From IMG/VR virus record IMGVR_UViG_2756170199_000004, positions 6,382 to 70,381 of that record: DNA of 64,000 nucleotides; one strand, given 5' to 3'. The DNA is from a virus (Duplodnaviria > Caudoviricetes). Below, piece after piece: positions 1 to 64,000 of this stretch (position 1 is its first letter; the number at the start of each line of letters is the position of its first letter). Position numbers and translations under genes: made by a program. The notes below the pieces were generated by a model. That model did not search any database. It was given only the letters and a program-made list of their open reading frames with translations, and was not told where the DNA came from.

Positions 1-1
1 C

Positions 2-160
2 ATCAGCGCGCACATTGACGCCCTGCTCCACGACCTTGATCTGGTCACGAAGGTAATGGTTAGCGCGAACGATCTCCTGCTTGCATGCGAGATCCGTTCG
101 ACCACTGGCATCAAGGTACAGGAGCCGCCACCGACGTCAACGCAATCAACCATGCAATGA
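2..160 (+). CDS. 3' end of an upstream phage protein (partial)
   Basis: Open frame from base 2 (ISAHIDALLHDLDLVTKVMV...) to TGA at 158-160, 19 bp before the next start. Confidence 0.55.
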   Translation: MSAHIDALLHDLDLVTKVMVSANDLLLACEIRSTTGIKVQEPPPTSTQSTMQ

Positions 161-179
161 CCAACGGAACGGCATCACG

Positions 180-1535
180 ATGGACAAGCGAACTTTCTTC
201 ATGCGGGCGATGGGTGCCCAGGAGTATCGCCGCCGCGCATGGGTGATCTCGGCGTTCAGTCAGACACGTGAAAACCCGGACGCCTGGAAGGCGGACCGGT
301 ACGCGTGGAGAATTGTGCAGACACCGGCTGCACATTTTTTTGTCGATCCGGACCGGGACGACGAGCTTACGCTCATTGACGATGCGATGTCCGGACAGCC
401 TCCCTTCGCCTTTCACGAGGCGATCGAGCTCAAGGCGGGCGAAGTGCCCAATCTGAAGGGCGATATCCGTACGTCTTACGGGAACACGCTCTTCAATTTT
501 CTCGTGCTCGTCTACGCGTTCGGTGATCGCGTCGACTTCCAGCCGGGGCGTGTCAACGCGGAACAGCTTGAGGCACACGTGCTTAGCCGCATGGTCGACG
601 ACCCTGCCCACGATGCGAAGGATTCTTCGCAGCAGGTACAGAAGGGGCCCGCAGCAGCTCGCGAATCGGGCCTCAAGGCGCCGCTTTACGCGAGTGAGTA
701 CGTGAAGTTTTCCAATGCAATGTTCCAGCTCACAGCCTTCACGCAGCTATGTGTGCCTGCCACGACGCGCAAGACGATGCAGGCCGCCCCGGGAATCTTT
801 GAGTTGCGCGACAGGTTGCTCGAAGTGAACCGCGACCGGCTGGATGATCCTGCGGTCGTCGCCGGCATCATGAAAGAGCTCGTGAATTACGACAAGGAAT
901 ATCTGAAAGATGATGAGGGTGCCAACTTCCTGATCACGAAGAAGTCCTGGGACGTGGTACGTACGCGCCTGTTCTCGATGATGGGCATGGAAGCGGGTTT
1001 TGGCGATCTTACGAAAGCAGGCCTCATCCAGACATCGCTTTCCGAAGGGTGGGACATCAGCAAGTTTCCGGCGATGAATGACACGCTGCGCGCGGGTTCC
1101 TACAAGCGCGGCGCGGAAACGGCGCTTGGCGGGGAGCTCGTGAAATGGCTGCTGCGCGTGTCGGCCAATCTCGGCGTCACGCAGGAAGACTGTGGTGCGC
1201 GCCTGGGTCTCGAGATGATGGTGGACGTGGACAACCTCTACAAGCTGCCGGGTTCATCGGTGGTGACCTCGTCCGGCCATGAAAGGATCGAGAGTGAGGA
1301 AGCTGCACGCCGGTACCTTGGCAAAAAGATCATGCTGCGCAGCCCCATGTTCTGCGTGCTGCCAAAAACCGACTATTGCGCGGTGTGCGCCGGCGCACGC
1401 CTTTCCCTTAACCCCACGGCCCTTTCGGTTGCGATCTCTGACTATGGGTCCACGTTTATGGGACTCAGTTTAGGTGCCATGCATGGCAAGACCCTGGAGA
1501 CCTCAAGGATGGACTGGCGCAAATCAATCATCTGA
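180..1535 (+). CDS. Virion RNA polymerase beta'-like subunit (phiKZ gp80-like)
   Basis: AGSYKRGAETALGGELVK, EDCG and LRSPMFC...DYCAVCAG match the beta' C-terminal Zn-binding region; ~450 aa; start moved to ATG 180. Confidence 0.85.
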   Translation: MDKRTFFMRAMGAQEYRRRAWVISAFSQTRENPDAWKADRYAWRIVQTPAAHFFVDPDRDDELTLIDDAMSGQPPFAFHEAIELKAGEVPNLKGDIRTSYGNTLFNFLVLVYAFGDRVDFQPGRVNAEQLEAHVLSRMVDDPAHDAKDSSQQVQKGPAAARESGLKAPLYASEYVKFSNAMFQLTAFTQLCVPATTRKTMQAAPGIFELRDRLLEVNRDRLDDPAVVAGIMKELVNYDKEYLKDDEGANFLITKKSWDVVRTRLFSMMGMEAGFGDLTKAGLIQTSLSEGWDISKFPAMNDTLRAGSYKRGAETALGGELVKWLLRVSANLGVTQEDCGARLGLEMMVDVDNLYKLPGSSVVTSSGHERIESEEAARRYLGKKIMLRSPMFCVLPKTDYCAVCAGARLSLNPTALSVAISDYGSTFMGLSLGAMHGKTLETSRMDWRKSII

Positions 1536-1584
1536 GCGCGCCAGTTCGCGTTCAGGTCGTTCAACCTTCCTTGCGGGAGCCGAG

Positions 1585-2343
1585 ATGAATGATGAACCGG
1601 GAGAAGGCAAAGGGGTGGACCCCTCCGCGGGCGCGGACGACGGCGCGCAGCAGGCTGGACGCGTCACCCAGCCAGCAGATAAGGATACCGCTGCGACCGG
1701 GAAAGACGATGCAGCCGGCACGCAGGACACGAAGCCGACCGGAGCAGACGAGGCATCAAACGCAACTAACGTTCCGGCCGCTGGGCTCCCACGAAAAACG
1801 GCGGTGCGCTCGAGAAAGGAGTCGACCGCGGCCAGCACGACGGCGCCTGCGGTAGCGAGAGATGCCGCAGGAGAGCAGCAGCCACAGGACGCCACCCAGA
1901 AGGAGCAACCCACAGCTGAGGTAACCATCGCCGGCCAGATGATCCTCAACACCATCAACGAATACGCCCAGAAGATGAAACCCGGGCGCCTCGTCACGCA
2001 GGCCGAGGGCATGCGGCAGCAGGTAAGCCTGTGCAACGCCATCTTCGCCGCGATCAACACGCGCGACACGGACTTCAAACCCCTGCTCACCGAGATACTG
2101 GCCATTCTGCATCGCGAGCGCGACGCCGCGTTTCGGGAAACGCATCTGTTCCGCTACTGGGATAGCGTGGCGCTTTCGAAGACCCAGCGGCGCGGGTTCG
2201 AGAAGATCATCACGCTGCTCAAGACGCTTGCGGACCCGAAGACGCGCCAGACGGCGTTACGTCAGGTCGACTTCGAGCGACTTCTGCAGTATGGGCTCAC
2301 CGAAAAAGGTCGCACACGTTTTGCGGCCTACTTTGGAAAGTAG
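1585..2343 (+). CDS. Conserved phiKZ-like protein, probably virion-associated, with low-complexity N-terminus
   Basis: GGGAG RBS before ATG 1585; A/T/D/P-rich N-terminal half and helical C-terminal domain (YAQKMKPG...QQVSL...FRETHLFRY). Confidence 0.65.
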   Translation: MNDEPGEGKGVDPSAGADDGAQQAGRVTQPADKDTAATGKDDAAGTQDTKPTGADEASNATNVPAAGLPRKTAVRSRKESTAASTTAPAVARDAAGEQQPQDATQKEQPTAEVTIAGQMILNTINEYAQKMKPGRLVTQAEGMRQQVSLCNAIFAAINTRDTDFKPLLTEILAILHRERDAAFRETHLFRYWDSVALSKTQRRGFEKIITLLKTLADPKTRQTALRQVDFERLLQYGLTEKGRTRFAAYFGK

Positions 2344-2481
2344 TCCTGAGTGAAACGGTACGGGCAGCAGACGCTTTTACCCATCCTGTGAATCCCCTCG
2401 CCCACCCGGCGGCTGCCGGCATTGCCAGGCATACGCGGTGATGGGCGGGGGTCTATTCCGGTGATGAAGAGGAATCCGACC

Positions 2482-3312
2482 ATGCCTGCCCTTCCCTCAG
2501 GTACCAGCTCCACACAGGCCCAGCAGATCCAGCGGGCGCTCAACGAAAAAACGGGTGCTGCACTCAAGATCGACGGCCAGTTCGGGCCGCTGTCGATCTC
2601 GGCGCTCCAGAAGTACCAGACCCAGATTGGCGTGCCGGTCACCGGCATCTACGATTCCGGCACCCAGGCCATCCTCGGCCCTTTCATGGCGCTCAAATAT
2701 CTGGGCGACAGTTCCTTCCAGCAGGCTGCACAAAAGCTCGGTATCGATGTCGCCACCGTCCGGGCGGTGTGTCAGGTCGAGGCCAAAGGCGCCGGCTTTC
2801 TCGACAACGGCCAGTGCGTCATCCTTTTCGAGCGCGGGCAGCTCTACAAGCAGCTGCAGTCGCAGATGACGGCTGCAAAACTTGGCCAGCTTGTCACCCA
2901 GTACCCGACGCTCATCAATACCAGTGCCGGTGCGTATCTCGGCGGCGCCGCCGAATGGACGCGTCTGACCCAGGCACAGCAGATCATCAAGACGGCCGGT
3001 GTCGACGCTTCGCTCGCCTTGCGCGCCTGCTCCTGGGGGCTCTTCCAGATCATGGGCTACTGGTTTGCGACGCTTGGCTACGCCAGCGTGACCGAGTATG
3101 TGAATGCCATGCAGACGAGCGAGACGCATCAGCTTGATGCGTTCGTGCGCTTCGTGACCAACATGAATGGTGGCGCGATGCTGCGCTACCTGCAAGCGAA
3201 GGACTGGCTGCACTTTGCTTTGCAGTACAACGGCCAGGCTGCGGTCACGATGAACAATTATCCCCAGAAGCTCAAGGATGCCTACTCTGCGCTGGTCAAA
3301 GTGAGCCCGTGA
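2482..3312 (+). CDS. Modular endolysin: peptidoglycan-binding domain + DUF3380-type N-acetylmuramidase
   Basis: N-terminal IDGQFGPLSISALQKYQ...VTGIYDSGT; catalytic region AVCQVEAKGAGF, ILFER, SWGLFQIMG, QLDAFVRF, FALQYNG; GAGGA RBS before ATG 2482. Confidence 0.9.
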   Translation: MPALPSGTSSTQAQQIQRALNEKTGAALKIDGQFGPLSISALQKYQTQIGVPVTGIYDSGTQAILGPFMALKYLGDSSFQQAAQKLGIDVATVRAVCQVEAKGAGFLDNGQCVILFERGQLYKQLQSQMTAAKLGQLVTQYPTLINTSAGAYLGGAAEWTRLTQAQQIIKTAGVDASLALRACSWGLFQIMGYWFATLGYASVTEYVNAMQTSETHQLDAFVRFVTNMNGGAMLRYLQAKDWLHFALQYNGQAAVTMNNYPQKLKDAYSALVKVSP

Positions 3313-4138
3313 TCAACTTCGTGACGAGGACACCAGCGACAAATGCCACGATATACCCGAGCCGGTTCAGATAACGCAGGTAGGTCAGGAAGACTTTTCC
3401 CGGTTGCGATTGCCGGCGCAGATCATGGATGCTGGAGCGCAGATAAGTCACGCGTTTCTGACTTTGTGGAAGCCAGTGGGTGGCGACGCCAGCAACTTCC
3501 AGAATATCCAGCTCCTGAATGTTGGGAAATTCATGTGACGCCAATTCGATGAGTGCCTCGGCTTTCATGGGCTGGGATTCGCCGGCGGCATCGGGTATCC
3601 CGTGTTGCTCCTTGAAGTCAAACTCGATGCCAAACTTCCTGTAGAAATTGTTGCGTCGTATCCGGTTGACTCCGTTGGCATCGCTTGCCAGTAACTGAAT
3701 CGGGTACACATCCAGTTCAGGCTGGTGATGCTTTGCCCAGCGAACCACCTGATTGAAGCAGTACGATCCGATTCGCCATCCCCGAAGAACGGCCTGCTCG
3801 ACTATGACATGACCGTTTGTCAGCTTTACCGTTTGCCATTTAGTCGTGCGGCCACTCATTTCGCAAATCAGGCGCCCATCCGAAGTGTGCGCCACCAGTT
3901 GAAACTCTTCACCATCACTGGACTTGATCACGCGTGTACCAACAGCAACGACGACAGGCTCTGATAATCGTTTCTCGGGGCTGGTTGTGGTCGTTGCTGG
4001 TACGTCTCTTTGCGGATCGCTCGCCCGGATCAGCTGCCAGTGCATGCCTTGTAGTTTGGTACTGTTCAGTGCGACGGGCTCATAAGGGGGAGCATTATCG
4101 TCAATATAAAGCAGCTTGTCCCACAATTGCTGTGCCAT
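3296..4138 (-). CDS. GNAT-family acetyltransferase-like protein with C-terminal hydrophobic anchor
   Basis: LRGWRIGSYCFNQVVRWAK resembles acetyl-CoA motif A; NRIRRNNFYRKFGIEF resembles motif B; C-terminal LGYIVAFVAGVLVTKLI; start uncertain (4138 or 4201). Confidence 0.6.
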   Translation of the reverse strand: MAQQLWDKLLYIDDNAPPYEPVALNSTKLQGMHWQLIRASDPQRDVPATTTTSPEKRLSEPVVVAVGTRVIKSSDGEEFQLVAHTSDGRLICEMSGRTTKWQTVKLTNGHVIVEQAVLRGWRIGSYCFNQVVRWAKHHQPELDVYPIQLLASDANGVNRIRRNNFYRKFGIEFDFKEQHGIPDAAGESQPMKAEALIELASHEFPNIQELDILEVAGVATHWLPQSQKRVTYLRSSIHDLRRQSQPGKVFLTYLRYLNRLGYIVAFVAGVLVTKLITGSL

Positions 4139-4224
4139 TCTTCTTATTCCGATTTTCCTGACAAGGCGACTCCCCGCCAATGATGCGGGTCGCCAGCGCA
4201 CACGACGAATCCGCTTGCCCCGGT

Positions 4225-6045
4225 TTATTCGTCATCTTCCCTTTCAAAGTCCTCTTCCGGGTCTTCTTCCTCCTCGGCGTCTACGTTGCCATAATAAACG
4301 TCGGCTGTATTGCTGTTCAAGACCAGCGAGTACGCCGGGATATCAAACGTCAGCCCTTTCGCACGCGCAAAGGCATCAAGCCATTGATCGAGTGATGGCA
4401 GTCCGAACAGGCCGCATGCGACCTCGATCGCGTTGGTGGCGCCCCCAGAGAGGTTGATGCCCTGCATACGTCGGGTGTGCTCGCTCACCCCGTCGATGCG
4501 GCAAAGCTCGCGCGAGGTGGTTTCCTTGCTGATGTTGAACGTCTCCTCGCCAGTCGGATACGAGCTCAGCGCATCGAGGTCGGCTGAGTGCGCGCGAATC
4601 GATGTGCGCAGCCGCGGCGCTTCTTCGATCAGGCACAGCCCGTTGTCGGCAACCAGGTGTGCCGGCAGCGTGACAATCCAGCCAGAAGCGTTCACCACGT
4701 GCGCGTCGAGTTCGGTTCGCATCGAATCCGAGGTCGTACCGATTACCCGCCCCTTTTCTTCAAGGCAGAAGTAATGCAGCCGGTCGACGAGACGCCGTGG
4801 CTGTGAATTGAAATGGGAGAAGTCAGACCAGCCGGCAAAGCCCGGTAGCGTGAGTTGCAGGTCACGGGTCTCCTCGTCAAGCAGTTCCATCGAGATGCAG
4901 TCGAAGACGTTATAGATCACGTATTCGAGCGGGTGACGGCGCTGCATGAACTGGTGCCAGGAAATACCGGCAAGATGGCCCGCTTCTTCGAAGCGCAGCT
5001 TGTGGATGCGCTCTCCAAACGTCTTCCTGAGGATGGCGTCGAGTGAGTACGACGGATCCTTGCCCTTCTGCGAGCGCAGGTGCCAGTACACGCACATTGC
5101 GTCAATGAAGTAAAAGCTCGATGGGCAGAAGACGGTGTGCCACTGCGCATGTGGGGGGATCGGACTGACCTTTCCTGATGCTGTTACCTTCCTGTTGCTG
5201 CCGACCTTGTAGCGGAAGTGCCGCCAGGCCTCGGGCACGGCGGGATCGCTGAACACATCTTTCGGATCAATGCCGGCACGCGAGAGGCACTCGAGCATCT
5301 TCGGCATGTCGAAGTTGATATTCCAGATCGCGACAAAATCCGGCTTCCACTCATGCGCACGCCTGAAGCAGGCGAGAATGATGTCGACCGGGCGCTCGAC
5401 CAGCACGATATCCCACCGGATCCGACGCTCGATGCAGATGTCACCGGTGTAGCGCACAAGCTTGCGGCGCAGGTCCGGATCCACGTCTTCAATAGCAGTC
5501 CCGGTTCCCACGAAGGACTTCAGGACGGCGGTGACGACGCGCCTGCCGTATGAGAGCGTCGCGATGACGATCTCACCCGTCCCGTTGATCGCGTCTGTTT
5601 CGACGTCGAAGGCGGCGACGCCATACGGTGTGTTGACTGCCGGAAACCGCTCCATGTAGGTCTTGCGGATGACCGAGGTGGACAGCAGGTCGGCGCCGTA
5701 GAGAAAAGGTGAGCGCTTCAGGATGTGCGGGTCGCGCACACCGGGCATGCCGAGCGCCCTCGCAATGGTCGCGCTCTGGTTCGAGCGCGTGCTCTCAAAG
5801 CGGTCAAGCCGCTCGACAAGTTCCCATTCCTTTTTTTCCTTGTGCTTTCTGAACGCCCGTTTCGTGACCCAGAACGGGAAGCGGAAATTCCTGATCATCC
5901 GGATGTGGGGCGTCGTGGACCCGTCCGGGTAATGCGCGACCTCCTTGACGAGGTGGTAGTCATCGCTTTCGCCCTGAGGTGGCGGGCAGTACACCGCGAA
6001 CCGGCACTCCCAGGCGACAGGCTTGCTGCTGGCCGTCGCGGACAT
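4225..6045 (-). CDS. Split family-B DNA polymerase, 3'-5' exonuclease/motif-A subunit (phiKZ gp82-like)
   Basis: ExoI AFDVETD, ExoII WNINFDMP, ExoIII YNVFDC, polymerase motif A DLDALSSYP near the C-terminus with no motifs B/C; GGGAG RBS before ATG 6045. Confidence 0.85.
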   Translation of the reverse strand: MSATASSKPVAWECRFAVYCPPPQGESDDYHLVKEVAHYPDGSTTPHIRMIRNFRFPFWVTKRAFRKHKEKKEWELVERLDRFESTRSNQSATIARALGMPGVRDPHILKRSPFLYGADLLSTSVIRKTYMERFPAVNTPYGVAAFDVETDAINGTGEIVIATLSYGRRVVTAVLKSFVGTGTAIEDVDPDLRRKLVRYTGDICIERRIRWDIVLVERPVDIILACFRRAHEWKPDFVAIWNINFDMPKMLECLSRAGIDPKDVFSDPAVPEAWRHFRYKVGSNRKVTASGKVSPIPPHAQWHTVFCPSSFYFIDAMCVYWHLRSQKGKDPSYSLDAILRKTFGERIHKLRFEEAGHLAGISWHQFMQRRHPLEYVIYNVFDCISMELLDEETRDLQLTLPGFAGWSDFSHFNSQPRRLVDRLHYFCLEEKGRVIGTTSDSMRTELDAHVVNASGWIVTLPAHLVADNGLCLIEEAPRLRTSIRAHSADLDALSSYPTGEETFNISKETTSRELCRIDGVSEHTRRMQGINLSGGATNAIEVACGLFGLPSLDQWLDAFARAKGLTFDIPAYSLVLNSNTADVYYGNVDAEEEEDPEEDFEREDDE

Positions 6046-6163
6046 GGGCTCCCAACCTTTCGTAGATGAATTTCTATGACATGCCGGTGCGGTTCCGCTC
6101 ACCGGCACACGATGGAGGGTGTGCGGGCAGTTTTTCCCGTCTGGCTCGAAGAGGATGCGTACC

Positions 6164-7459
6164 ATGAGGCTGAGAGAACGGGCATTACAGATCGCGAACG
6201 AAGACATCAGCTTCCAGAGCGACGCATTTTTCCGGGAGCTGGCCGCACTGTTCCGGGAGCTGGAAGGTATCGAGCCCGCAAAGATGGCGGACCACGAAGC
6301 GGCTCTGCAATTACCGGCGGTGATTGCGCACTACACCGGGATGAACGTGAAAGTGGCATGGGGCGAAGACGGTCCTTCGGTCACGCCCCCACTGGTGACG
6401 AAGAATCACGTGTTGCTCAACAGGTGGGCGGATCACATCCGGCAGCGTATCTTTCCCAATGTCGATGGCGACAAGATCATTGCAGAGAGCAAAACACTGC
6501 CCGTCGGCCGGGTTGATCGCAGGAATGCCCGCGTTTCAGGCGTGTTCAGTGAGCTTGCGGCAACCCTCTATCTGCCGGTCCGGATCTTCCAGATCAAGCT
6601 GACAGCGGACGAAGTCGCCGCGCTTGTGCTGCATGAGCTCGGGCACGTGTTTGTCTATTTCGAGCTGATCAGCCACACGCTGACGACCAATCAGATCCTC
6701 GCAGGACTGTCGAAGAAACTTGACCAGTCTGCAGGCATCAAGGATCGCGAGGCTGTGCTCGTGAAGGTCAAGTCATTCGCAGAGCTGAAGGAGCTTGACG
6801 CGGAGCTGCTTGCCAGATCGAACGACAGGAAGGTTGTCGAGCTTGTCGTGGTAACCAGCATTGCCCGAGAGCTGCAGTCCGAGCTCGGGATGCCCCGGTT
6901 CGACATGAACAGCTTTGAGACACTGGCTGACCAGTTCGCGGTACGTATGGGGGCTGGCCGTGAGCTGGTGACGGCGCAGGACAAGATCAACAAGGCAGCG
7001 CGCCACGTCAGCTATCGAGGCATGCTCGCCTGGTTCTTTGCAGACGTTCTGAGGGTTATCCAGCTGGTCTCGGTACCGTTTGCTCTCGGCGGCGACATAT
7101 GGCTGTTCCTGATGATTGCCTGGAGCGTCGATCCGGTGAGCGCGTCGGACGATGAAACTGCGGCGTATGGATCTCTCAAGGCCCGGTACGAGCGGATTCG
7201 TGAACAGATGGTCGAAGGTCTGAAGAATGCAGATCTTGATAAGGACGCTGCTTCAGCCTATGCGGAGGATCTGAAGGTGGTCGACGAAATCCTCGCCACG
7301 GTCAGGGACCGCAGGGATCTCTTTGCCTGCGTGGCCGATTTTCTCTCCCCGTCACGACGTCGGCGGAGTTCGCAGGAACAGCTTCAGCGCGAGCTTGAAC
7401 GTATCGCGAACAACGAACTCTTTGTGAAGGCGGCGGCGCTCAGGCAGGCCGCGATCTGA
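6164..7459 (+). CDS. Virion-associated zincin (HExxH) metallopeptidase-like protein (gp83-like)
   Basis: LVLHELGHVF plus FETLADQFAVRMG (M48-like ExxAD) and a hydrophobic segment; core synteny. Confidence 0.7.
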   Translation: MRLRERALQIANEDISFQSDAFFRELAALFRELEGIEPAKMADHEAALQLPAVIAHYTGMNVKVAWGEDGPSVTPPLVTKNHVLLNRWADHIRQRIFPNVDGDKIIAESKTLPVGRVDRRNARVSGVFSELAATLYLPVRIFQIKLTADEVAALVLHELGHVFVYFELISHTLTTNQILAGLSKKLDQSAGIKDREAVLVKVKSFAELKELDAELLARSNDRKVVELVVVTSIARELQSELGMPRFDMNSFETLADQFAVRMGAGRELVTAQDKINKAARHVSYRGMLAWFFADVLRVIQLVSVPFALGGDIWLFLMIAWSVDPVSASDDETAAYGSLKARYERIREQMVEGLKNADLDKDAASAYAEDLKVVDEILATVRDRRDLFACVADFLSPSRRRRSSQEQLQRELERIANNELFVKAAALRQAAI

Positions 7460-7472
7460 CCGGCAGCCCACC

Positions 7473-7934
7473 ATGAAATCCCAATTCGTTTCCTTCCTGA
7501 CCGCGACCAACGCGCAGATCAACGAGATCGAGAACCGCAGCCGCATCGTCGCAACCGCGGTAGCGCTCGCGGTTTCGCGGGTGGTGTCGCTCCCCTCCAC
7601 TGCTGTCGAGGCGCCCGGTACCCATTACAACTTTACGGTGCTGCCTGAGGTGCAGCGCCATATCGGTGAGTTTAACGAAGAGGTTGTCTTCGACGTGCGC
7701 CTGGCTCTCGCGGCCGCGCGTGAGTTCTGGATGCTGCGTTATCACGCTGCCCACGTGGAAGCTTTCGTGCAGATCGATCCGGGCGCGGGCTTCTACGACA
7801 ACCTGATCGGTGTCGCGACATACGTGGACAAGGACAGCTGCTGCTTCAACAACCGGAATCTGGTTGCGATCTATACACTCGCGGGTCAGGCGCTGGGACT
7901 GATCCGGCTCATGCAGGAGCAGGCACATGTTTAA
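7473..7934 (+). CDS. Conserved phiKZ-like virion protein (gp84/85 region)
   Basis: Closely packed in the operon, overlaps the next gene; typical codon usage. Confidence 0.65.
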   Translation: MKSQFVSFLTATNAQINEIENRSRIVATAVALAVSRVVSLPSTAVEAPGTHYNFTVLPEVQRHIGEFNEEVVFDVRLALAAAREFWMLRYHAAHVEAFVQIDPGAGFYDNLIGVATYVDKDSCCFNNRNLVAIYTLAGQALGLIRLMQEQAHV

Positions 7935-9294
7935 CCAGAGCCTGAACGCTGGTATCGACGAAGACTATGACACGGATCTCGATGTCGTGCCGCAGATTGT
8001 CGAGACGATCGGCACGGGCGCACCTCCTGAGGTCGAGGAAGAGGCGGAGGTGATCGCCACAATGGAAGCGCGTATCGAGGATCTGCTGATGCTGCGCGCG
8101 GAAATCTGCAATCAGCGGGGCATGAGCCAGGCTCTCGCAGTTGAGGGGTTGCGCATCATGCCGGAGTTCGGCGGTGGTGTGCCCATGAGCTTTTATACGT
8201 TGAGCCCTGGCAGGACGCGGCTTGCAGTGGCCAGCGAATCCATCGTCGGTGGAATATGGAGTGCCATCAAGTCTGCGCTCGCCGCACTCAGACGTATGAT
8301 CGGAAAATTCTTCAGGTGGCTGACCGGCGCGGCAGACGAAGGCGATCTGGATGGAAATCTCGACAAGGCGTCTGCCGAGACAGAGAAGAACATCGCGGCG
8401 CTGGTAAAGGTGGCCGAAGAACTGCTCAACGCGTTCAAGGCCTCCCGTCAGGGCCGGTACCGCAGTCGCGAAGGCGGCAACGCCGCCAACCTCTCCTTCG
8501 ACCAGATCATCGATTACGTGCAGGGCAGCTCCCGAAACTACTTCTACGGCGTTCAGCCCGGCCCGGAGAAGCTGTTTCTCGACCTGCTCCATAACGGAGA
8601 GTATTCGCGAGCCATCAGGGCAATTGGCGGTCTGTGTGAGGGACTGATTGTCATCATCCGGCAGCGCGCGAACCTGCTGGATTCGATCGTCGAAAAGGAT
8701 TTCAAAAAGCCGGCTCTCGCTGCGGATATGCTGCCCTTGATGGGCGATCTGGAGAAACTGGAGAAGCCGCTGACAGTCCCGTTCGAGGGACGCACGCTGA
8801 CGCTCGATGAGCTCAATGCCCTGCTGCGCGATTTGAGGCACGGTGGCGATCGCAAGCGGGAACGCGACAGGCCGGGCATCGATGAGCTTTACACGGCATT
8901 CTCCCGGATCGAACGACAGCTCACGATCAGCGATTCGATCCGCTCGCTCAGAAAGCTCATTCCGCTAATGGCTGACATGGACCGCCATGTCGGGCAGCTT
9001 GAGTTGATCGTGGAGCATCTTCTCACCCATGTGAAATCAGATGAAGCAAGCGGGATGCTCGGGCCAGCCCTGATGAGGGTGGTCGCCAAACTCGGGAAGG
9101 ATGTCAGCGACCTTGGGGCGCTCGTACACAGCATGCTGGCCTATGCTGGCGATATCCGGCTGACCGCGCGGATGGCAATCCGTCTGGCGAAGGACATCAC
9201 ACACTTTATTGTCGAAAACGTCATCGACGAAAACAATGTGGCGCCACCGGAATGGATAGAACTTGCCGCAAAGCTCGAACGTATCCGTTACTGA
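7927..9294 (+). CDS. Inner-head protein with propeptide and A/S-x-E sites (gp86-like)
   Basis: Acidic N-terminus, ASE-S followed by amphipathic helix GGIWSAIKSALAALRRMIGKFFRWL. Confidence 0.7.
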   Translation: MFNQSLNAGIDEDYDTDLDVVPQIVETIGTGAPPEVEEEAEVIATMEARIEDLLMLRAEICNQRGMSQALAVEGLRIMPEFGGGVPMSFYTLSPGRTRLAVASESIVGGIWSAIKSALAALRRMIGKFFRWLTGAADEGDLDGNLDKASAETEKNIAALVKVAEELLNAFKASRQGRYRSREGGNAANLSFDQIIDYVQGSSRNYFYGVQPGPEKLFLDLLHNGEYSRAIRAIGGLCEGLIVIIRQRANLLDSIVEKDFKKPALAADMLPLMGDLEKLEKPLTVPFEGRTLTLDELNALLRDLRHGGDRKRERDRPGIDELYTAFSRIERQLTISDSIRSLRKLIPLMADMDRHVGQLELIVEHLLTHVKSDEASGMLGPALMRVVAKLGKDVSDLGALVHSMLAYAGDIRLTARMAIRLAKDITHFIVENVIDENNVAPPEWIELAAKLERIRY

Positions 9295-9297
9295 TCG

Positions 9298-9341
9298 CAT
9301 GCCACCGCGGTGCGCGCTGCATTGCGCACCGCGGTGGCATG
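9298..9341. terminator. Perfect 18-bp hairpin between convergent operons
   Basis: CATGCCACCGCGGTGCGC - 8 nt loop - GCGCACCGCGGTGGCATG; no U-tract. Confidence 0.65.
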
Positions 9342-9376
9342 TATGCCCGCAATCGATGACCGTCGCGTGCGCGAGC

Positions 9377-12343
9377 CTAGCGGGTTGTCGCACTGTACGA
9401 GATGAAGGAGACGACCACGCTCTCCTTCACGCTCAGCGTGCCATCCGCGTTGGCCACGAGCTGGCGCGCAATCCCGAGCTGGGTTGAGCGGTCCACGAGC
9501 GTGACCGTATTCAGGTTCAGGGCGCCGCCCAGGCCCGATGCGACGAAGCTGATCACATCGTTTCCGTAGACGTCTTTCAGGGCCGAGGTAATGGCCGACA
9601 TCGAGACGACGTCGTTGGCCAGCTGGGCGTTGATGGTCGAGATTGTGATCGTCTGCAGTTGCTGCTTGAGGTCGTCGTTGGCGAAGACCGTTGGGGTGAC
9701 CAGACACGTTACCTGGAAGCTCTGTGCCGCGTCGATGTTGTAAAGGATACCGTCCGGTCCCCAGACCTGGACGCTGCCCATGTTCGCAACCGGATAGAAG
9801 AAGAGCGAGGTGAGCTCGAGGAGGCTGTCGTTGTAGGTCTCGAATTCTCCCGTCAACCAGCCGACCACGGTGCTCACCAGCTGTTCGATATAAGCGGGTG
9901 CTACCGAATCAGTCGCAAAGTGGTAGACCGCATCGATCATCATGATATCCAGTTCCTGGCTCACGCCTCGCGGATTCACCGGTACCGGATTGCCATTGAT
10001 GAGAATGACATCACCGACCTTGAACTGGTAGCTGGGTGTTCCGTCAGGATTGAGTACGGGATCGCCCTTGTAATACAGGATCGTGAATTGCGGCTGACCG
10101 TCGACGATCGTAATCGCACTGCCCGTCAACGGATCGATCTGGTAGACGTCCTGCGTATAGTAGTAAGGGATGTTGGTCTGGTAAGTCTGGTATTGCAGGG
10201 TCGATACGACTGTCCTGCACTGGGCCCAGAGCGTATCGAGATATTGCCCGAACTCGATGACGAGCTGCTCGTTGGTGATGCCCACAGTTCCTTCTGGTAC
10301 GAGAAAGACTCCGACCACACTATCGACCGCTGCCTTCTGCCACCCCGGCGGCATCGACGCATCCGTGGACCAGATGACGTCAAAGGTGGTCATGAGCGAC
10401 GCGGCGGTCAGACGCGGCGTCGCGTTGTACATGAAGAACTTCGTGAGAGACAGGTTACCGGCGGCATCGACATTAAAGTTTGTCGACAGGTCGAACGAGA
10501 AGAGCCGCTCACCGGCGCTGGTTTTGCCGGTCAGCACACCCTGCAGATATGCCCGCGCGGTTTCGCCGGGAGGCACGAACGAGAGCTGGCAATACACCTG
10601 GCTGTCGTCGATCGCCTGATACGCGGCGTTGGAAGTCGTCGCGAGCACGAGCTGGTAGCCAGTCGTCGTGCAGCTGAGCGTGTAGGTGTCGGTACTCACC
10701 TGAAGGCCCGTGCTGTCGTTCTCGCCAACCCAGAGTTTCGTGACGACAGCTGGAGCGTCAAGATGATAGGGGCGCCACGCGACCTCGTCGCCGGTGAGGT
10801 CGAGTACGTAGTAAAACGGACTGTACAGATATTTCCCGCTGGTGATCGCGAGCGCCTTGCTGCCCGGCGACATGGTAACGAGCTGGCTGACGATGCTGTC
10901 GCTGACCATCGAGACGACACCGTTGCTGTTCTGGTACAGGGCGGCGGGCGTCACGGTGATGCTCGAACCGTTATCGATCACGGCGCTGTTCTGGACTGCG
11001 TCGGCCGCGCTCAGGGTGACCGTCTCGATGGTGCTGGTCGCCGCGGTAATCAGGTTTGCGTCAGCCGGCTGCGGCATCGGGGCCGTGGCAAGAAACACCC
11101 GGTCGGTGATGTTGTCGATGTGCTTGACGACACCGAAGCCCTGTGCCCCAAGCACATCGTCGATCTGCGCCTGGGTGATCGGGATGGACTGCGGCCCGAC
11201 CGAGTTGTCGATGACCTGCTGGCGCAGCGTTGTGAAATCGACCGCATTGGTGCCGCCAAGCACGATCTGGTCCGAGTAGACGATCAGCGCCGAGAAGGTG
11301 GACATGGGTGCGGTGAAGATCGTTTCCTCGTTCTTGTCGATCGCGAGGAATGTGGCGCTGAACGCCGTCGGCGCGTAGTTCGACAGGTTCATGTTCAGCG
11401 GGCCTTTCGTCTCGTACAGGTCCACGCGGATGGTCTGGTTCAGCAGGCCCGAGCTCGTGTATATCTGCGGGATCGAAATGGTGGCCTGATTCGCACCGGT
11501 CTGTGTGTTGGTCGCGAGCGTGACGACCGCGGTGGGTGTGAGCGGATCGTAGATTTCGGTCGAGTAAGTGACGGCGATCTCGATCCACTGCCCCGTCGAC
11601 GGGTCCTGCGCATAGACGCGGCAGTAGTAGAGCTGGTCACGGATGGGGATGGTGAGCTGGAACGCCTTTGATGGAGTGCAGGGGCCAGTGCGCGAGATGA
11701 TGTCGAACTGCTGCAGCGCAAACTCCATGTAGATCCAGAGCTTGTCCTTGGCCTGTCGGTACTCCCAGGTCACGAGATTGGACGACAGCGCCTGCAACGG
11801 CGAGACGATGCTCGCGTCGTAGGTAATCGAAAGCCCCCCGTGTGTCATCTGCTCGATCACGACCGGGTACTGGAGACTGAACTGTACGTTGCCGACCGTA
11901 AAGTACGTGTTGCGCGGGATCACGAGCTTCTTGAGGCCCGTCGAAGGATCCAGGACGAGCTTGGCGAGCAGTTCGGTTTCGTCGACGATCATCGACCATG
12001 AAGTGAGCGCGGGGGTGGCAAAGCGGTTGACGTAGTCGACATCTGCCATGTGGATATACAGGTCGCTCATGAGCTGGGCCGCAACCGGATACTGCTTGCG
12101 GTTCAGGGCCTCGACCTTCTGCAGGAATGCCGCGACGTTCACTGCACCCGTTTCGATGGCGTGCACGAACGGGTTGCTCGGGTCCACGATGTTGACGAGC
12201 CCGCCAGTGACTTCCGCCAGGTAGTTGAAATTGACCTGGGCGATGAGTGAGGGGTTGTACTGGTAAAGCAGGATGTTCTGGATGAGGTCGTTGATGGTGG
12301 GGCTGCCCGAAGGCACCGACTGGATCGAGAGACTGTTGGACAT
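9377..12343 (-). CDS. Baseplate wedge-like virion protein (gp87-like)
   Basis: 988 aa, beta-rich; YNPSLIAQ..., YLHMAD-like motif (YIHMADVDY), VDNITDRVFLAT; synteny. Confidence 0.75.
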   Translation of the reverse strand: MSNSLSIQSVPSGSPTINDLIQNILLYQYNPSLIAQVNFNYLAEVTGGLVNIVDPSNPFVHAIETGAVNVAAFLQKVEALNRKQYPVAAQLMSDLYIHMADVDYVNRFATPALTSWSMIVDETELLAKLVLDPSTGLKKLVIPRNTYFTVGNVQFSLQYPVVIEQMTHGGLSITYDASIVSPLQALSSNLVTWEYRQAKDKLWIYMEFALQQFDIISRTGPCTPSKAFQLTIPIRDQLYYCRVYAQDPSTGQWIEIAVTYSTEIYDPLTPTAVVTLATNTQTGANQATISIPQIYTSSGLLNQTIRVDLYETKGPLNMNLSNYAPTAFSATFLAIDKNEETIFTAPMSTFSALIVYSDQIVLGGTNAVDFTTLRQQVIDNSVGPQSIPITQAQIDDVLGAQGFGVVKHIDNITDRVFLATAPMPQPADANLITAATSTIETVTLSAADAVQNSAVIDNGSSITVTPAALYQNSNGVVSMVSDSIVSQLVTMSPGSKALAITSGKYLYSPFYYVLDLTGDEVAWRPYHLDAPAVVTKLWVGENDSTGLQVSTDTYTLSCTTTGYQLVLATTSNAAYQAIDDSQVYCQLSFVPPGETARAYLQGVLTGKTSAGERLFSFDLSTNFNVDAAGNLSLTKFFMYNATPRLTAASLMTTFDVIWSTDASMPPGWQKAAVDSVVGVFLVPEGTVGITNEQLVIEFGQYLDTLWAQCRTVVSTLQYQTYQTNIPYYYTQDVYQIDPLTGSAITIVDGQPQFTILYYKGDPVLNPDGTPSYQFKVGDVILINGNPVPVNPRGVSQELDIMMIDAVYHFATDSVAPAYIEQLVSTVVGWLTGEFETYNDSLLELTSLFFYPVANMGSVQVWGPDGILYNIDAAQSFQVTCLVTPTVFANDDLKQQLQTITISTINAQLANDVVSMSAITSALKDVYGNDVISFVASGLGGALNLNTVTLVDRSTQLGIARQLVANADGTLSVKESVVVSFISYSATTR

Positions 12344-12385
12344 CGCTTCCTCGCGTGCACCCTGCTGCGTACTTCAGCAAACCCG

Positions 12386-13642
12386 TCAGGCGGTGGTGCC
12401 CGCGCCGAAGTTCAGCAGACCAAGCGTGCCGGCGCTGGTGCCACCACCGGTAGTGGCCAGGTTGCCGGATGGTTCACCGTTCTGGTTCTGTCCTGTTGGA
12501 AAGAGCGGCGTCGAGAGCTGGTTCTGCAGGTTCGTGAGCCAGGCAATGAGCTGCTGGTAGAGCTGGTTATCGACCCACCACTCCAGTTCCCAGGTGTCCG
12601 GATTGATCCACGGATAGCCCTGGTGATTAAAGAGCTGGAGAGCGGCCATCGGCACCTTCGTGCATGACATCGTGCGCAGGCCATCGGCCATGGCTGGATT
12701 GAACAGCGCCACGGTCGAGTTGAACGTATAGAGCAGGATCGGATCCTGATAGATCGCGCCGACACAGTGCATCGGAATGCTGATCTGTTCGTGCGACTGG
12801 TTCAGCGGGCTCTGGCTGTCGTAGTTGAAGGCGGCGCCGTTGGCTGGTGAATAGGGAAAGCATGCGCCGCACGCAGCGATCTTCTGGACCTTCGTCTTGG
12901 TGACATCGAGCACGAGCCGGTAGATGCGCGTCTGGTAGTCGACCTCGTTGTCAATGATCATGTCCGGGTACGGCATGAGCGTGCCCCGGAACACGTGCGA
13001 CATGTACATCGCCCAGTAAAAGAAGAGCGCGGTGACCGGGTCACCCTGCATGTTGCGGAACGTGAGCGTGACATCGTATGCCGAATAAATCTCGGTAATG
13101 CCGTCCACCAGAGAAAAGGCTTCCTTGCAGACCCCCTCGTGTGACGTCGTGTATGGCACGGTGATATCGGGCCAGCCCGCGGCCGACAACAGCATGTTGG
13201 TGAGAATGGGAATGAAGGCCGAGAGCGGATCGACAAACGGAGAATTGATGCCTGTTGCCGGGTCGCGATTGCTGTCCGGATCGAGATAACAACGAATAAT
13301 TCTTTGAATGCTGTAGGGGTTGGTATTGGTGAGCGGATTGAAGATCCGCTCTGCTCTCAGGTTGCCCTGCGAGAGATTCAGGCGAGGACGCGTGAAAAAC
13401 GTGAGACCGAAGGTGTCCTTGTTGATCGGGATTGCCTGGGGGGTCAACCGGTGATTGATCCCGTAGTACGCGTTGCGTAACGCATTGATGCCACGTGCAC
13501 CCTGCGGCAGGGTCAGCAGCAGCGTATCGACTGCCTGTTCGGCGGTGATGCCAGCCTGGCTGAAAACATCATCAAGACTGAGCTGGGCGTAGGAAGTGGA
13601 CGCGTCCGGATCCGGCGCGCCCGAAGCGTTGATCTCGGACAT
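12386..13642 (-). CDS. Tail/baseplate structural protein (gp88-like)
   Basis: YYGINHR, GLTFFTRPRLNLS, GWPD, CGACFP motifs; co-oriented with the gp87-like gene. Confidence 0.7.
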   Translation of the reverse strand: MSEINASGAPDPDASTSYAQLSLDDVFSQAGITAEQAVDTLLLTLPQGARGINALRNAYYGINHRLTPQAIPINKDTFGLTFFTRPRLNLSQGNLRAERIFNPLTNTNPYSIQRIIRCYLDPDSNRDPATGINSPFVDPLSAFIPILTNMLLSAAGWPDITVPYTTSHEGVCKEAFSLVDGITEIYSAYDVTLTFRNMQGDPVTALFFYWAMYMSHVFRGTLMPYPDMIIDNEVDYQTRIYRLVLDVTKTKVQKIAACGACFPYSPANGAAFNYDSQSPLNQSHEQISIPMHCVGAIYQDPILLYTFNSTVALFNPAMADGLRTMSCTKVPMAALQLFNHQGYPWINPDTWELEWWVDNQLYQQLIAWLTNLQNQLSTPLFPTGQNQNGEPSGNLATTGGGTSAGTLGLLNFGAGTTA

Positions 13643-13680
13643 GGGCGTTCCCGTGCGTACCGGAATGAGGAGAACTGGCG

Positions 13681-15039
13681 ATGGCTGATCCCGTTAGCGC
13701 GGCTGCTGCGAGCCAGGTGGGCTTGAGCGCCATTAACGCGATAATCCAGAACGTGAATCTGCTGGCGAAAGAGGGTGCCCGACACGACTCTCTCGTTTCA
13801 TTCACCCAGGCGGCACGCGTGGAGCCGCTGGTACTGGTCGACACCGGTGTTCTGTTCGATGATGTCTTGCCCGATGTCATGCAGTCGTTGAGCAACATCT
13901 TCGCTGGCTACTATCTCCAGGCGGTGTCGCTGAATTCGACCATTGGCAATGCGAAGGTGGCACGGGTGCTGGGGACATTCAATCCGAAGCGGGAGTTCGG
14001 CGCATCCGATGTGATTGCAGGAGCGAGCTCCGCGCTGGCTCAGGCACATCACATGATGACGGCGAAAGAAGCCTACCGGGACCGGCTGCCAACTGGCTGG
14101 AGCAGCGCGCTGGAATCAGATGGTGGGCAGGTCGATCCGGATGACGATCTGATTCGCAGGATGAAGCAGTCGAGTGACAAGCGACGATATGAGCGCGAAT
14201 TCCATCCCGACGAGGACGCGATTCACTCGATGAAACGTGAAAGCGAGAAGCAGCGACTCAAACGCGAGCTTCATCCCGATGAGGAGAAGCTTGGCAGGAT
14301 GAAGCGGGAAAGCGAGCTGCAGCGCATGGAGCGCGAAAACGCCGATCGCAAGCGCCTGGAGATGTCGTTCGGCAAAGACACGCTCACAACGCTCAAGGAG
14401 AACGTTGATCTTTCCGTGGGCAAGATCTTTGACGTGACGATCAGGCACGAGGACCGGACCCTTACGGTGCCGGTCTCGATCCGGCTGGTCGTCAATACCA
14501 TTCCGACCGAAACGCTGGTTCGCATCCTCTCTCCAGGGGAAGAGGCCAATTCGTCCAAAGAGCGTTATCACGCCTGGAAGGCAGGGCGACTCGCGTTCTG
14601 GAAGGACATGATCCTGTGCCGGGACCTGGTCGATGCACACCGCAAGAACCTGATGGCCGACGGCGACAAGCTGTTCGCCAATATCGTGGCGCGGGAACGC
14701 AAGAATGCTTTTGCTGCAGTCTTCGGCGGCAATCCATCGGTTGCCTCAGCATCGAACATGGTGGTGATGTCGGCAAGTACCGTGTCGGCGCTCGAGATGG
14801 ATCTGAGTGGGCGATTCGCGGACTTTCATGTGCGCCAGAAGATCTTCGAGCGCACGTCGCTCATGATCGTGGCCGTGATCGACCGCGAATGGGCCCGCGT
14901 GGAGTTCTTCCACCGCGGCATTCCGGAGGTGAGCAACCTGAGCTTCAAGGATATCAAGGGCTACAGCAAGGGAAAGAGCGGCCCGGATGTCGCGGAAATC
15001 CTCCACGCCTACAGCATGGTTTCGGCTCCCCGCCTCTGA
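13681..15039 (+). CDS. Inner-head protein (gp89-like) with internal 3x23-aa repeat
   Basis: SFTQAARVEPLVLVD, FAGYYLQAV, ALE-S site, YSKGKSGPDVAEIL C-terminus; synteny. Confidence 0.75.
   Translation: MADPVSAAAASQVGLSAINAIIQNVNLLAKEGARHDSLVSFTQAARVEPLVLVDTGVLFDDVLPDVMQSLSNIFAGYYLQAVSLNSTIGNAKVARVLGTFNPKREFGASDVIAGASSALAQAHHMMTAKEAYRDRLPTGWSSALESDGGQVDPDDDLIRRMKQSSDKRRYEREFHPDEDAIHSMKRESEKQRLKRELHPDEEKLGRMKRESELQRMERENADRKRLEMSFGKDTLTTLKENVDLSVGKIFDVTIRHEDRTLTVPVSIRLVVNTIPTETLVRILSPGEEANSSKERYHAWKAGRLAFWKDMILCRDLVDAHRKNLMADGDKLFANIVARERKNAFAAVFGGNPSVASASNMVVMSASTVSALEMDLSGRFADFHVRQKIFERTSLMIVAVIDREWARVEFFHRGIPEVSNLSFKDIKGYSKGKSGPDVAEILHAYSMVSAPRL
14134..14340 (+). repeat. Three tandem 69-bp (23-aa) coding repeats
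   Basis: DPDDDLIRRMKQSSDKRRYEREF / HPDEDAIHSMKRESEKQRLKREL / HPDEEKLGRMKRESELQRMEREN. Confidence 0.85.
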
Positions 15040-15117
15040 AGCCTGGACCAGGATGCCCCGTTGTGCGCTCCTCCCATCCAGTCAGCTGTGCCAGCGTGAC
15101 CGCAACCGGAACGTGCC

Positions 15118-16008
15118 ATGAAATTCATCTCCTACGTCACTACCCTCTTTCCGAGGCTACGCCGCGACATGGTGCTCGACGACATCCGCAATACACGGGT
15201 GGAGCTCACGACGTCGACTATTCCTGCTTTCAGTGCGGCGACGGAACTGCTCGGCAAGTGGAAGTGGAAATCGGACCCGATGCAGGGATACGCGGCAAGC
15301 TTCGCCCAGCTGGTCGGCAGAGGGAGCCTGTTCGAGACCATCGAGCGCGGCCTGAAGGAATCGGAAGCGACACTGGCGCTCGCCGAAACGTATGTGACAA
15401 AGACCTATAACGAGGAAATCTCGCCCGAAGCGCTGACTTTCCGCAAAGCCAACGTACTACAGTTTATCGAGGCGGTCGCCTTTGTGTCCCGCTTCGCGCG
15501 CAAGCTCGCGAACTTTGCGCTCGTCGTGGAGGCCCTTCCGTTCGCCGAAGAAGAGGATACGTTCGCACACGCGCTGCAGCCGGGCGAAGTCAAGTGGATC
15601 GACGATAACTTCGTATCATTCTGCACTGCGTTTCGCGCGGTGTCCGCGCCGGTGAAGAAGATTGAGGAAACCTTCGAGGCGATTCCCGATATCCTGGTCA
15701 AGACCGCGGACGCGACAGCATTGAAGGAAACGATCGGAGATGCGAAGCTCGATCCGTTCCGCTTCGGGTTCGTGCCGCTGAAGATGAACCCGTTCTACAG
15801 TCTCGGTAAATGGCAGGCCGAGTGGCAGGTGCAGCGTTTTAACGAAGCAAAAGATGAACTCAAGCTTGTCCAGCTGCGCAGACTCAAGCTGGAAAAGCTC
15901 GTGGAGAAGAAACCCGATGCGGCACTCGAACACGAGATCGAGTACATGGAAAACCGGGTGCAGGGGCTGAACGCCCGAATCGCCAGGATGGAGGCCGAGT
16001 ATGCGTGA
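15118..16008 (+). CDS. Inner-head/inner-body protein (gp90-like)
   Basis: FVPLKMNPFYSLG and C-terminal coiled coil DAALEHEIEY; synteny. Confidence 0.7.
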   Translation: MKFISYVTTLFPRLRRDMVLDDIRNTRVELTTSTIPAFSAATELLGKWKWKSDPMQGYAASFAQLVGRGSLFETIERGLKESEATLALAETYVTKTYNEEISPEALTFRKANVLQFIEAVAFVSRFARKLANFALVVEALPFAEEEDTFAHALQPGEVKWIDDNFVSFCTAFRAVSAPVKKIEETFEAIPDILVKTADATALKETIGDAKLDPFRFGFVPLKMNPFYSLGKWQAEWQVQRFNEAKDELKLVQLRRLKLEKLVEKKPDAALEHEIEYMENRVQGLNARIARMEAEYA

Positions 16009-16669
16009 TCCCGTACATGAGCCCGCGTACGAGAGCGTGCCGGATCTCCGCGCCGGCAACCCCGGTGGTCCCGCCACCCTGCGCCTCTACCCTCGCGGAT
16101 TTCTGGGCCGCCCCCTGTCGCCGCGTCTTGCCGTCAAGCCCCGCCCTTTTGACGTGCGCATTCGTACTACCCCCATCGCCAGTGTCGTCACGCCCCAACA
16201 GGGCATCGCCGAGGCCAACGCCGCGGTAGAAATGCTCCACGCCCAGTATGTCAGGCGGGCTGCTGTCACGATGTCCTTCGAGTTTCGCGAGAAGGTCCTG
16301 ATTGCTGCACTGGATGCCTTTGGCACGGTGAGCTTCACCGACTGGTACCACTCGCAGCCGGAAAGCCCCGCATTTGGCGACACGCACCAGCGATTCCTTG
16401 ATGATACGTTGCGCTTCATCATGCAAGGGCGGCGTTACCTTTCGCTTGAATCGTGGGCGAGCTTCCTGCTGCCGTCCGACGCCGGCATCCGGCCCGTTGA
16501 GGCAGGCGAGATCGAGGAAGAGTTTTTCAGCTATATGGAATCGGCCCAGCCCGTGACAGGCGGGACCGGTACCGTGCTGCTTGCCGATGTCATCCAGCAA
16601 TGGACCTCCCGGCCAGGTGGTATTGAGGACCTTCTCGGCACGTTGCACCTGCTCTTTGGCAACCTTTGA
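16001..16669 (+). CDS. Conserved phiKZ-like virion protein (gp91/92 region)
   Basis: Overlaps the previous stop; LYPRGF...IQQWTSRPGGIEDLLGTLHLLFG. Confidence 0.65.
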   Translation: MRDPVHEPAYESVPDLRAGNPGGPATLRLYPRGFLGRPLSPRLAVKPRPFDVRIRTTPIASVVTPQQGIAEANAAVEMLHAQYVRRAAVTMSFEFREKVLIAALDAFGTVSFTDWYHSQPESPAFGDTHQRFLDDTLRFIMQGRRYLSLESWASFLLPSDAGIRPVEAGEIEEEFFSYMESAQPVTGGTGTVLLADVIQQWTSRPGGIEDLLGTLHLLFGNL

Positions 16670-16826
16670 GCCCGGCTTCGTTCGCCTGCCTGCTTTTCTC
16701 CACTGCTCCTTTCCATTGAATTGTATAGCCGACGCTTTCGGCAGGATTCACCGTGCCTGAGGCGTATCCCTCGCGGATAACAATCCGGAGTCCTTTTTAT
16801 TTGCCCCGTGCAATGGGAGTACCAGC

Positions 16827-18149
16827 ATGCGTCGCATTACACATCGTGGTCTTGTGGCAGCCATGGAGGAAGAGGAGCTTCTGCAGGAGGAGGAGCAACC
16901 GGAGCCGGTGGAAGACCTCGCCAATTCACAGGAAGAAGGACTCACTGAAATTGTCGAGGACGAGGCAGCCCTCGATGAGCACGATGCATTGACCGACGAA
17001 GCGGTCGAGACCGTGGAGGCGCTCGAAGCGTTGCATGAGCACCTGAGGGTGTCGCTCGAATCGGGTGGTCTCGACCAGGCGGGCGCCGGCGTGCTCGACA
17101 TCAGCCTGAAGCACATGTACCACCGCCTCGGTGTGAAAACTGTCAGGGTGATGCCGGCGCTCGAATCGTTCGGTTCGATTGCGCGGCGCAGCGACGCGAC
17201 GAAGATCGCCATGGAAGAAGTGGGCGAGCAGGTCAGGAAGGCCTGGGACACGATCATGGCGGCGATCAGGAAGGCGATCGAGTGGGTCAAGGGCTTCATC
17301 AAGAAGCTTTTCGACAACGTAGAGGCGATGACGAGCCGCGCGAAGTCGCTCAAGGAGGCGGCTGGCAAGATCGAGGGGGAGCCCAAGGAACGGGAGATCA
17401 AGAATTCGGGCCTTGCCGGCGCGCTTCAGATTGGTGGACGCGTTCCGAACGATGCGTCGGCATCGGCACGCGTGCTGGAAGTCACGGAAAAGCTCTTCGG
17501 CGCGTACGGCAAACTGGTGGACGGCATCAAACAGGCTGCGCTCAATCCCGACAAACTGCTCGACGAATCGGCGGGGGCGGAGTTCGCGAAGAATTTCACG
17601 CCGGAAAACTTCGGCATGCAACCGGTGCATGACCCGTCGTCACAGGGAATTCCGGCAGCCGAAGGCGCGGTCGTTGGACGTTCGGCCGAGCTTCCCGGCG
17701 GCAAGGCCATTGTTATGGTTGTGACGCCCAGCCTTGACGGCTCCAACGCGGGACTGCTTCCCTTTAACAAGCAGGCTTCGGAGTTCAAGGGCGAAGCCGT
17801 GCCGGTGCTGGGACGCGATGGTGCCGGTGGCATCTGTGACAACGTGATCAAGCTCGGTGACGTGATCCGGCAGAAGCAGTCGCTCGCGAAGGAATCGGAA
17901 TCGGCGAAAGCGGAGCTGGTGCGCGTTTGCGAGAAGGCTGCGCGTTCCGAAGACGGGAAGGCTGGTGCAGTGAAGGCCGTGCGCGGCCTGCTGAAGCTCC
18001 TCGACGCACCGTTCGTCGCGATGACCTCCTACGCCGTAAAAACCGGCAAATCGCTCAACCAGCACGTCGAGCAGTCGATTCGTGCCTATGGTCCTGCCAC
18101 GGGTGGCGCGACCGAGGAGAAGAAGGAGGAAGAAAAGGCGGCGGCCTGA
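16827..18149 (+). CDS. Inner-body head protein, gp93-97 paralog family
   Basis: Glu-rich propeptide; SLE-S, ALE-S and AME-E sites; amphipathic helix; SAELPGGKAI. Confidence 0.8.
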   Translation: MRRITHRGLVAAMEEEELLQEEEQPEPVEDLANSQEEGLTEIVEDEAALDEHDALTDEAVETVEALEALHEHLRVSLESGGLDQAGAGVLDISLKHMYHRLGVKTVRVMPALESFGSIARRSDATKIAMEEVGEQVRKAWDTIMAAIRKAIEWVKGFIKKLFDNVEAMTSRAKSLKEAAGKIEGEPKEREIKNSGLAGALQIGGRVPNDASASARVLEVTEKLFGAYGKLVDGIKQAALNPDKLLDESAGAEFAKNFTPENFGMQPVHDPSSQGIPAAEGAVVGRSAELPGGKAIVMVVTPSLDGSNAGLLPFNKQASEFKGEAVPVLGRDGAGGICDNVIKLGDVIRQKQSLAKESESAKAELVRVCEKAARSEDGKAGAVKAVRGLLKLLDAPFVAMTSYAVKTGKSLNQHVEQSIRAYGPATGGATEEKKEEEKAAA

Positions 18150-18296
18150 ACTGACGTTACCCGCATGCACGCGGCGAGGCGCGGGGCCGTGCGCTGGTCC
18201 ATCATGAGTCCACGCGCGGGTCCTTCCATCCGGCAGGTACGTCCCATGCCTGGGTGTAACAGGCGTGACCCTGTCTTTTACCAGCAGGTGCGCAAG

Positions 18297-19658
18297 ATGC
18301 GCAAATTCATTGTCGCGCTGGAGTCGTACCAGGCTCCTGATCTCGCGATTTCGCTGGAAGAGGAAGTGCTCCTCATCGACGAAAACGCACGGGAGGAGGC
18401 CCAGATCCAGACGGATCTGGGCGAAGTCAACCGGGGGCTTGATACCGCGGACGCGCTGGAAGACCTTGCTGTTGTTGCTGGCAACATCGAGGATGCCAGT
18501 GAGCAGGAAACGCAGCTCATCGACACGTGCGCCCAGATGGCCACGACCGGCACGGACGTACAGCCTGAAGAGTTCATGCCACCGGCCGAACGCGCCGAAG
18601 ACGGAACGGTGGCCACCGAAGGCTTCCGGGAGACTGCCCGAAGCATTATCGACACGATCCTGAAGTACGTCGCGAAGATCTGGGATGCGTTCACCGGATG
18701 GCTCAAACGCACGTTCACCCTGATTGGACGCACCCGCGCGCGTCTGGACAGCCTCAGGAAATATCTGGCGAGCGTACAGAAAGAGAAGTCGCCGCTCAAG
18801 GAGGGGGCAACCGTTAGTGTGTTCGACGAGTCTGGCTACCAGCCTGTCAAGGATGGCCGGGCCTACGTGGAGCTGAACCGCGACTGGTCGAAGATGACGG
18901 AGTGGGTCTTCGGCGAGTACGGGCGGTATGTGCTCGCCATGGGGGGTAAGGCTGTCAAAGGCATAGAGGCCTTTGATGCGCAGCATGCGGAAGAGTCCGC
19001 CACGAAGCTGCGATCGGATCTCACGAGCGTGAAGCTTGCAAAGATGCCGGGCGCGCGCCGCGCGAAACGCGTGGGTAATCTTGATGTGGAGATCTCCGAC
19101 GACCTGCCCCACAACAAGGTGCTGATGGTCTCGGACCTGCAACACGACGGCGAAGCCTCCACCCTTTCGGTGCTGGAGAAGCTGCGTACGCATCAGGTAC
19201 AACTCGTTGATGCGCGCGCCGGGGAGGTCAGCCGGCGCAGTGAACACGTGGCGCAGTGCAAGCCACTCGCGTTCGACGAGATGGTGGCGCTTGCCGACGA
19301 GTTCGAGACGCAGCTGCGCGCAGTCGAGAAGTTCACAAGCTCGAATCGTGAAGGCGAGCTTCAGCGCACGCGCAAGTCGCTCGCCGCTGCTTCGAAAAAG
19401 GCCGAGGCATCATTGGGCAAGCTTGATACCGCCGAGAATCCCGCGCATAGCAAGGTGGTGGAAACCTACTATCGGGCGACGCTCGCATTCAATGCCGCGT
19501 TCGTCAACTGGATCAACCAGCCGCTCCTGACCGTGTCGAGCCTCGCACTCACGAATGTGCGATCGGGGCTTGTGCGCATCCAGGAATCGCTCAAATGTTA
19601 CGAGCTCAAGTCGGGCTTCACCGTTCCCGTTTCGCCGCACGCTGCGTTGCCGGCGTAG
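18297..19658 (+). CDS. Inner-body head protein, gp93-97 paralog family
   Basis: ALE-S, SLE-E, ATE-G then ETARSIIDTILKYVAKIWDAFTGWL; start moved to ATG 18297. Confidence 0.8.
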   Translation: MRKFIVALESYQAPDLAISLEEEVLLIDENAREEAQIQTDLGEVNRGLDTADALEDLAVVAGNIEDASEQETQLIDTCAQMATTGTDVQPEEFMPPAERAEDGTVATEGFRETARSIIDTILKYVAKIWDAFTGWLKRTFTLIGRTRARLDSLRKYLASVQKEKSPLKEGATVSVFDESGYQPVKDGRAYVELNRDWSKMTEWVFGEYGRYVLAMGGKAVKGIEAFDAQHAEESATKLRSDLTSVKLAKMPGARRAKRVGNLDVEISDDLPHNKVLMVSDLQHDGEASTLSVLEKLRTHQVQLVDARAGEVSRRSEHVAQCKPLAFDEMVALADEFETQLRAVEKFTSSNREGELQRTRKSLAAASKKAEASLGKLDTAENPAHSKVVETYYRATLAFNAAFVNWINQPLLTVSSLALTNVRSGLVRIQESLKCYELKSGFTVPVSPHAALPA

Positions 19659-19739
19659 TAACCGGTGGGCCATGACGGCAGACACGCGTGCTGGCCAGCG
19701 AGTACCAGTGATGAGCCAGCCTCATGTGGAGGAAAGAGC

Positions 19740-21506
19740 ATGCGACGGATGTTCCTTGGCCTTGAGGCCTACGATGAAAAGCCAACCGGCGGCACCGAGG
19801 ATGAAGACAAGCCTGCCGAAGGCGCCACGCCGCAGCCGGCGCCGGAAGCGGCAACGGGCGCCGAGGGCACGCAGGATGCGGGCGCAGAAGGTGCAGTAGG
19901 CACCGCCGCAGCCGGTAGCGCCGCAGCCGCAGGGAGCGAGTCAGCTACGCCGACTCCAGAAGCACCGGTGCCGGCCGCGCCAGCGGCTGCTGCTGAGCCG
20001 CCAACACCCACACCGGCCCCCGCCCCCGCGGCCACACCTGGTGTTGAGCCGGTAGCATCGCTGCCGGATACGCCCGTTACTGGCGGCGAGCCCACGGAGC
20101 CCGTGAGCCCGACTCCGGTTGGCGCAACGAATGCATCTGATGCGGCAACAGACGTGTCCGGCCTGCCTGCTCAACCCGAGGCAGAACCCGCGGCGGATGC
20201 CGAAGCACTCGAATCGCTGCGTGAAGAGCTCGCGCTTGCATGGGCGATGGAGGAAGCCGCGACGGAGTTTGGCGAAGCCGCAGAGACATCGGCTGAAATC
20301 GGGCAGGACCTGGATGAATCGGAGCGCAACATCCAGATCGCCGATTCGTTGAGCGATGTCGCGGTTGTTGCCGACAGCATCGAGAAGGCCACGCCGGCGG
20401 AAGCGGCGCTGATGGAAACCGCTGGGGACCTCGCCGTGGCCGGTACCGACGTTGAGCCGGAACAGGTTGTGCCCTCGATGGAATCGTATATCGGCAAATC
20501 GATTGCGACCGAGGGCATCAAGGAAACGGTCACGAAGATCCTCGAGGGGGTGCTGCAGTTCATCCAGCGGGTCTGGGAAAAAATCCGTACCTACTGGCGC
20601 GTGCACGCTTCGCTGCCACTGTGGCGCAAACGCGTCGTGGCGCTGATAAAGCGCGTGCAGACAGCGAGCGACGACGTCATCAGGGAAGACGTATCAGCTC
20701 CCCTCTCGCTTGCTGGTCTCGTGCTCGACGAGGAAGTGGCATCCGAGGTCACGCTCAACGGGATTGATACCAGTATCAAAAACATGGTCAAGACCGTGCA
20801 TGGCATCTTTTCCAATTACGCCAATGGCGTGGTTGAGCGTGGACACGATATCGTCAAGGCGCTGACCGATTTTGATCCGAACCGGCCAGAGAAGGCGGTC
20901 AATGAACTGAAGAACAAGCTCGCAGGCATGCATGCCGAAGGCATGGAGAACGGCAAATCGATCACCCTGCCCGGAAACTTCCAGCTCACGCTGGAGGTGT
21001 ATAAATCGCACCCGGAAGAAGATGTCGAATCGGCGCTTGAGCGACTGCGCAACTCTGGAGTCAAGCTGGTGAAAGGCCAGATCCATCCGGCTCACCACAT
21101 GGGAAAGGCGCGGGTCACGCTCAAGCTGGCGAGTGCCCAGGAATACAAGCGCTCGGCGCTTAACCTGCTCAGCCACGCCGACGAACTGCTCAAGTCGCTC
21201 GAGTATTTTTACGAGAAACCCTACCAGCAGCTGGAGGGGGTAGGCAAGCAGATCAGGAGCGCATCGGAGCAGGCAACCCGGGCAATCGGCAAGGCAGGCG
21301 AAGCCGCGATGGCCGAGGGGAAGACGGTGAGCCACTACCGGTCGCTCCTCAATTTCAACAAGGCTTTTGCGCAGTGGACGTATCAGCCCTTCGTGCCACT
21401 CTACTCGTATTCGTTGCGCACGCTGCGCTCCATGCTGGAGTTTGTGGAAGCCTACCTGAAGCCGCTTGGAAAAAAGGCAGAAGAACCTGAGCCCAAAGCT
21501 GCCTGA
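19740..21506 (+). CDS. Inner-body head protein, gp93-97 paralog family, with Pro/Ala-rich linker
   Basis: GLE-A, ALE-S, SME-S, ATE-G sites; propeptide core similar to the previous gene; start ATG 19740. Confidence 0.8.
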   Translation: MRRMFLGLEAYDEKPTGGTEDEDKPAEGATPQPAPEAATGAEGTQDAGAEGAVGTAAAGSAAAAGSESATPTPEAPVPAAPAAAAEPPTPTPAPAPAATPGVEPVASLPDTPVTGGEPTEPVSPTPVGATNASDAATDVSGLPAQPEAEPAADAEALESLREELALAWAMEEAATEFGEAAETSAEIGQDLDESERNIQIADSLSDVAVVADSIEKATPAEAALMETAGDLAVAGTDVEPEQVVPSMESYIGKSIATEGIKETVTKILEGVLQFIQRVWEKIRTYWRVHASLPLWRKRVVALIKRVQTASDDVIREDVSAPLSLAGLVLDEEVASEVTLNGIDTSIKNMVKTVHGIFSNYANGVVERGHDIVKALTDFDPNRPEKAVNELKNKLAGMHAEGMENGKSITLPGNFQLTLEVYKSHPEEDVESALERLRNSGVKLVKGQIHPAHHMGKARVTLKLASAQEYKRSALNLLSHADELLKSLEYFYEKPYQQLEGVGKQIRSASEQATRAIGKAGEAAMAEGKTVSHYRSLLNFNKAFAQWTYQPFVPLYSYSLRTLRSMLEFVEAYLKPLGKKAEEPEPKAA

Positions 21507-21611
21507 GTTCGTATCGATTCCGGGGAGAGCCTCGTGCTCTCCCCTTATGCCGCTGGCAGGTCGAGGGATTCTATGTACCGCTTGCGCGCGCGTGCGCGTT
21601 TCGTCGCGATC

Positions 21612-23192
21612 ATGCCCAAACTCATCCTGCCTGTTCCCGAGACGTACGACAGTGTCACCCGCCCCATCATCTACGACGTTACGCGTCAGCTTTTTACCTG
21701 GACCGGGCTGCCGGCCGACACGCCGATCCTTTATCCGTCAGCGCATGGCACCGTCCAGCAACCGGGCTCTGAACTGCTGCAGGAGCCGCTGAAAGCGGAA
21801 CTCGCCTTCAATGACCAGGTGAGCGTCGAGGTCGACGAGGTGGTCGAGCTCGATCGCATCCTGAGCACCGCTGTGCTCTACCCGGACAATCTCTTCGTTT
21901 TCCGCGACCCGCGGGTGGAAACCATTCTCAAACCCGTTTACTCGTCGACAGAGATCACCGTCAATTTCCGGTTCCGCTCGGTCGACGAGGTCAAGGCCAA
22001 ACGCTGGCGCGAGCAGATGCGTGTGCGTGTGTCGCAGCTGCGCGACGTGATGCTCATCAATATCCGCTATGCGTACCAGATTCCGCCGGCTGCGCTGATT
22101 GTGCTCAGGGAAATTCACCGGCTGATGGAAAACGTCGCCGGCTATGGCGACACCTTCGCGCAGTGGTTCAGTGGCCATGTGACGCCCGCGGCCACCGTCG
22201 AGTCGAACCTTTCTGGCGAGCAGATGCAGGTAGCGTTCACCGAGCACCAGATGCGCATCGTTGGCATGTGGGATTTCGAGGGCGCGCCCGAAGCCGGCTC
22301 GAAAGAGGATGAGGGCGACACATGGACGATTGGCGTCGTGTTCAAGTTCAGGTACGACAAGCCGGTGTCGGTCGTGCTCGACTATCCGCAGATGATCCAT
22401 AACCAGGTGATCCGCCTGCGTGACGATACCCCGCCCTTCAATCCCGACCAGGTTCGCAAGCATTACTCGCTCTCGGCGTTCTACTTCGAGCACTTCAACA
22501 AGTCCCGAGCGCTCGAAGGCATGCTCAAGGGTCCCGAGATCGTCGGTAATGAGGGACTGCGTTTTCCGCCGTGGGACGAGTTTTTGCCGAAGTCCACTGC
22601 CCCCTGGTATATCCGCATCTTCAGCGCGATGATTGCGCTCGATCTTGCCTGTACGCACGACGACAGTCACGCCGGCGAGCGCGCGAGCCGTTGCCTGATG
22701 GCGCTTGACCGGCTGCCAGAGGGCTACACCATGACGGACCGGATGCGCGCCTTCGTCGTCGGTGAAGCGCCGTACATGACGAAGCTCTTCTATTCGGTGT
22801 TTTCCTGCAACCTGTACCTGTCGAACGATATCCAGCCAGACGGCTCGATTACTGTCGGCGATGATCTGCGGGTCACGACGACGTTCGACCCGAATCCACG
22901 GGCACGGTTTCATGTCTGGTTCGGGCTTTGCTACAACTGGCGCTTCCTGAATCCGGCCGCGATCGCGCGGCTCATGGCGAACTTTGACGTCCTGCAACAG
23001 ATCGTGAACGGCTTGTGGCCGGATCTGCCTGCATGCTGTCAGCCCGGTGCAATCGGCAACAGCAACCAGACTTCGAGCGCCTCGATGGCATGTCTCATGA
23101 ACGGTGGCGCTGGGGCTGCAAACGGCATGCTCGATACCGGTCTGAAGACCGTCGAGACCTTCTATGTGCAGTCGATCGATGTGGATCTGTGA
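21612..23192 (+). CDS. Conserved virion structural protein (gp98-like)
   Basis: MPKLILPVPETYDSVTRP, FKFRYDKP, YPQMIHNQ; synteny. Confidence 0.7.
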   Translation: MPKLILPVPETYDSVTRPIIYDVTRQLFTWTGLPADTPILYPSAHGTVQQPGSELLQEPLKAELAFNDQVSVEVDEVVELDRILSTAVLYPDNLFVFRDPRVETILKPVYSSTEITVNFRFRSVDEVKAKRWREQMRVRVSQLRDVMLINIRYAYQIPPAALIVLREIHRLMENVAGYGDTFAQWFSGHVTPAATVESNLSGEQMQVAFTEHQMRIVGMWDFEGAPEAGSKEDEGDTWTIGVVFKFRYDKPVSVVLDYPQMIHNQVIRLRDDTPPFNPDQVRKHYSLSAFYFEHFNKSRALEGMLKGPEIVGNEGLRFPPWDEFLPKSTAPWYIRIFSAMIALDLACTHDDSHAGERASRCLMALDRLPEGYTMTDRMRAFVVGEAPYMTKLFYSVFSCNLYLSNDIQPDGSITVGDDLRVTTTFDPNPRARFHVWFGLCYNWRFLNPAAIARLMANFDVLQQIVNGLWPDLPACCQPGAIGNSNQTSSASMACLMNGGAGAANGMLDTGLKTVETFYVQSIDVDL

Positions 23193-23209
23193 GAACCCCG
23201 GGAGGTCAT

Positions 23210-24598
23210 ATGCCGATCGTCGACGACGGGCAGGACCGCGCTGGCCTGCCTGCACATCCACACCCGCACCCTCCGTTGCAAGCCCGCCCTGACCCGATCC
23301 ACATCACCGATCCGGCGTACCGCGGCATTGCCGTCGACAACCGCTACATTCCGGCCACGGACCTGTTGACGCACGTGGAGGGCAGTAGCTGGATCGTGGA
23401 GTATTACAGTCAGGTGCTCGATCGCGATACCACGATTCTTGGGGCATCGCTGCATAAACCTCCGCAGTTCCTGCAGTACCGGCGCGTCCGGCAGATGGAG
23501 CTGAAGGTGACGCAGCCGCTCGCAGCGACCCAGGAGCCGAACACAAAGAAGATGGGCTACAAGGGCGGCGCAAACCTGTACCCGGTGCTCATCCCGAATC
23601 AGGGCGATGTCTTTGTTGCGCAGGTCGACGATGGGCGCTTTGGTGTCTTCAATGTCACATCCACCGAGCGTCGCAGCTTCTACAAGGATAGCGTCTACGC
23701 GCTCGAGTACGAGATGCTCGACTATGCGACTCCCGAGCGCCTGCACGATCTGGAGGTCAAGACGATCGCACGGCTTGAGTACGTGCGTGATTACCTGCAG
23801 GCCGGCCAGAATCCGCTCGTCGAGGATGTGCTGTGGCAGAAGATCGTCAGGCTGCACCGGCGCTTTGATTCGATGCTGGCTGCCTGGACGAAGCAGTTCA
23901 TGAGCGAGGAGTTCATGACGGTGCTGGTGCCAGCGCAGCCCTGGCCGACCTATGACGCGTGGCTTGTGCGCGCGCTCACCGAGCTCTTCGAGACGACGGC
24001 CACGCCGGAGCTGCTCGCGATGCGACAACTCAACTGTGACGACGATCCGTCGATGGCCTGTGTGCAGCTGTGGAACGTGCTGGTGAAGAAGGATCCGGAA
24101 CTGCTGAAGTTCGCGAATCCGCGCGCCGGGCTCGTGTGGACCACGCGTTTCACGCGCAACCCGATGTTCAACGGCATCCGCTGGAGCGGCATCCGTCTGG
24201 TGGTGTATCCCGTTGATGTCGAGATGACAGTCGACCAGGCATTCGTGGAGATGGTGCCGCTCACCGACAGCGAGCTCGAAGAAACCCCGGCGCGCCCGGG
24301 CAGGCTCGAGGATCTGATCGGCACCGATGTGCTCGCCGGACTGCCCTACGAAGGTGCGCCGCTCGTTCATCCGGTCCTGTGCGATGACTGCTATGTCCTC
24401 TCGCGCCGCTTCTACGAAAACGCCGAGGGACAGTCGAGGCTCGAGCTGATGGTGCGTGATTACCTTTACGCACGCGCAATCGATCTGGACCTGCTCGACG
24501 CGTTCTGCGAAACGTGGCATGGCTGGGGTGGACTTGAGCGCTTTTACTACACACCCATCGTGCTCATGCTGATCCGGGCGGCGATCCGGCGCGTGTAG
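23210..24598 (+). CDS. Virion/baseplate-neck protein (gp99-like)
   Basis: GGAGG RBS; LLTHVEGSSWIVEYYSQVL, PNQGDVFVAQVDDGRFGVF, LERFYYTP. Confidence 0.75.
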   Translation: MPIVDDGQDRAGLPAHPHPHPPLQARPDPIHITDPAYRGIAVDNRYIPATDLLTHVEGSSWIVEYYSQVLDRDTTILGASLHKPPQFLQYRRVRQMELKVTQPLAATQEPNTKKMGYKGGANLYPVLIPNQGDVFVAQVDDGRFGVFNVTSTERRSFYKDSVYALEYEMLDYATPERLHDLEVKTIARLEYVRDYLQAGQNPLVEDVLWQKIVRLHRRFDSMLAAWTKQFMSEEFMTVLVPAQPWPTYDAWLVRALTELFETTATPELLAMRQLNCDDDPSMACVQLWNVLVKKDPELLKFANPRAGLVWTTRFTRNPMFNGIRWSGIRLVVYPVDVEMTVDQAFVEMVPLTDSELEETPARPGRLEDLIGTDVLAGLPYEGAPLVHPVLCDDCYVLSRRFYENAEGQSRLELMVRDYLYARAIDLDLLDAFCETWHGWGGLERFYYTPIVLMLIRAAIRRV

Positions 24599-24642
24599 CC
24601 GGTGCTTCAGCGTGAACAGGCGGCCTTATCGTGGAGGTCGAG

Positions 24643-25341
24643 ATGAAACAGTATGTCCCGCGCGCGGTGCCGGCTCGCATGCCGGCGCCACGGACCAGCC
24701 AGTATCCGGCTTCCAGCAGCTGGATACCGCCCGCGCAGCGCGATACTGCCTGGTGGATTTTCTTTCGCCTCTTTCGTTGCCGGCTCAAGCGGATCCTGAC
24801 CATTCCGATTGAGGAGATGCAGGAAGTCGGCACCCCCACTTCTTTCGATCCCGATGTCGACCGGCAGATGCAGAACGAGCGTGTAGAACGCATGCTCCCG
24901 ATCGCGCGGATGGCCGATTACTGGGACCAGGGCATATCGATCGGGCTCGTGAACCCCAAAGACGCGAAGGAGATCTACGAGCACCTGAGCAATCACCTCT
25001 ACGCCTGGAAGGACAAGCTCGAGAACGAGCTTTGCACGCGAAACGCGCCGCTCGAGGACCTGGCGAAACTCGACGCCTTTGCAAACGTCGTCTATGCGCA
25101 GGCACGATACCAGTTCCCGCGTGACTATCAGGATTCCCGTTTCACGCGCAAGGCGCGCAGCCTCTTTTCACTGTCGGGGGCGAGTCTGGTGAGGCCGCTC
25201 GAGCCCGAGGTCACGACCATCCATGCACTGGACGAAGAGAACGATCCTCGCGTACAGCGCGCAGGGTTCGCGGAGGTCTTCGTGCGCGCTCGCCCGTTCG
25301 TGGATCCTGCTGGCCGCGTGCCGCGCTGGAATCAGCGGTGA
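24643..25341 (+). CDS. Conserved phiKZ-like protein (gp100-like)
   Basis: GGAGG RBS before ATG 24643; DAKEIYEHL...APLEDLAKLDAFA. Confidence 0.65.
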   Translation: MKQYVPRAVPARMPAPRTSQYPASSSWIPPAQRDTAWWIFFRLFRCRLKRILTIPIEEMQEVGTPTSFDPDVDRQMQNERVERMLPIARMADYWDQGISIGLVNPKDAKEIYEHLSNHLYAWKDKLENELCTRNAPLEDLAKLDAFANVVYAQARYQFPRDYQDSRFTRKARSLFSLSGASLVRPLEPEVTTIHALDEENDPRVQRAGFAEVFVRARPFVDPAGRVPRWNQR

Positions 25342-25363
25342 GCGGTGAACGGAGGTAACGGAT

Positions 25364-26743
25364 GTGGAATTCGAACAATCCGCGTTGATGATCGATGTGG
25401 ACCAGATCATCAACGGTGGCGCCAATCCGGTGCACTTCACGGTGGGCGCAAGCATACTCGTGACCACGACGAACACTCTCGTCACTCCGCTTAAGGTGAC
25501 AGGCGTGGACCTGAGGCGGGATTACCTGAACCGGTATTCCGACGAACTCATCATCACCACCGAAATCCTCGCTGGCCAGTTCAGCAACCTTATCTATCCC
25601 TGCAAGAACGCGATCGACATCACGCTCACGCGTACGCCACTCATGGAAGTGGGCGACACGCCTGACGCCAGTAGCACGGTCCAGTCCGAGCGCTTTACGG
25701 CGACCCTCATTGATGAAGGTTCGCCCCTCGTCGAACAGAACGTGCCCTTTGCGGCGACGCAGCCGAACCTCGACCTGGCAGGCCCCATCACCGTGCAGTT
25801 CCAACTCGTGAACAAGGCGCTCGAGCAGATGAGGATGATGGATGTGGGCCAGGTATTTCGCGGCTGCACGGTTGACGACGCGATACGCACAACACTCACC
25901 AGCGCTTCGCAGACCACCACGGTGGATGGGCAGCGCACGGTCCAGGGCGTGACCATGATCCCGTCGGCCAACCCGGCGGTTCGCGAGCACATCGTGATCC
26001 CGCATGGCGTTCGACTCGTGGATGTGCCCCAGCATATCCAGAAGCACTGCGGTGGTGTCTACAACGCCGGCATGGGCTACTTCCTTCAGGGCAACCAGTG
26101 GTACGTGTACCCGGCGCTCGACACGACACGTTTTAACAGCGCCCCGGCGACACTGACTGTCATCAACGTGCCAGCGAACAAGTTTCCACAGGTCGAGCGC
26201 ACGTACCGGCAGTCTGGCACGAACCTGATGGTGATGGCCACCGGCAGCGTGAAGTTCCGGGACCCGAGCAATCACGCACAGCTGAATCTTGGCAACGGTG
26301 TGCGGTTTTCGGATGCCTCGAAGTTCATGGACGGCTTTGTCACGGTCTCGGAGAACCGGGCGCTGGCCTCCCGTGGCAGCACCAACAACGAGTTCATCGG
26401 CACGTCGCGCCCCGGTGGCAACAACAATGTGCATGTTTCAGGCAATCCGGTGAATGCGAATGCGCTCGAAGAGTACTCCAGGCTTGCCCGTGCGATGGGT
26501 GCTTCAGTCACGCTGGAATGGGAGAACTCGAACCCCGATCTGATTGTGCCAGCGATGCCGGCACAGGTGCTCTTCCTGCAGAACGAGCAAATCGCGACGC
26601 TCACCGGTGTGGTGATCGGTGTGCAGCACTATACGCAGATGCGCGGTCAGGGCGTCAGTGCCTCGCGCTATGTCACAACCACACACCTGAACATCTTCCT
26701 GCAGCCGCAGGACCAGGCCGGACAGACTTCCGGCACACCGTAG
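25364..26743 (+). CDS. Baseplate hub-like virion protein (gp101-like)
   Basis: GGAGG RBS + GTG; RDYLNRYSD, GVYNAGMGYF, WYVYPALD, WENSNPDLIVPAMP. Confidence 0.7.
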   Translation: MEFEQSALMIDVDQIINGGANPVHFTVGASILVTTTNTLVTPLKVTGVDLRRDYLNRYSDELIITTEILAGQFSNLIYPCKNAIDITLTRTPLMEVGDTPDASSTVQSERFTATLIDEGSPLVEQNVPFAATQPNLDLAGPITVQFQLVNKALEQMRMMDVGQVFRGCTVDDAIRTTLTSASQTTTVDGQRTVQGVTMIPSANPAVREHIVIPHGVRLVDVPQHIQKHCGGVYNAGMGYFLQGNQWYVYPALDTTRFNSAPATLTVINVPANKFPQVERTYRQSGTNLMVMATGSVKFRDPSNHAQLNLGNGVRFSDASKFMDGFVTVSENRALASRGSTNNEFIGTSRPGGNNNVHVSGNPVNANALEEYSRLARAMGASVTLEWENSNPDLIVPAMPAQVLFLQNEQIATLTGVVIGVQHYTQMRGQGVSASRYVTTTHLNIFLQPQDQAGQTSGTP

Positions 26744-26752
26744 GAGCGCATC

Positions 26753-27220
26753 ATGAGCGCAACTGCCGGGCTGGTGCTGGATTTCACTCTTCCTGCGAAA
26801 GAGATCCTCCTCAGCCAGATCAACCACGACAACGGCACGGCGATCACACCGGAGCAGATCCGCTTCGGCCATGTGGGCGCCCTGCCCGCTACGGACCCGA
26901 GCGGTCACAACACCACGGTCTACGTAATGACGGCGCAGGGCGCGCAGTTCGAGGGTTCGGGCTATTTCAACTACGACCGCATTGATATCAGCGCGGTACC
27001 GGGCGAGCGATCCACGCTTTTCGTCCTTGCCGGCCAGACGCGGCTCTCGAACCTTCTACCTGACATCAATGCGCGTCTGTCGCTGAACCTCACACGCGCC
27101 GATATCGTTGACGCACGCCTGCCACCGGTTGAGGCCGGCCAGTCCTGCCCGGCAAATCTTGTCATGGCCGCGCACGCCCTGCTGTGGACAGGTTCTCTCG
27201 CGCTCACGCTTTCGCGGTGA
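26753..27220 (+). CDS. Small tail-associated virion protein of phiKZ-like phages
   Basis: LLSQINHDNG...HNTTVYV...FNYDRIDIS...LLWTGSL; GGAG RBS. Confidence 0.6.
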   Translation: MSATAGLVLDFTLPAKEILLSQINHDNGTAITPEQIRFGHVGALPATDPSGHNTTVYVMTAQGAQFEGSGYFNYDRIDISAVPGERSTLFVLAGQTRLSNLLPDINARLSLNLTRADIVDARLPPVEAGQSCPANLVMAAHALLWTGSLALTLSR

Positions 27221-27275
27221 TCCAGCGCTGTTCTGACGCATATGCTCGTCGATCGATATTGCCGCGTACGGTGGC

Positions 27276-27818
27276 ATGAAGGATGTCCTCCATGCCTTTT
27301 TGCCGCAGTTGAAGGAATGGGAGTCTCCGGAAATGAATATTGATCCGACGCTGAACACGATAGAAAACCTCCTCGCTTACGTGACGAATCCGGCGCTGGG
27401 GCAGCCAACGAACCCGGACCAGATTGGAGTCACCGAGCCGGTCCCCTGGGACCCGGTTTCACTGGGCTTCTTTCTGGGCCCGGGCTTGAACCTCGATGGT
27501 GACAGCAGCAATACCCAGGTCATTGTCTATCTGCGCCCATCGCTCGAGGATGTGGCCGCGGATGGCGTGAACCAGGTGCTGATCTACGAACGGGCCGCGC
27601 TTTCCGATGTCGCGAATGCAAACGCGGTTGCGGATGTGAGCGCGCAGATGTCGCAGGCTGACCTGCTTGACGTGATCGCGCTCGCGCTCGGCGTGGTACC
27701 GGATGCGATCACCTTCGTTACACCGCCAGACGGGCAGCCGGACTCCATCGAGGTGGATGCCGTTGATTCTGCTCTTTATCTGCCGGGTGCGGTATCGGTG
27801 ACGCTGAACTGGTCCTGA
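27276..27818 (+). CDS. Small tail-associated virion protein, probable paralog of the previous gene
   Basis: SNTQVIVYL...LIYERAALSD...DSALYLPGAVSVTL. Confidence 0.55.
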   Translation: MKDVLHAFLPQLKEWESPEMNIDPTLNTIENLLAYVTNPALGQPTNPDQIGVTEPVPWDPVSLGFFLGPGLNLDGDSSNTQVIVYLRPSLEDVAADGVNQVLIYERAALSDVANANAVADVSAQMSQADLLDVIALALGVVPDAITFVTPPDGQPDSIEVDAVDSALYLPGAVSVTLNWS

Positions 27819-27867
27819 CTGCTGTGCGCTGTAGCAGGATCGACTGTACAGGCGATTCCAGATTTTT

Positions 27868-27891
27868 TCAGACCTATATCCCGTGCGTGAA
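27868..27891 (+). promoter_or_regulatory. Putative phage early (virion-RNAP) promoter, copy 1
   Basis: TCAGACCTATAT-N7-GTGAA with T-rich upstream. Confidence 0.7.
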
Positions 27892-27948
27892 TCCAGACCA
27901 GTAATGGCGGGATTTAATCAACCACATTGATAGATACAGGAACTGAAA

Positions 27949-28065
27949 ATGAACTTCTGGAACAAGGCAGGTCTGGTGGCGAAGGTGATTGCATGTGCAG
28001 CCGTTGCAGGCGCCGCGAGTGTGATGTGCGAAAGGTACATCAACCAACTCATCAACGGAAAGTGA
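27949..28065 (+). CDS. 38-aa hydrophobic microprotein
   Basis: MNFWNKAGLVAKVIACAAVAGAASVMCERYINQLINGK; AGGA RBS; not in the supplied ORF track. Confidence 0.6.
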   Translation: MNFWNKAGLVAKVIACAAVAGAASVMCERYINQLINGK

Positions 28066-28074
28066 GGCGTCGCG

Positions 28075-28254
28075 ATGGAATTTCTCGGATCGTTTAGCCG
28101 CGCAGCGGGTGTTGTTCTCGGCGTGTACGTGGGCGTGAAAGTTGTCATCGAAATTGAATCGCATCTTTCGGAAAGACGCAAGGAAAAGGAGGCGCAAAAC
28201 AAGGCGCAGGGACAGGGGCCGCAACAGTCTTCGCCGCAGGCAGCTGCCGCATGA
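28075..28254 (+). CDS. 59-aa glycine-zipper membrane microprotein
   Basis: MEFLGSFSRAAGVVLGVYVGVKVVIEIESHL...; GAGG RBS; resembles 46183..46293. Confidence 0.65.
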   Translation: MEFLGSFSRAAGVVLGVYVGVKVVIEIESHLSERRKEKEAQNKAQGQGPQQSSPQAAAA

Positions 28255-28400
28255 AAGCCCGGACCCGCAACGAAGTTGGCTTACGTGATGACACAGCGCA
28301 GAAGAAGCGAAGAATGAAGAAGACGGGCGTGTTGTCCGGTGTCCTTGTCGCACTGCTGTTTGTATATGCGATCGTTGGCCTCTACAGACGAGGCCGGTAG
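28251..28400 (+). CDS. 49-aa single-TM microprotein
   Basis: ATGA overlap with the previous stop; basic N-terminus then TGVLSGVLVALLFVYAIVGLY; alternative start 28314. Confidence 0.55.
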   Translation: MKARTRNEVGLRDDTAQKKRRMKKTGVLSGVLVALLFVYAIVGLYRRGR

Positions 28401-28596
28401 GTAGCGCGGTTGCTGGTAGAAAAAGTACCGCGCTGCGTCACCCTATGCGTGAGGCAGGTGTGACGGTGAACAGTGCCTACACCGCTGGCAAACCGGGAGC
28501 GAGCGGCGTAGTGCACAGGTTCTGCATCCGGTTCCCGGACAGTCGTTCGGGAACCCTTCGAAACCGTCGCGTGCTTCACGACGGTTTTTCTTTTTT
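28401..28596 (+). ncRNA. Candidate structured RNA or structured 3' UTR ending in an intrinsic terminator
   Basis: Series of stems: 28401-28436, 28468-28522, 28530-28555, 28561-28587 plus U-tract. Confidence 0.3.
28560..28596 (+). terminator. Rho-independent terminator
   Basis: AAACCGTCG...CGACGGTTT followed by TTCTTTTTT. Confidence 0.75.
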
Positions 28597-28619
28597 GCCG
28601 GTAGGGAATCAAAGTAACT

Positions 28620-28643
28620 TCGGTCCTATATCACTCCGGTGGA
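28620..28643 (+). promoter_or_regulatory. Putative phage early promoter, copy 2
   Basis: TCGGTCCTATAT-N7-GTGGA. Confidence 0.7.
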
Positions 28644-28722
28644 GCACAGGTTGTTGACCTGAATTGACTCCCTGTCATGAGACACGCACTGAAACGAAAA
28701 TTTCTGTTTAAGGAGTACGAAG

Positions 28723-29094
28723 ATGAATGCCACGATCACGAATACCATTGTTCTCGACGGCCTCAAGAATCAGGTACGTCGCGCGTTTGAAACGGGCAAG
28801 TTCATGACAGATGGACGTGCATTGCCGAGTGTGGATTTTGGGCGACCAATTGCTGTTGAAGTAACTGCGGTTGATACGATCGGCCTCTATCCCACGCTCG
28901 TGTGCGAGGACGATCAGGTTGTGGCGCACGGCAGGCAGTTCGAGCGACAGATGCATCTGAAGATGGTACCTGACTGTGCACACCAGGACGCCATCATGAA
29001 ACTCGTTTCAACTCATGGTGTGCTTGCTGGCGAGTTCGATCACGTGAGGAACATACGTGTCTGTCTGAAAGGCTATAGCGTTCTGAACGCGTAG
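28723..29094 (+). CDS. Hypothetical early protein
   Basis: TAAGGAG RBS, own promoter and terminator. Confidence 0.7.
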   Translation: MNATITNTIVLDGLKNQVRRAFETGKFMTDGRALPSVDFGRPIAVEVTAVDTIGLYPTLVCEDDQVVAHGRQFERQMHLKMVPDCAHQDAIMKLVSTHGVLAGEFDHVRNIRVCLKGYSVLNA

Positions 29095-29111
29095 CATTCA
29101 CGGTCCGTCGG

Positions 29112-29145
29112 GAGGGCACCTGGTAATCAGGTGCCCTCTTTTTTT
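29112..29145 (+). terminator. Rho-independent terminator
   Basis: GAGGGCACCTG-GTAAT-CAGGTGCCCTC-T7. Confidence 0.85.
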
Positions 29146-29262
29146 CGACTGCCCAGATCATGCCTTTCATCCTGTGAGTCTCGTCGCGGCATAGCCGGCT
29201 TTCTCCGTGGTGGCATGATGGTCGCGCCTCGCTGCAGTGCGGTTGTTCTGGGGAGCATGCCG

Positions 29263-29523
29263 ATGAAAAAATCCAATGTAGTCTGGGTGCTGGTGTCGTG
29301 CGTTCTGTGTTTCGCCATTGGCTGGATGCTTCCCTCGCCTCTTGCTGACGCGGTGCGCTACGCGTCGGGGGCCAGCGATAAGGCGGTGATCCGGGCGCTG
29401 GAAGTCTACGTCGACGAAGAGACTGGATGTGAATATGTCGGGAGGGAGAAAGGTACGCTCATGCCGCGCGTAGGAACAGACGGAAAGCAGGTCTGCAAAC
29501 CGGGAGTGCTGGCGACGCCGTGA
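29263..29523 (+). CDS. Small membrane-anchored protein (DUF6440-like)
   Basis: N-terminal TM, then VYVDEETGCEYV...LMPRVGTDGKQVC. Confidence 0.6.
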   Translation: MKKSNVVWVLVSCVLCFAIGWMLPSPLADAVRYASGASDKAVIRALEVYVDEETGCEYVGREKGTLMPRVGTDGKQVCKPGVLATP

Positions 29524-29632
29524 GCGGATGAATTGTGTTCCCAGGGGCGAAACGGCTCGCAGGAATGTGGGTTCTTTTTCTTTTTGGGCTTCCAATTTTA
29601 TGGCTTTGTCCATCAGATGAGGAACCCCTGTC

Positions 29633-31975
29633 ATGTCCGATGTTGCCGATCCGTCGTCGCCGGCCTCGGGCGACGACGCGGTCAACGAAGCTTCCGCGGC
29701 GCGCTCTGCCAGATGGGCGGCACGCTGTGCGGTTGCTGCCGAGGAAGCCGCCGCATTGGCGCAGCAATACGGTGTGAACGTGCTGGGCGTATCCACGGAT
29801 GCTGGCAACGTGCTCGTCGACGGCACAGACAGCAAGGCACTGCTCAGGATTGATCCACGGGAAAATAACCTCCTCAGCGATACCGGCGACGGACTGTATG
29901 CCGATGGTAGCTTTGTTCAGGAGGGTGACGGTGCAGTGTCACGGACCCTTGAGGACAAGGCGCGCGAATGGGTAACGCCGGAGGACTATGGCGCGACCGG
30001 TGATGGACTGGCGCCCGATGACGATGCAATCGCCCTGACGGTCGTGAGAGCTCGTGGTCGAACAATCAGGACACGCGACGACGCAATCTACCTGATGAGC
30101 CGGACAGTGACCGTGGAAGGTGGCCGGTTCATCCTCGAGGGGAAAGGCACATTCAGGCGCGCGGATGGCGTGATCGTCAATACTGACAACGACTATACCA
30201 ACTTTACGCCTCTGTTCCGGTTGCAGGGCATGGACTGGGTTGATCTGGGCGAATGTACCTTCGATGACAACCGTCAGGGGCAGGTCTATCCCGCCACACA
30301 GAGCCGGCCCGGCCGCGGATCAAACCCCTTTCGCCACAACGGCGCTGTCGAGATCAGCCCTGACGCGACTGGCACCATTGCGTCGACGAACGTCCACATC
30401 CTCAAGGCAACATTCAGCAATGCGTATCTGAACGGCCTGGTACTCTGGCAGGTCCATGACGCGTGGATAGGCGAAAGTGCGTTCAAGAATATGACCTGGA
30501 ATGGCGTCGCGGGCGCCGGCCTGCGCAACGTCTGCTTTTTCCGGAACAACGGCTATCGCTGTGGCGATACGTCGATGTTCGGATCGCTGCAGCAGCCAGG
30601 GGACCGCTCGTTGATCCAGGTACGCGAATTCCCACAGAACTTTACGACGGCATCGGAAGGTATCCCATGCATCACGACCGGCGAGTATGCGAACGGCGGC
30701 ATTAACCGGTACGTCGATTTCACCGGAAACAGGGGCGATGAGTGCGGCGTGGAGACGATCTTCGGCCGCGCGATCATGGGCCTGTCCGGTGGCGAAAACT
30801 ACTCGCACAACGTTGGTTATGGGCGTAACCGCAATGCCGGATTTCACCCGGCGCACATCTGGTTCGAGTCGTGCGAAGGACACAACCGCGGGAATATCGG
30901 GTTTCAGGACACAGTGAGACCAGGTGACGATCAGCCGGATGGCATTGTCGCCTATTCGATGACGGGCGATGCATCCGCGCTGTTCCCATTCGTCGGAGAC
31001 TATACGCTTGACGTGCGTGGCGCACGCATGACATCGGCGAAAAGCGCCACTGGTGCACCGCTGCCCGGATTACTGTATCGGGGACTGCGCATTTCCTCCA
31101 ACGTCAATGCTGACTTTGCATTTGTCGATGGAACGGACAATGACGGGATCTACGGAACGAACTTCAATTCGTTCGAGCTTTCTCCGGTCTGTATCCACGA
31201 TTCATCGGCAAACAGCAGCACGCTGATCAATACCAATCTCAATCAGGATCTGTCGGTCGCAGGCGGCCCCATCGAACTGCTCAGGTATGGGTCGGACACG
31301 GGCGGTGTGCCGACCAACATCTTCGCACTCAACTGCACGATCGACGTTGGCAAGTCCGTGATCGTTTTTAACGGCAATCTGAACAACATCGCATTTCCGC
31401 CGGTCAATGTGCAATTCTCCAATGGCGTGGGCAACGTCAACGCGACTGCCGACCTGATGTTCCACAGCCAGGACGCTGCGTTCTACCGGCAGGTGAAGAA
31501 CACCTACATCGGAGCGAATGCCGTTGCCGGATTCCAGTCGCAGTCCAACGGCGGTAACCAGTTGTTGATGGGTACGACGAGCAGCCTCTACTCGGGCTCG
31601 CTGGGAGTCGCGCTTTCGGGCTTTGTGCATGCCAGCGGTGCGAACACTGGCGGTCTTTTCGTGACTGCTACTGGCGGACCCGTCGTGATGCGACCAGGCG
31701 GCAACCGTGCGATGACGCTCTTCGCGTCCGGGCGAATTCGTATCGGCGCGAGCGCTACCGATGACGGATCCAACGCATTACAACTCGAAGGGCCGATCGG
31801 GCTCAAGTCATATACCGTTGCGACGCTTCCGACTGCACCCGCCGGGATCTCCCTTGCTTATGCGAGTGATGGTCGCAAACAGGGGCAGGCCTCAGGCGCG
31901 GGGACTGGTGTGCCTGTCTACTACTCCGCCGGCCAATGGCGTGCATTTTCCAGTGACTCGCAGGTGCAAACATGA
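29633..31975 (+). CDS. Tailspike / putative polysaccharide depolymerase (parallel beta-helix)
   Basis: GAVSRTLEDKAREWVTPEDYGATGDG...DDDAI (pectate-lyase-3-like start), N/G-rich beta-helix body, C-terminal LKSYTVATLP...GTGVPVYYSAGQWR. Confidence 0.8.
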   Translation: MSDVADPSSPASGDDAVNEASAARSARWAARCAVAAEEAAALAQQYGVNVLGVSTDAGNVLVDGTDSKALLRIDPRENNLLSDTGDGLYADGSFVQEGDGAVSRTLEDKAREWVTPEDYGATGDGLAPDDDAIALTVVRARGRTIRTRDDAIYLMSRTVTVEGGRFILEGKGTFRRADGVIVNTDNDYTNFTPLFRLQGMDWVDLGECTFDDNRQGQVYPATQSRPGRGSNPFRHNGAVEISPDATGTIASTNVHILKATFSNAYLNGLVLWQVHDAWIGESAFKNMTWNGVAGAGLRNVCFFRNNGYRCGDTSMFGSLQQPGDRSLIQVREFPQNFTTASEGIPCITTGEYANGGINRYVDFTGNRGDECGVETIFGRAIMGLSGGENYSHNVGYGRNRNAGFHPAHIWFESCEGHNRGNIGFQDTVRPGDDQPDGIVAYSMTGDASALFPFVGDYTLDVRGARMTSAKSATGAPLPGLLYRGLRISSNVNADFAFVDGTDNDGIYGTNFNSFELSPVCIHDSSANSSTLINTNLNQDLSVAGGPIELLRYGSDTGGVPTNIFALNCTIDVGKSVIVFNGNLNNIAFPPVNVQFSNGVGNVNATADLMFHSQDAAFYRQVKNTYIGANAVAGFQSQSNGGNQLLMGTTSSLYSGSLGVALSGFVHASGANTGGLFVTATGGPVVMRPGGNRAMTLFASGRIRIGASATDDGSNALQLEGPIGLKSYTVATLPTAPAGISLAYASDGRKQGQASGAGTGVPVYYSAGQWRAFSSDSQVQT

Positions 31976-32283
31976 GCGACACGGTGGAAGTGAAGAGGAT
32001 GCGGGTGCCGAACGAATTTCTCGTGCGCTTCGATGTTCGTGGAGTACCTGTTGGGGCACATCTCGTGATGATGAGCTACCTCCAGGCGGGTGACCAGATC
32101 CTGGAGGAAACCGTTCGTCTGGAAGACGCGGTGCCGGCCGAGTGGACCAGCATGGCGATCGCTTCGTTGCTCGGGGACTATGCGGCCCAGCTTTCGGCCG
32201 AGCTCTCTGTGAAGCAGCGTGAGCTCGATCAGGCGCACGCACGCATCGCGCAGCTTGCTGGCAGCAATCCCCAACCGGAATGA
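31972..32283 (+). CDS. Probable tail-fibre/tailspike accessory or chaperone protein
   Basis: ATGA overlap with the tailspike; EFLVRF...GAH motif and C-terminal coiled coil. Confidence 0.55.
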   Translation: MSDTVEVKRMRVPNEFLVRFDVRGVPVGAHLVMMSYLQAGDQILEETVRLEDAVPAEWTSMAIASLLGDYAAQLSAELSVKQRELDQAHARIAQLAGSNPQPE

Positions 32284-32328
32284 AACGCGACGTTCGGCCA
32301 ACCGTCCTGATATCGGAGGGGATGTTCA

Positions 32329-32778
32329 ATGAACACGCTTTCACCAGAAGCCAACCTCGAGACCCTCATTGGAGAACTGGTTAGCCTGATTGAGGGTCTG
32401 GGCACTCCGATCAAGGCTGCCATCAAGGCGGCACAAACGACGGCCATTGTGAACCTTGCCGGTGGCGCCAACGTGGCGCTCGATCTCACGCCGATTGTCC
32501 AGGGCGCGCCTGAAATTCTCTTCAACCTTCCCCTCTCCGCAAGCACGACAACAACGCTGTCGATCGTCAATCCACCGGCAAGCGGCGTACTCGCGGAGTT
32601 CGTGCTGGTTGCGAAGAATAGTGCGAGCTCGGGACTCGTCTTTCCCTCGACTTTCAGGTGGCCTCAGGGCGTTGTACCTTCGGCGTGTGGCGTCGCAGGC
32701 AAGCTGGACACGTTCGTGATTTACACCCAGGACGGGGGTGCGAGTTTTGACGCGTTCGTCGCGGGGCAAAACCAATGA
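32329..32778 (+). CDS. Small beta-sandwich tail-associated protein
   Basis: FPSTFRWPQGVVPS...KLDTFVIYTQDGGASF pattern; GGAGGG RBS. Confidence 0.55.
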   Translation: MNTLSPEANLETLIGELVSLIEGLGTPIKAAIKAAQTTAIVNLAGGANVALDLTPIVQGAPEILFNLPLSASTTTTLSIVNPPASGVLAEFVLVAKNSASSGLVFPSTFRWPQGVVPSACGVAGKLDTFVIYTQDGGASFDAFVAGQNQ

Positions 32779-33617
32779 GCCATCTGGCAAGGCGGTTGCC
32801 CATGTGTGGCGGGCCACCATACAAGGGACTGCTGGATTCGTTGAGTCTTTGGCCGGTGGGTGCGTATGGTCTGCGAAGGTTGACGCGGAAATATTTCGGT
32901 CCATGCTGCATGGTCAGGCGTGTGAGTGACTACGCCACCGCAACCATCAATTTTCGTCTCGACGGGAGCATGGACACGGCCAGCCTGCTCACCTTTGCAG
33001 GAACGGGAGACCTGTTCGTAACAGCGCTATATGACCAGTCAGGTCATGGCACATCCATGAAGAACTACGCCGGGAATCCACCCATCGTTCAGGCTGGCGC
33101 GTTGGTCCTTGTCACGAGCGGTGGCGTTCTTCCCGGGATACTGGGTATCGGAAACTCAGAGTACATGCTCGACAATGGCGCACAGTTTCCCATCAACGGT
33201 CCATTCAGTCGTGCATCCGTAAATAGCATCCCGTCGACGGCACCGACTTCCGCTTTCCCCGTCCTGACAGGGACAGACGACATTGCCAATGAGGCGCTGC
33301 AGGTGGCCAATGGCCACTACCAGATGTACAACCAGGGCAAAAGCTTTGCATCCTCAATCGTCCTGCCCTTCAATCGCGCCAATTGCGTCATCGAGAATTT
33401 CAACAACACGGCGAGCAGCCTTCTCGTCAATGGCACGCAGACGAGCGGTTCGCTAGGCGCCGTTGCCGATAGCGCGACCTTGATCTCCATGACCCAGGGT
33501 GGATTCAGTGGCGGATCGTCGATTTTTTCCGAAGTACTGCAGTTCAACCAGCTGCTGGGTGCTGATGACATCAGTCTGATCTACGCGGACCAGAAGAACT
33601 ATTGGGGCACGCCATAG
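32775..33617 (+). CDS. GH54 (arabinofuranosidase-B catalytic)-like beta-sandwich protein, single domain
   Basis: GAYGLRRL...YFGPCCMVRRVSD...ALYDQSGHG; ends ADQKNYWGTP. Confidence 0.65.
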   Translation: MSHLARRLPMCGGPPYKGLLDSLSLWPVGAYGLRRLTRKYFGPCCMVRRVSDYATATINFRLDGSMDTASLLTFAGTGDLFVTALYDQSGHGTSMKNYAGNPPIVQAGALVLVTSGGVLPGILGIGNSEYMLDNGAQFPINGPFSRASVNSIPSTAPTSAFPVLTGTDDIANEALQVANGHYQMYNQGKSFASSIVLPFNRANCVIENFNNTASSLLVNGTQTSGSLGAVADSATLISMTQGGFSGGSSIFSEVLQFNQLLGADDISLIYADQKNYWGTP

Positions 33618-33717
33618 GGCGTCCTGTCTTCGAAAGCCGATGGATCCAGGGAGGACGGAAAATGTATGAAGTCTCCGCACAGGATCGTGATGCGATCCGT
33701 GTTCGTTTCGTCGCGAG

Positions 33718-36700
33718 GTGAAGTCCATGAGTCGCCTTTCACGACAATTGCTCAAGGTGACAACCCCCCCATGGATAGGCACGCTTGACAGGCTGGCGAC
33801 GACCGCGGCGGGGGCATGGAGTTTGCGTCGCCTTCGAGGTGGCTATGCTGGTCCATGTCTGAACGTGCGTCGCGATGCCGATAATGTTACCCAGGATATC
33901 GGATTTACTGCGTCTGGCGATCTGAGCGTGGCCGCGCTGCTCGCGTTTGTCGGTGGAGGCAACGGCTATCTGACGGCATGGTACGACCAGATGCCAGGTG
34001 CTTCGCATCTGCGCCAGGCGAACGTGAGTCAGCAACCGCAGATCGTAGCCGCGGGAAGCCTGGTGGCGTATCCGTCATGGGCTGGGCATGGGGCCGTGAT
34101 GACCAACGGCGGCACGAGCGGTGCGAATGGATCGTTCCTGCAGACGATTGTGCCTGCACCCGCGCTAAGCTTTCCGCAGCCCTTTTCACGTTCCTCCGTG
34201 CTCGCGTTCCCGTGGGGACTGACGCCCTCCAACGGCAACCCGATCGTTCTCAATAGCGGTAATAGCGCGTACAGCGAGCTGTATCAGACCTCCGCCAGTA
34301 CGCTGAGCTGCTATGCCTACGATAGCTCTGGCAATAGCGGAGGCACAGGCTACACGAGCGTCACTGGCATTGGCGCTGGCACCACCGGAGCGCTCCTCGA
34401 GACGTTCAACCAGGCGAGCAGCTCAGCGGTCTTCAACGGGAACGTGGCATCCGGCGCTGTGGGATCTGGCGCATCCGAGATCATGTCGGTCGGTGCGAAT
34501 GTCAACGGTTCCGCGCGCTGTACACAGGCGCTGTATGGCGAGATCATCGAATTCCCGCAACCGCCCAGTGCGAGCGATCAGTTCGCACTTGAGATCGATC
34601 AATGTCAGTACTGGCAGACGCCGTGTCCATATCGCGGCACCGTCCTCGCTGATGGGCCCTATGCCTACTGGCCGCTAAACGAGACGACCGGGACTGTTGC
34701 TGCGGATATCTCCGGCAATGGGCACAGTGGCACCTATCAGGCTGGCGCGAAGCTCGCTGCCTGTTCGCTGTTGCCAGGTGTAGCGGCCGCTTACGTGGAG
34801 CTGGACGGCACGTCAACCTCCTGGGTAGACGTGAGTGCCGCCAACCAGTTCTGTTCGGGTACCGCGTGGTCGATCGAGTGCTGGGCCCGGGTGGCGAGCT
34901 ACAACAATTTGCCAGTTGGCGGCTTCTCCACGGACAAGGGATGCCGCTTCATCGGCAACGTTCTTTATACGAGCTCGGGGGGATGGCAGTCAGGCATGGA
35001 GTGGGGAATCTCGTCGTCCGATGGGGTGCAGCCCGGGACGTACCATTTTTACGACGGACTTCATGCTTACACGCCGTTCTATACGCCGCCTCAGGCAGGT
35101 GCATTGCAGCATGTTGTGCTGGTTCGATCGGGAAACGCATTCACGATATACGTGAACGGCAGTGTTTTTGTGGCAGGTACGAGCGTGACGGCTTCGCCCA
35201 CGATCCAGTCAACGCTCCAGATTGGTTCAATGGGCGGCCAGTTTGGCGCAATGAATGGCGTGATCGGCGAAGTAGCGGTGTATAACAAGGCACTCACCGC
35301 GCAGCAGGTCGCGAACCACTATGCGGCGGCCATCGTTCCACTGACTACGCTGCTCGATGGTCTCACGACGCCGGTAGTCGGGGCGTGGAGTCTGCGGCGT
35401 CTGCGTGGCGCATACAGTGGCCCATGCATAAACGTGAGGCGGGATTCTGACAGCGCCACGAAAGATATTGGATTCAATGCCAACGGCGAGCTCGATGTCG
35501 CGGCGCTGCTCGCCTTCACCGGATCGGCGAACGGTTTTGTCACGGCCTGGTATGATCAGACCAGCAATCCGGCGAACCTGACGCAGACGCTGACAACCCG
35601 CCAACCTCTCATCGTCACGAGCGGTGTACTCAACACTTCTGCGGCCCCATCCGGTCGCGCTGCGATCCTCGCTGTCGCCACCGCGAGCTCGATTCAGGAA
35701 TTGATTGGCGCGACCAGCAAGCTCACGCTCAGCCAGCCCTTCAGTCGCGCAAGCGTGACTGGTATTCCGGCAGGTGCAACCAGCAGCAGTTTCTGGGTAG
35801 TGAACGGCAGCACCAACGCGTCGGTCATCGGGCTGAGCGCCGTGAACCTCAAATACCAGATGTACGATTACAGCACGGGATTCACGTCGGGTAACGCTGT
35901 TGCTGCCGGCGCAAACAACTGCGTAATGGAGAACTACAGCACGACCGGTAGCCGTATCGTCGTCAACGGTATTCCGACTAATGGCTCCATCGGCTCAGGC
36001 GGCGATGGCACCAATCTTCTCGCACTTGGCGCGCTTGCCCAGATTGCAGGTGCAAGCGCCACGTTCTGCGAGCTCATCCTGTTCCGCGCCCTGGTGAGCC
36101 CGGCTGATCAGAGTGTCATTTCCGCAAACCAGGCAAGCTACTGGGGTTCCGCGCTCACTGACCGGTTGACCGACTGGGGACCGAATGCCATCGCCCTCAC
36201 CCGCAACCTCAACGCTACGTCGGTTCTCGCCGCAGGACCATGGGGTGACGCGAATGGTGCGCTGTATTTCAGCGGTGGTGGGAATAACGGCCTGAACGTT
36301 GCTGCAACGGCGGCGCTGGCACTGTCGACCTGCACGTTCGAGGCATGGGCGAAGACGGCGACGGGCACAAGCGAGAATCTCTGGGGATGCTACTACAACA
36401 CGGCATCGGACGTATTCCGGGCACGGCAGGACAATGGGGGTGACAAGTATTATGGCTTCGATACGCAGGCGGGTGGCGCTACCTATGCGCAACTGATTCC
36501 GTCTGCCGATGGCGTGTGGCACCACCTCTGCTTCGCAATCTATCAGGTCGGGCCGACCTGGTACCAGCAATGCTGGGCTGACGGGCAAAGCCTCTCGCTG
36601 CAGACACTCACGAGCTATAGCACGATCGATCTCGGAACATCTGCGCACACCGCGCGCATAGGTTCAGGCACCAATGGACTGAGTGACAACCCGTTTATCG

Positions 36701-36828
36701 GCTGGCTTTCGAACCTGCGCATTTCGAACACGAACCGATATGGTGCGGGTGCTTCGCAGGCGCCGATCGCAGTGCCGTCAGCACCGTTTGCGTCGGATGC
36801 TGCCACGGTGCTCCTGGTTCCCTTCTGA
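33718..36828 (+). CDS. Multidomain adhesin-like protein: GH54-like + LamG + GH54-like + LamG
   Basis: Two GAWSLRRLRG.Y.GPC.NVRRD.D...DIGF...WYDQ domains; LamG-type LADGPYAYWPLNETTGT and GEVAVYNKALTAQQVANHY; C-terminal LSNLRISNTNRY. Confidence 0.75.
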   Translation: MKSMSRLSRQLLKVTTPPWIGTLDRLATTAAGAWSLRRLRGGYAGPCLNVRRDADNVTQDIGFTASGDLSVAALLAFVGGGNGYLTAWYDQMPGASHLRQANVSQQPQIVAAGSLVAYPSWAGHGAVMTNGGTSGANGSFLQTIVPAPALSFPQPFSRSSVLAFPWGLTPSNGNPIVLNSGNSAYSELYQTSASTLSCYAYDSSGNSGGTGYTSVTGIGAGTTGALLETFNQASSSAVFNGNVASGAVGSGASEIMSVGANVNGSARCTQALYGEIIEFPQPPSASDQFALEIDQCQYWQTPCPYRGTVLADGPYAYWPLNETTGTVAADISGNGHSGTYQAGAKLAACSLLPGVAAAYVELDGTSTSWVDVSAANQFCSGTAWSIECWARVASYNNLPVGGFSTDKGCRFIGNVLYTSSGGWQSGMEWGISSSDGVQPGTYHFYDGLHAYTPFYTPPQAGALQHVVLVRSGNAFTIYVNGSVFVAGTSVTASPTIQSTLQIGSMGGQFGAMNGVIGEVAVYNKALTAQQVANHYAAAIVPLTTLLDGLTTPVVGAWSLRRLRGAYSGPCINVRRDSDSATKDIGFNANGELDVAALLAFTGSANGFVTAWYDQTSNPANLTQTLTTRQPLIVTSGVLNTSAAPSGRAAILAVATASSIQELIGATSKLTLSQPFSRASVTGIPAGATSSSFWVVNGSTNASVIGLSAVNLKYQMYDYSTGFTSGNAVAAGANNCVMENYSTTGSRIVVNGIPTNGSIGSGGDGTNLLALGALAQIAGASATFCELILFRALVSPADQSVISANQASYWGSALTDRLTDWGPNAIALTRNLNATSVLAAGPWGDANGALYFSGGGNNGLNVAATAALALSTCTFEAWAKTATGTSENLWGCYYNTASDVFRARQDNGGDKYYGFDTQAGGATYAQLIPSADGVWHHLCFAIYQVGPTWYQQCWADGQSLSLQTLTSYSTIDLGTSAHTARIGSGTNGLSDNPFIGWLSNLRISNTNRYGAGASQAPIAVPSAPFASDAATVLLVPF

Positions 36829-37314
36829 ACGCGACATCGATCCTCTGCCGGCTATGCAGGCGAATTGACAAATCGCCATTTGACAGCATACTGCGATCCC
36901 GTTTTTACAGGATGAGTGAATGCTGTGGAAGCCACTATACATGTACATTCGATGTCGACATCTTTGCAATGTGCTTGCTGATACGAGTGTCTCAGCTGTC
37001 GGGGTATCAGGCTCGATGTGTCAGGCAATTCTGGTCACGATGTCCTAGAGTATCTTTATCAGGACCGCGTTGCCTCCACCGCATCTCCCGAATGCCCTCG
37101 TGTTGAAGCTGTTGAAACTTCAACAGGATCTTCCCCGCACTGCGGAGAATTTTCTGTCAATGAACCCTGCAGACAGCTTGTCGAAGCCACCTCCCAGCCT
37201 CTGCAACATGCTTGCCTAGGACTACTCAGGTCGTCGCAACAAGTGCCATGCCATGCAGACGAAGTGACATAAAGGAACGTTCACGATGACCATGGTTCGC
37301 AAACAAAAGCACGT

Positions 37315-37338
37315 TGAGTCATATATTACAGAACTGGA
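37315..37338 (+). promoter_or_regulatory. Putative phage early promoter, copy 3
   Basis: TGAGTCATATAT-N7-CTGGA; contains TATATTAC. Confidence 0.6.
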
Positions 37339-37376
37339 AGCCATCCTTAATCCAGTTCATCCCGCGGGAGGAATTC

Positions 37377-37877
37377 ATGTCTGGGAATCGTGGGCAGAAG
37401 GTTTGGCGCGTTTTCACAAACGTCCTGGATGACCTGGAAAACAGAGGCCTGCCGAACTTGACAATTGACCATACAACAGCGCCAGCGATGGTCGTGTTTT
37501 CAAAGGGAGAATTCAACCTGGCACGAGTGATGTTTGAACAGGTATGGGCCTGTACGATGCTAGAACTCGTTCTGCTGGCGAGACCACCGAATGTCATCCG
37601 CATGCAGCCCGATACCGATCGTATCCGAATGATACTGCCGGTGCAGGCCCCCAATCTCGCCTCCATGTTTTGCGGGATATGGCTAAGTTTCAGACAGGCT
37701 GTTGTCAATGAGCAGTCGTGGAGTCTGCATCACATCACGTGCCAGTATCGCGACGTGAGTGTAACCCCTGCTTTTCGTGTAGCCGTGCGGCGATTCGGGC
37801 AGCTGGTTTTCGGTCAGGACAATCTTCAGTTACCCGAGGGAGTCGACGTAAGACTCCAGGGCCGGGCGATTTCCTGA
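37377..37877 (+). CDS. Hypothetical early protein
   Basis: GGGAGGA RBS before ATG 37377. Confidence 0.65.
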   Translation: MSGNRGQKVWRVFTNVLDDLENRGLPNLTIDHTTAPAMVVFSKGEFNLARVMFEQVWACTMLELVLLARPPNVIRMQPDTDRIRMILPVQAPNLASMFCGIWLSFRQAVVNEQSWSLHHITCQYRDVSVTPAFRVAVRRFGQLVFGQDNLQLPEGVDVRLQGRAIS

Positions 37878-37894
37878 GAGGCGGAGACAACTTC

Positions 37895-38245
37895 ATGTAT
37901 CCCGATTCAGTGGTGCTTGAATTCCATGACGGAATCACGCGGCTCGACGCCTGTCTGACAAACCTTGATATACCAGAGCCGTATCTCGACGAGTACTTCG
38001 GCACGATGATCGACACGCTTCGTGACCAGGACGAGGCCCTGGCAGACATTCTCGCATGGACAGATACGGAATGCGTGACCAATCCAAAGTACGGAGAAAT
38101 CCTATCGAAGACACTTGAAAATATCGCGCGTCTGCTCTACCGGAAGTTGCTCGACCTTACGCTCTACCTGCCCAATGGCAGATTGCCCTACGCGTTCTCT
38201 GGACGGCTGGGAAACGGTGCAATCGTGCTGACGTGGTGCGAATGA
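37895..38245 (+). CDS. Hypothetical protein, probable paralog of the next gene
   Basis: GGAG RBS; TLENIARLLYRKL...LYLPNGRLPYAFSG. Confidence 0.65.
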   Translation: MYPDSVVLEFHDGITRLDACLTNLDIPEPYLDEYFGTMIDTLRDQDEALADILAWTDTECVTNPKYGEILSKTLENIARLLYRKLLDLTLYLPNGRLPYAFSGRLGNGAIVLTWCE

Positions 38246-38290
38246 CCGGGTCGGGAAAATGCAATCCCATCGTTCAGGAATGGACTCATC

Positions 38291-38779
38291 TTGAACCAGA
38301 ATAATTCATCTAACCAAAATCCATCTTCGGCTGAACCTGTTAGCCGTCCACCACACGAAGCTGCCGCCAGGGAAAATGAAACGTATCGCGGTCCAGATTC
38401 CATTGTTATCGACCTGGGACAGGCTATCCGTGACTTTGAAAAGAACATCAAGTACGTCCAGAGCCCGGTCAACCTGGAGGCCAATGAAGTACTTCGCCAT
38501 ATTACCAACGAGATTGAATACAAGGACTATGACCGGGATTCGTTGCTGGACTTCATTGCCAACGTGCGCCATCACCTGGAGGACGACATAAGGCCGAAGG
38601 AAATGGAGTGTATCGCGGACGCCCTGGAAAAGCTCGGCATGGCACTCGTCACCCGTTTGCGAACACACAATATTTTCAATCCGGCCAATGACCGGTTTGA
38701 ATACTATTTTCACGGAATTGCAAATGATTCCATGGCCGTATTTCGCAGGCATTCTCGCGCGAGCAACGATGAAAATTAA
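38291..38779 (+). CDS. Hypothetical protein, probable paralog of the previous gene
   Basis: ALEKLGMALVTRL...IFNPANDRFEYYFHG; TTG start uncertain. Confidence 0.6.
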   Translation: MNQNNSSNQNPSSAEPVSRPPHEAAARENETYRGPDSIVIDLGQAIRDFEKNIKYVQSPVNLEANEVLRHITNEIEYKDYDRDSLLDFIANVRHHLEDDIRPKEMECIADALEKLGMALVTRLRTHNIFNPANDRFEYYFHGIANDSMAVFRRHSRASNDEN

Positions 38780-38959
38780 CAGGTAAACGGTGGCGCACGG
38801 AGGGCATCGGTGCCCTCTCCAGTCCCCTGACGATTGCGGGCAACACGATGCTTTCCGTGCTCACGGGGGACTTTTAGAAATACCTGGACGGTCGATTCAT
38901 CTGGACGACCGGCGCGTTTCTTGCGCCGTGTCTGGAGTTACGTTTCAGTGCATGTCTGA

Positions 38960-40822
38960 ATGGAGGGACCTGTGAGACCTGATCAGACAATCGAAAGAAA
39001 GTCGGTGAAAAGCCTGAAGGACCTGCGCAACCTGCTTGTACAGGAAGCGCTACCAGACAATGTCGAGCCACATTTCACCCTGAAGAATGCGATTAATGGG
39101 GAGCAGGATTGCGTCAAGGTAGCAGTCTACAAATTCCTGAGCGACTATCTGGAATATCCCGTTCAGGCCATTATCGAGTCCCTGGGCAAGCATGGATATG
39201 AACGGGAGCGGATCCGCTCCGCAGTGAACGCATTGGTCATCGAAGGCTATCTCGTAGGGCGCGGACATACCGGTCATCCAGTGCATCCGGGACCCGGCAA
39301 CGTACGGTTGCTTGAGGGCAAGACGATGCCTCATGAATCTGGTCACGCTCGCGAGACCAGGCCGTCGCATCGAGCAGCCGGACATGCGAGGCCAGATCCA
39401 GACGGCATACTCCGTCATCAGGACGGACTCGACGCGACGATCTGGAAGGCAACGCAGGATCACGTCATCCGGCCCCTCGATACGGTCGTTCAGATTGTTT
39501 GTATTGCGGGTTTCGCGCCGCACCTTGTCAAGGCGGAAATCATGCTGCTAGAACGCAAGGGCTGGTTCGATATGGATCAGGCCGGCAACGTGCTCTCATG
39601 TCGTCTCAGGGACGACGTCGCGAATCCTCATGGGTTTCACTTGAAGATTGAAGAGGAATACGAAAAAGATTTTGATCCGACCCAGGCAGCACAACCAGGC
39701 AGTCTGCTTGAAAAGGTCCAGCATGCACAGCGTGAGATGGAAGAATCGTCCCGGAAGCCCGGCGGACTGCCTGACGCGAAGACTCTCCTTGCTGATATCG
39801 GGAAGGGCCCATTCACACGGATGGAGCGCGCGTTGCTGGTGCACCGGTGGATCTGCCGGCTGGTGTCAGACGGCCGGCGGATGAGTAACAGGGAAATTTT
39901 TTGCGCGCTTGATGCGGCTGGCTTTACTTCTTCCATGAAAGGTACCGCGGGGGTGGTCGCGAAACTGCATCATGACGGCCTGCTGCAACGCGCGGAACTG
40001 GTGGCAGGCGATCCGCTGCAGGGGTATGTCTACTGGCTTGCGAATGGGGTGAATCCGATGCAGGTGCAACCCGGTGGCAAGATGTGGCGAGCCTGCAGGC
40101 AGGCGCTTGCGGATGGCGCACATCTGTCGGCCGCGCACGTGAAAGAGCGTATGGCCGCCGGGGGATGGGACATCTCTGTGACAACGGTCGAGCAGACCCT
40201 TCTCTCCTACTGGAAGGCGTCGCTTCTGTACCGGGAGACCGGAGGTGAAGGTAAGGCCTGGAGCGCGGGCCAGGAGGTTCGCTATTGGCTGGCAAGGAAC
40301 TATCCAGCGTATGCGCATGAGGATCAGGGAACCGTGGACGGTGAGCAGACACCTGCCCCTGTGCTGGAAACAGCGGTAACGCAGAAACGGGGCGCGCGAC
40401 GGGCTGATCCGCTGGCCGCGTGGTTCGCGTCTATTGACTCTTTTCCTGACTCCGCGCAGACCTCGGCAATGGAGACGCAGCCCGGAGTATCGGCCTCGCC
40501 CCGGGAACCGCGCCTCAGTCCGGTTACCGGGCCCCTCGTGATCCGTGCGACGCTGCAAGGGGTCGAGCTGACGTTGCAGGAGTGTGGTGATCTGCTACGC
40601 GAACTCAAGGAATCAGGCTTGCTCACGCTGATGCCATCAGGCACAGGTGTGATCGAGTCACACTTCACGATTCGGGGTGTCGAATTGAGCCTGATGGAAC
40701 TGCTGCAGGTCGCGGCATATCTGGAGAGCGCGGGGCGATATCTTTCTCCGCCGCCACCCTTGCCTCCGGCATATGGCAGCAGCGTCGTGCCCATCCAGCC
40801 CCAGCGGGTGAACAAGCGATGA
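38960..40822 (+). CDS. Protein with ~4 tandem winged-helix-like repeats
   Basis: Repeated helix-helix-helix-strand units ending LVIEGYL, LERKGWF, LHHDGLL, YWKASLL; duplicated C-terminal (L/I)xGVEL(T/S)LxE. Confidence 0.6.
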   Translation: MEGPVRPDQTIERKSVKSLKDLRNLLVQEALPDNVEPHFTLKNAINGEQDCVKVAVYKFLSDYLEYPVQAIIESLGKHGYERERIRSAVNALVIEGYLVGRGHTGHPVHPGPGNVRLLEGKTMPHESGHARETRPSHRAAGHARPDPDGILRHQDGLDATIWKATQDHVIRPLDTVVQIVCIAGFAPHLVKAEIMLLERKGWFDMDQAGNVLSCRLRDDVANPHGFHLKIEEEYEKDFDPTQAAQPGSLLEKVQHAQREMEESSRKPGGLPDAKTLLADIGKGPFTRMERALLVHRWICRLVSDGRRMSNREIFCALDAAGFTSSMKGTAGVVAKLHHDGLLQRAELVAGDPLQGYVYWLANGVNPMQVQPGGKMWRACRQALADGAHLSAAHVKERMAAGGWDISVTTVEQTLLSYWKASLLYRETGGEGKAWSAGQEVRYWLARNYPAYAHEDQGTVDGEQTPAPVLETAVTQKRGARRADPLAAWFASIDSFPDSAQTSAMETQPGVSASPREPRLSPVTGPLVIRATLQGVELTLQECGDLLRELKESGLLTLMPSGTGVIESHFTIRGVELSLMELLQVAAYLESAGRYLSPPPPLPPAYGSSVVPIQPQRVNKR

Positions 40823-41316
40823 TCGAGCTGATCGACGGGAGCATTTTCTATGTCGACGTCGAAGCGATAGTGAATCCGGTGAACTGCGTCGGGGTGATGG
40901 GCCGCGGGCTCGCCCTTCAGTTCAGGAAGGCGTACCCGGAAAACTTCGACGCATATGTGATCGCGTGCCAGCGTGGCGAGTTGCGCCCAGGGCATGTCTT
41001 CGTGTTCGAACGCAAACCACCGGCAAACCCTAGATACATCATCAATTTTCCCACCAAGCGTCACTGGCGCGACAGCAGCCTTATTGAAGACATCGATGCA
41101 GGTCTTGTCGACCTGGTCAATGTGATGCGCTTCCGCAACATCCTCTCCATTGCGATTCCACCGCTCGGCTGTGGTCTGGGCGGACTTGACTGGGAGCAGG
41201 TGCGCCAGCGCATAGAACATGCCATGCGACGCGCGCCACAAACGTATGTCCTGCTTTGCGTGCCAACGCAGGGAGCCAGAGAACAGAACCATGGAAAACA
41301 GAACTGTGACAAGTAA
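40819..41316 (+). CDS. Macrodomain ADP-ribosyl hydrolase (DarG/Poa1p-like)
   Basis: IVNPVNCVGVMGRGLALQFRKAYP, IINFPTKRHWR, IAIPPLGCGLGGLDW; ATGA overlap. Confidence 0.9.
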   Translation: MIELIDGSIFYVDVEAIVNPVNCVGVMGRGLALQFRKAYPENFDAYVIACQRGELRPGHVFVFERKPPANPRYIINFPTKRHWRDSSLIEDIDAGLVDLVNVMRFRNILSIAIPPLGCGLGGLDWEQVRQRIEHAMRRAPQTYVLLCVPTQGAREQNHGKQNCDK

Positions 41317-41512
41317 AGGATCGATGACTTCATCAGAGAAAATTTCGTACCTGAAAACACTGCCGCTGGAGTGTGCACTCTGGTGGTTTATCGAAAACGT
41401 CAACGAGGAGACACCGGGACGAACCCAGATCTTCTTCGCCCTGCGTGAGCGTGTGCGCAACGAGGCGCCCAAACGTCCTGCGGGCACACCGGCCCTGGCA
41501 GCCAGAGGGTAA
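41291..41512 (+). CDS. Small hypothetical protein
   Basis: Compact helical ORF right after the macrodomain; start uncertain. Confidence 0.5.
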   Translation: MENRTVTSKGSMTSSEKISYLKTLPLECALWWFIENVNEETPGRTQIFFALRERVRNEAPKRPAGTPALAARG

Positions 41513-41652
41513 TGTCGTGGCGTGTGAGGTTGCAGGATCAATCCTACCGTGCTCATCCTATAGGGCACGGCGACAGGTGCCTCTTTTCTTGATGCTGCCC
41601 GCTTTCAGAAAGGCGGGTGTGGCCAATTGATTTCCCCGAGGAGGACGCGGCG

Positions 41653-41958
41653 ATGAGCACGCCAGAGAATGGAGGTGAAACGCCTGAAACCGACCCGCCC
41701 GGTGCAGGAGCGGACGCGAGTACCGCAGGACCGACCCTCGACCAGACGGTCAGCTTCATGTCCAGCTCAACGAGTGAGCCGTTGCAGGCCTGCCTCGTGC
41801 AGATCTGGCCGGACGGTATGGTCGATCTCGTGGTCACCGACCCATCTGTACTCGATGTTTTCAAGGTGCGGCGTGTGCCGTTCGTCGCCGCGGGCAGGAC
41901 CAATACTCCCATGTATGCGGGGGACACACGATACGCACAGGCCCTCTCCGCATCCTGA
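41653..41958 (+). CDS. Small phage protein (possible SH3-like beta fold)
   Basis: GAGGA RBS; PTLDQTVSF...ACLVQIWPDGMVDLVV. Confidence 0.55.
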   Translation: MSTPENGGETPETDPPGAGADASTAGPTLDQTVSFMSSSTSEPLQACLVQIWPDGMVDLVVTDPSVLDVFKVRRVPFVAAGRTNTPMYAGDTRYAQALSAS

Positions 41959-42146
41959 AGCCTCCAGCGGAGCAAGACGTTTTCTGCCGCACGACCGCGC
42001 TTACTTCGCCACGGCGCAACCGCTCGCCGTGGCGTTTTTGCCGCCGGCATCATGCGAAGGTCGACGGATCATGTCAGCAATAAAAACTGACTGCTTCGAC
42101 AAATTCAATGGAGCGTATCTGCTTATCACACACAGGAGGTCACGCC

Positions 42147-42473
42147 GTGCGGAGCAAATCCGTCAAAGCCCGTATCAGGTTCAACAAACTACGCCATCAG
42201 GCCCGCACGAGTGGTACGGGTGGCTATCTTATCTTCTCGAACCGGATGCGCAGTGTGCTGCGGGTCTGGTGGAAGCCGGCGCCGAGCGCGACATCAGGTC
42301 GCCCGTTTGCGCAGTATCTGAAAGGCGACTACGCCACGGGGCTGATGTTTGTCTACACGGTGAGGACACGTCAGCCTGAAAAAGATCTCACCCAGAGGGA
42401 CCTGAGTGACGAGGAAACCCGCCGTTCTTTTTTCGTCCGGACGTCAGTACGTGGCCGGAGCGCTCTTCCGTAA
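42147..42473 (+). CDS. Small basic hypothetical protein
   Basis: AGGAGGT RBS before GTG 42147. Confidence 0.55.
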   Translation: MRSKSVKARIRFNKLRHQARTSGTGGYLIFSNRMRSVLRVWWKPAPSATSGRPFAQYLKGDYATGLMFVYTVRTRQPEKDLTQRDLSDEETRRSFFVRTSVRGRSALP

Positions 42474-42614
42474 CCCGCTGTACCTGAGATTCAAATTCAT
42501 CGCCGATTTGTAGATCCGGCACCTTTCGCCCACCAGATTCGCGATGCGAGTCGGGGGGCGTTTCGTTTTTAGTTACCTGGATGACGCAAGTTGCCCAATG
42601 GGAGATTTTAAAGT

Positions 42615-43298
42615 ATGCAGACCATCCGATTTTCAGCGGAAATGTTGAAGGCCGTTGCTCTCCTCGCGGGGACGAAAGACCACCGCGCTTACCTGAATGG
42701 TGTGCTTGTCGAGGCACGCAAACATGAAACGCGTCTGGTTGCCTCATGTGGCCACAAGCTGGGAATAGTGCGCATGGGCATTGAGAATGCTGTCGATCAC
42801 GACACGTCGGTAATCATCCCACTGAGCGTGTTGCGTCAGATCAAGGTTCGGGCTCGGCCCGGACTGCTTGCGATACTGGCGATCGACGGTGACAAGCACT
42901 ATCTCCAGATTCCCGAGCACGGCCTGCAATACGAATTCATACCCGTAAAGGACAAGTACGTTGATTACGCCAGAACGGTGCCTGGCGAGTTCTCGGGGAC
43001 AGCGGCCCAGTTCGATCCCCAGCACCTGATGGATTTCTCCCGGTGCGCTGCCGTCCTGACCGGCAAGCCAGTCGTTCCTCGTGTAACGCCTAACGGAGAC
43101 AAGGCGGCGCTCGTGACGATTAATGGCTACAACGATTTCGTAGGCGTTGTCATGCCCTACAAGTTCCAGGCAACGGACAAGCCTGCCGACGTCAACTGGT
43201 TCAAGAAGGTGCGCCTGTCTACGCCAGGACAGGATCATGCCAATTCATCCCCTTCAGCTCGCCGCGGAAATCGTGCGGCGCTCACCGCAACACGGTAG
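42615..43298 (+). CDS. DNA polymerase III beta sliding-clamp homologue (short, ~2 domains)
   Basis: DHRAYLNGVLVE, LVASCGHKL, IIPL, KYVDYARTVP, FDPQHLMDF, GVVMPYK match DnaN domain motifs. Confidence 0.75.
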   Translation: MQTIRFSAEMLKAVALLAGTKDHRAYLNGVLVEARKHETRLVASCGHKLGIVRMGIENAVDHDTSVIIPLSVLRQIKVRARPGLLAILAIDGDKHYLQIPEHGLQYEFIPVKDKYVDYARTVPGEFSGTAAQFDPQHLMDFSRCAAVLTGKPVVPRVTPNGDKAALVTINGYNDFVGVVMPYKFQATDKPADVNWFKKVRLSTPGQDHANSSPSARRGNRAALTATR

Positions 43299-43734
43299 GC
43301 AGCAGTCGAACCAATCGGTACAGAAGCTCGCCTACTTCTGTCACGGATGGAATCTGGCTCTGAGAGACGAGCCTATCGTTGATGAACTATTCGAAGCGTG
43401 GCGGCTCGGGCCAGTGCTCGGGCCGCTGTATCACACCTTGCGGGTGTTTTCGATCAACCCGATCCCCGCGGACCATCCTTTCATAGCACGACAGCCACAT
43501 CTGCCGGACGACAGCATTGAGGCGAAGCTGATCGAACGGGTGCTGGAGGTCTACGGAAAGTTGAGCACGGCGCGACTGTCTTCCATTTCACGCATTGATG
43601 GCGGGCCGTGGGAGATCGCCTGGCATGAATCGTCCCATGAGTGTCCGATCAGCAACGAGTCGATCCGAGCCTGGTTCGATCGCATCGCACACTTCGAATA
43701 CACGCCAGGTGAACATCTCTCAGAACACGACTGA
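43237..43734 (+). CDS. Orphan SocA/Panacea (DUF4065) antitoxin-domain protein
   Basis: QKLAYFCHGWNLA, LFEAWRLGPVLGPLY, VLEVYGKLSTARL, GGPWEIAW, ISNESIRAWF; AGGA RBS; overlaps the clamp ORF. Confidence 0.85.
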   Translation: MPIHPLQLAAEIVRRSPQHGRQQSNQSVQKLAYFCHGWNLALRDEPIVDELFEAWRLGPVLGPLYHTLRVFSINPIPADHPFIARQPHLPDDSIEAKLIERVLEVYGKLSTARLSSISRIDGGPWEIAWHESSHECPISNESIRAWFDRIAHFEYTPGEHLSEHD

Positions 43735-43781
43735 GCGAGGCTGGTGTGTCGTCTGCGCCTGGAGAGGCCACCGGGAGATCC

Positions 43782-44042
43782 ATGGAACACAAGGGGTTTG
43801 TGATGGAAATGCTTAAGCCGGTGTGTGAGACGTGTGGCGATGGGGAGCAGCTGCCGCAGTATGGCGTGGCGCCGCATGAATGCTTCTACAAGCTGGGCCT
43901 CCCAATGGGGCAATCGCAGGTGAAGCCTGCAAGCGAGTGGCCCGACAATTTCGAGCTTGATCCCGAAAGCGATGGGCAGCTTGGTATATACCACTGTCCG
44001 GCGTGTGGCCCAAAGTTTCGTGAGGGCGTTCGCATCGAATGA
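43782..44042 (+). CDS. Small Cys/His-rich (Zn-finger-like) protein
   Basis: CETC...HEC...YHCPAC; GGGAG RBS. Confidence 0.55.
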   Translation: MEHKGFVMEMLKPVCETCGDGEQLPQYGVAPHECFYKLGLPMGQSQVKPASEWPDNFELDPESDGQLGIYHCPACGPKFREGVRIE

Positions 44043-44120
44043 GTTCGCGCCCTCAGGGGCTTTTCATCAGGTAGCCTTGTTTTTTTGGAGTGGTGCCGTG
44101 CGCTTCATGGGGAGCATGCC

Positions 44121-44294
44121 ATGCCTAGCAAATCTGCCAGACAGCACCGGTTCTGGAACATCGTCTCACACAGTCCAGAGTTTGCGAAGAAGGTGGACGC
44201 GAGCAAGAAGGTTGCCGACGAGTTTCTCGAGGCGGACCGCCGCGCCCGCCGGTATCAGTCCCGGTCCAATCCTCTGGTCCCGAAGAAAAAATAG
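44121..44294 (+). CDS. Small phage protein of the MPSKS...HxPxFAKKV type
   Basis: MPSKSARQHRFWNIVSHSPEFAKKVDASKKVADEFLEAD; GGGGAG RBS. Confidence 0.7.
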   Translation: MPSKSARQHRFWNIVSHSPEFAKKVDASKKVADEFLEADRRARRYQSRSNPLVPKKK

Positions 44295-44302
44295 AAGTCG
44301 CT

Positions 44303-45328
44303 TTACCGAGCCTGTCCTCTGAACAGGGACCGGGACCGCCCCACGGAGAGCTTCAGGTAACGATCAAGGCCGGTGTAGTAACGGATTACCGATCTGAATT
44401 CGCTCATCTGTCTTATATTCCCGACCCCGGGAGCACTGTACCCTTTCATTGAACGGTTCCAGTGGAAATACACTCCCGCGCCCATCGTCACATATTCGTT
44501 CCAGTAGGATCCGATATCTTCACCCGCTGCTTCCAGATCAGTTTCGTTGTCGATGGCGAGGAAAAAAAGGCAACGATACCGGTAGCCTGTTCCGGCACTG
44601 TGCTCGAGTTTGATTGCGTATCCGATCATATCCGGAGAAAAATCGTAGACGAGATGCCGGATCAGTGCATTGCGATGTCCCTTGAGTTCCTGGAGCGAGA
44701 CATCCGGCCACCTATGCATCGGTCCAGAACCGTTGGTATAACCGAGGTCGATTCTGACGGCCGGAAGGATTTTGTACTTTTTCAGTAGCAGGGAAAAGTA
44801 GTCACGCAGACTGCGCCGATTTTGATTACTCGAATGAGCGAATCTACGGTCAGCGAGGCCAACTTGACCTTGTTCAAGGTCGAATCGGATGCCTTTCAAC
44901 GTCTGATTAGTCGCATGGATAATCCCAAGTAACCGACTATCATTGACCGCGTCAATATCGGAAAATCGGAACTGGTTCCTGATATTTTCCGCCTGCTTAA
45001 TAAATTCATTCAGGGCGGGACTCACCGCGCAATTGCAGAACACATCCTTGATCTGGAGTCCGTCAATGCCAAGCCATGTCTTGATTAGATCCGCATCTGG
45101 TGAGCTGGCAATCGTGCACCGTTCGTTTGACTGGCTAATTGCCTGATTCAGGATTACGTCGAACCCGGCCTTCATTTTTCTGCGCATCAGATGGATTGCA
45201 GAGATCTGATCCAGAATCCGGTTTTCTGCCGTTGCGTATCCGAGGTTATTTCTTGCACGTGGGTTTCCAAAGTAGGAGAAACGCTGCTGCATCCCGTATT
45301 CAACGGCATTCTGAAAAGTGAAATTCAT
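44303..45328 (-). CDS. YagK/YfjJ (inovirus Gp2-like) domain protein
   Basis: VRIDLGY, GYAIKLEH...GYRYRCLFFL, IGSYWNE...GAGVYFHWN...GVGNI; lower GC; GGGAGG RBS. Confidence 0.65.
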   Translation of the reverse strand: MNFTFQNAVEYGMQQRFSYFGNPRARNNLGYATAENRILDQISAIHLMRRKMKAGFDVILNQAISQSNERCTIASSPDADLIKTWLGIDGLQIKDVFCNCAVSPALNEFIKQAENIRNQFRFSDIDAVNDSRLLGIIHATNQTLKGIRFDLEQGQVGLADRRFAHSSNQNRRSLRDYFSLLLKKYKILPAVRIDLGYTNGSGPMHRWPDVSLQELKGHRNALIRHLVYDFSPDMIGYAIKLEHSAGTGYRYRCLFFLAIDNETDLEAAGEDIGSYWNEYVTMGAGVYFHWNRSMKGYSAPGVGNIRQMSEFRSVIRYYTGLDRYLKLSVGRSRSLFRGQAR

Positions 45329-45392
45329 AGACAGGCCTCCCGATGGGAAATGCCCCCGCAATTGTGGGGACAAAACGAAATCGCGGGTGCTC

Positions 45393-45494
45393 AAGTTAGA
45401 TCCTTTGGCAACGAGTTAGATCTACTATCCATAGATCCCGGCACTTTGGGTTAGCGCTCTGACTAATGAATTGCTTGGACAGTGGATCTAACTT
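45393..45494. repeat. AGTTAGATC repeats: two direct (20-bp period) and one inverted
   Basis: 45394-45402, 45414-45422 and reverse copy 45485-45493; 11-bp perfect inverted pair AAGTTAGATCC/GGATCTAACTT. Confidence 0.7.
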
Positions 45495-45612
45495 TTCGCC
45501 CGATCCCGTACGACAAGTATAGGTTGTATTTCGATGGCCGCGGGTAGAGAAGTTCGTCGCGCGGGGCGATAGCTATCGTTAGCATGTCCCCGATTGATGA
45601 TTCAAAAAAATC

Positions 45613-45636
45613 TCAGCCCTATATTCCGCCGGTGAG
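45613..45636 (+). promoter_or_regulatory. Putative phage early promoter, copy 4
   Basis: TCAGCCCTATAT-N7-GTGAG with A-tract upstream. Confidence 0.7.
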
Positions 45637-45700
45637 TTCAGACCAGTGAAGGAATGAATTCAACCACTCAGATACCAGACAGATATCAAGGAGCTTCAAA

Positions 45701-46099
45701 ATGGCAAATGCAATCAGCAACATTATTCAGTTCGCAGCAACGGCAGCACAGGAAAGTGGCAATATCTTCGACAGTGCTCCGGCTGAAGCCGTCGCGGGAA
45801 GTGCAGGTGGATTTATCGATACCTGCGCGGACTGGGTCAGCGAAAACCGGAATCTTGTTATCGGCGCGGGTGCGGTCGCGGCGGCTGCAGCTGGTGCCTA
45901 TTTCGCCTATCCGTGGCTTCGCGACAAATTCAGCGAAACCAAAAGCAATCAACCCCAGCCCGCTCAGGCATCGGCTCAGAAGAAGCCTGAAGCACCGGCT
46001 GAAACACCGGCCCCCACGGCCGAAGAGGTACAGGAAAACCTGCGTCGTGCAACCGAGGCGGCGCAGGATCACCTGAAGAAAGCCGGCGGCAAAAAGTAA
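45701..46099 (+). CDS. Single-TM early membrane protein
   Basis: AAGGAG RBS; LVIGAGAVAAAAAGAYFAYPWL; Pro/Ala-rich tail. Confidence 0.75.
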   Translation: MANAISNIIQFAATAAQESGNIFDSAPAEAVAGSAGGFIDTCADWVSENRNLVIGAGAVAAAAAGAYFAYPWLRDKFSETKSNQPQPAQASAQKKPEAPAETPAPTAEEVQENLRRATEAAQDHLKKAGGKK

Positions 46100-46123
46100 T
46101 CTGAAGTTCTCACGCAGTTAATC

Positions 46124-46153
46124 GGAGGGGCGCGATCGCGCCCCTCCTTATTT
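46124..46153 (+). terminator. Terminator formed by a perfect 24-bp palindrome
   Basis: GGAGGGGCGCGA|TCGCGCCCCTCC then TTATTT. Confidence 0.7.
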
Positions 46154-46182
46154 CGTCAACACGATTTAACAGGGAGTTAAAA

Positions 46183-46293
46183 ATGAATGGATTCTGGAAA
46201 GCAATGGGTCAGGCAGCCGGTCTCGCGTTTGGCTCGTATATCGGATTCCGGGTTGCGCAGGAGCTTGACCGCTATTTCACCGAAAAGCGGTAA
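46183..46293 (+). CDS. 36-aa glycine-zipper microprotein
   Basis: MNGFWKAMGQAAGLAFGSYIGFRVAQELDRYFTEKR; AGGGAG RBS; not in the ORF track. Confidence 0.65.
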   Translation: MNGFWKAMGQAAGLAFGSYIGFRVAQELDRYFTEKR

Positions 46294-46348
46294 TCGTCGA
46301 CGGCTGCGCTGACGCGTAGTCGGCGCAGTCTGGTTACAGGGGAGCGAA

Positions 46349-46729
46349 ATGCTCCCTGTTTTCGACAGGTCGAGGAAGCGAATGACAACAAATGAACCAC
46401 TGATTTATTCCTTTTACAAGGCGAAGGCAACCCAGCGTGATTTCGCGGACATGTTCTTTCCTGCTGATGCTGAAGACGCACTGGCGCAGATGCTTCGCTC
46501 GCAGGAACTTTGCGAGGCGTTCGATGCGTCAGAACAGGTGATGAAAGAGATCGCACAGGAGCTTGCACGCTTGCAAGCCGCTGCGAGTTCCCGGAAAGGC
46601 CGTCGCAGAGAGGAGCAAGCGCTGAGATACGAGCAAGCCGTGGCGCAGGCGTATGCGGATGTAGAGGGCGAAGGCTATCACCGGACCGCGGAGTTTTACC
46701 GCAGGCTCATGGTTCTGCGCAACCTCTGA
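46349..46729 (+). CDS. Hypothetical helical protein
   Basis: GGGGAG RBS; coiled-coil-like. Confidence 0.6.
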   Translation: MLPVFDRSRKRMTTNEPLIYSFYKAKATQRDFADMFFPADAEDALAQMLRSQELCEAFDASEQVMKEIAQELARLQAAASSRKGRRREEQALRYEQAVAQAYADVEGEGYHRTAEFYRRLMVLRNL

Positions 46730-46908
46730 TCATGAGGTGCCCATTCTCCAGGTGGTACACCGGCCCTCCAGGAAGCCGGCAAAAGCGGAAGGGGCTCGCC
46801 CCTTCCGCGATGTCGTCCATTTGCGGTCGGTGCAGCTTTTCTTTTTTTGTACCTGTGAGCACGCCTGACTCCTGCGAATCGTTTGAACGATTCCCGGGGG
46901 AGACGGTC

Positions 46909-47229
46909 GTGGAAGAGAAAAAACACGGGTTTGTGGCAAGAGTCTGCGAAGACCTCTTTTGTAGCTGGAATGGCGACGTCGACCCGGCGCGATTTTTCGG
47001 CTACGGCTTCGTGATGCTGGGTGGTCTGGTTTTCATCATCCTGTCGATCTACGACACAGTCAAGCATCAGACCTTCAACAGCCTTGCATTCTCGGGTGGG
47101 CTTGTCGCGATCGCGGGTTCGGTAACTGCAGCGGCTGCCGGGGTCAAGATCAAGGAATCCTCGGAAATTCCCATGCCAGTCGAGGACGAGGAAGAAGTAG
47201 ACGTGAAGGTCGAAGGTCAGGCGAGCTGA
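46909..47229 (+). CDS. Two-TM membrane protein, holin-like candidate
   Basis: GGGGAG RBS + GTG; TM1 FFGYGFVMLGGLVFIILSIY, TM2 LAFSGGLVAIAGSVTAAAAGV, acidic tail. Confidence 0.5.
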   Translation: MEEKKHGFVARVCEDLFCSWNGDVDPARFFGYGFVMLGGLVFIILSIYDTVKHQTFNSLAFSGGLVAIAGSVTAAAAGVKIKESSEIPMPVEDEEEVDVKVEGQAS

Positions 47230-47338
47230 AACACCCGTGCCCTGCCCTGCTCCGTCATCGATCCCACTACCTCCTGCCCTGACATCGTGCACCAGCATGC
47301 AGCGGCGCTCAGGGATGCGCGTTGCAACCCAGAATCAT

Positions 47339-47362
47339 TCGGACGTATATCACCCATGTGGA
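47339..47362 (+). promoter_or_regulatory. Putative phage early promoter, copy 5
   Basis: TCGGACGTATAT-N7-GTGGA. Confidence 0.65.
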
Positions 47363-47481
47363 AGCCGGGCTGCATGCTGCCGGGTGACCACAGCAAAATA
47401 AACTGGACCGGCTTCTCCTATGAATGTCAGGCAGTTCAAGGAAAGGACATTCATCCGATTCACCAAAGGAGAAACTTGTAT

Positions 47482-47862
47482 ATGGCCGATTCAACAGACG
47501 GATCCCCGCGTCTGCACCGGTCGAGCTGGACAGAGGAAATCAGGAAGCTCGGAACCATTTCACTGAAGGGTCTGGGCATTTTATTGCAAGAGCCATTTTG
47601 CGGGAGAGAGGAGGCGCTCGACGAATTTATCAACTCGATTCGCTCGCAGATTCCATCAAAAAGGGACCTTGACTGGATAGACGAACACGCAGCTGCGTTC
47701 CGGGTTGATGTGATCAATCTGGTTCATTCGAAGCAAACCCTGAGCATCACCTTCCGAAGCCGTGTGATGAGTGCACACCATCCGCTCATCATCAACGTGT
47801 ATCTGGAGCACGATCAGACAATCCGTCCCGGATCGATGCTCGTGGTTTCAAAACTCCAATAA
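47482..47862 (+). CDS. Hypothetical early protein
   Basis: AAAGGAG RBS before ATG 47482; followed by a terminator. Confidence 0.65.
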   Translation: MADSTDGSPRLHRSSWTEEIRKLGTISLKGLGILLQEPFCGREEALDEFINSIRSQIPSKRDLDWIDEHAAAFRVDVINLVHSKQTLSITFRSRVMSAHHPLIINVYLEHDQTIRPGSMLVVSKLQ

Positions 47863-47871
47863 CCCACCCTG

Positions 47872-47904
47872 AAAAAGCCCGGCCACTTACTGGCTGGGCT
47901 TTTT
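47872..47904. terminator. Rho-independent terminator, possibly bidirectional
   Basis: AAAAAGCCCGGCCA-CTTAC-TGGCTGGGCTTTTT. Confidence 0.8.
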
Positions 47905-48004
47905 GCCATATGGCGCCCCGGAGTACGTCTACGCGACATACTGGTGGCCGCCATTTCCTTCAACACACAGCGTTCGCTTTCGTGATTTCGATGGAGGACT
48001 GGAG

Positions 48005-48394
48005 ATGACACCGCATGACGATGTTTATGCCCGCGCTGGCTCACTGGCGGGGCTGCTGGATAAGACGGTGAGCGGTTTGTGGTTCCTCAGGAACGAGCTC
48101 ACCGAATACATGGACGCCGAGGACATGTCGAAGCTTCTCCACCGTCTTGACGACGTGTACGAGCGGGCAGTCCGGTTGCAGAACGACGCCCGGCCGTTCA
48201 CGCCGTCATTCTGCTTCAGGCAGGACGAGGACGAGAAGTCGGTTGTGCATCTCCTGCTGCTGCTTCCAGGCGAACAGTTCCTTCCGGGACCGGTCGCAGC
48301 CGATCTGCGGATGAACGCGATGGTGGTTGGTGGCCGGATGGCCCTCTCGCTGGCAGTCGAGGCGCGAGGATACCCGGTTGCGAGCGCGCATTGA
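48005..48394 (+). CDS. Hypothetical protein
   Basis: GGAGG/GGAG RBS before ATG 48005. Confidence 0.6.
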   Translation: MTPHDDVYARAGSLAGLLDKTVSGLWFLRNELTEYMDAEDMSKLLHRLDDVYERAVRLQNDARPFTPSFCFRQDEDEKSVVHLLLLLPGEQFLPGPVAADLRMNAMVVGGRMALSLAVEARGYPVASAH

Positions 48395-48452
48395 CGAAAG
48401 ATAGGCGCACGAGATGACCTCGTGCGCCCGGTTGTCGCGGGAGAAGATTGCG

Positions 48453-49661
48453 ATGCCCATCCTTACCCGACAGTACTTTGCGACGAGCGGACAGTTTTCG
48501 GACGCGGTGATCAAGCAGATCACGCTGACGCTCGCGGACAACCAGGTCGTCAACACCGCTGTTCAGGCGGCCACCGCAGCGGTACAGGCGGCGAGTCCGG
48601 ACGCACAGATCGTGTACGGCACGTTTTCCTACCAGACGGTGGCGGGCCGGTGGGTACGACAGATCGACCTGCTCGTTGGACTGGCGTCTCCGCTGACGCA
48701 TTTCCGCTACGCGCTTCTGTTCAACATGAAAAACAACCTGGGGGACTACTACGTCGACGTTTCGACGATGCAGACGTTTGATCTCACGGATGCCGTTGTA
48801 GCCGTTCCCTTTACCGGGCCTCTCGATACGCTGCAGATCACACCGGTGGCGGCCTGGAGTCTGCGTCGCCTGACAGGACAATGGGCAGGCGCGGCTATTC
48901 GGGTCACTCGTGCCTCTGATGGCGCGCAGCAGGACATCGGGTTCACCGTGACGGGGGATCTCGATCTTGACGCGCTGGCAGCGTTTGCGGGGTCGGGAGA
49001 TGTCACGGTCAATACCTGGTATGACCAGAGCGGCAATGGGCATCACGTGAGCGCGCCGTCTGCCGCACAGCCCTTCATCGTACAGGCGGGTGTGCTGGTC
49101 ACGGTGGCGGGGCAGCCGGCAATCCGGTCGTACTCGTTTGACCCGAGCGGCAATTCGCAGACGCTGGCAGCGTCATTACCCTCGATCGTCACGAATACCT
49201 CGCCACTCTCGATGAGCGCGGTATTCAACTGCTCGGTTCAGCGCGCCATGGGCGTCGCTTATACGTTTATTCGCGCGATGTCGACCGGGCCGACGACTGG
49301 CCAATGGATGAGTTTCGTGACATCCAGCGCGATTGCGCAGCAGCGCATCATCGCGGCCTCCGTATCGAGCTATACAGTCAGCAGCACAAACAACCCGTCG
49401 ACGACCACTTTCAATAGTGCGAGTTTCAACATACGGGGCACTCTTCTGTCTCTGTGGCTTAACGACGTACTGTCCACGAGCACATCCGGTACATCCGGCG
49501 CTGGCACTCTCACCTCCATTACGCTGGGCGTGCCGTGGACGACAGGGACCGGTACTATTGGATCGATCATGACCGCGTATCTTGCCGAAGCGATATTGCT
49601 GCAGCCGGGCTACGAAGATGCCCTGTACGCAGATCAACAGGCCTACTGGAATTGCCCCTGA
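48453..49661 (+). CDS. GH54-like beta-sandwich protein with distinct N-terminal domain (fourth family copy)
   Basis: AAWSLRRLTGQWAGAAIRVTRASDGAQQDIGF...WYDQSGNG; ends ADQQAYWNCP. Confidence 0.7.
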   Translation: MPILTRQYFATSGQFSDAVIKQITLTLADNQVVNTAVQAATAAVQAASPDAQIVYGTFSYQTVAGRWVRQIDLLVGLASPLTHFRYALLFNMKNNLGDYYVDVSTMQTFDLTDAVVAVPFTGPLDTLQITPVAAWSLRRLTGQWAGAAIRVTRASDGAQQDIGFTVTGDLDLDALAAFAGSGDVTVNTWYDQSGNGHHVSAPSAAQPFIVQAGVLVTVAGQPAIRSYSFDPSGNSQTLAASLPSIVTNTSPLSMSAVFNCSVQRAMGVAYTFIRAMSTGPTTGQWMSFVTSSAIAQQRIIAASVSSYTVSSTNNPSTTTFNSASFNIRGTLLSLWLNDVLSTSTSGTSGAGTLTSITLGVPWTTGTGTIGSIMTAYLAEAILLQPGYEDALYADQQAYWNCP

Positions 49662-49699
49662 GTTTCGTTTGCGCCTGCTTCACGCGGTGCTTTCTTTTT

Positions 49700-51004
49700 T
49701 TACCCGTTGAAGATGCCACGCAGGCCCAGATAGTTGCAATATTTGGTGCCTCGTAGCGACCGCGCGGCTTCCTGCAGGGCCGGCCGCTGGAAAGCACGCA
49801 TCAGCAGCTTTGCGTAGGCTTCGATCCTGTCGCCAACGGCGACTACTTCGCGATCACGGCCATTGGCGGTCCCGGAGAGCTTCTGCAGAGCGTCGCCCAG
49901 TTTTGCTGAAGCGGTGGCGAATTTCGATTCCAGCGTGAGGAATTGCCTCACGTGGCCGCAGTAGGCGTCGGCCGCATCGAAGACTTCGCCGAGCTGCTGA
50001 ACCGAAAGCGTGATCTCCTTGCTGGACGACAGCGATGCGAGCTTTCCGTAGGTCCCGGCTGCCTGGGTGGCAACTTTCATGGCCTGATGACCAAGCCCGG
50101 TCTTCTCGACGACAAAGCCGCTGCGGCTTAGCTGATCGAGCCGGCTGGCCTGGTTCGTCGGCGCGCTGGCCACCACACTGGTCACGTTGAAGTATTTGCC
50201 GTTGCCCATGAACTGGGTGTCGAAGAGCTCGACCGGAGATTTGAGCGCTCCTATTTTTTTTGCCAGTGCATCAATTGCACCCTTATCCTGCGCGCTGCCT
50301 CCAGCGAGCACCAACGTCAGCTTCTCGATGGCCGCGATCACCTCCGCAGGATACTTTGTCAGCATGTACCTGGAACCCGCGAGGTCATTGGATAACGCTG
50401 CGGTCAGGTTCTGGGGCTGACCCTGCCCAGTCCTGAAGAAGTACCACAGGCCGTGGAGATTGATCTCGATCCGTGGCCGGAGTTTGCCCTTCTTCTGCTC
50501 AAATTCCGCCTTGTTATCATGCGTCTTGCCTTCGTACTTGGCGAGCTTGCCCTCGATCGATCTGAACGAATCGAGGATGATGTCTTTCATATGCTTGAAG
50601 TCGAGCACGGGGTCCTGGAAGAGGATGGTCTTGAGCGTCGTACCGATCCCCTCGAGTGCAATCTTCGCCTGTTCTCCGGCGCTCGCGTTGCCATAACTCT
50701 CGAGCGCGACACAGCTGAGGGGTTCGAGCCCGACGCAGCGAAGCTGCTGATTGACCCCCTTGACGATCAATGCCGTCACGGCGGGCGTCGCGGTCCCGTC
50801 CTGGATCATGGTCCGCAGCTGATCGTAGTAGTCGTAGATGGACTCGGCAGCCACGTCCATGGCGCCATCGTGTTCGAAATTGCCGTCGACTTCGTCAGCC
50901 AGACCGGCCAGGGCCTGGTCATCTCCTTCTGGAACGGAGTCATCCAGGGTTTCCTCGTTCTCGATCGGCTCATCGCATTCGAGCGACACGCGCAGCAGGC
51001 TCAC
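49700..51004 (-). CDS. Inner-head protein with processed propeptide
   Basis: Acidic N-terminus; SLE-C, AAE-S, ALE-S, ALE-G sites as in the 16.8-21.5 kb family. Confidence 0.7.
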   Translation of the reverse strand: MSLLRVSLECDEPIENEETLDDSVPEGDDQALAGLADEVDGNFEHDGAMDVAAESIYDYYDQLRTMIQDGTATPAVTALIVKGVNQQLRCVGLEPLSCVALESYGNASAGEQAKIALEGIGTTLKTILFQDPVLDFKHMKDIILDSFRSIEGKLAKYEGKTHDNKAEFEQKKGKLRPRIEINLHGLWYFFRTGQGQPQNLTAALSNDLAGSRYMLTKYPAEVIAAIEKLTLVLAGGSAQDKGAIDALAKKIGALKSPVELFDTQFMGNGKYFNVTSVVASAPTNQASRLDQLSRSGFVVEKTGLGHQAMKVATQAAGTYGKLASLSSSKEITLSVQQLGEVFDAADAYCGHVRQFLTLESKFATASAKLGDALQKLSGTANGRDREVVAVGDRIEAYAKLLMRAFQRPALQEAARSLRGTKYCNYLGLRGIFNG

Positions 51005-51088
51005 GGCTGTTCTCCTTGATCAGGAAATGGGAGCGCAACAGGGTCATCAAAGGATTTTCGCGGATGGCTGTGGCATCGGGAAACCAGG

Positions 51089-53185
51089 CTACAGGTTTGC
51101 CCACTGAAGCCAGCCAGGCGTGGCCGCGCTGCCAGGCTCCGTGGCCATGCGACTCAGAAAGGGGGCGATGGCTTCTTCGAGCTCCTCGTCTGCGATTGCC
51201 TCGAGGGCGACAGAATGGGCTGCGCGCCAGTTGCGCTCATGCAGCGATTCGGTGGCGATCAGCTGCTCGTTTTCGAAGCCAAGCAGCTCGTCGACCTGGG
51301 CGCGGCTCCACTGCATGATGTCGATCGTGCGTGAGGAGATGTTGGACGCGTCCCCGGTGTCGAGCACGACGTCGTTGACGTAGACGTTTTCGTCCTGCCC
51401 GAGGCGCTTGCAGCGTGCGACCGCCTGGTCGTACTCGAACGACCGGAACGGAGAATTGGCCATGACCATCGTGTTGGCCATGATGAGCGGCACGGCCGAC
51501 GAGAGCGACTGATAGGTCGCGATCATCGGATTGGCATCCTCGTCGCGACCGAACTCGTTGACCATGCCAGCGAGCTCGTTGTTGGTCTCGCCATAGACGC
51601 GCAACGGCCGGTAACCCCGCTGCCTGAGAAAGTCGGCAGCGGCATCCACCACACCCACATAGCTTGTGAACATCAGCGTCTTCTTCAGCGCCGTGTCGAT
51701 GATGTCTTCCAGGCCGATGTGCGGCACCATGTCGATGATGCACTGCGCGCGCTTGCGCCCAAGTATCTGGCCAAGGGCCTCGCCCTGCACTTTCAGCTTG
51801 TAGTATTTCACCACCGACTTCGCGTCCTTGAATTCCTGCCGCAGCGGCTTTGGCAGCGCGGGCATGATGACCTTCTTTTCATAGGTGCTCGCGAAGCGGA
51901 TCTCGTCCCTGAGTACCGCGGGGTCGAAATCCTTGCGGATGAGCTTGATAGCCTTTTCGTAATGGCGGAAGTTGCGCTTCTGGTCGTCGGTGACGAGCGC
52001 TTTCTCAAAGGCGTTGAGAGCGTTTTCGAACATGCGCTCGTACTGTCGCATGTTCGAAAGATAGTGCTTCGCCCGCTCCTCGATGAATTTTCGCATCTCC
52101 TCGCGGATGGTGGTCAGCGTGTAATTCTCGCCGTTGGGGATACGCACCTTCTTCTGGATGTGGACCAGCTCGACTTTCACCACGCTACCGCTGTCGACCT
52201 TGTAGGTCACCTTGCCCAGCCGATGGGCGAGGATGTCATTGGCGCGCTGCGAGGCCTTGCCATAGATCGCGGCAAAACGCTGCTGGGCATCCCGGTCAAA
52301 AAGCGGGTCGATGGTGCGAAAGAGAGGCGCCATCTCGCCGCCCAGCGCCTTGACTGGCGTGCCCGATTCCCAGACGATGTACTGGCTTTTTGTCAGCTCA
52401 CAGAGCTGGATGAAGAGCTGCGTGCGCAGCGACTCCATCTCGTTCATGCCATGAGACTCGTCCAGCAGGATCACGGGCTTGCGCCAGTGCTGGGTGCGCG
52501 CGAAGACGAGGAACTTCTCCTGCGCGTCGTAGTGCACGATGTAGTACCGCATGCGGGGTTCGGGCGGCTTGCCCATCTGGCTGTGCCAGTACGGCTGGGG
52601 GCGCTTGAACTGGGTAATGATCGTGTCTTCCCAGACCTTCTTCACGGCCCGGCCCGGGCAAACGACAATCACGACGTCGGCGTGCAGCTGCAGACCGAGC
52701 GCGAGGCCCATGAACGTCTTGCCGGTGCCTGGGCCCGCGCCGAGTAACGCGCCGTGCAGGTGAAAGCGCGGCACCATTTCATTGAACCACCGGAAGAAGC
52801 CCGTCTGGTGCTCCAGCGGGCTCCACTTCAGCTGGTCCAGCTGGGACGGGTCGAGGATGTCCGGGTGCTTCACGAGCGTATCTTTCATCCACGTCGACCC
52901 ATATATCCCTTCGACCACCTTCTTCAACGCCCGGATGTTGTGCCCCCGCCTCTTCTCCGCAATGATCCGGTTGAAGGCATAGACGACATCGGGCGCAAAG
53001 AAGCGGTTGAAGGCAATGTCGGCCGGACTGACGCGGCTGAACATGATGGTCGTGATCTTCTGTGTGCCCCAGACCTGTGCGATGGTTTTTGCGATTGAAT
53101 CTCCAGGCAGACCTGACACCTTGACCTGATCGCCCGATTCCTCGACACGCACCATGCCAAGCAGACGTCGCAAAGCGGAGAACAT
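51089..53185 (-). CDS. SNF2/DExH-family helicase of phiKZ-like phages
   Basis: Walker A GAGPGTGKT, Walker B LLDESH, SGTP, motif VI QAVARCKRLGQ. Confidence 0.85.
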   Translation of the reverse strand: MFSALRRLLGMVRVEESGDQVKVSGLPGDSIAKTIAQVWGTQKITTIMFSRVSPADIAFNRFFAPDVVYAFNRIIAEKRRGHNIRALKKVVEGIYGSTWMKDTLVKHPDILDPSQLDQLKWSPLEHQTGFFRWFNEMVPRFHLHGALLGAGPGTGKTFMGLALGLQLHADVVIVVCPGRAVKKVWEDTIITQFKRPQPYWHSQMGKPPEPRMRYYIVHYDAQEKFLVFARTQHWRKPVILLDESHGMNEMESLRTQLFIQLCELTKSQYIVWESGTPVKALGGEMAPLFRTIDPLFDRDAQQRFAAIYGKASQRANDILAHRLGKVTYKVDSGSVVKVELVHIQKKVRIPNGENYTLTTIREEMRKFIEERAKHYLSNMRQYERMFENALNAFEKALVTDDQKRNFRHYEKAIKLIRKDFDPAVLRDEIRFASTYEKKVIMPALPKPLRQEFKDAKSVVKYYKLKVQGEALGQILGRKRAQCIIDMVPHIGLEDIIDTALKKTLMFTSYVGVVDAAADFLRQRGYRPLRVYGETNNELAGMVNEFGRDEDANPMIATYQSLSSAVPLIMANTMVMANSPFRSFEYDQAVARCKRLGQDENVYVNDVVLDTGDASNISSRTIDIMQWSRAQVDELLGFENEQLIATESLHERNWRAAHSVALEAIADEELEEAIAPFLSRMATEPGSAATPGWLQWANL

Positions 53186-53211
53186 GCTGCGCTCCTGATC
53201 GATCCGGAATA

Positions 53212-54867
53212 TCAGCTGCCCTCCATCGAGAAGTCCCAGAAAGGCTTTTCTGTCCGGTGAGCGGTGGGGCCGTCGGCCGCGTCATGAGCGCTGCCAGAGG
53301 GCACGTCCGAGGCCATGCTGGAAGGCCGGCTCCCCGGATAGCGGCACGTGATCTCGGGGGCATCAATGTCAAAGGGAATGCCGTAGCGCGCGAACGGCAG
53401 CACGCAGTAAAGGTCCTTGGGGGAGGTCTGGCCAATGAGGCGGTGCTTGCCTCGCTGTACCGTGAGAAACGACTCGCCGTTGACGATCTCGATGTGGATG
53501 AACACCTCGAGGTCGACTTCCTGATCGATCTGCCGCGAGCCCTTGTAGTAACCCATGCCAGGCAGGTGCTTGACGAAATCAGTCGTGCCGTCCCGGTAGA
53601 GTTGCCGGGCGTCGCTGGAAAGCTGGTGCGGTGTGACGAACGCGATTTTCCTCACCGAACAGAAGTTGCGTATGCGCCGGTAAAGATCGAGCAGGTCCGT
53701 GCCAGCGGGACCCATCGTGCAGCCCGTAGTGGGTAGCATGGAAAGGTAATCCACCATGCACAGGTGGACCTCGTATCCCTCACTCTCGAGCTCGAGAATC
53801 TTGTTGCACAGGTCCCGGTAGGTCCAGTCCGAGGGATTCACGCGCATGAGGCGGATCTCGTAACCGTTCACGCGCAACCGGTCCTGCACGTAAGTCGCAA
53901 TCGGTGCAATGTAGGCCTCGAGCTCATCCTCCGACATCTTCTCGAAGTCCTGACGCCTTCTCGTGATGATTTCCGCTTCGCGTCCGTCGTGCGCCATCAG
54001 CACTTCGTACATGTACTGGAAATTCAGCTCCAGGTCGTCCTCGAACGAGATGCGAAGCAGCAGCGGGCGCCGGGCCGGATCAATCATCTCAGGCGTGTTG
54101 AAGAGCGCGACGCCGATGAAGATCGCAAGCGAGAACCCGGTCTTGAACCGGTGCTGCAGTGCCGGGATGACGACCTCCTGCCCGCGGCGCAGGCCACCGC
54201 GCAGCATGCGATTTACCGCCTGCCACCCGGTTCTCATGAGACTCCTGCCGCTCTCGGCCTTCTTCACCTCGCGGAAGATGCGCTTGATTTCCTCCACGCG
54301 GGAAAAGTCCACCTCGGAAACGACGGCTGGATCCTTTGCTTCCGCGTCGACCTGATACGGTTCGAGCTCGGTGCACACCTGCGAGACGAAGTCCTTCATG
54401 CTCGTAACTTCGGTGCGGTTGAAGCGCAGCTTGTTGGCCGCATGGTTGATGATCTGCTGGATCTTCTCCTCGCGGAAATACTCGTTGATTGCGCGTCGCA
54501 GGTTCAGTGCCGTCCGCCTCAACCGGTTCTCACCGAGCTCCGGGCTGATGCCGTCGACGAGGGACGTGTACAGGTTGTCGTCCTCTGCGCAGTCGACCTT
54601 CAGCTGTTGCAGGATCTCGACGGTTTCGTGTTCGTGATCGGCCGGCGCCTCGCACATCGAGAGTGCGGTTTTCCTGAGCGCCCGTATGACTTCGCGGTCA
54701 TGTTCGAGCCCGATCGAATGTTGGGGCTCCCTGATTTCGGCAAGCACGTTCCTCACGAGCTGCGCGGAATTTTCCTGTGCACCAGACAGTTGGCTCTCGC
54801 GAAACAAAAGCGTGATGCACTTCACGAGCATCAGTTTGTCGTTCATGTCGGTGAATAGTGTGAACAT
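53212..54867 (-). CDS. DnaB-like replicative helicase (gp118-like)
   Basis: TGWQAVNRML.GG, degenerate Walker A ALQHRFKT, Walker B MVDYL, VTPHQLS, QEVDLE, VQRGKHR; start 54846/54867/54891 uncertain. Confidence 0.85.
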   Translation of the reverse strand: MFTLFTDMNDKLMLVKCITLLFRESQLSGAQENSAQLVRNVLAEIREPQHSIGLEHDREVIRALRKTALSMCEAPADHEHETVEILQQLKVDCAEDDNLYTSLVDGISPELGENRLRRTALNLRRAINEYFREEKIQQIINHAANKLRFNRTEVTSMKDFVSQVCTELEPYQVDAEAKDPAVVSEVDFSRVEEIKRIFREVKKAESGRSLMRTGWQAVNRMLRGGLRRGQEVVIPALQHRFKTGFSLAIFIGVALFNTPEMIDPARRPLLLRISFEDDLELNFQYMYEVLMAHDGREAEIITRRRQDFEKMSEDELEAYIAPIATYVQDRLRVNGYEIRLMRVNPSDWTYRDLCNKILELESEGYEVHLCMVDYLSMLPTTGCTMGPAGTDLLDLYRRIRNFCSVRKIAFVTPHQLSSDARQLYRDGTTDFVKHLPGMGYYKGSRQIDQEVDLEVFIHIEIVNGESFLTVQRGKHRLIGQTSPKDLYCVLPFARYGIPFDIDAPEITCRYPGSRPSSMASDVPSGSAHDAADGPTAHRTEKPFWDFSMEGS

Positions 54868-54977
54868 CGTTTCCCGTCCATATGAAAGCAACGGGAACTG
54901 TTTTTTTTGGACTGTTCACTTTGCGGAGCCTAAAACACGTGAGCGCTTCAAGCCCAGCCGGTTCATTGAAAGAGGTC

Positions 54978-55511
54978 GTGCTCATTCCCCACTGGGTGCA
55001 TGAAGCACTGGCCCGCCAGAAACTGCCGCTGTCGGAGTGTCTGAATTTCGCGGTGCTGCGCACGATGTCGAGCGTGAACGATCTGGCCTGCTTCTACGGC
55101 CTGCAGCACTACATCGAGGAACTGGTCTACGCGTGCGGGACGCTCGAACGCTGCTGGGAAGGAACGGCTTCGGATAGTGAAGACCGCGTGCTGCTCACGC
55201 AAACAATTCTTCCTCTGGCGGCCCATCTACAGGCGAGCGGTGAGATCGACTCGCGCCTGTTCAGCCCACAGGCGCGCCTACCGTGGCACGACGAGCCATT
55301 CAGCATTCACGACATCACAAGGGAGGTAGGGGGTGTAGTGATTTACCCGGGCTTCTTCGTTGAAGAGGGCAAACCCAACACGTATCGGGAGCAGCTGGTC
55401 AAAGGACTTCTGAAACTATTGTATGCGTATAACGCCTCGCACGAGGTTTCGGGCACGCGTCTTTTCCGGCACTACCTCGACATGTTATCTGGCAGGCAGC
55501 TGAGCGTCTGA
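54978..55511 (+). CDS. Conserved protein upstream of the major capsid gene (gp119-like)
   Basis: GAGG RBS + GTG; synteny between DnaB and MCP. Confidence 0.6.
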   Translation: MLIPHWVHEALARQKLPLSECLNFAVLRTMSSVNDLACFYGLQHYIEELVYACGTLERCWEGTASDSEDRVLLTQTILPLAAHLQASGEIDSRLFSPQARLPWHDEPFSIHDITREVGGVVIYPGFFVEEGKPNTYREQLVKGLLKLLYAYNASHEVSGTRLFRHYLDMLSGRQLSV

Positions 55512-55560
55512 GCCGTCCCGTCCCGGTAGTCCTTGCTAACCAAGATATTCAGGATTCCAG

Positions 55561-57774
55561 ATGACGTACGCTACCACCCTCTTCCGGACCAAGGGCCGCA
55601 ATGGCGCGCTGCCGGTTTCCCAGCTCGATCGGCTGATCGAGTCACTTCGCAGTGAGCAGAACGATCGTGGTGTCGCGTTCGCATCGTCGCAGATGACACG
55701 CGCGGCGCTCGCACTCGAAAGTATCGACTCCGCGGTGCAGATCGAGCTGAACAACACGCTCGACGGACTCTCGACCTCCCTTGAGTCAATTGTGGCGGAG
55801 CTGGGACTCGCCAAGGAACTCACTCAGGCCCAGCGCGATGCGGCCAACGCCGCGGGAATGCTCTCGGGCGATATCGCAGCCGCACTCCACCAGCCGATTC
55901 GCCATGAGCGCGTCTCCACCGAGAGCGTGAATTACCTGTCACCCGAAACGGGCGAATTCTTCTACGAGCGCATCCAGCCCGCACTCGAAGCGTACGACGA
56001 GAAAGAGAACAGGAACGCGGTCGTCTACATGGTGGCCTACAACATGATGGCCGCCCGGCAGGACGAGTTCGGCGAGGCCTTCTATCCAACCGTGGTCGTC
56101 GGCAACGATCAGGTGGGCTACACCGTGTCGATCCGGCTCATCGAGATCAGCAACGACATCCGCCGGCCGATATCGGGCGATGCATCGAACAACTTCAATC
56201 GGCGCAACATCGTCCAGGCAGTGATCTATCCGGACCTGCTGCGCAACGACATCACGAAGGTGGTGCCCGTGGTGCGCGACGACTCCGCGAAATACTTCGT
56301 CGATCCGGCGCTGGTCGCACCCTACAGTGTGCTGCTGACCGACGGTAGCGCGTCGAACACCGCGCCGCTTGCGATTGGCAAGAAGTTCTCGCTCATCAAC
56401 ATCTCGCAGACCGAGTCGACGCTCGACAGTGGCCTGATGGACATCAGCGACGCGCTTGACACCAACGTCCTGCTCGACGCGGTGTACGTGTCCTTCACGA
56501 GCGGAGCCACGACGGAAGTGGTGAAGTTCCGCACGAGCGCCATGCAGCGAGCGACGTTCAATTTCGCTGTGCAGGGCTACTACCGGGAAATGAACCTGCA
56601 GTTTGACAGTGAGACGCTGCTGGTCGGGCCCAACACGGTGCTGGTGGATGGCGGCGAGTCAACCATTCTCGCGCCTATTGCCACCCAGGGCTATGAAGCG
56701 CGAGTGGGCCTCGACGTATTCGGGAAGGTCGTGCTCGAAACGGGTGACATTTCGCTGAACGCTTCCACGGTACGCCTGAATTCGATCAAGGACACCTCGG
56801 ACCAGTCTCTCGATCTCACCACAGGAACGGGCGCGACGCTGGCCGCGCTCTTCGACGGCGCGACCGTGATCGGCTACGACATCGACGCGCGTCGCACGAA
56901 CAGCAACAGACGTCAGCGCGGCAAGTTGCTCAACACCAACTTCTTCAGTCAGGTCTACACGGTACCGCTGCACGCGCCGATCACGATTCCGCGACCGATG
57001 CAGGTGGGCGACGTGAACGATTCGAGCGATCTGGCGGCGCTGATCACGGCCACGCGCATCATGACCAGCAACGATGCTGTCGATGCGATCTTTCGCCTGC
57101 GCGACCTGCTGGCCGAGACGACCAGCGCGCTCAATACGAGTCCAGTGCCGAACAATCCGCTCGACACCCCGGCGATCCTGGGCGTGTCGGCGTTCATCAT
57201 CCAGCCGGCGTACATGTACCGGGAACTGGCAGTGGATTCGGCACTGGATTCGCTTTCCGCCCACCAGCGTGCAGCAGACGTGCAGGCGTCGCTTGTCAAC
57301 GAGATTCGCGACATGGCTTACACGCTCTACGTGCAGTCCGGCTACAAGGCAGCCGCCGACGCGCGTGCGGGTGGCGTGGCGCCTGTGCCGACGGTTGTCA
57401 TCGGGACGGATCCATATATCGCGCGTTATCTGATGACGACCGGCGATCTGCGCACCATGGGGATTGCCTTCGACACGAAGGTTGTCTCAACACTCAATGA
57501 GCGCATGTCGGGCAGGATCGTGCTGTCGTTTGGAGACTTCTCGTCCGAGACGGCCGGCGTGCCGAATCCATTGCACTTCGGCAACATGGCATGGAAGCCG
57601 GAGACAACGGTGGTGCTACCGATGGTGCGCAATGGCGCGCAGTCCAAGGAACTCACCGTGCAGCCATCCTACGTGCACATCAACAACCTTGCGGTGCTGG
57701 GCATGATCGACGTTTCGGGCATCACGGCGGCGGCGACGTCGAAGGTGCCTGTGAACATGCGCACTGTGGCATGA
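55561..57774 (+). CDS. Major capsid protein precursor (phiKZ gp120-like)
   Basis: 737 aa; ALE-S and PALE-AYDEKE processing sites; NMMAARQDEFGEAFYPT; RRTNSNRRQRGKLL; FGNMAWKPE. Confidence 0.9.
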   Translation: MTYATTLFRTKGRNGALPVSQLDRLIESLRSEQNDRGVAFASSQMTRAALALESIDSAVQIELNNTLDGLSTSLESIVAELGLAKELTQAQRDAANAAGMLSGDIAAALHQPIRHERVSTESVNYLSPETGEFFYERIQPALEAYDEKENRNAVVYMVAYNMMAARQDEFGEAFYPTVVVGNDQVGYTVSIRLIEISNDIRRPISGDASNNFNRRNIVQAVIYPDLLRNDITKVVPVVRDDSAKYFVDPALVAPYSVLLTDGSASNTAPLAIGKKFSLINISQTESTLDSGLMDISDALDTNVLLDAVYVSFTSGATTEVVKFRTSAMQRATFNFAVQGYYREMNLQFDSETLLVGPNTVLVDGGESTILAPIATQGYEARVGLDVFGKVVLETGDISLNASTVRLNSIKDTSDQSLDLTTGTGATLAALFDGATVIGYDIDARRTNSNRRQRGKLLNTNFFSQVYTVPLHAPITIPRPMQVGDVNDSSDLAALITATRIMTSNDAVDAIFRLRDLLAETTSALNTSPVPNNPLDTPAILGVSAFIIQPAYMYRELAVDSALDSLSAHQRAADVQASLVNEIRDMAYTLYVQSGYKAAADARAGGVAPVPTVVIGTDPYIARYLMTTGDLRTMGIAFDTKVVSTLNERMSGRIVLSFGDFSSETAGVPNPLHFGNMAWKPETTVVLPMVRNGAQSKELTVQPSYVHINNLAVLGMIDVSGITAAATSKVPVNMRTVA

Positions 57775-57817
57775 ACCATGCGTTGTGCTGGCCGCTATTA
57801 CCCTGTCCAGGGGTTCG

Positions 57818-57856
57818 CACCCGCCCGGGTCTCGCGGCCCAGGCGGGTGTCTTTTT
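57818..57856 (+). terminator. Rho-independent terminator after MCP
   Basis: CACCCGCC...GGCGGGTG then TCTTTTT. Confidence 0.7.
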
Positions 57857-58037
57857 CGCCGCGATGTTTACCGATTATTTCAGCGTGCCAGGCGGGCCGG
57901 GAGGCCTGCCTTTATGCCGCTATGGATCTGGAAATGAAGCGCGTCAACGAACAATTCTTCGGCGATATATCACTGAACCGAGCGTCGCATCCACGTTGCG
58001 CACGCAGCAGCGCGAAAGCGATATTCGAGCCAGGCAA

Positions 58038-59240
58038 ATGCCACGAACGCAATCCAGCCGTCGAATGAGTTTTGACCAGAGCGACCATTTTGTGCCCCAA
58101 ACCTGGTACGGCACGCCGGTATTTTCCGTCGTCGGAACCAGTGAGGTGTATGCAAGCCACCAGAACCAGCAGTTCGAGAGGAATACACGATACTTCAATT
58201 ACCTGCCGCACGCCGTGACCGTACTGGAGCGTAATGGCCTGTGCACGCAATTTCCACCTGTAGCTGACCCGAACCGATGTGAATTCGTTATCCAGACAGA
58301 CTGGCGACTGCACCGGAATCTGCAAACACAATTCATGCAGACGCTGAAGGACGGTCACGAAATAGAACCAAAAAGCGTTGCAATCCTTCGCGATTGTCTC
58401 AGGCAGGTCAAGCCGGATCGATGGGATCAGTGGCTGACGATTCGCTGCGAGATATCCATAACGCGCGAAGAGTTGATTCATCACGACGGTGAGATTTACG
58501 ATAACGAGAACGACGTCGTCATTTCAAGTGCGAGCGGAATTAACGCTGGCCCTCATCCGTTCAGTGAATCGGGACGGTTTCTGACGGAGTTGCAATCGCG
58601 GCCGGATGACGTCGCCGCGAATGCGTTCTACGAGAGCATCCGGATCGTCGACAACGAAGGCACAAACGGAGACTGGTTCATTAACCGCAACGGCGACGTC
58701 ATCCAGATCACCGCTGTACGGGACCGTACGAGACAAAGCGGTGTCTGGGTGATGCGAAACCGGCCACATTCGAACGCTGCGTCATCGGGGCGGATCGGTT
58801 GGCGGCGCCACGCATTCGACGCTGCAGAGGATGCACTCGGCCTGTACAAATCTTACGCGGCCGCCAAACACTATGGTGATACGGAGACGAGCCGGAAAAT
58901 GAAGCTCGCCGTGCAGGAAGAAAAACTCACGCGCGAGAAAAGCAGGCTGAACAGGCAAAAGGTCGAGCAGCAGCGGGAACAGCAGGAGTGGGAGCGGGAA
59001 AAGGCAAAGACGCAGATGGAAATGGAGCGCCGGCAGGCCATCTGGGCGGAAGAAGCCGCGCGTGCGAAGTACCAGCATGAGCAGGCGCGATACCGGTATG
59101 ACCAGCAGATGCAGGAGGCAAAGCAGGCAGCCGAAAGGCGAAAGGAAACCGGCGAGTGGATCAAGCAACTCACTGGCGTATTGAGCGCCGTCGCGCTTGC
59201 GTGGCTTGCGTACAGGACGGCGAAGGTGCAGGCGAAGTAA
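58038..59240 (+). CDS. Conserved phiKZ-like protein with C-terminal coiled coil and hydrophobic tail (gp122-like)
   Basis: LGLYKSYAAAKHYGD, E/Q/K-rich coil, terminal VLSAVALAWLAY; start uncertain. Confidence 0.65.
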   Translation: MPRTQSSRRMSFDQSDHFVPQTWYGTPVFSVVGTSEVYASHQNQQFERNTRYFNYLPHAVTVLERNGLCTQFPPVADPNRCEFVIQTDWRLHRNLQTQFMQTLKDGHEIEPKSVAILRDCLRQVKPDRWDQWLTIRCEISITREELIHHDGEIYDNENDVVISSASGINAGPHPFSESGRFLTELQSRPDDVAANAFYESIRIVDNEGTNGDWFINRNGDVIQITAVRDRTRQSGVWVMRNRPHSNAASSGRIGWRRHAFDAAEDALGLYKSYAAAKHYGDTETSRKMKLAVQEEKLTREKSRLNRQKVEQQREQQEWEREKAKTQMEMERRQAIWAEEAARAKYQHEQARYRYDQQMQEAKQAAERRKETGEWIKQLTGVLSAVALAWLAYRTAKVQAK

Positions 59241-59287
59241 CGAGACCGGAATCGTGCCAGGCGTGGACAGGCATCCGGTGATGGAGA

Positions 59288-60940
59288 ATGAAAATTGACC
59301 CCGAAATTGAAAGACTGATCGACGCGCATACGCCGCGTCTGAATCCCTCGATTGCAAACGGTATTGCGGTCGAGCACCTGCAGCAGGTTCACGTAATCAA
59401 TTACATCGATTCCGCATTTCGTGATGCCGCGAAGGGCTTTCCTGAATGGCTGACGTACGAAGGATGTCGTGTATGTACACCTACCGAAGAATATTTCGAG
59501 GCATCGCGCAAGCAGGGAAATAGTCGCAGAACAATCGATATTGCGCGGTCCGATCTGTATCTCGTGAAATTCTTTTTCAGATTCCGGGATGAAGAAATTG
59601 TGCGTCACATGTATTTGCCGTTTGTTGGCGATGCTGGTTGCATAACGCTCAGTGGATCACGTTTCTTTGTTTCACCCGTGCTCGCGGACCCTATTATCAG
59701 TGTTGGCACGGAAAGTGTTTTTGTCCGCCTGCGACGTGACCTGCTCACCTTCAGGCGCACAGCACATTACTTCGTGGCGGATGGTCGAATTGACCAGGCG
59801 AGCGTTGCGTGGTCCATGGTGTATCACAACAAGCAGAAGAAGATGCGCAACGTCCAGCCGACGGTCAAGATGTATCCGAGCGTCGCACATTATCTCTTCT
59901 GCAAATACGGGCTCGTGAAGACATTCGAGCAGTATGCGCACTGCTCGCCGGTGATCGGTGGCACCGAGATCACTCCCGAAGACTACCCTCCGGAAGAGTG
60001 GGTAATCTGCAGCAGCCGGCAGTTCAAGCCGCGTGGGTTCTTGCAGGGCCTGTATGAGCCATCACAGCTGCGCATCGCGGTGAAGCGCGAGGATTATGCG
60101 CGGCTCGTCGTGAAGAACCTGATCGGCGGCCTCTTCTATATTGCCGATCACTTTCCGACACGCGTACGCCCGGAGTACGTGAACAATTCGACGCCTGCGT
60201 GGATGGATAACACGCGCACGTGGATCATACTGATGGGACACGTGCTTTTTTCCGGACATATGCCAGAAGGTGTGCTGGCCGATGAAATAAACAAACATCT
60301 GAAATCACTCGACGAGTACGTCGACAGTTTCGTGTTGAAGAAATTCAACGCAATCGGGCTGCCGGTCACGGATCTCTACCAGTTCTTTGCAGTTGTGGTG
60401 GGGAAAATCAGCGAGTGGATTTTCGAGGGTGCAGAGCACATCAACAGCATGTACGACAAGGAGCTTTCGGTTTTGTATTTTGTGTTACAGGACATCACGA
60501 AAGCCATCATGCAGCTTTATTATAAAGTGACGGCCGTCGGCGCGAAGGATGTCACGCGCAAGGACATCGAAGACCGCATGAGAAATACGATAACAACAGG
60601 TCTCATTTACCGCATTACCAGGCTGCACCCGGAAGTCACCCCACAGTCGAGCTCAGGAGACAACAAGGCACTGAAAATCACTGGCGTGCTGGTTCCGCAG
60701 TCGGACAGCTCCAGACAGGGTGGCAGGAAAAAGCGTGCAACGCTCGACGACCCCACGAAGTTTCTGCATGTCTCGATTGCAGAAGTGGGCGGATACAGCA
60801 ACCTGCCGAAATCTGACCCCACCGGCCATCACCGGTTGAACCCGTGGCTTACCGTTGATCCCTCGGGTCTGGTGCTTCGTAACCCGAAATTCGTTGAGAT
60901 GCTCAATCGCATCCAGACGGAGATTACGCGTTCGCGATAA
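59288..60940 (+). CDS. Non-virion RNA polymerase beta subunit (phiKZ gp123-like)
   Basis: HTPRLNPSIANGI, SDLYLVKFFF, MYLPFV, LSGSRFFVSPVLAD, HVSIAEVGGY...K..PTG..RLNP. Confidence 0.85.
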   Translation: MKIDPEIERLIDAHTPRLNPSIANGIAVEHLQQVHVINYIDSAFRDAAKGFPEWLTYEGCRVCTPTEEYFEASRKQGNSRRTIDIARSDLYLVKFFFRFRDEEIVRHMYLPFVGDAGCITLSGSRFFVSPVLADPIISVGTESVFVRLRRDLLTFRRTAHYFVADGRIDQASVAWSMVYHNKQKKMRNVQPTVKMYPSVAHYLFCKYGLVKTFEQYAHCSPVIGGTEITPEDYPPEEWVICSSRQFKPRGFLQGLYEPSQLRIAVKREDYARLVVKNLIGGLFYIADHFPTRVRPEYVNNSTPAWMDNTRTWIILMGHVLFSGHMPEGVLADEINKHLKSLDEYVDSFVLKKFNAIGLPVTDLYQFFAVVVGKISEWIFEGAEHINSMYDKELSVLYFVLQDITKAIMQLYYKVTAVGAKDVTRKDIEDRMRNTITTGLIYRITRLHPEVTPQSSSGDNKALKITGVLVPQSDSSRQGGRKKRATLDDPTKFLHVSIAEVGGYSNLPKSDPTGHHRLNPWLTVDPSGLVLRNPKFVEMLNRIQTEITRSR

Positions 60941-61007
60941 CCCTTGCCCTCCCTTTTTGCATCGACTCCTCCTGAACAGTAGTGGACTTTACAAGGAACC
61001 CTTTTTC

Positions 61008-62999
61008 ATGCTTTCGACGTTTTCCCCAACCACGCGTCATGAACTGCCGGCGAGCCCGGATGTACTGGAGAGAGGTTTCCTGCGTTTTTCGGTGCAGGAT
61101 CCACCGTTCGTGCCGAGCATCCAGATTGAAGAATGGATGTTCGGTTACGTAAAAGTCGTGGCCGGTCTGAGTGCGGCCATGATCCAGCACCACGCCGAAG
61201 ACAATGCGCTGCGCCGGTTCGTCTTTAACCTGTTTTCGAGAGATGACTTTTGTAATAAAGAATTCGCGGCGCTGGTCAAGGGCATTCTGGACTACATCGT
61301 GCTCACGCTGGTGGAGCGTCCCGATTACCGGGTTGACGAGAACCTGGAGGCGATCGTCAGGGAGAGCCTCGAACTCACGACCGTGAAGATGACGGAGGTC
61401 TTTCCGGCGCTGCAAAACTCCCTGCGTTTTCTGAATCAGGAAGAGTTGAGGCGGATGAACGATCTCATCAGGGCCTTCAATGCGATGTCGTTCGAGATCG
61501 AACGGTTTCGCGCACAGCGCGGATACCTGCCGTACCGGCCGGGCTCCATGAGAAGCGACGCACCCATTTACGACGCGACAGGAGGCGCGTCCCGTTTCGG
61601 TGGTGCCCGCATGAGCGGGATTTATCCCGACTTCGGCCGTGATGCATACAGCTCGACGCTGCCGGCGAGCTACGGTGCGGTACAGGATGCATCGGCACAG
61701 CTTCTTGGCGGCGGACACGTTCCGCATGCCAGTACGTCCCGGCCTGGTGAGACGTTCAGCAGCCGGTTCTCGAACTTCACGGACACGAGCGAGCCGCGCT
61801 ACGCGAGCGCGAATGGGTCCACACATGGAAACAGCACAATGAATGCAGTCATGGAGGGAAAGCCCGCGGCGCATGACGGCCCGCTCGAGGATGCAGGGAA
61901 TACTGAACTCGTGTGGAAGCCGTTTGACGCGCAGCCCTATCACCCGATGTACAACCCGCAGAGGTCCCGGCTCTTCTATCAGCGTCTGGCCAGCAAACGC
62001 GTGTTCGCCGTTGTGAAGGCGCGCGGAGGTGAGATGGAGTACGACCGCCACATGACGAAGAGTGTTTTCGGTCCCATTCCACCGCTGCTCGATCTCGACG
62101 ACAGCGAAGGCGTGATGGGCCGCCTGCAGGAGGGCCTGCGCGAGATCAAGGAGGAAAGGCAGGCACGCGAGGACAACGAGGAGCCCGCGTTGAGCACTCG
62201 GGTGCGTAGCGAGGTGGTGTATGAGGACTCCTCGCTCGCGGGTATCTGGTTGCAGGTTGCGTATGAATGGCAGGCGGCGGCTGTCGACGGAAGGCGCCCA
62301 GGCATCTACCGGCTGTATGGCGAGGTGTACGACATCGCGGTGAGCGATCGCGACGAGAGCGGCTTCGTCGAGAAGTTGCGCACCGCAGGGACATTCAGCA
62401 ATCTGCGCGCCATTCTGGATGACGAGTTTGGGGAGGTGTCCGACAGCATCTGGTACAAGGCCAACGAGCGCGCCACAAGTCTCATCAACCGCATCCTCAC
62501 GCTGAATCTCGGTCTGCACGACGCGGAAATCGGTTCGTTCACCGAGGACTTCGAGCCCCTGATGCAAATGTTGCGCCAGATCTGGGGTGACGCGATGGCC
62601 GAGGCTCTGGAGCGACGCCAGCGCCATCAGATCGCGGCAATCTACCGCGCGGCGGAAGACAAGACCCGGGAGTGTGTTGAAAAGAACATGCTGGAGGCTT
62701 CGCCCGAGCCGTGCACGAAACCCGAGCTCACCTTCATGTCGTCGCGATCGAGCCTCACGTTCGTGGACTGCACTTCACACGAGCTGTCTGTCGAATGGGC
62801 GGAGGGTACGACCGCGCTCGTCACGAAGGGCGACGCGCCCGTGCTTCACCAGATCGTCCATGACATCGTGGCAGAGGCACATGCGCTCAATATGAACCTG
62901 GAGCAGTACCTGCTGCAAACGTCGGACGGGAAAATCATCGAAATCGGCAGCGCGTTCCTGGCCGACGACGATGACCATGTGGTACGTCTTCTAAAGTAA
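61008..62999 (+). CDS. Conserved phiKZ-like protein following the nvRNAP beta gene
   Basis: AAGGA RBS; synteny; acidic C-terminal half. Confidence 0.6.
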   Translation: MLSTFSPTTRHELPASPDVLERGFLRFSVQDPPFVPSIQIEEWMFGYVKVVAGLSAAMIQHHAEDNALRRFVFNLFSRDDFCNKEFAALVKGILDYIVLTLVERPDYRVDENLEAIVRESLELTTVKMTEVFPALQNSLRFLNQEELRRMNDLIRAFNAMSFEIERFRAQRGYLPYRPGSMRSDAPIYDATGGASRFGGARMSGIYPDFGRDAYSSTLPASYGAVQDASAQLLGGGHVPHASTSRPGETFSSRFSNFTDTSEPRYASANGSTHGNSTMNAVMEGKPAAHDGPLEDAGNTELVWKPFDAQPYHPMYNPQRSRLFYQRLASKRVFAVVKARGGEMEYDRHMTKSVFGPIPPLLDLDDSEGVMGRLQEGLREIKEERQAREDNEEPALSTRVRSEVVYEDSSLAGIWLQVAYEWQAAAVDGRRPGIYRLYGEVYDIAVSDRDESGFVEKLRTAGTFSNLRAILDDEFGEVSDSIWYKANERATSLINRILTLNLGLHDAEIGSFTEDFEPLMQMLRQIWGDAMAEALERRQRHQIAAIYRAAEDKTRECVEKNMLEASPEPCTKPELTFMSSRSSLTFVDCTSHELSVEWAEGTTALVTKGDAPVLHQIVHDIVAEAHALNMNLEQYLLQTSDGKIIEIGSAFLADDDDHVVRLLK

Positions 63000-63102
63000 G
63001 CAGTACAGATCTGGTCCGCAGGAGCTGCGCGCGGCGCGGCAGGATACGGCTTGACCTGTCGGATTGGGTTGCAACGTCCTCAAGTTAATAAGGAGTACGA
63101 CA

Positions 63103-63513
63103 ATGAGCAAGAAGGAAGCCCCCCTTGAAGTCATCGTTCAGGGTGGGTCTATCGAAGCCAGCACAGCGGTGTATGGCGTTGTGCAACATGCGCTGTCCGA
63201 TGCCGGCTTTACCGCGGTGACGGCTTCGTCGCCACAGGGCGCGAAAGCCGCGCACGTGGAGAAGGTTCCCACGATGCTCGATGCGGTCCGGGCTGCGCGC
63301 CCGGAACTCTTCGAGACGCCCATCTGCGTGAGGCAGGACGCGAGCGCGGAGGAAGTCGCGTCGCTCATCGTGGACAATCCCGATCAGCTCGATCTCGGGC
63401 ATATCGCCTACGGGATGGGTGAAGCGGGCAATGACACCGCGGAAGATGCGGCTGATGCGAGCCAGAAGGTCGAACAGCGGGAGGAACCGGAGGCTGTCGG
63501 TGAGGGCGTCTGA
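63103..63513 (+). CDS. Small acidic hypothetical protein
   Basis: TAAGGAG RBS. Confidence 0.65.
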   Translation: MSKKEAPLEVIVQGGSIEASTAVYGVVQHALSDAGFTAVTASSPQGAKAAHVEKVPTMLDAVRAARPELFETPICVRQDASAEEVASLIVDNPDQLDLGHIAYGMGEAGNDTAEDAADASQKVEQREEPEAVGEGV

Positions 63514-63640
63514 GCGGTAACCGATCGGGTTTCAATGGCGGTCCATGACACACCCTGCGCGCGGTGGCGCGCAGGGTTGGATGGGTGCTGCTTTTTTGGG
63601 CCAATGCCGCACTCGCGGCGCAGGTCCGCAAGGAGTTCAC

Positions 63641-64000
63641 GTGAGCAAGAACCGTAGTGAAGCCGACAGGCGCAGTGAGAACACCATGAAGCTGCTCGCC
63701 GCGATGACACCAGGCGAGCGCTACACCGTCGCAGAACTGGCGAGCAGAACGGGCTGGACGGTGCCGGGCACACGGATGAATCTGCGTGTTGCGCAGGATC
63801 AGGGGCTTGTCTGGCAGCGTTTCACCTCTGGTACCCGGCCCCAGGACTGGCAGCGTCCCTTGCCCTCGCGTAAGGGACTGCTGCCCACTGTTGCCGCAGG
63901 TGAAGGCGCCGGGGTTGAGATCGGTTACCGCAGCATCGAAGGTTACGAGCAGCAGTGGCATACGTTTCGCGATCTTTGCATGCTGGCTCATCAACACTAG
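63641..64000 (+). CDS. Small winged-helix-like DNA-binding protein
   Basis: AAGGAG RBS + GTG; MTPGERYTVAELASRTGWTVPGTRMNLRVAQDQGLV; TAG at the window end. Confidence 0.55.
   Translation: MSKNRSEADRRSENTMKLLAAMTPGERYTVAELASRTGWTVPGTRMNLRVAQDQGLVWQRFTSGTRPQDWQRPLPSRKGLLPTVAAGEGAGVEIGYRSIEGYEQQWHTFRDLCMLAHQH

Follow-up and report, generated by a model that had tools for sequence, protein, structure and literature searches.

A phage mini beta-clamp and an orphan Panacea antitoxin homologue with genes joined by a 62-nt overlap in one jumbo phage clade

Introduction

Why would a phage encode a shortened DNA polymerase sliding clamp, and why should its gene run into that of an antitoxin homologue? 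The question is raised by a locus in a 64,000-nucleotide stretch of viral DNA (positions 6,382 to 70,381 of the IMG/VR record IMGVR_UViG_2756170199_000004), referred to here as the window. An earlier note on this DNA described a short beta-clamp (DnaN-like) homologue whose gene overlaps a DUF4065 gene by 62 bp without a toxin gene beside the pair, and proposed that a truncated host-type clamp and an antitoxin form a single decoy-plus-antidote device against toxin-antitoxin defences that target the clamp or are controlled by Panacea. The proposal drew on the SocAB system of Caulobacter, in which SocA is a DUF4065 proteolytic adaptor. The toxin SocB binds the hydrophobic pocket of the clamp, and SocA is a DUF4065 protein (PMC12795458, PMC8832971). 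In PanA-PanT (PanAT) systems the same domain, known as Panacea, partners dozens of unrelated toxin folds; the antitoxin gene usually precedes the toxin gene, and both toxin-upstream arrangements and overlapping pairs exist (Kurata et al. 2022, PMC8832971). In the literature we found nothing on a clamp-Panacea pair, nothing on phage mini-clamps, and no function described for the mini-clamp family to which the phage protein belongs.

Results

The record from which the window is taken is 70 kb long with an estimated completeness of 26%, and the window is part of it. The large genes of the window have PHROG matches to a phage RNAP beta-like subunit, PolB, a DnaB-like helicase and a major head protein. 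The last of these is 44-48% identical to its counterparts in Burkholderia phage FLC9 and the Ralstonia phages RP12 and RP31, and it matches 216 phage records, mainly jumbo phages of Pseudomonas, Erwinia and Salmonella. Judged by this gene content, the source is a phiKZ-like jumbo phage; the IMG/VR classification of the record as 'provirus' is odd beside it. The assembly of Paraburkholderia sp. GAS448 encodes a major head protein that is 95% identical to that of the window, and in another Paraburkholderia assembly (G158) the same gene block as in the window lies at about 246 kb on contig C5 (locus L096), the contig with the pair thus exceeding 246 kb. Since related phage genes are found in two Paraburkholderia assemblies, the host is a Paraburkholderia. 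Near-identical jumbo phage genes were seen in two Paraburkholderia isolate assemblies (L087 on contig C81 of G051, and L096), and the location of phage genes inside isolate assemblies hints at either a carrier state or a phage co-cultured with the isolates.

The transcription unit upstream of the pair is closed by an intrinsic-terminator-like hairpin on the + strand (42007..42034), in which a 10-bp stem, 9 of its pairs being GC, precedes TTTTTG. A gene-poor gap of about 575 nt (42040-42614) lies between the hairpin and the clamp gene; the ORFs within it lack the GC-by-position pattern of real genes, none is a convincing gene, and the gap could contain a promoter, a leader region or a small RNA. 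The mini beta-clamp gene (ORF A, 42615..43298, + strand) encodes 227 aa from an ATG start, 9 nt upstream of which a Shine-Dalgarno-like GGGAGA can be read from the sequence (42600..42605, + strand). It is overlapped by the gene for a 165-aa Panacea-domain antitoxin homologue (ORF B, 43237..43734, + strand), hereafter PanA. The same operon continues with a variable member, a small Zn-ribbon-like ORF with a CxxC...CxxC pattern (43746..44042, + strand; phrog_5457, E 2.2e-11), and the last + strand gene of the block encodes a small basic protein (44085..44294; phrog_16759, E 1.6e-13), the likely start of which is the ATG at 44121, given that the phrog_16759 match begins at residue 13. The small basic protein is kept in two related loci, L085 and L096. 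Convergent to this block on the minus strand is a gene for a 363-aa protein (44303-45394) with 32-38% identity across L085 and L096 and a weak match to phrog_7120; Pfam and PADLOC gave no match to it.

Counted with stop codons included, the clamp tail and the N-terminus of PanA share 62 nt (43237..43298, + strand), as the earlier note had it, and PanA is read in the +1 frame with respect to the clamp. The longest ORF B frame opens at a TTG at position 43147. Two observations favor the ATG at 43237 as the start: homology with gp9 of Burkholderia phage phi52237 runs from residue 1, and this ATG is preceded by an AGGA at a distance of 7 nt. In L096 the two genes again share 62 nt, and in L085 they share 62 or 65 nt according to which of two adjacent ATGs is chosen. 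The same pair with the same overlap in related phages cannot therefore be an accident of assembly or annotation. The PanA N-terminus, M-x-I-x-x-L-Q-L-A-A-E-I-V-R-R-S, is kept in distant homologues that have no upstream clamp gene, and the overlapped clamp tail has pLDDT values below 50 in the AlphaFold2 model and is longer than in most family members. The constrained frame in the overlap is that of PanA, and the clamp tail looks like a by-product of the joining of the two genes. No obvious slippery site for a clamp-PanA frameshift fusion was found when the overlap was read by eye. Clamp and PanA are probably coupled translationally through the overlap.

The identification of ORF A as a clamp homologue was confirmed. 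It matches Pfam DNA_pol3_beta_2 (PF02767) with an E value of 4.1e-8, above the curated cut-off, and, over its full length, phrog_3007 (E 5.3e-23), with residues 3-184 aligned to positions 2-186 of a 190-position profile. A family profile built from 69 members matches the beta clamps of the PDB with an E value of 7e-28, its positions 11-140 aligning to DnaN residues 142-271 and its positions 150-180 to residues 336-366. The DnaN of the Paraburkholderia host gives the same two-piece alignment. The AlphaFold2 model of the mini-clamp (mean pLDDT 87.8, pTM 0.80) is confident except for residues 207-227, a predicted disordered tail. Foldseek relates the model to a beta clamp with an E value of 2e-10, and VIA-align superimposes model residues 1-184 on residues 125-366 of E. 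coli DnaN (Z 14-18, rmsd approximately 2.5 A over approximately 176 residues). The modeled residues 1-184 correspond to domain II of DnaN and to a hybrid half of domain III in which the first helix of that domain is combined with its last three strands. Counterparts are present only for DnaN residues 125-271 and 336-366; domain I and residues ~272-335 are missing, and consequently so is the canonical head-to-tail dimer interface that closes the ring. With 184 structured residues, the protein does not contain the three domains (I, II and III, of about 120 aa each) that define a complete clamp.

The most conserved columns of the family are positions of the peptide-binding cleft, R152, Y154, L155, G157, G174, M362 and P363, followed by P242, D243 and R246, in the numbering of the E. 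coli protein as mapped through the profile alignment. From this conservation we infer that the cleft is the part of the mini-clamp family that is under selection. In the clade to which the window belongs the cleft has changed at several positions (Y153A, T172S, D173C, P242V, R245A, V247T and M364Y), and a function of the cleft is less certain for this clade than for the family as a whole. By our own count, the window protein is identical to host Paraburkholderia DnaN at about 14 of 24 motif positions, the family consensus at about 21 of 24. The window cleft is therefore less host-like than that of the family, which is the opposite of what a decoy of the host clamp would need.

The mini-clamp is also not the truncated host-type clamp that the earlier note took it to be, but a member of a large, independent phage family. 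It is only 26% identical to host DnaN, because of which it is best placed in an old phage lineage rather than regarded as a recent capture from a host. When a library of 1.84 billion proteins was searched with a family profile (the A2 profile), 1547 cluster representatives matched at E<=1e-30. Among the 150 best of them, nearly all are 183-260 aa long, and the few longer members (254-410 aa) have no second Pfam domain, so no fused forms were found. IMG/VR contains at least 204 relatives, from which 80 loci were retrieved; a metagenome scan with the clamp as query had no matches. Cultured phages that encode family members include BcepC6B (gp31, L002 5088-5603), Bcep781 (gp15, L004 4977-5558) and RS-PII-1 (gp41, L003 3222-3929). 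RefSeq and PHROGs label phrog_3007 as a 'RusA-like Holliday junction resolvase'; the protein has no Pfam RusA match at E<=0.1 and its fold is that of a beta clamp, and the label looks like a propagated error.

Most family members are encoded within replication and recombination modules or next to the terminase gene in phages of about 40 kb, and their most frequent large neighbors in the IMG/VR loci are the large terminase subunit, DNA polymerases, primases, a RecE-like exonuclease and helicases. The gene lies between the DNA polymerase gene (gp32) and an endonuclease gene in BcepC6B, is the lone opposite-strand gene among the head genes of Bcep781, and sits among small early genes in RS-PII-1. 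A recurrent downstream partner was sought across 69 loci and none was found, the most frequent being phrog_871 in 7 of them. The gene downstream of the mini-clamp in L012 (4626-5618) is an RdgC homologue (Pfam E 1.9e-111), and in L037-L041 a SNF2-type helicase begins 2 nt after the clamp stop codon. Such neighbors suggest that the family functions in recombination or replication. Downstream start codons in the other clamp loci are crude (the RdgC match of L012 begins at residue 33 of its ORF), and overlaps in those loci were not relied on.

ORF B is likewise a clear homologue of its family, as had been claimed. Its match to Pfam SocA_Panacea (PF13274) spans all but the last of the 113 profile positions (1-112) and scores 46.6 bits (E 7.6e-12), where the cut-off is 25.7. 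The protein also matches phrog_1281 with an E value of 6.5e-31, and it is 54.5% identical to gp9 of phi52237 over residues 1-152; in the jumbo clade the protein has a C-terminal extension of about 10 residues. The closest relatives outside the jumbo clade (45-55% identity) are encoded in Paraburkholderia genomes and by P2-like prophages of Burkholderia. A gene for a gp8-like protein of about 310 aa lies directly 3' of PanA in phi52237 and in each of the five other non-jumbo loci retrieved, and we regard its product as a putative PanT toxin; antitoxin followed by toxin is the usual PanAT order (PMC8832971). The gp8-like genes retrieved include phi52237 gp8 itself (L086 3977-4921), L091 3525-4406 and those of L097-L099. 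Pfam, PADLOC and PDB sequence searches gave no match for the gp8-like protein; the one lead, a weak one with an atlas score of 0.87, is to adenylate/guanylate cyclases.

The gp8-like gene is absent from the window and from the two Paraburkholderia assemblies with related jumbo phages, and Pfam, PHROGs and PADLOC revealed no recognizable toxin gene among the neighbors of the window pair. With the usual partner of its subfamily absent, the phage PanA is therefore a true orphan, a point on which the earlier note was right, and the only conserved gene that adjoins it is the mini-clamp. Its likely source is the PanA-gp8 pairs of Burkholderia and Paraburkholderia prophages, from which it would have been taken without the toxin. 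PanA homologues were found in 7 of 151 sampled Paraburkholderia genomes; two of these represent the phage itself and three are gp8-linked. Neither of the two host assemblies with related phages encodes a PanA apart from that of the phage, or a gp8-like toxin, and the toxin that PanA is proposed to counter has therefore not been seen in a known host. PanA has no clamp-binding motif of the QL[SD]LF type, and its N-terminal QLAAE is common to homologues without an upstream clamp.

Clamp and PanA genes adjoin each other in further genomes, though only within one jumbo phage clade. Co-location of the pair was confirmed on DNA for L085 (clamp 79% identity, PanA 82%) and L096 (clamp 63-64%, PanA 79%), and two further relatives are indicated by clamp and PanA homologues that share the longest-contig values 275198, 32740, 3090 and 282688, of which two values probably correspond to loci already counted. 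Together with its overlap, the pair recurs only in about five closely related jumbo phages, and this restriction to one clade implies a single evolutionary event. Elsewhere, a Panacea gene was found anywhere in the record for none of 80 clamp-bearing IMG/VR records (15 of them at least 90% complete) and in none of three complete cultured clamp-bearing phages; conversely, none of four PanA-bearing viral records has a mini-clamp. Around the constant pair the flanks vary: the Zn-ribbon gene is missing from L085 but present in L096 (84%), which has an extra gene of 172 aa as well. Since overlapping genes are hard to separate, the persistence of the pair is weak evidence of a functional couple.

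About 1.3 kb upstream of the clamp gene is a second antitoxin homologue, an orphan DarG-type macrodomain (40819..41316, + strand; Pfam Macro, E 4.7e-22; PADLOC DarG, E 2.7e-68). The PADLOC match covers positions 1-156 of the 329 in the model, i.e. the N-terminal half of DarG, and neither a DarT gene nor the C-terminal half of DarG is present. The macrodomain may serve to remove ADP-ribosylation of the DarT type. The accessory block has two antitoxin homologues, each without its toxin, which is consistent with a counter-defence island, and a counter-defence role for PanA is plausible. The look of the block agrees with the counter-defence side of the earlier proposal, and the claim that clamp and PanA are one device is not supported.

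Discussion

The explanation towards which we lean, by a modest degree, is that the pair consists of two accessory genes of separate origin that are expressed together, one for a cleft-bearing mini-clamp that binds other proteins and one for a stolen PanA directed against gp8-like toxins. A Paraburkholderia clade of phiKZ-like jumbo phages would have acquired the mini-clamp and PanA separately, and a single small operon would now express both, with translation coupled through the 62-nt overlap. The mini-clamp would act as a soluble binder of proteins with clamp-binding motifs, either host replication and repair proteins or a phage partner, and not as a ring-shaped processivity factor. PanA would neutralize gp8-like PanT toxins met in the host, by analogy with the antitoxin Dmd of T4, and the two proteins would function independently of one another. 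Against this explanation, even where the clamp has diverged to 63% identity the pair is kept with an overlap of exactly 62 nt while flanking genes change, a pattern that also fits a functional couple.

The phage proteins can be compared with several known systems. The mini-clamp has the same domain fold as the bacterial DnaN proteins of E. coli (1MMI) and P. aeruginosa (6AMS), and its family has their cleft motifs RxYLNG, GH(K/R)L and VVMP, of which the window protein keeps about 14 of 24 positions; DnaN has 366 residues against the 184 structured residues of the mini-clamp, in which domain I and the dimer interface are missing. Within phrog_3007, the proteins of BcepC6B (gp31), Bcep781 (gp15), RS-PII-1 (gp41) and Anchaing are 29-39% identical to it and of the same family and length, but in the jumbo clade the tail is longer and the cleft has diverged, and the carriers of those proteins are non-jumbo phages of about 42-48 kb that have no Panacea gene. 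The inhibitor Gp168 of phage Twort (PDB 7EVP) binds the host clamp. Like Gp168, the mini-clamp is a phage protein predicted to act on the clamp interaction network; unlike it, the mini-clamp is itself a fragment of a clamp and would compete for clamp ligands. T4 Dmd is a phage antitoxin that counters RnlA and LsoA (cited in PMC8832971). PanA resembles Dmd as an orphan antitoxin of a virulent-type phage without a cognate toxin, whereas it has a different fold, is linked to a different toxin family, and has a role that is predicted from its homology. With the PanA-PanT systems (PMC8832971) PanA has the Panacea domain in common, the nearest example being phi52237 gp9-gp8; it differs in having neither a gp8-like nor any other recognizable toxin gene on its 3' side, and the mini-clamp gene overlaps it upstream instead.

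It is conceivable, and in our estimation unlikely, that the mini-clamp serves the DNA polymerase of the phage in processivity or tethering, with PanA as a passenger unrelated to it. The closest non-jumbo relatives do have the gene directly 3' of a phage DNA polymerase gene (BcepC6B gp32-gp31; L005), and replication genes are common neighbors throughout the family. However, the protein has neither domain I nor the greater part of domain III, so that the canonical ring interface is absent, and in the window its gene is in an accessory block approximately 36 kb from the PolB gene. Furthermore, cultured jumbo relatives with the same type of PolB are not among the 12 phage records that have a homologue, so that the mini-clamp does not belong to the core replisome.

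The decoy-plus-antidote proposal has a low probability in the light of these results. It would make the clamp fragment, co-translated with PanA, a bait for cleft-binding toxins (SocB-like or RipA-like) or clamp-motif effectors, which PanA would then neutralize or pass to a protease. SocAB of Caulobacter offers a precedent, in that a DUF4065 protein and the clamp cleft are involved in both; SocB binds a pocket that the mini-clamp family keeps, the pair and overlap are conserved within the clade, and the neighborhood has a counter-defence character. Nevertheless, no SocB gene was identified from the annotations of the neighbors, the clamp here is phage-encoded and is not the target, and the PanA lineage is tied to another toxin family, its partner being a gp8-like protein and not a SocB-like one. 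No clamp-targeting toxin was identified in the host, and the cleft has diverged from that of the host clamp. The link from SocB through the clamp to SocA rests here on a single adjacency event in one clade, with Panacea in 0 of 83 other clamp-bearing records and a clamp in 0 of four viral records with PanA, and a single device is consequently not supported. Were it true, a phage-borne combination of target mimic and antitoxin would be a form of counter-defence so far undescribed.

We would give just as little credence to the pair as a PanAT toxin-antitoxin module with the toxin gene first, in which the mini-clamp titrates clamp-binding proteins and stalls host replication and PanA is its cognate neutralizer or regulator: the genes overlap, are bicistronic and stay together while their neighbors change, and such arrangements and such diversity of toxin partners have precedents (PMC8832971), but in other phages no antitoxin-like gene accompanies the mini-clamp, which is followed there by genes of many kinds, this PanA subfamily otherwise partners a downstream gp8-like gene, and a DNA_pol3_beta or clamp toxin is neither among the rows examined in the supplementary tables of Kurata et al. 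nor in the text of the NetFlax paper.

Under the explanation that we favor, with two separately acquired and co-expressed genes, each half of the pair has a meaning of its own. The mini-clamp family is large and has been mislabelled in RefSeq and PHROGs. A free-standing cleft that cannot close a ring in the canonical way suggests a means by which phages could compete for the many partners of the host clamp. The orphan PanA of a virulent-type jumbo phage, traceable to prophages of the same host group, is a clean candidate for counter-defence by antitoxin theft.
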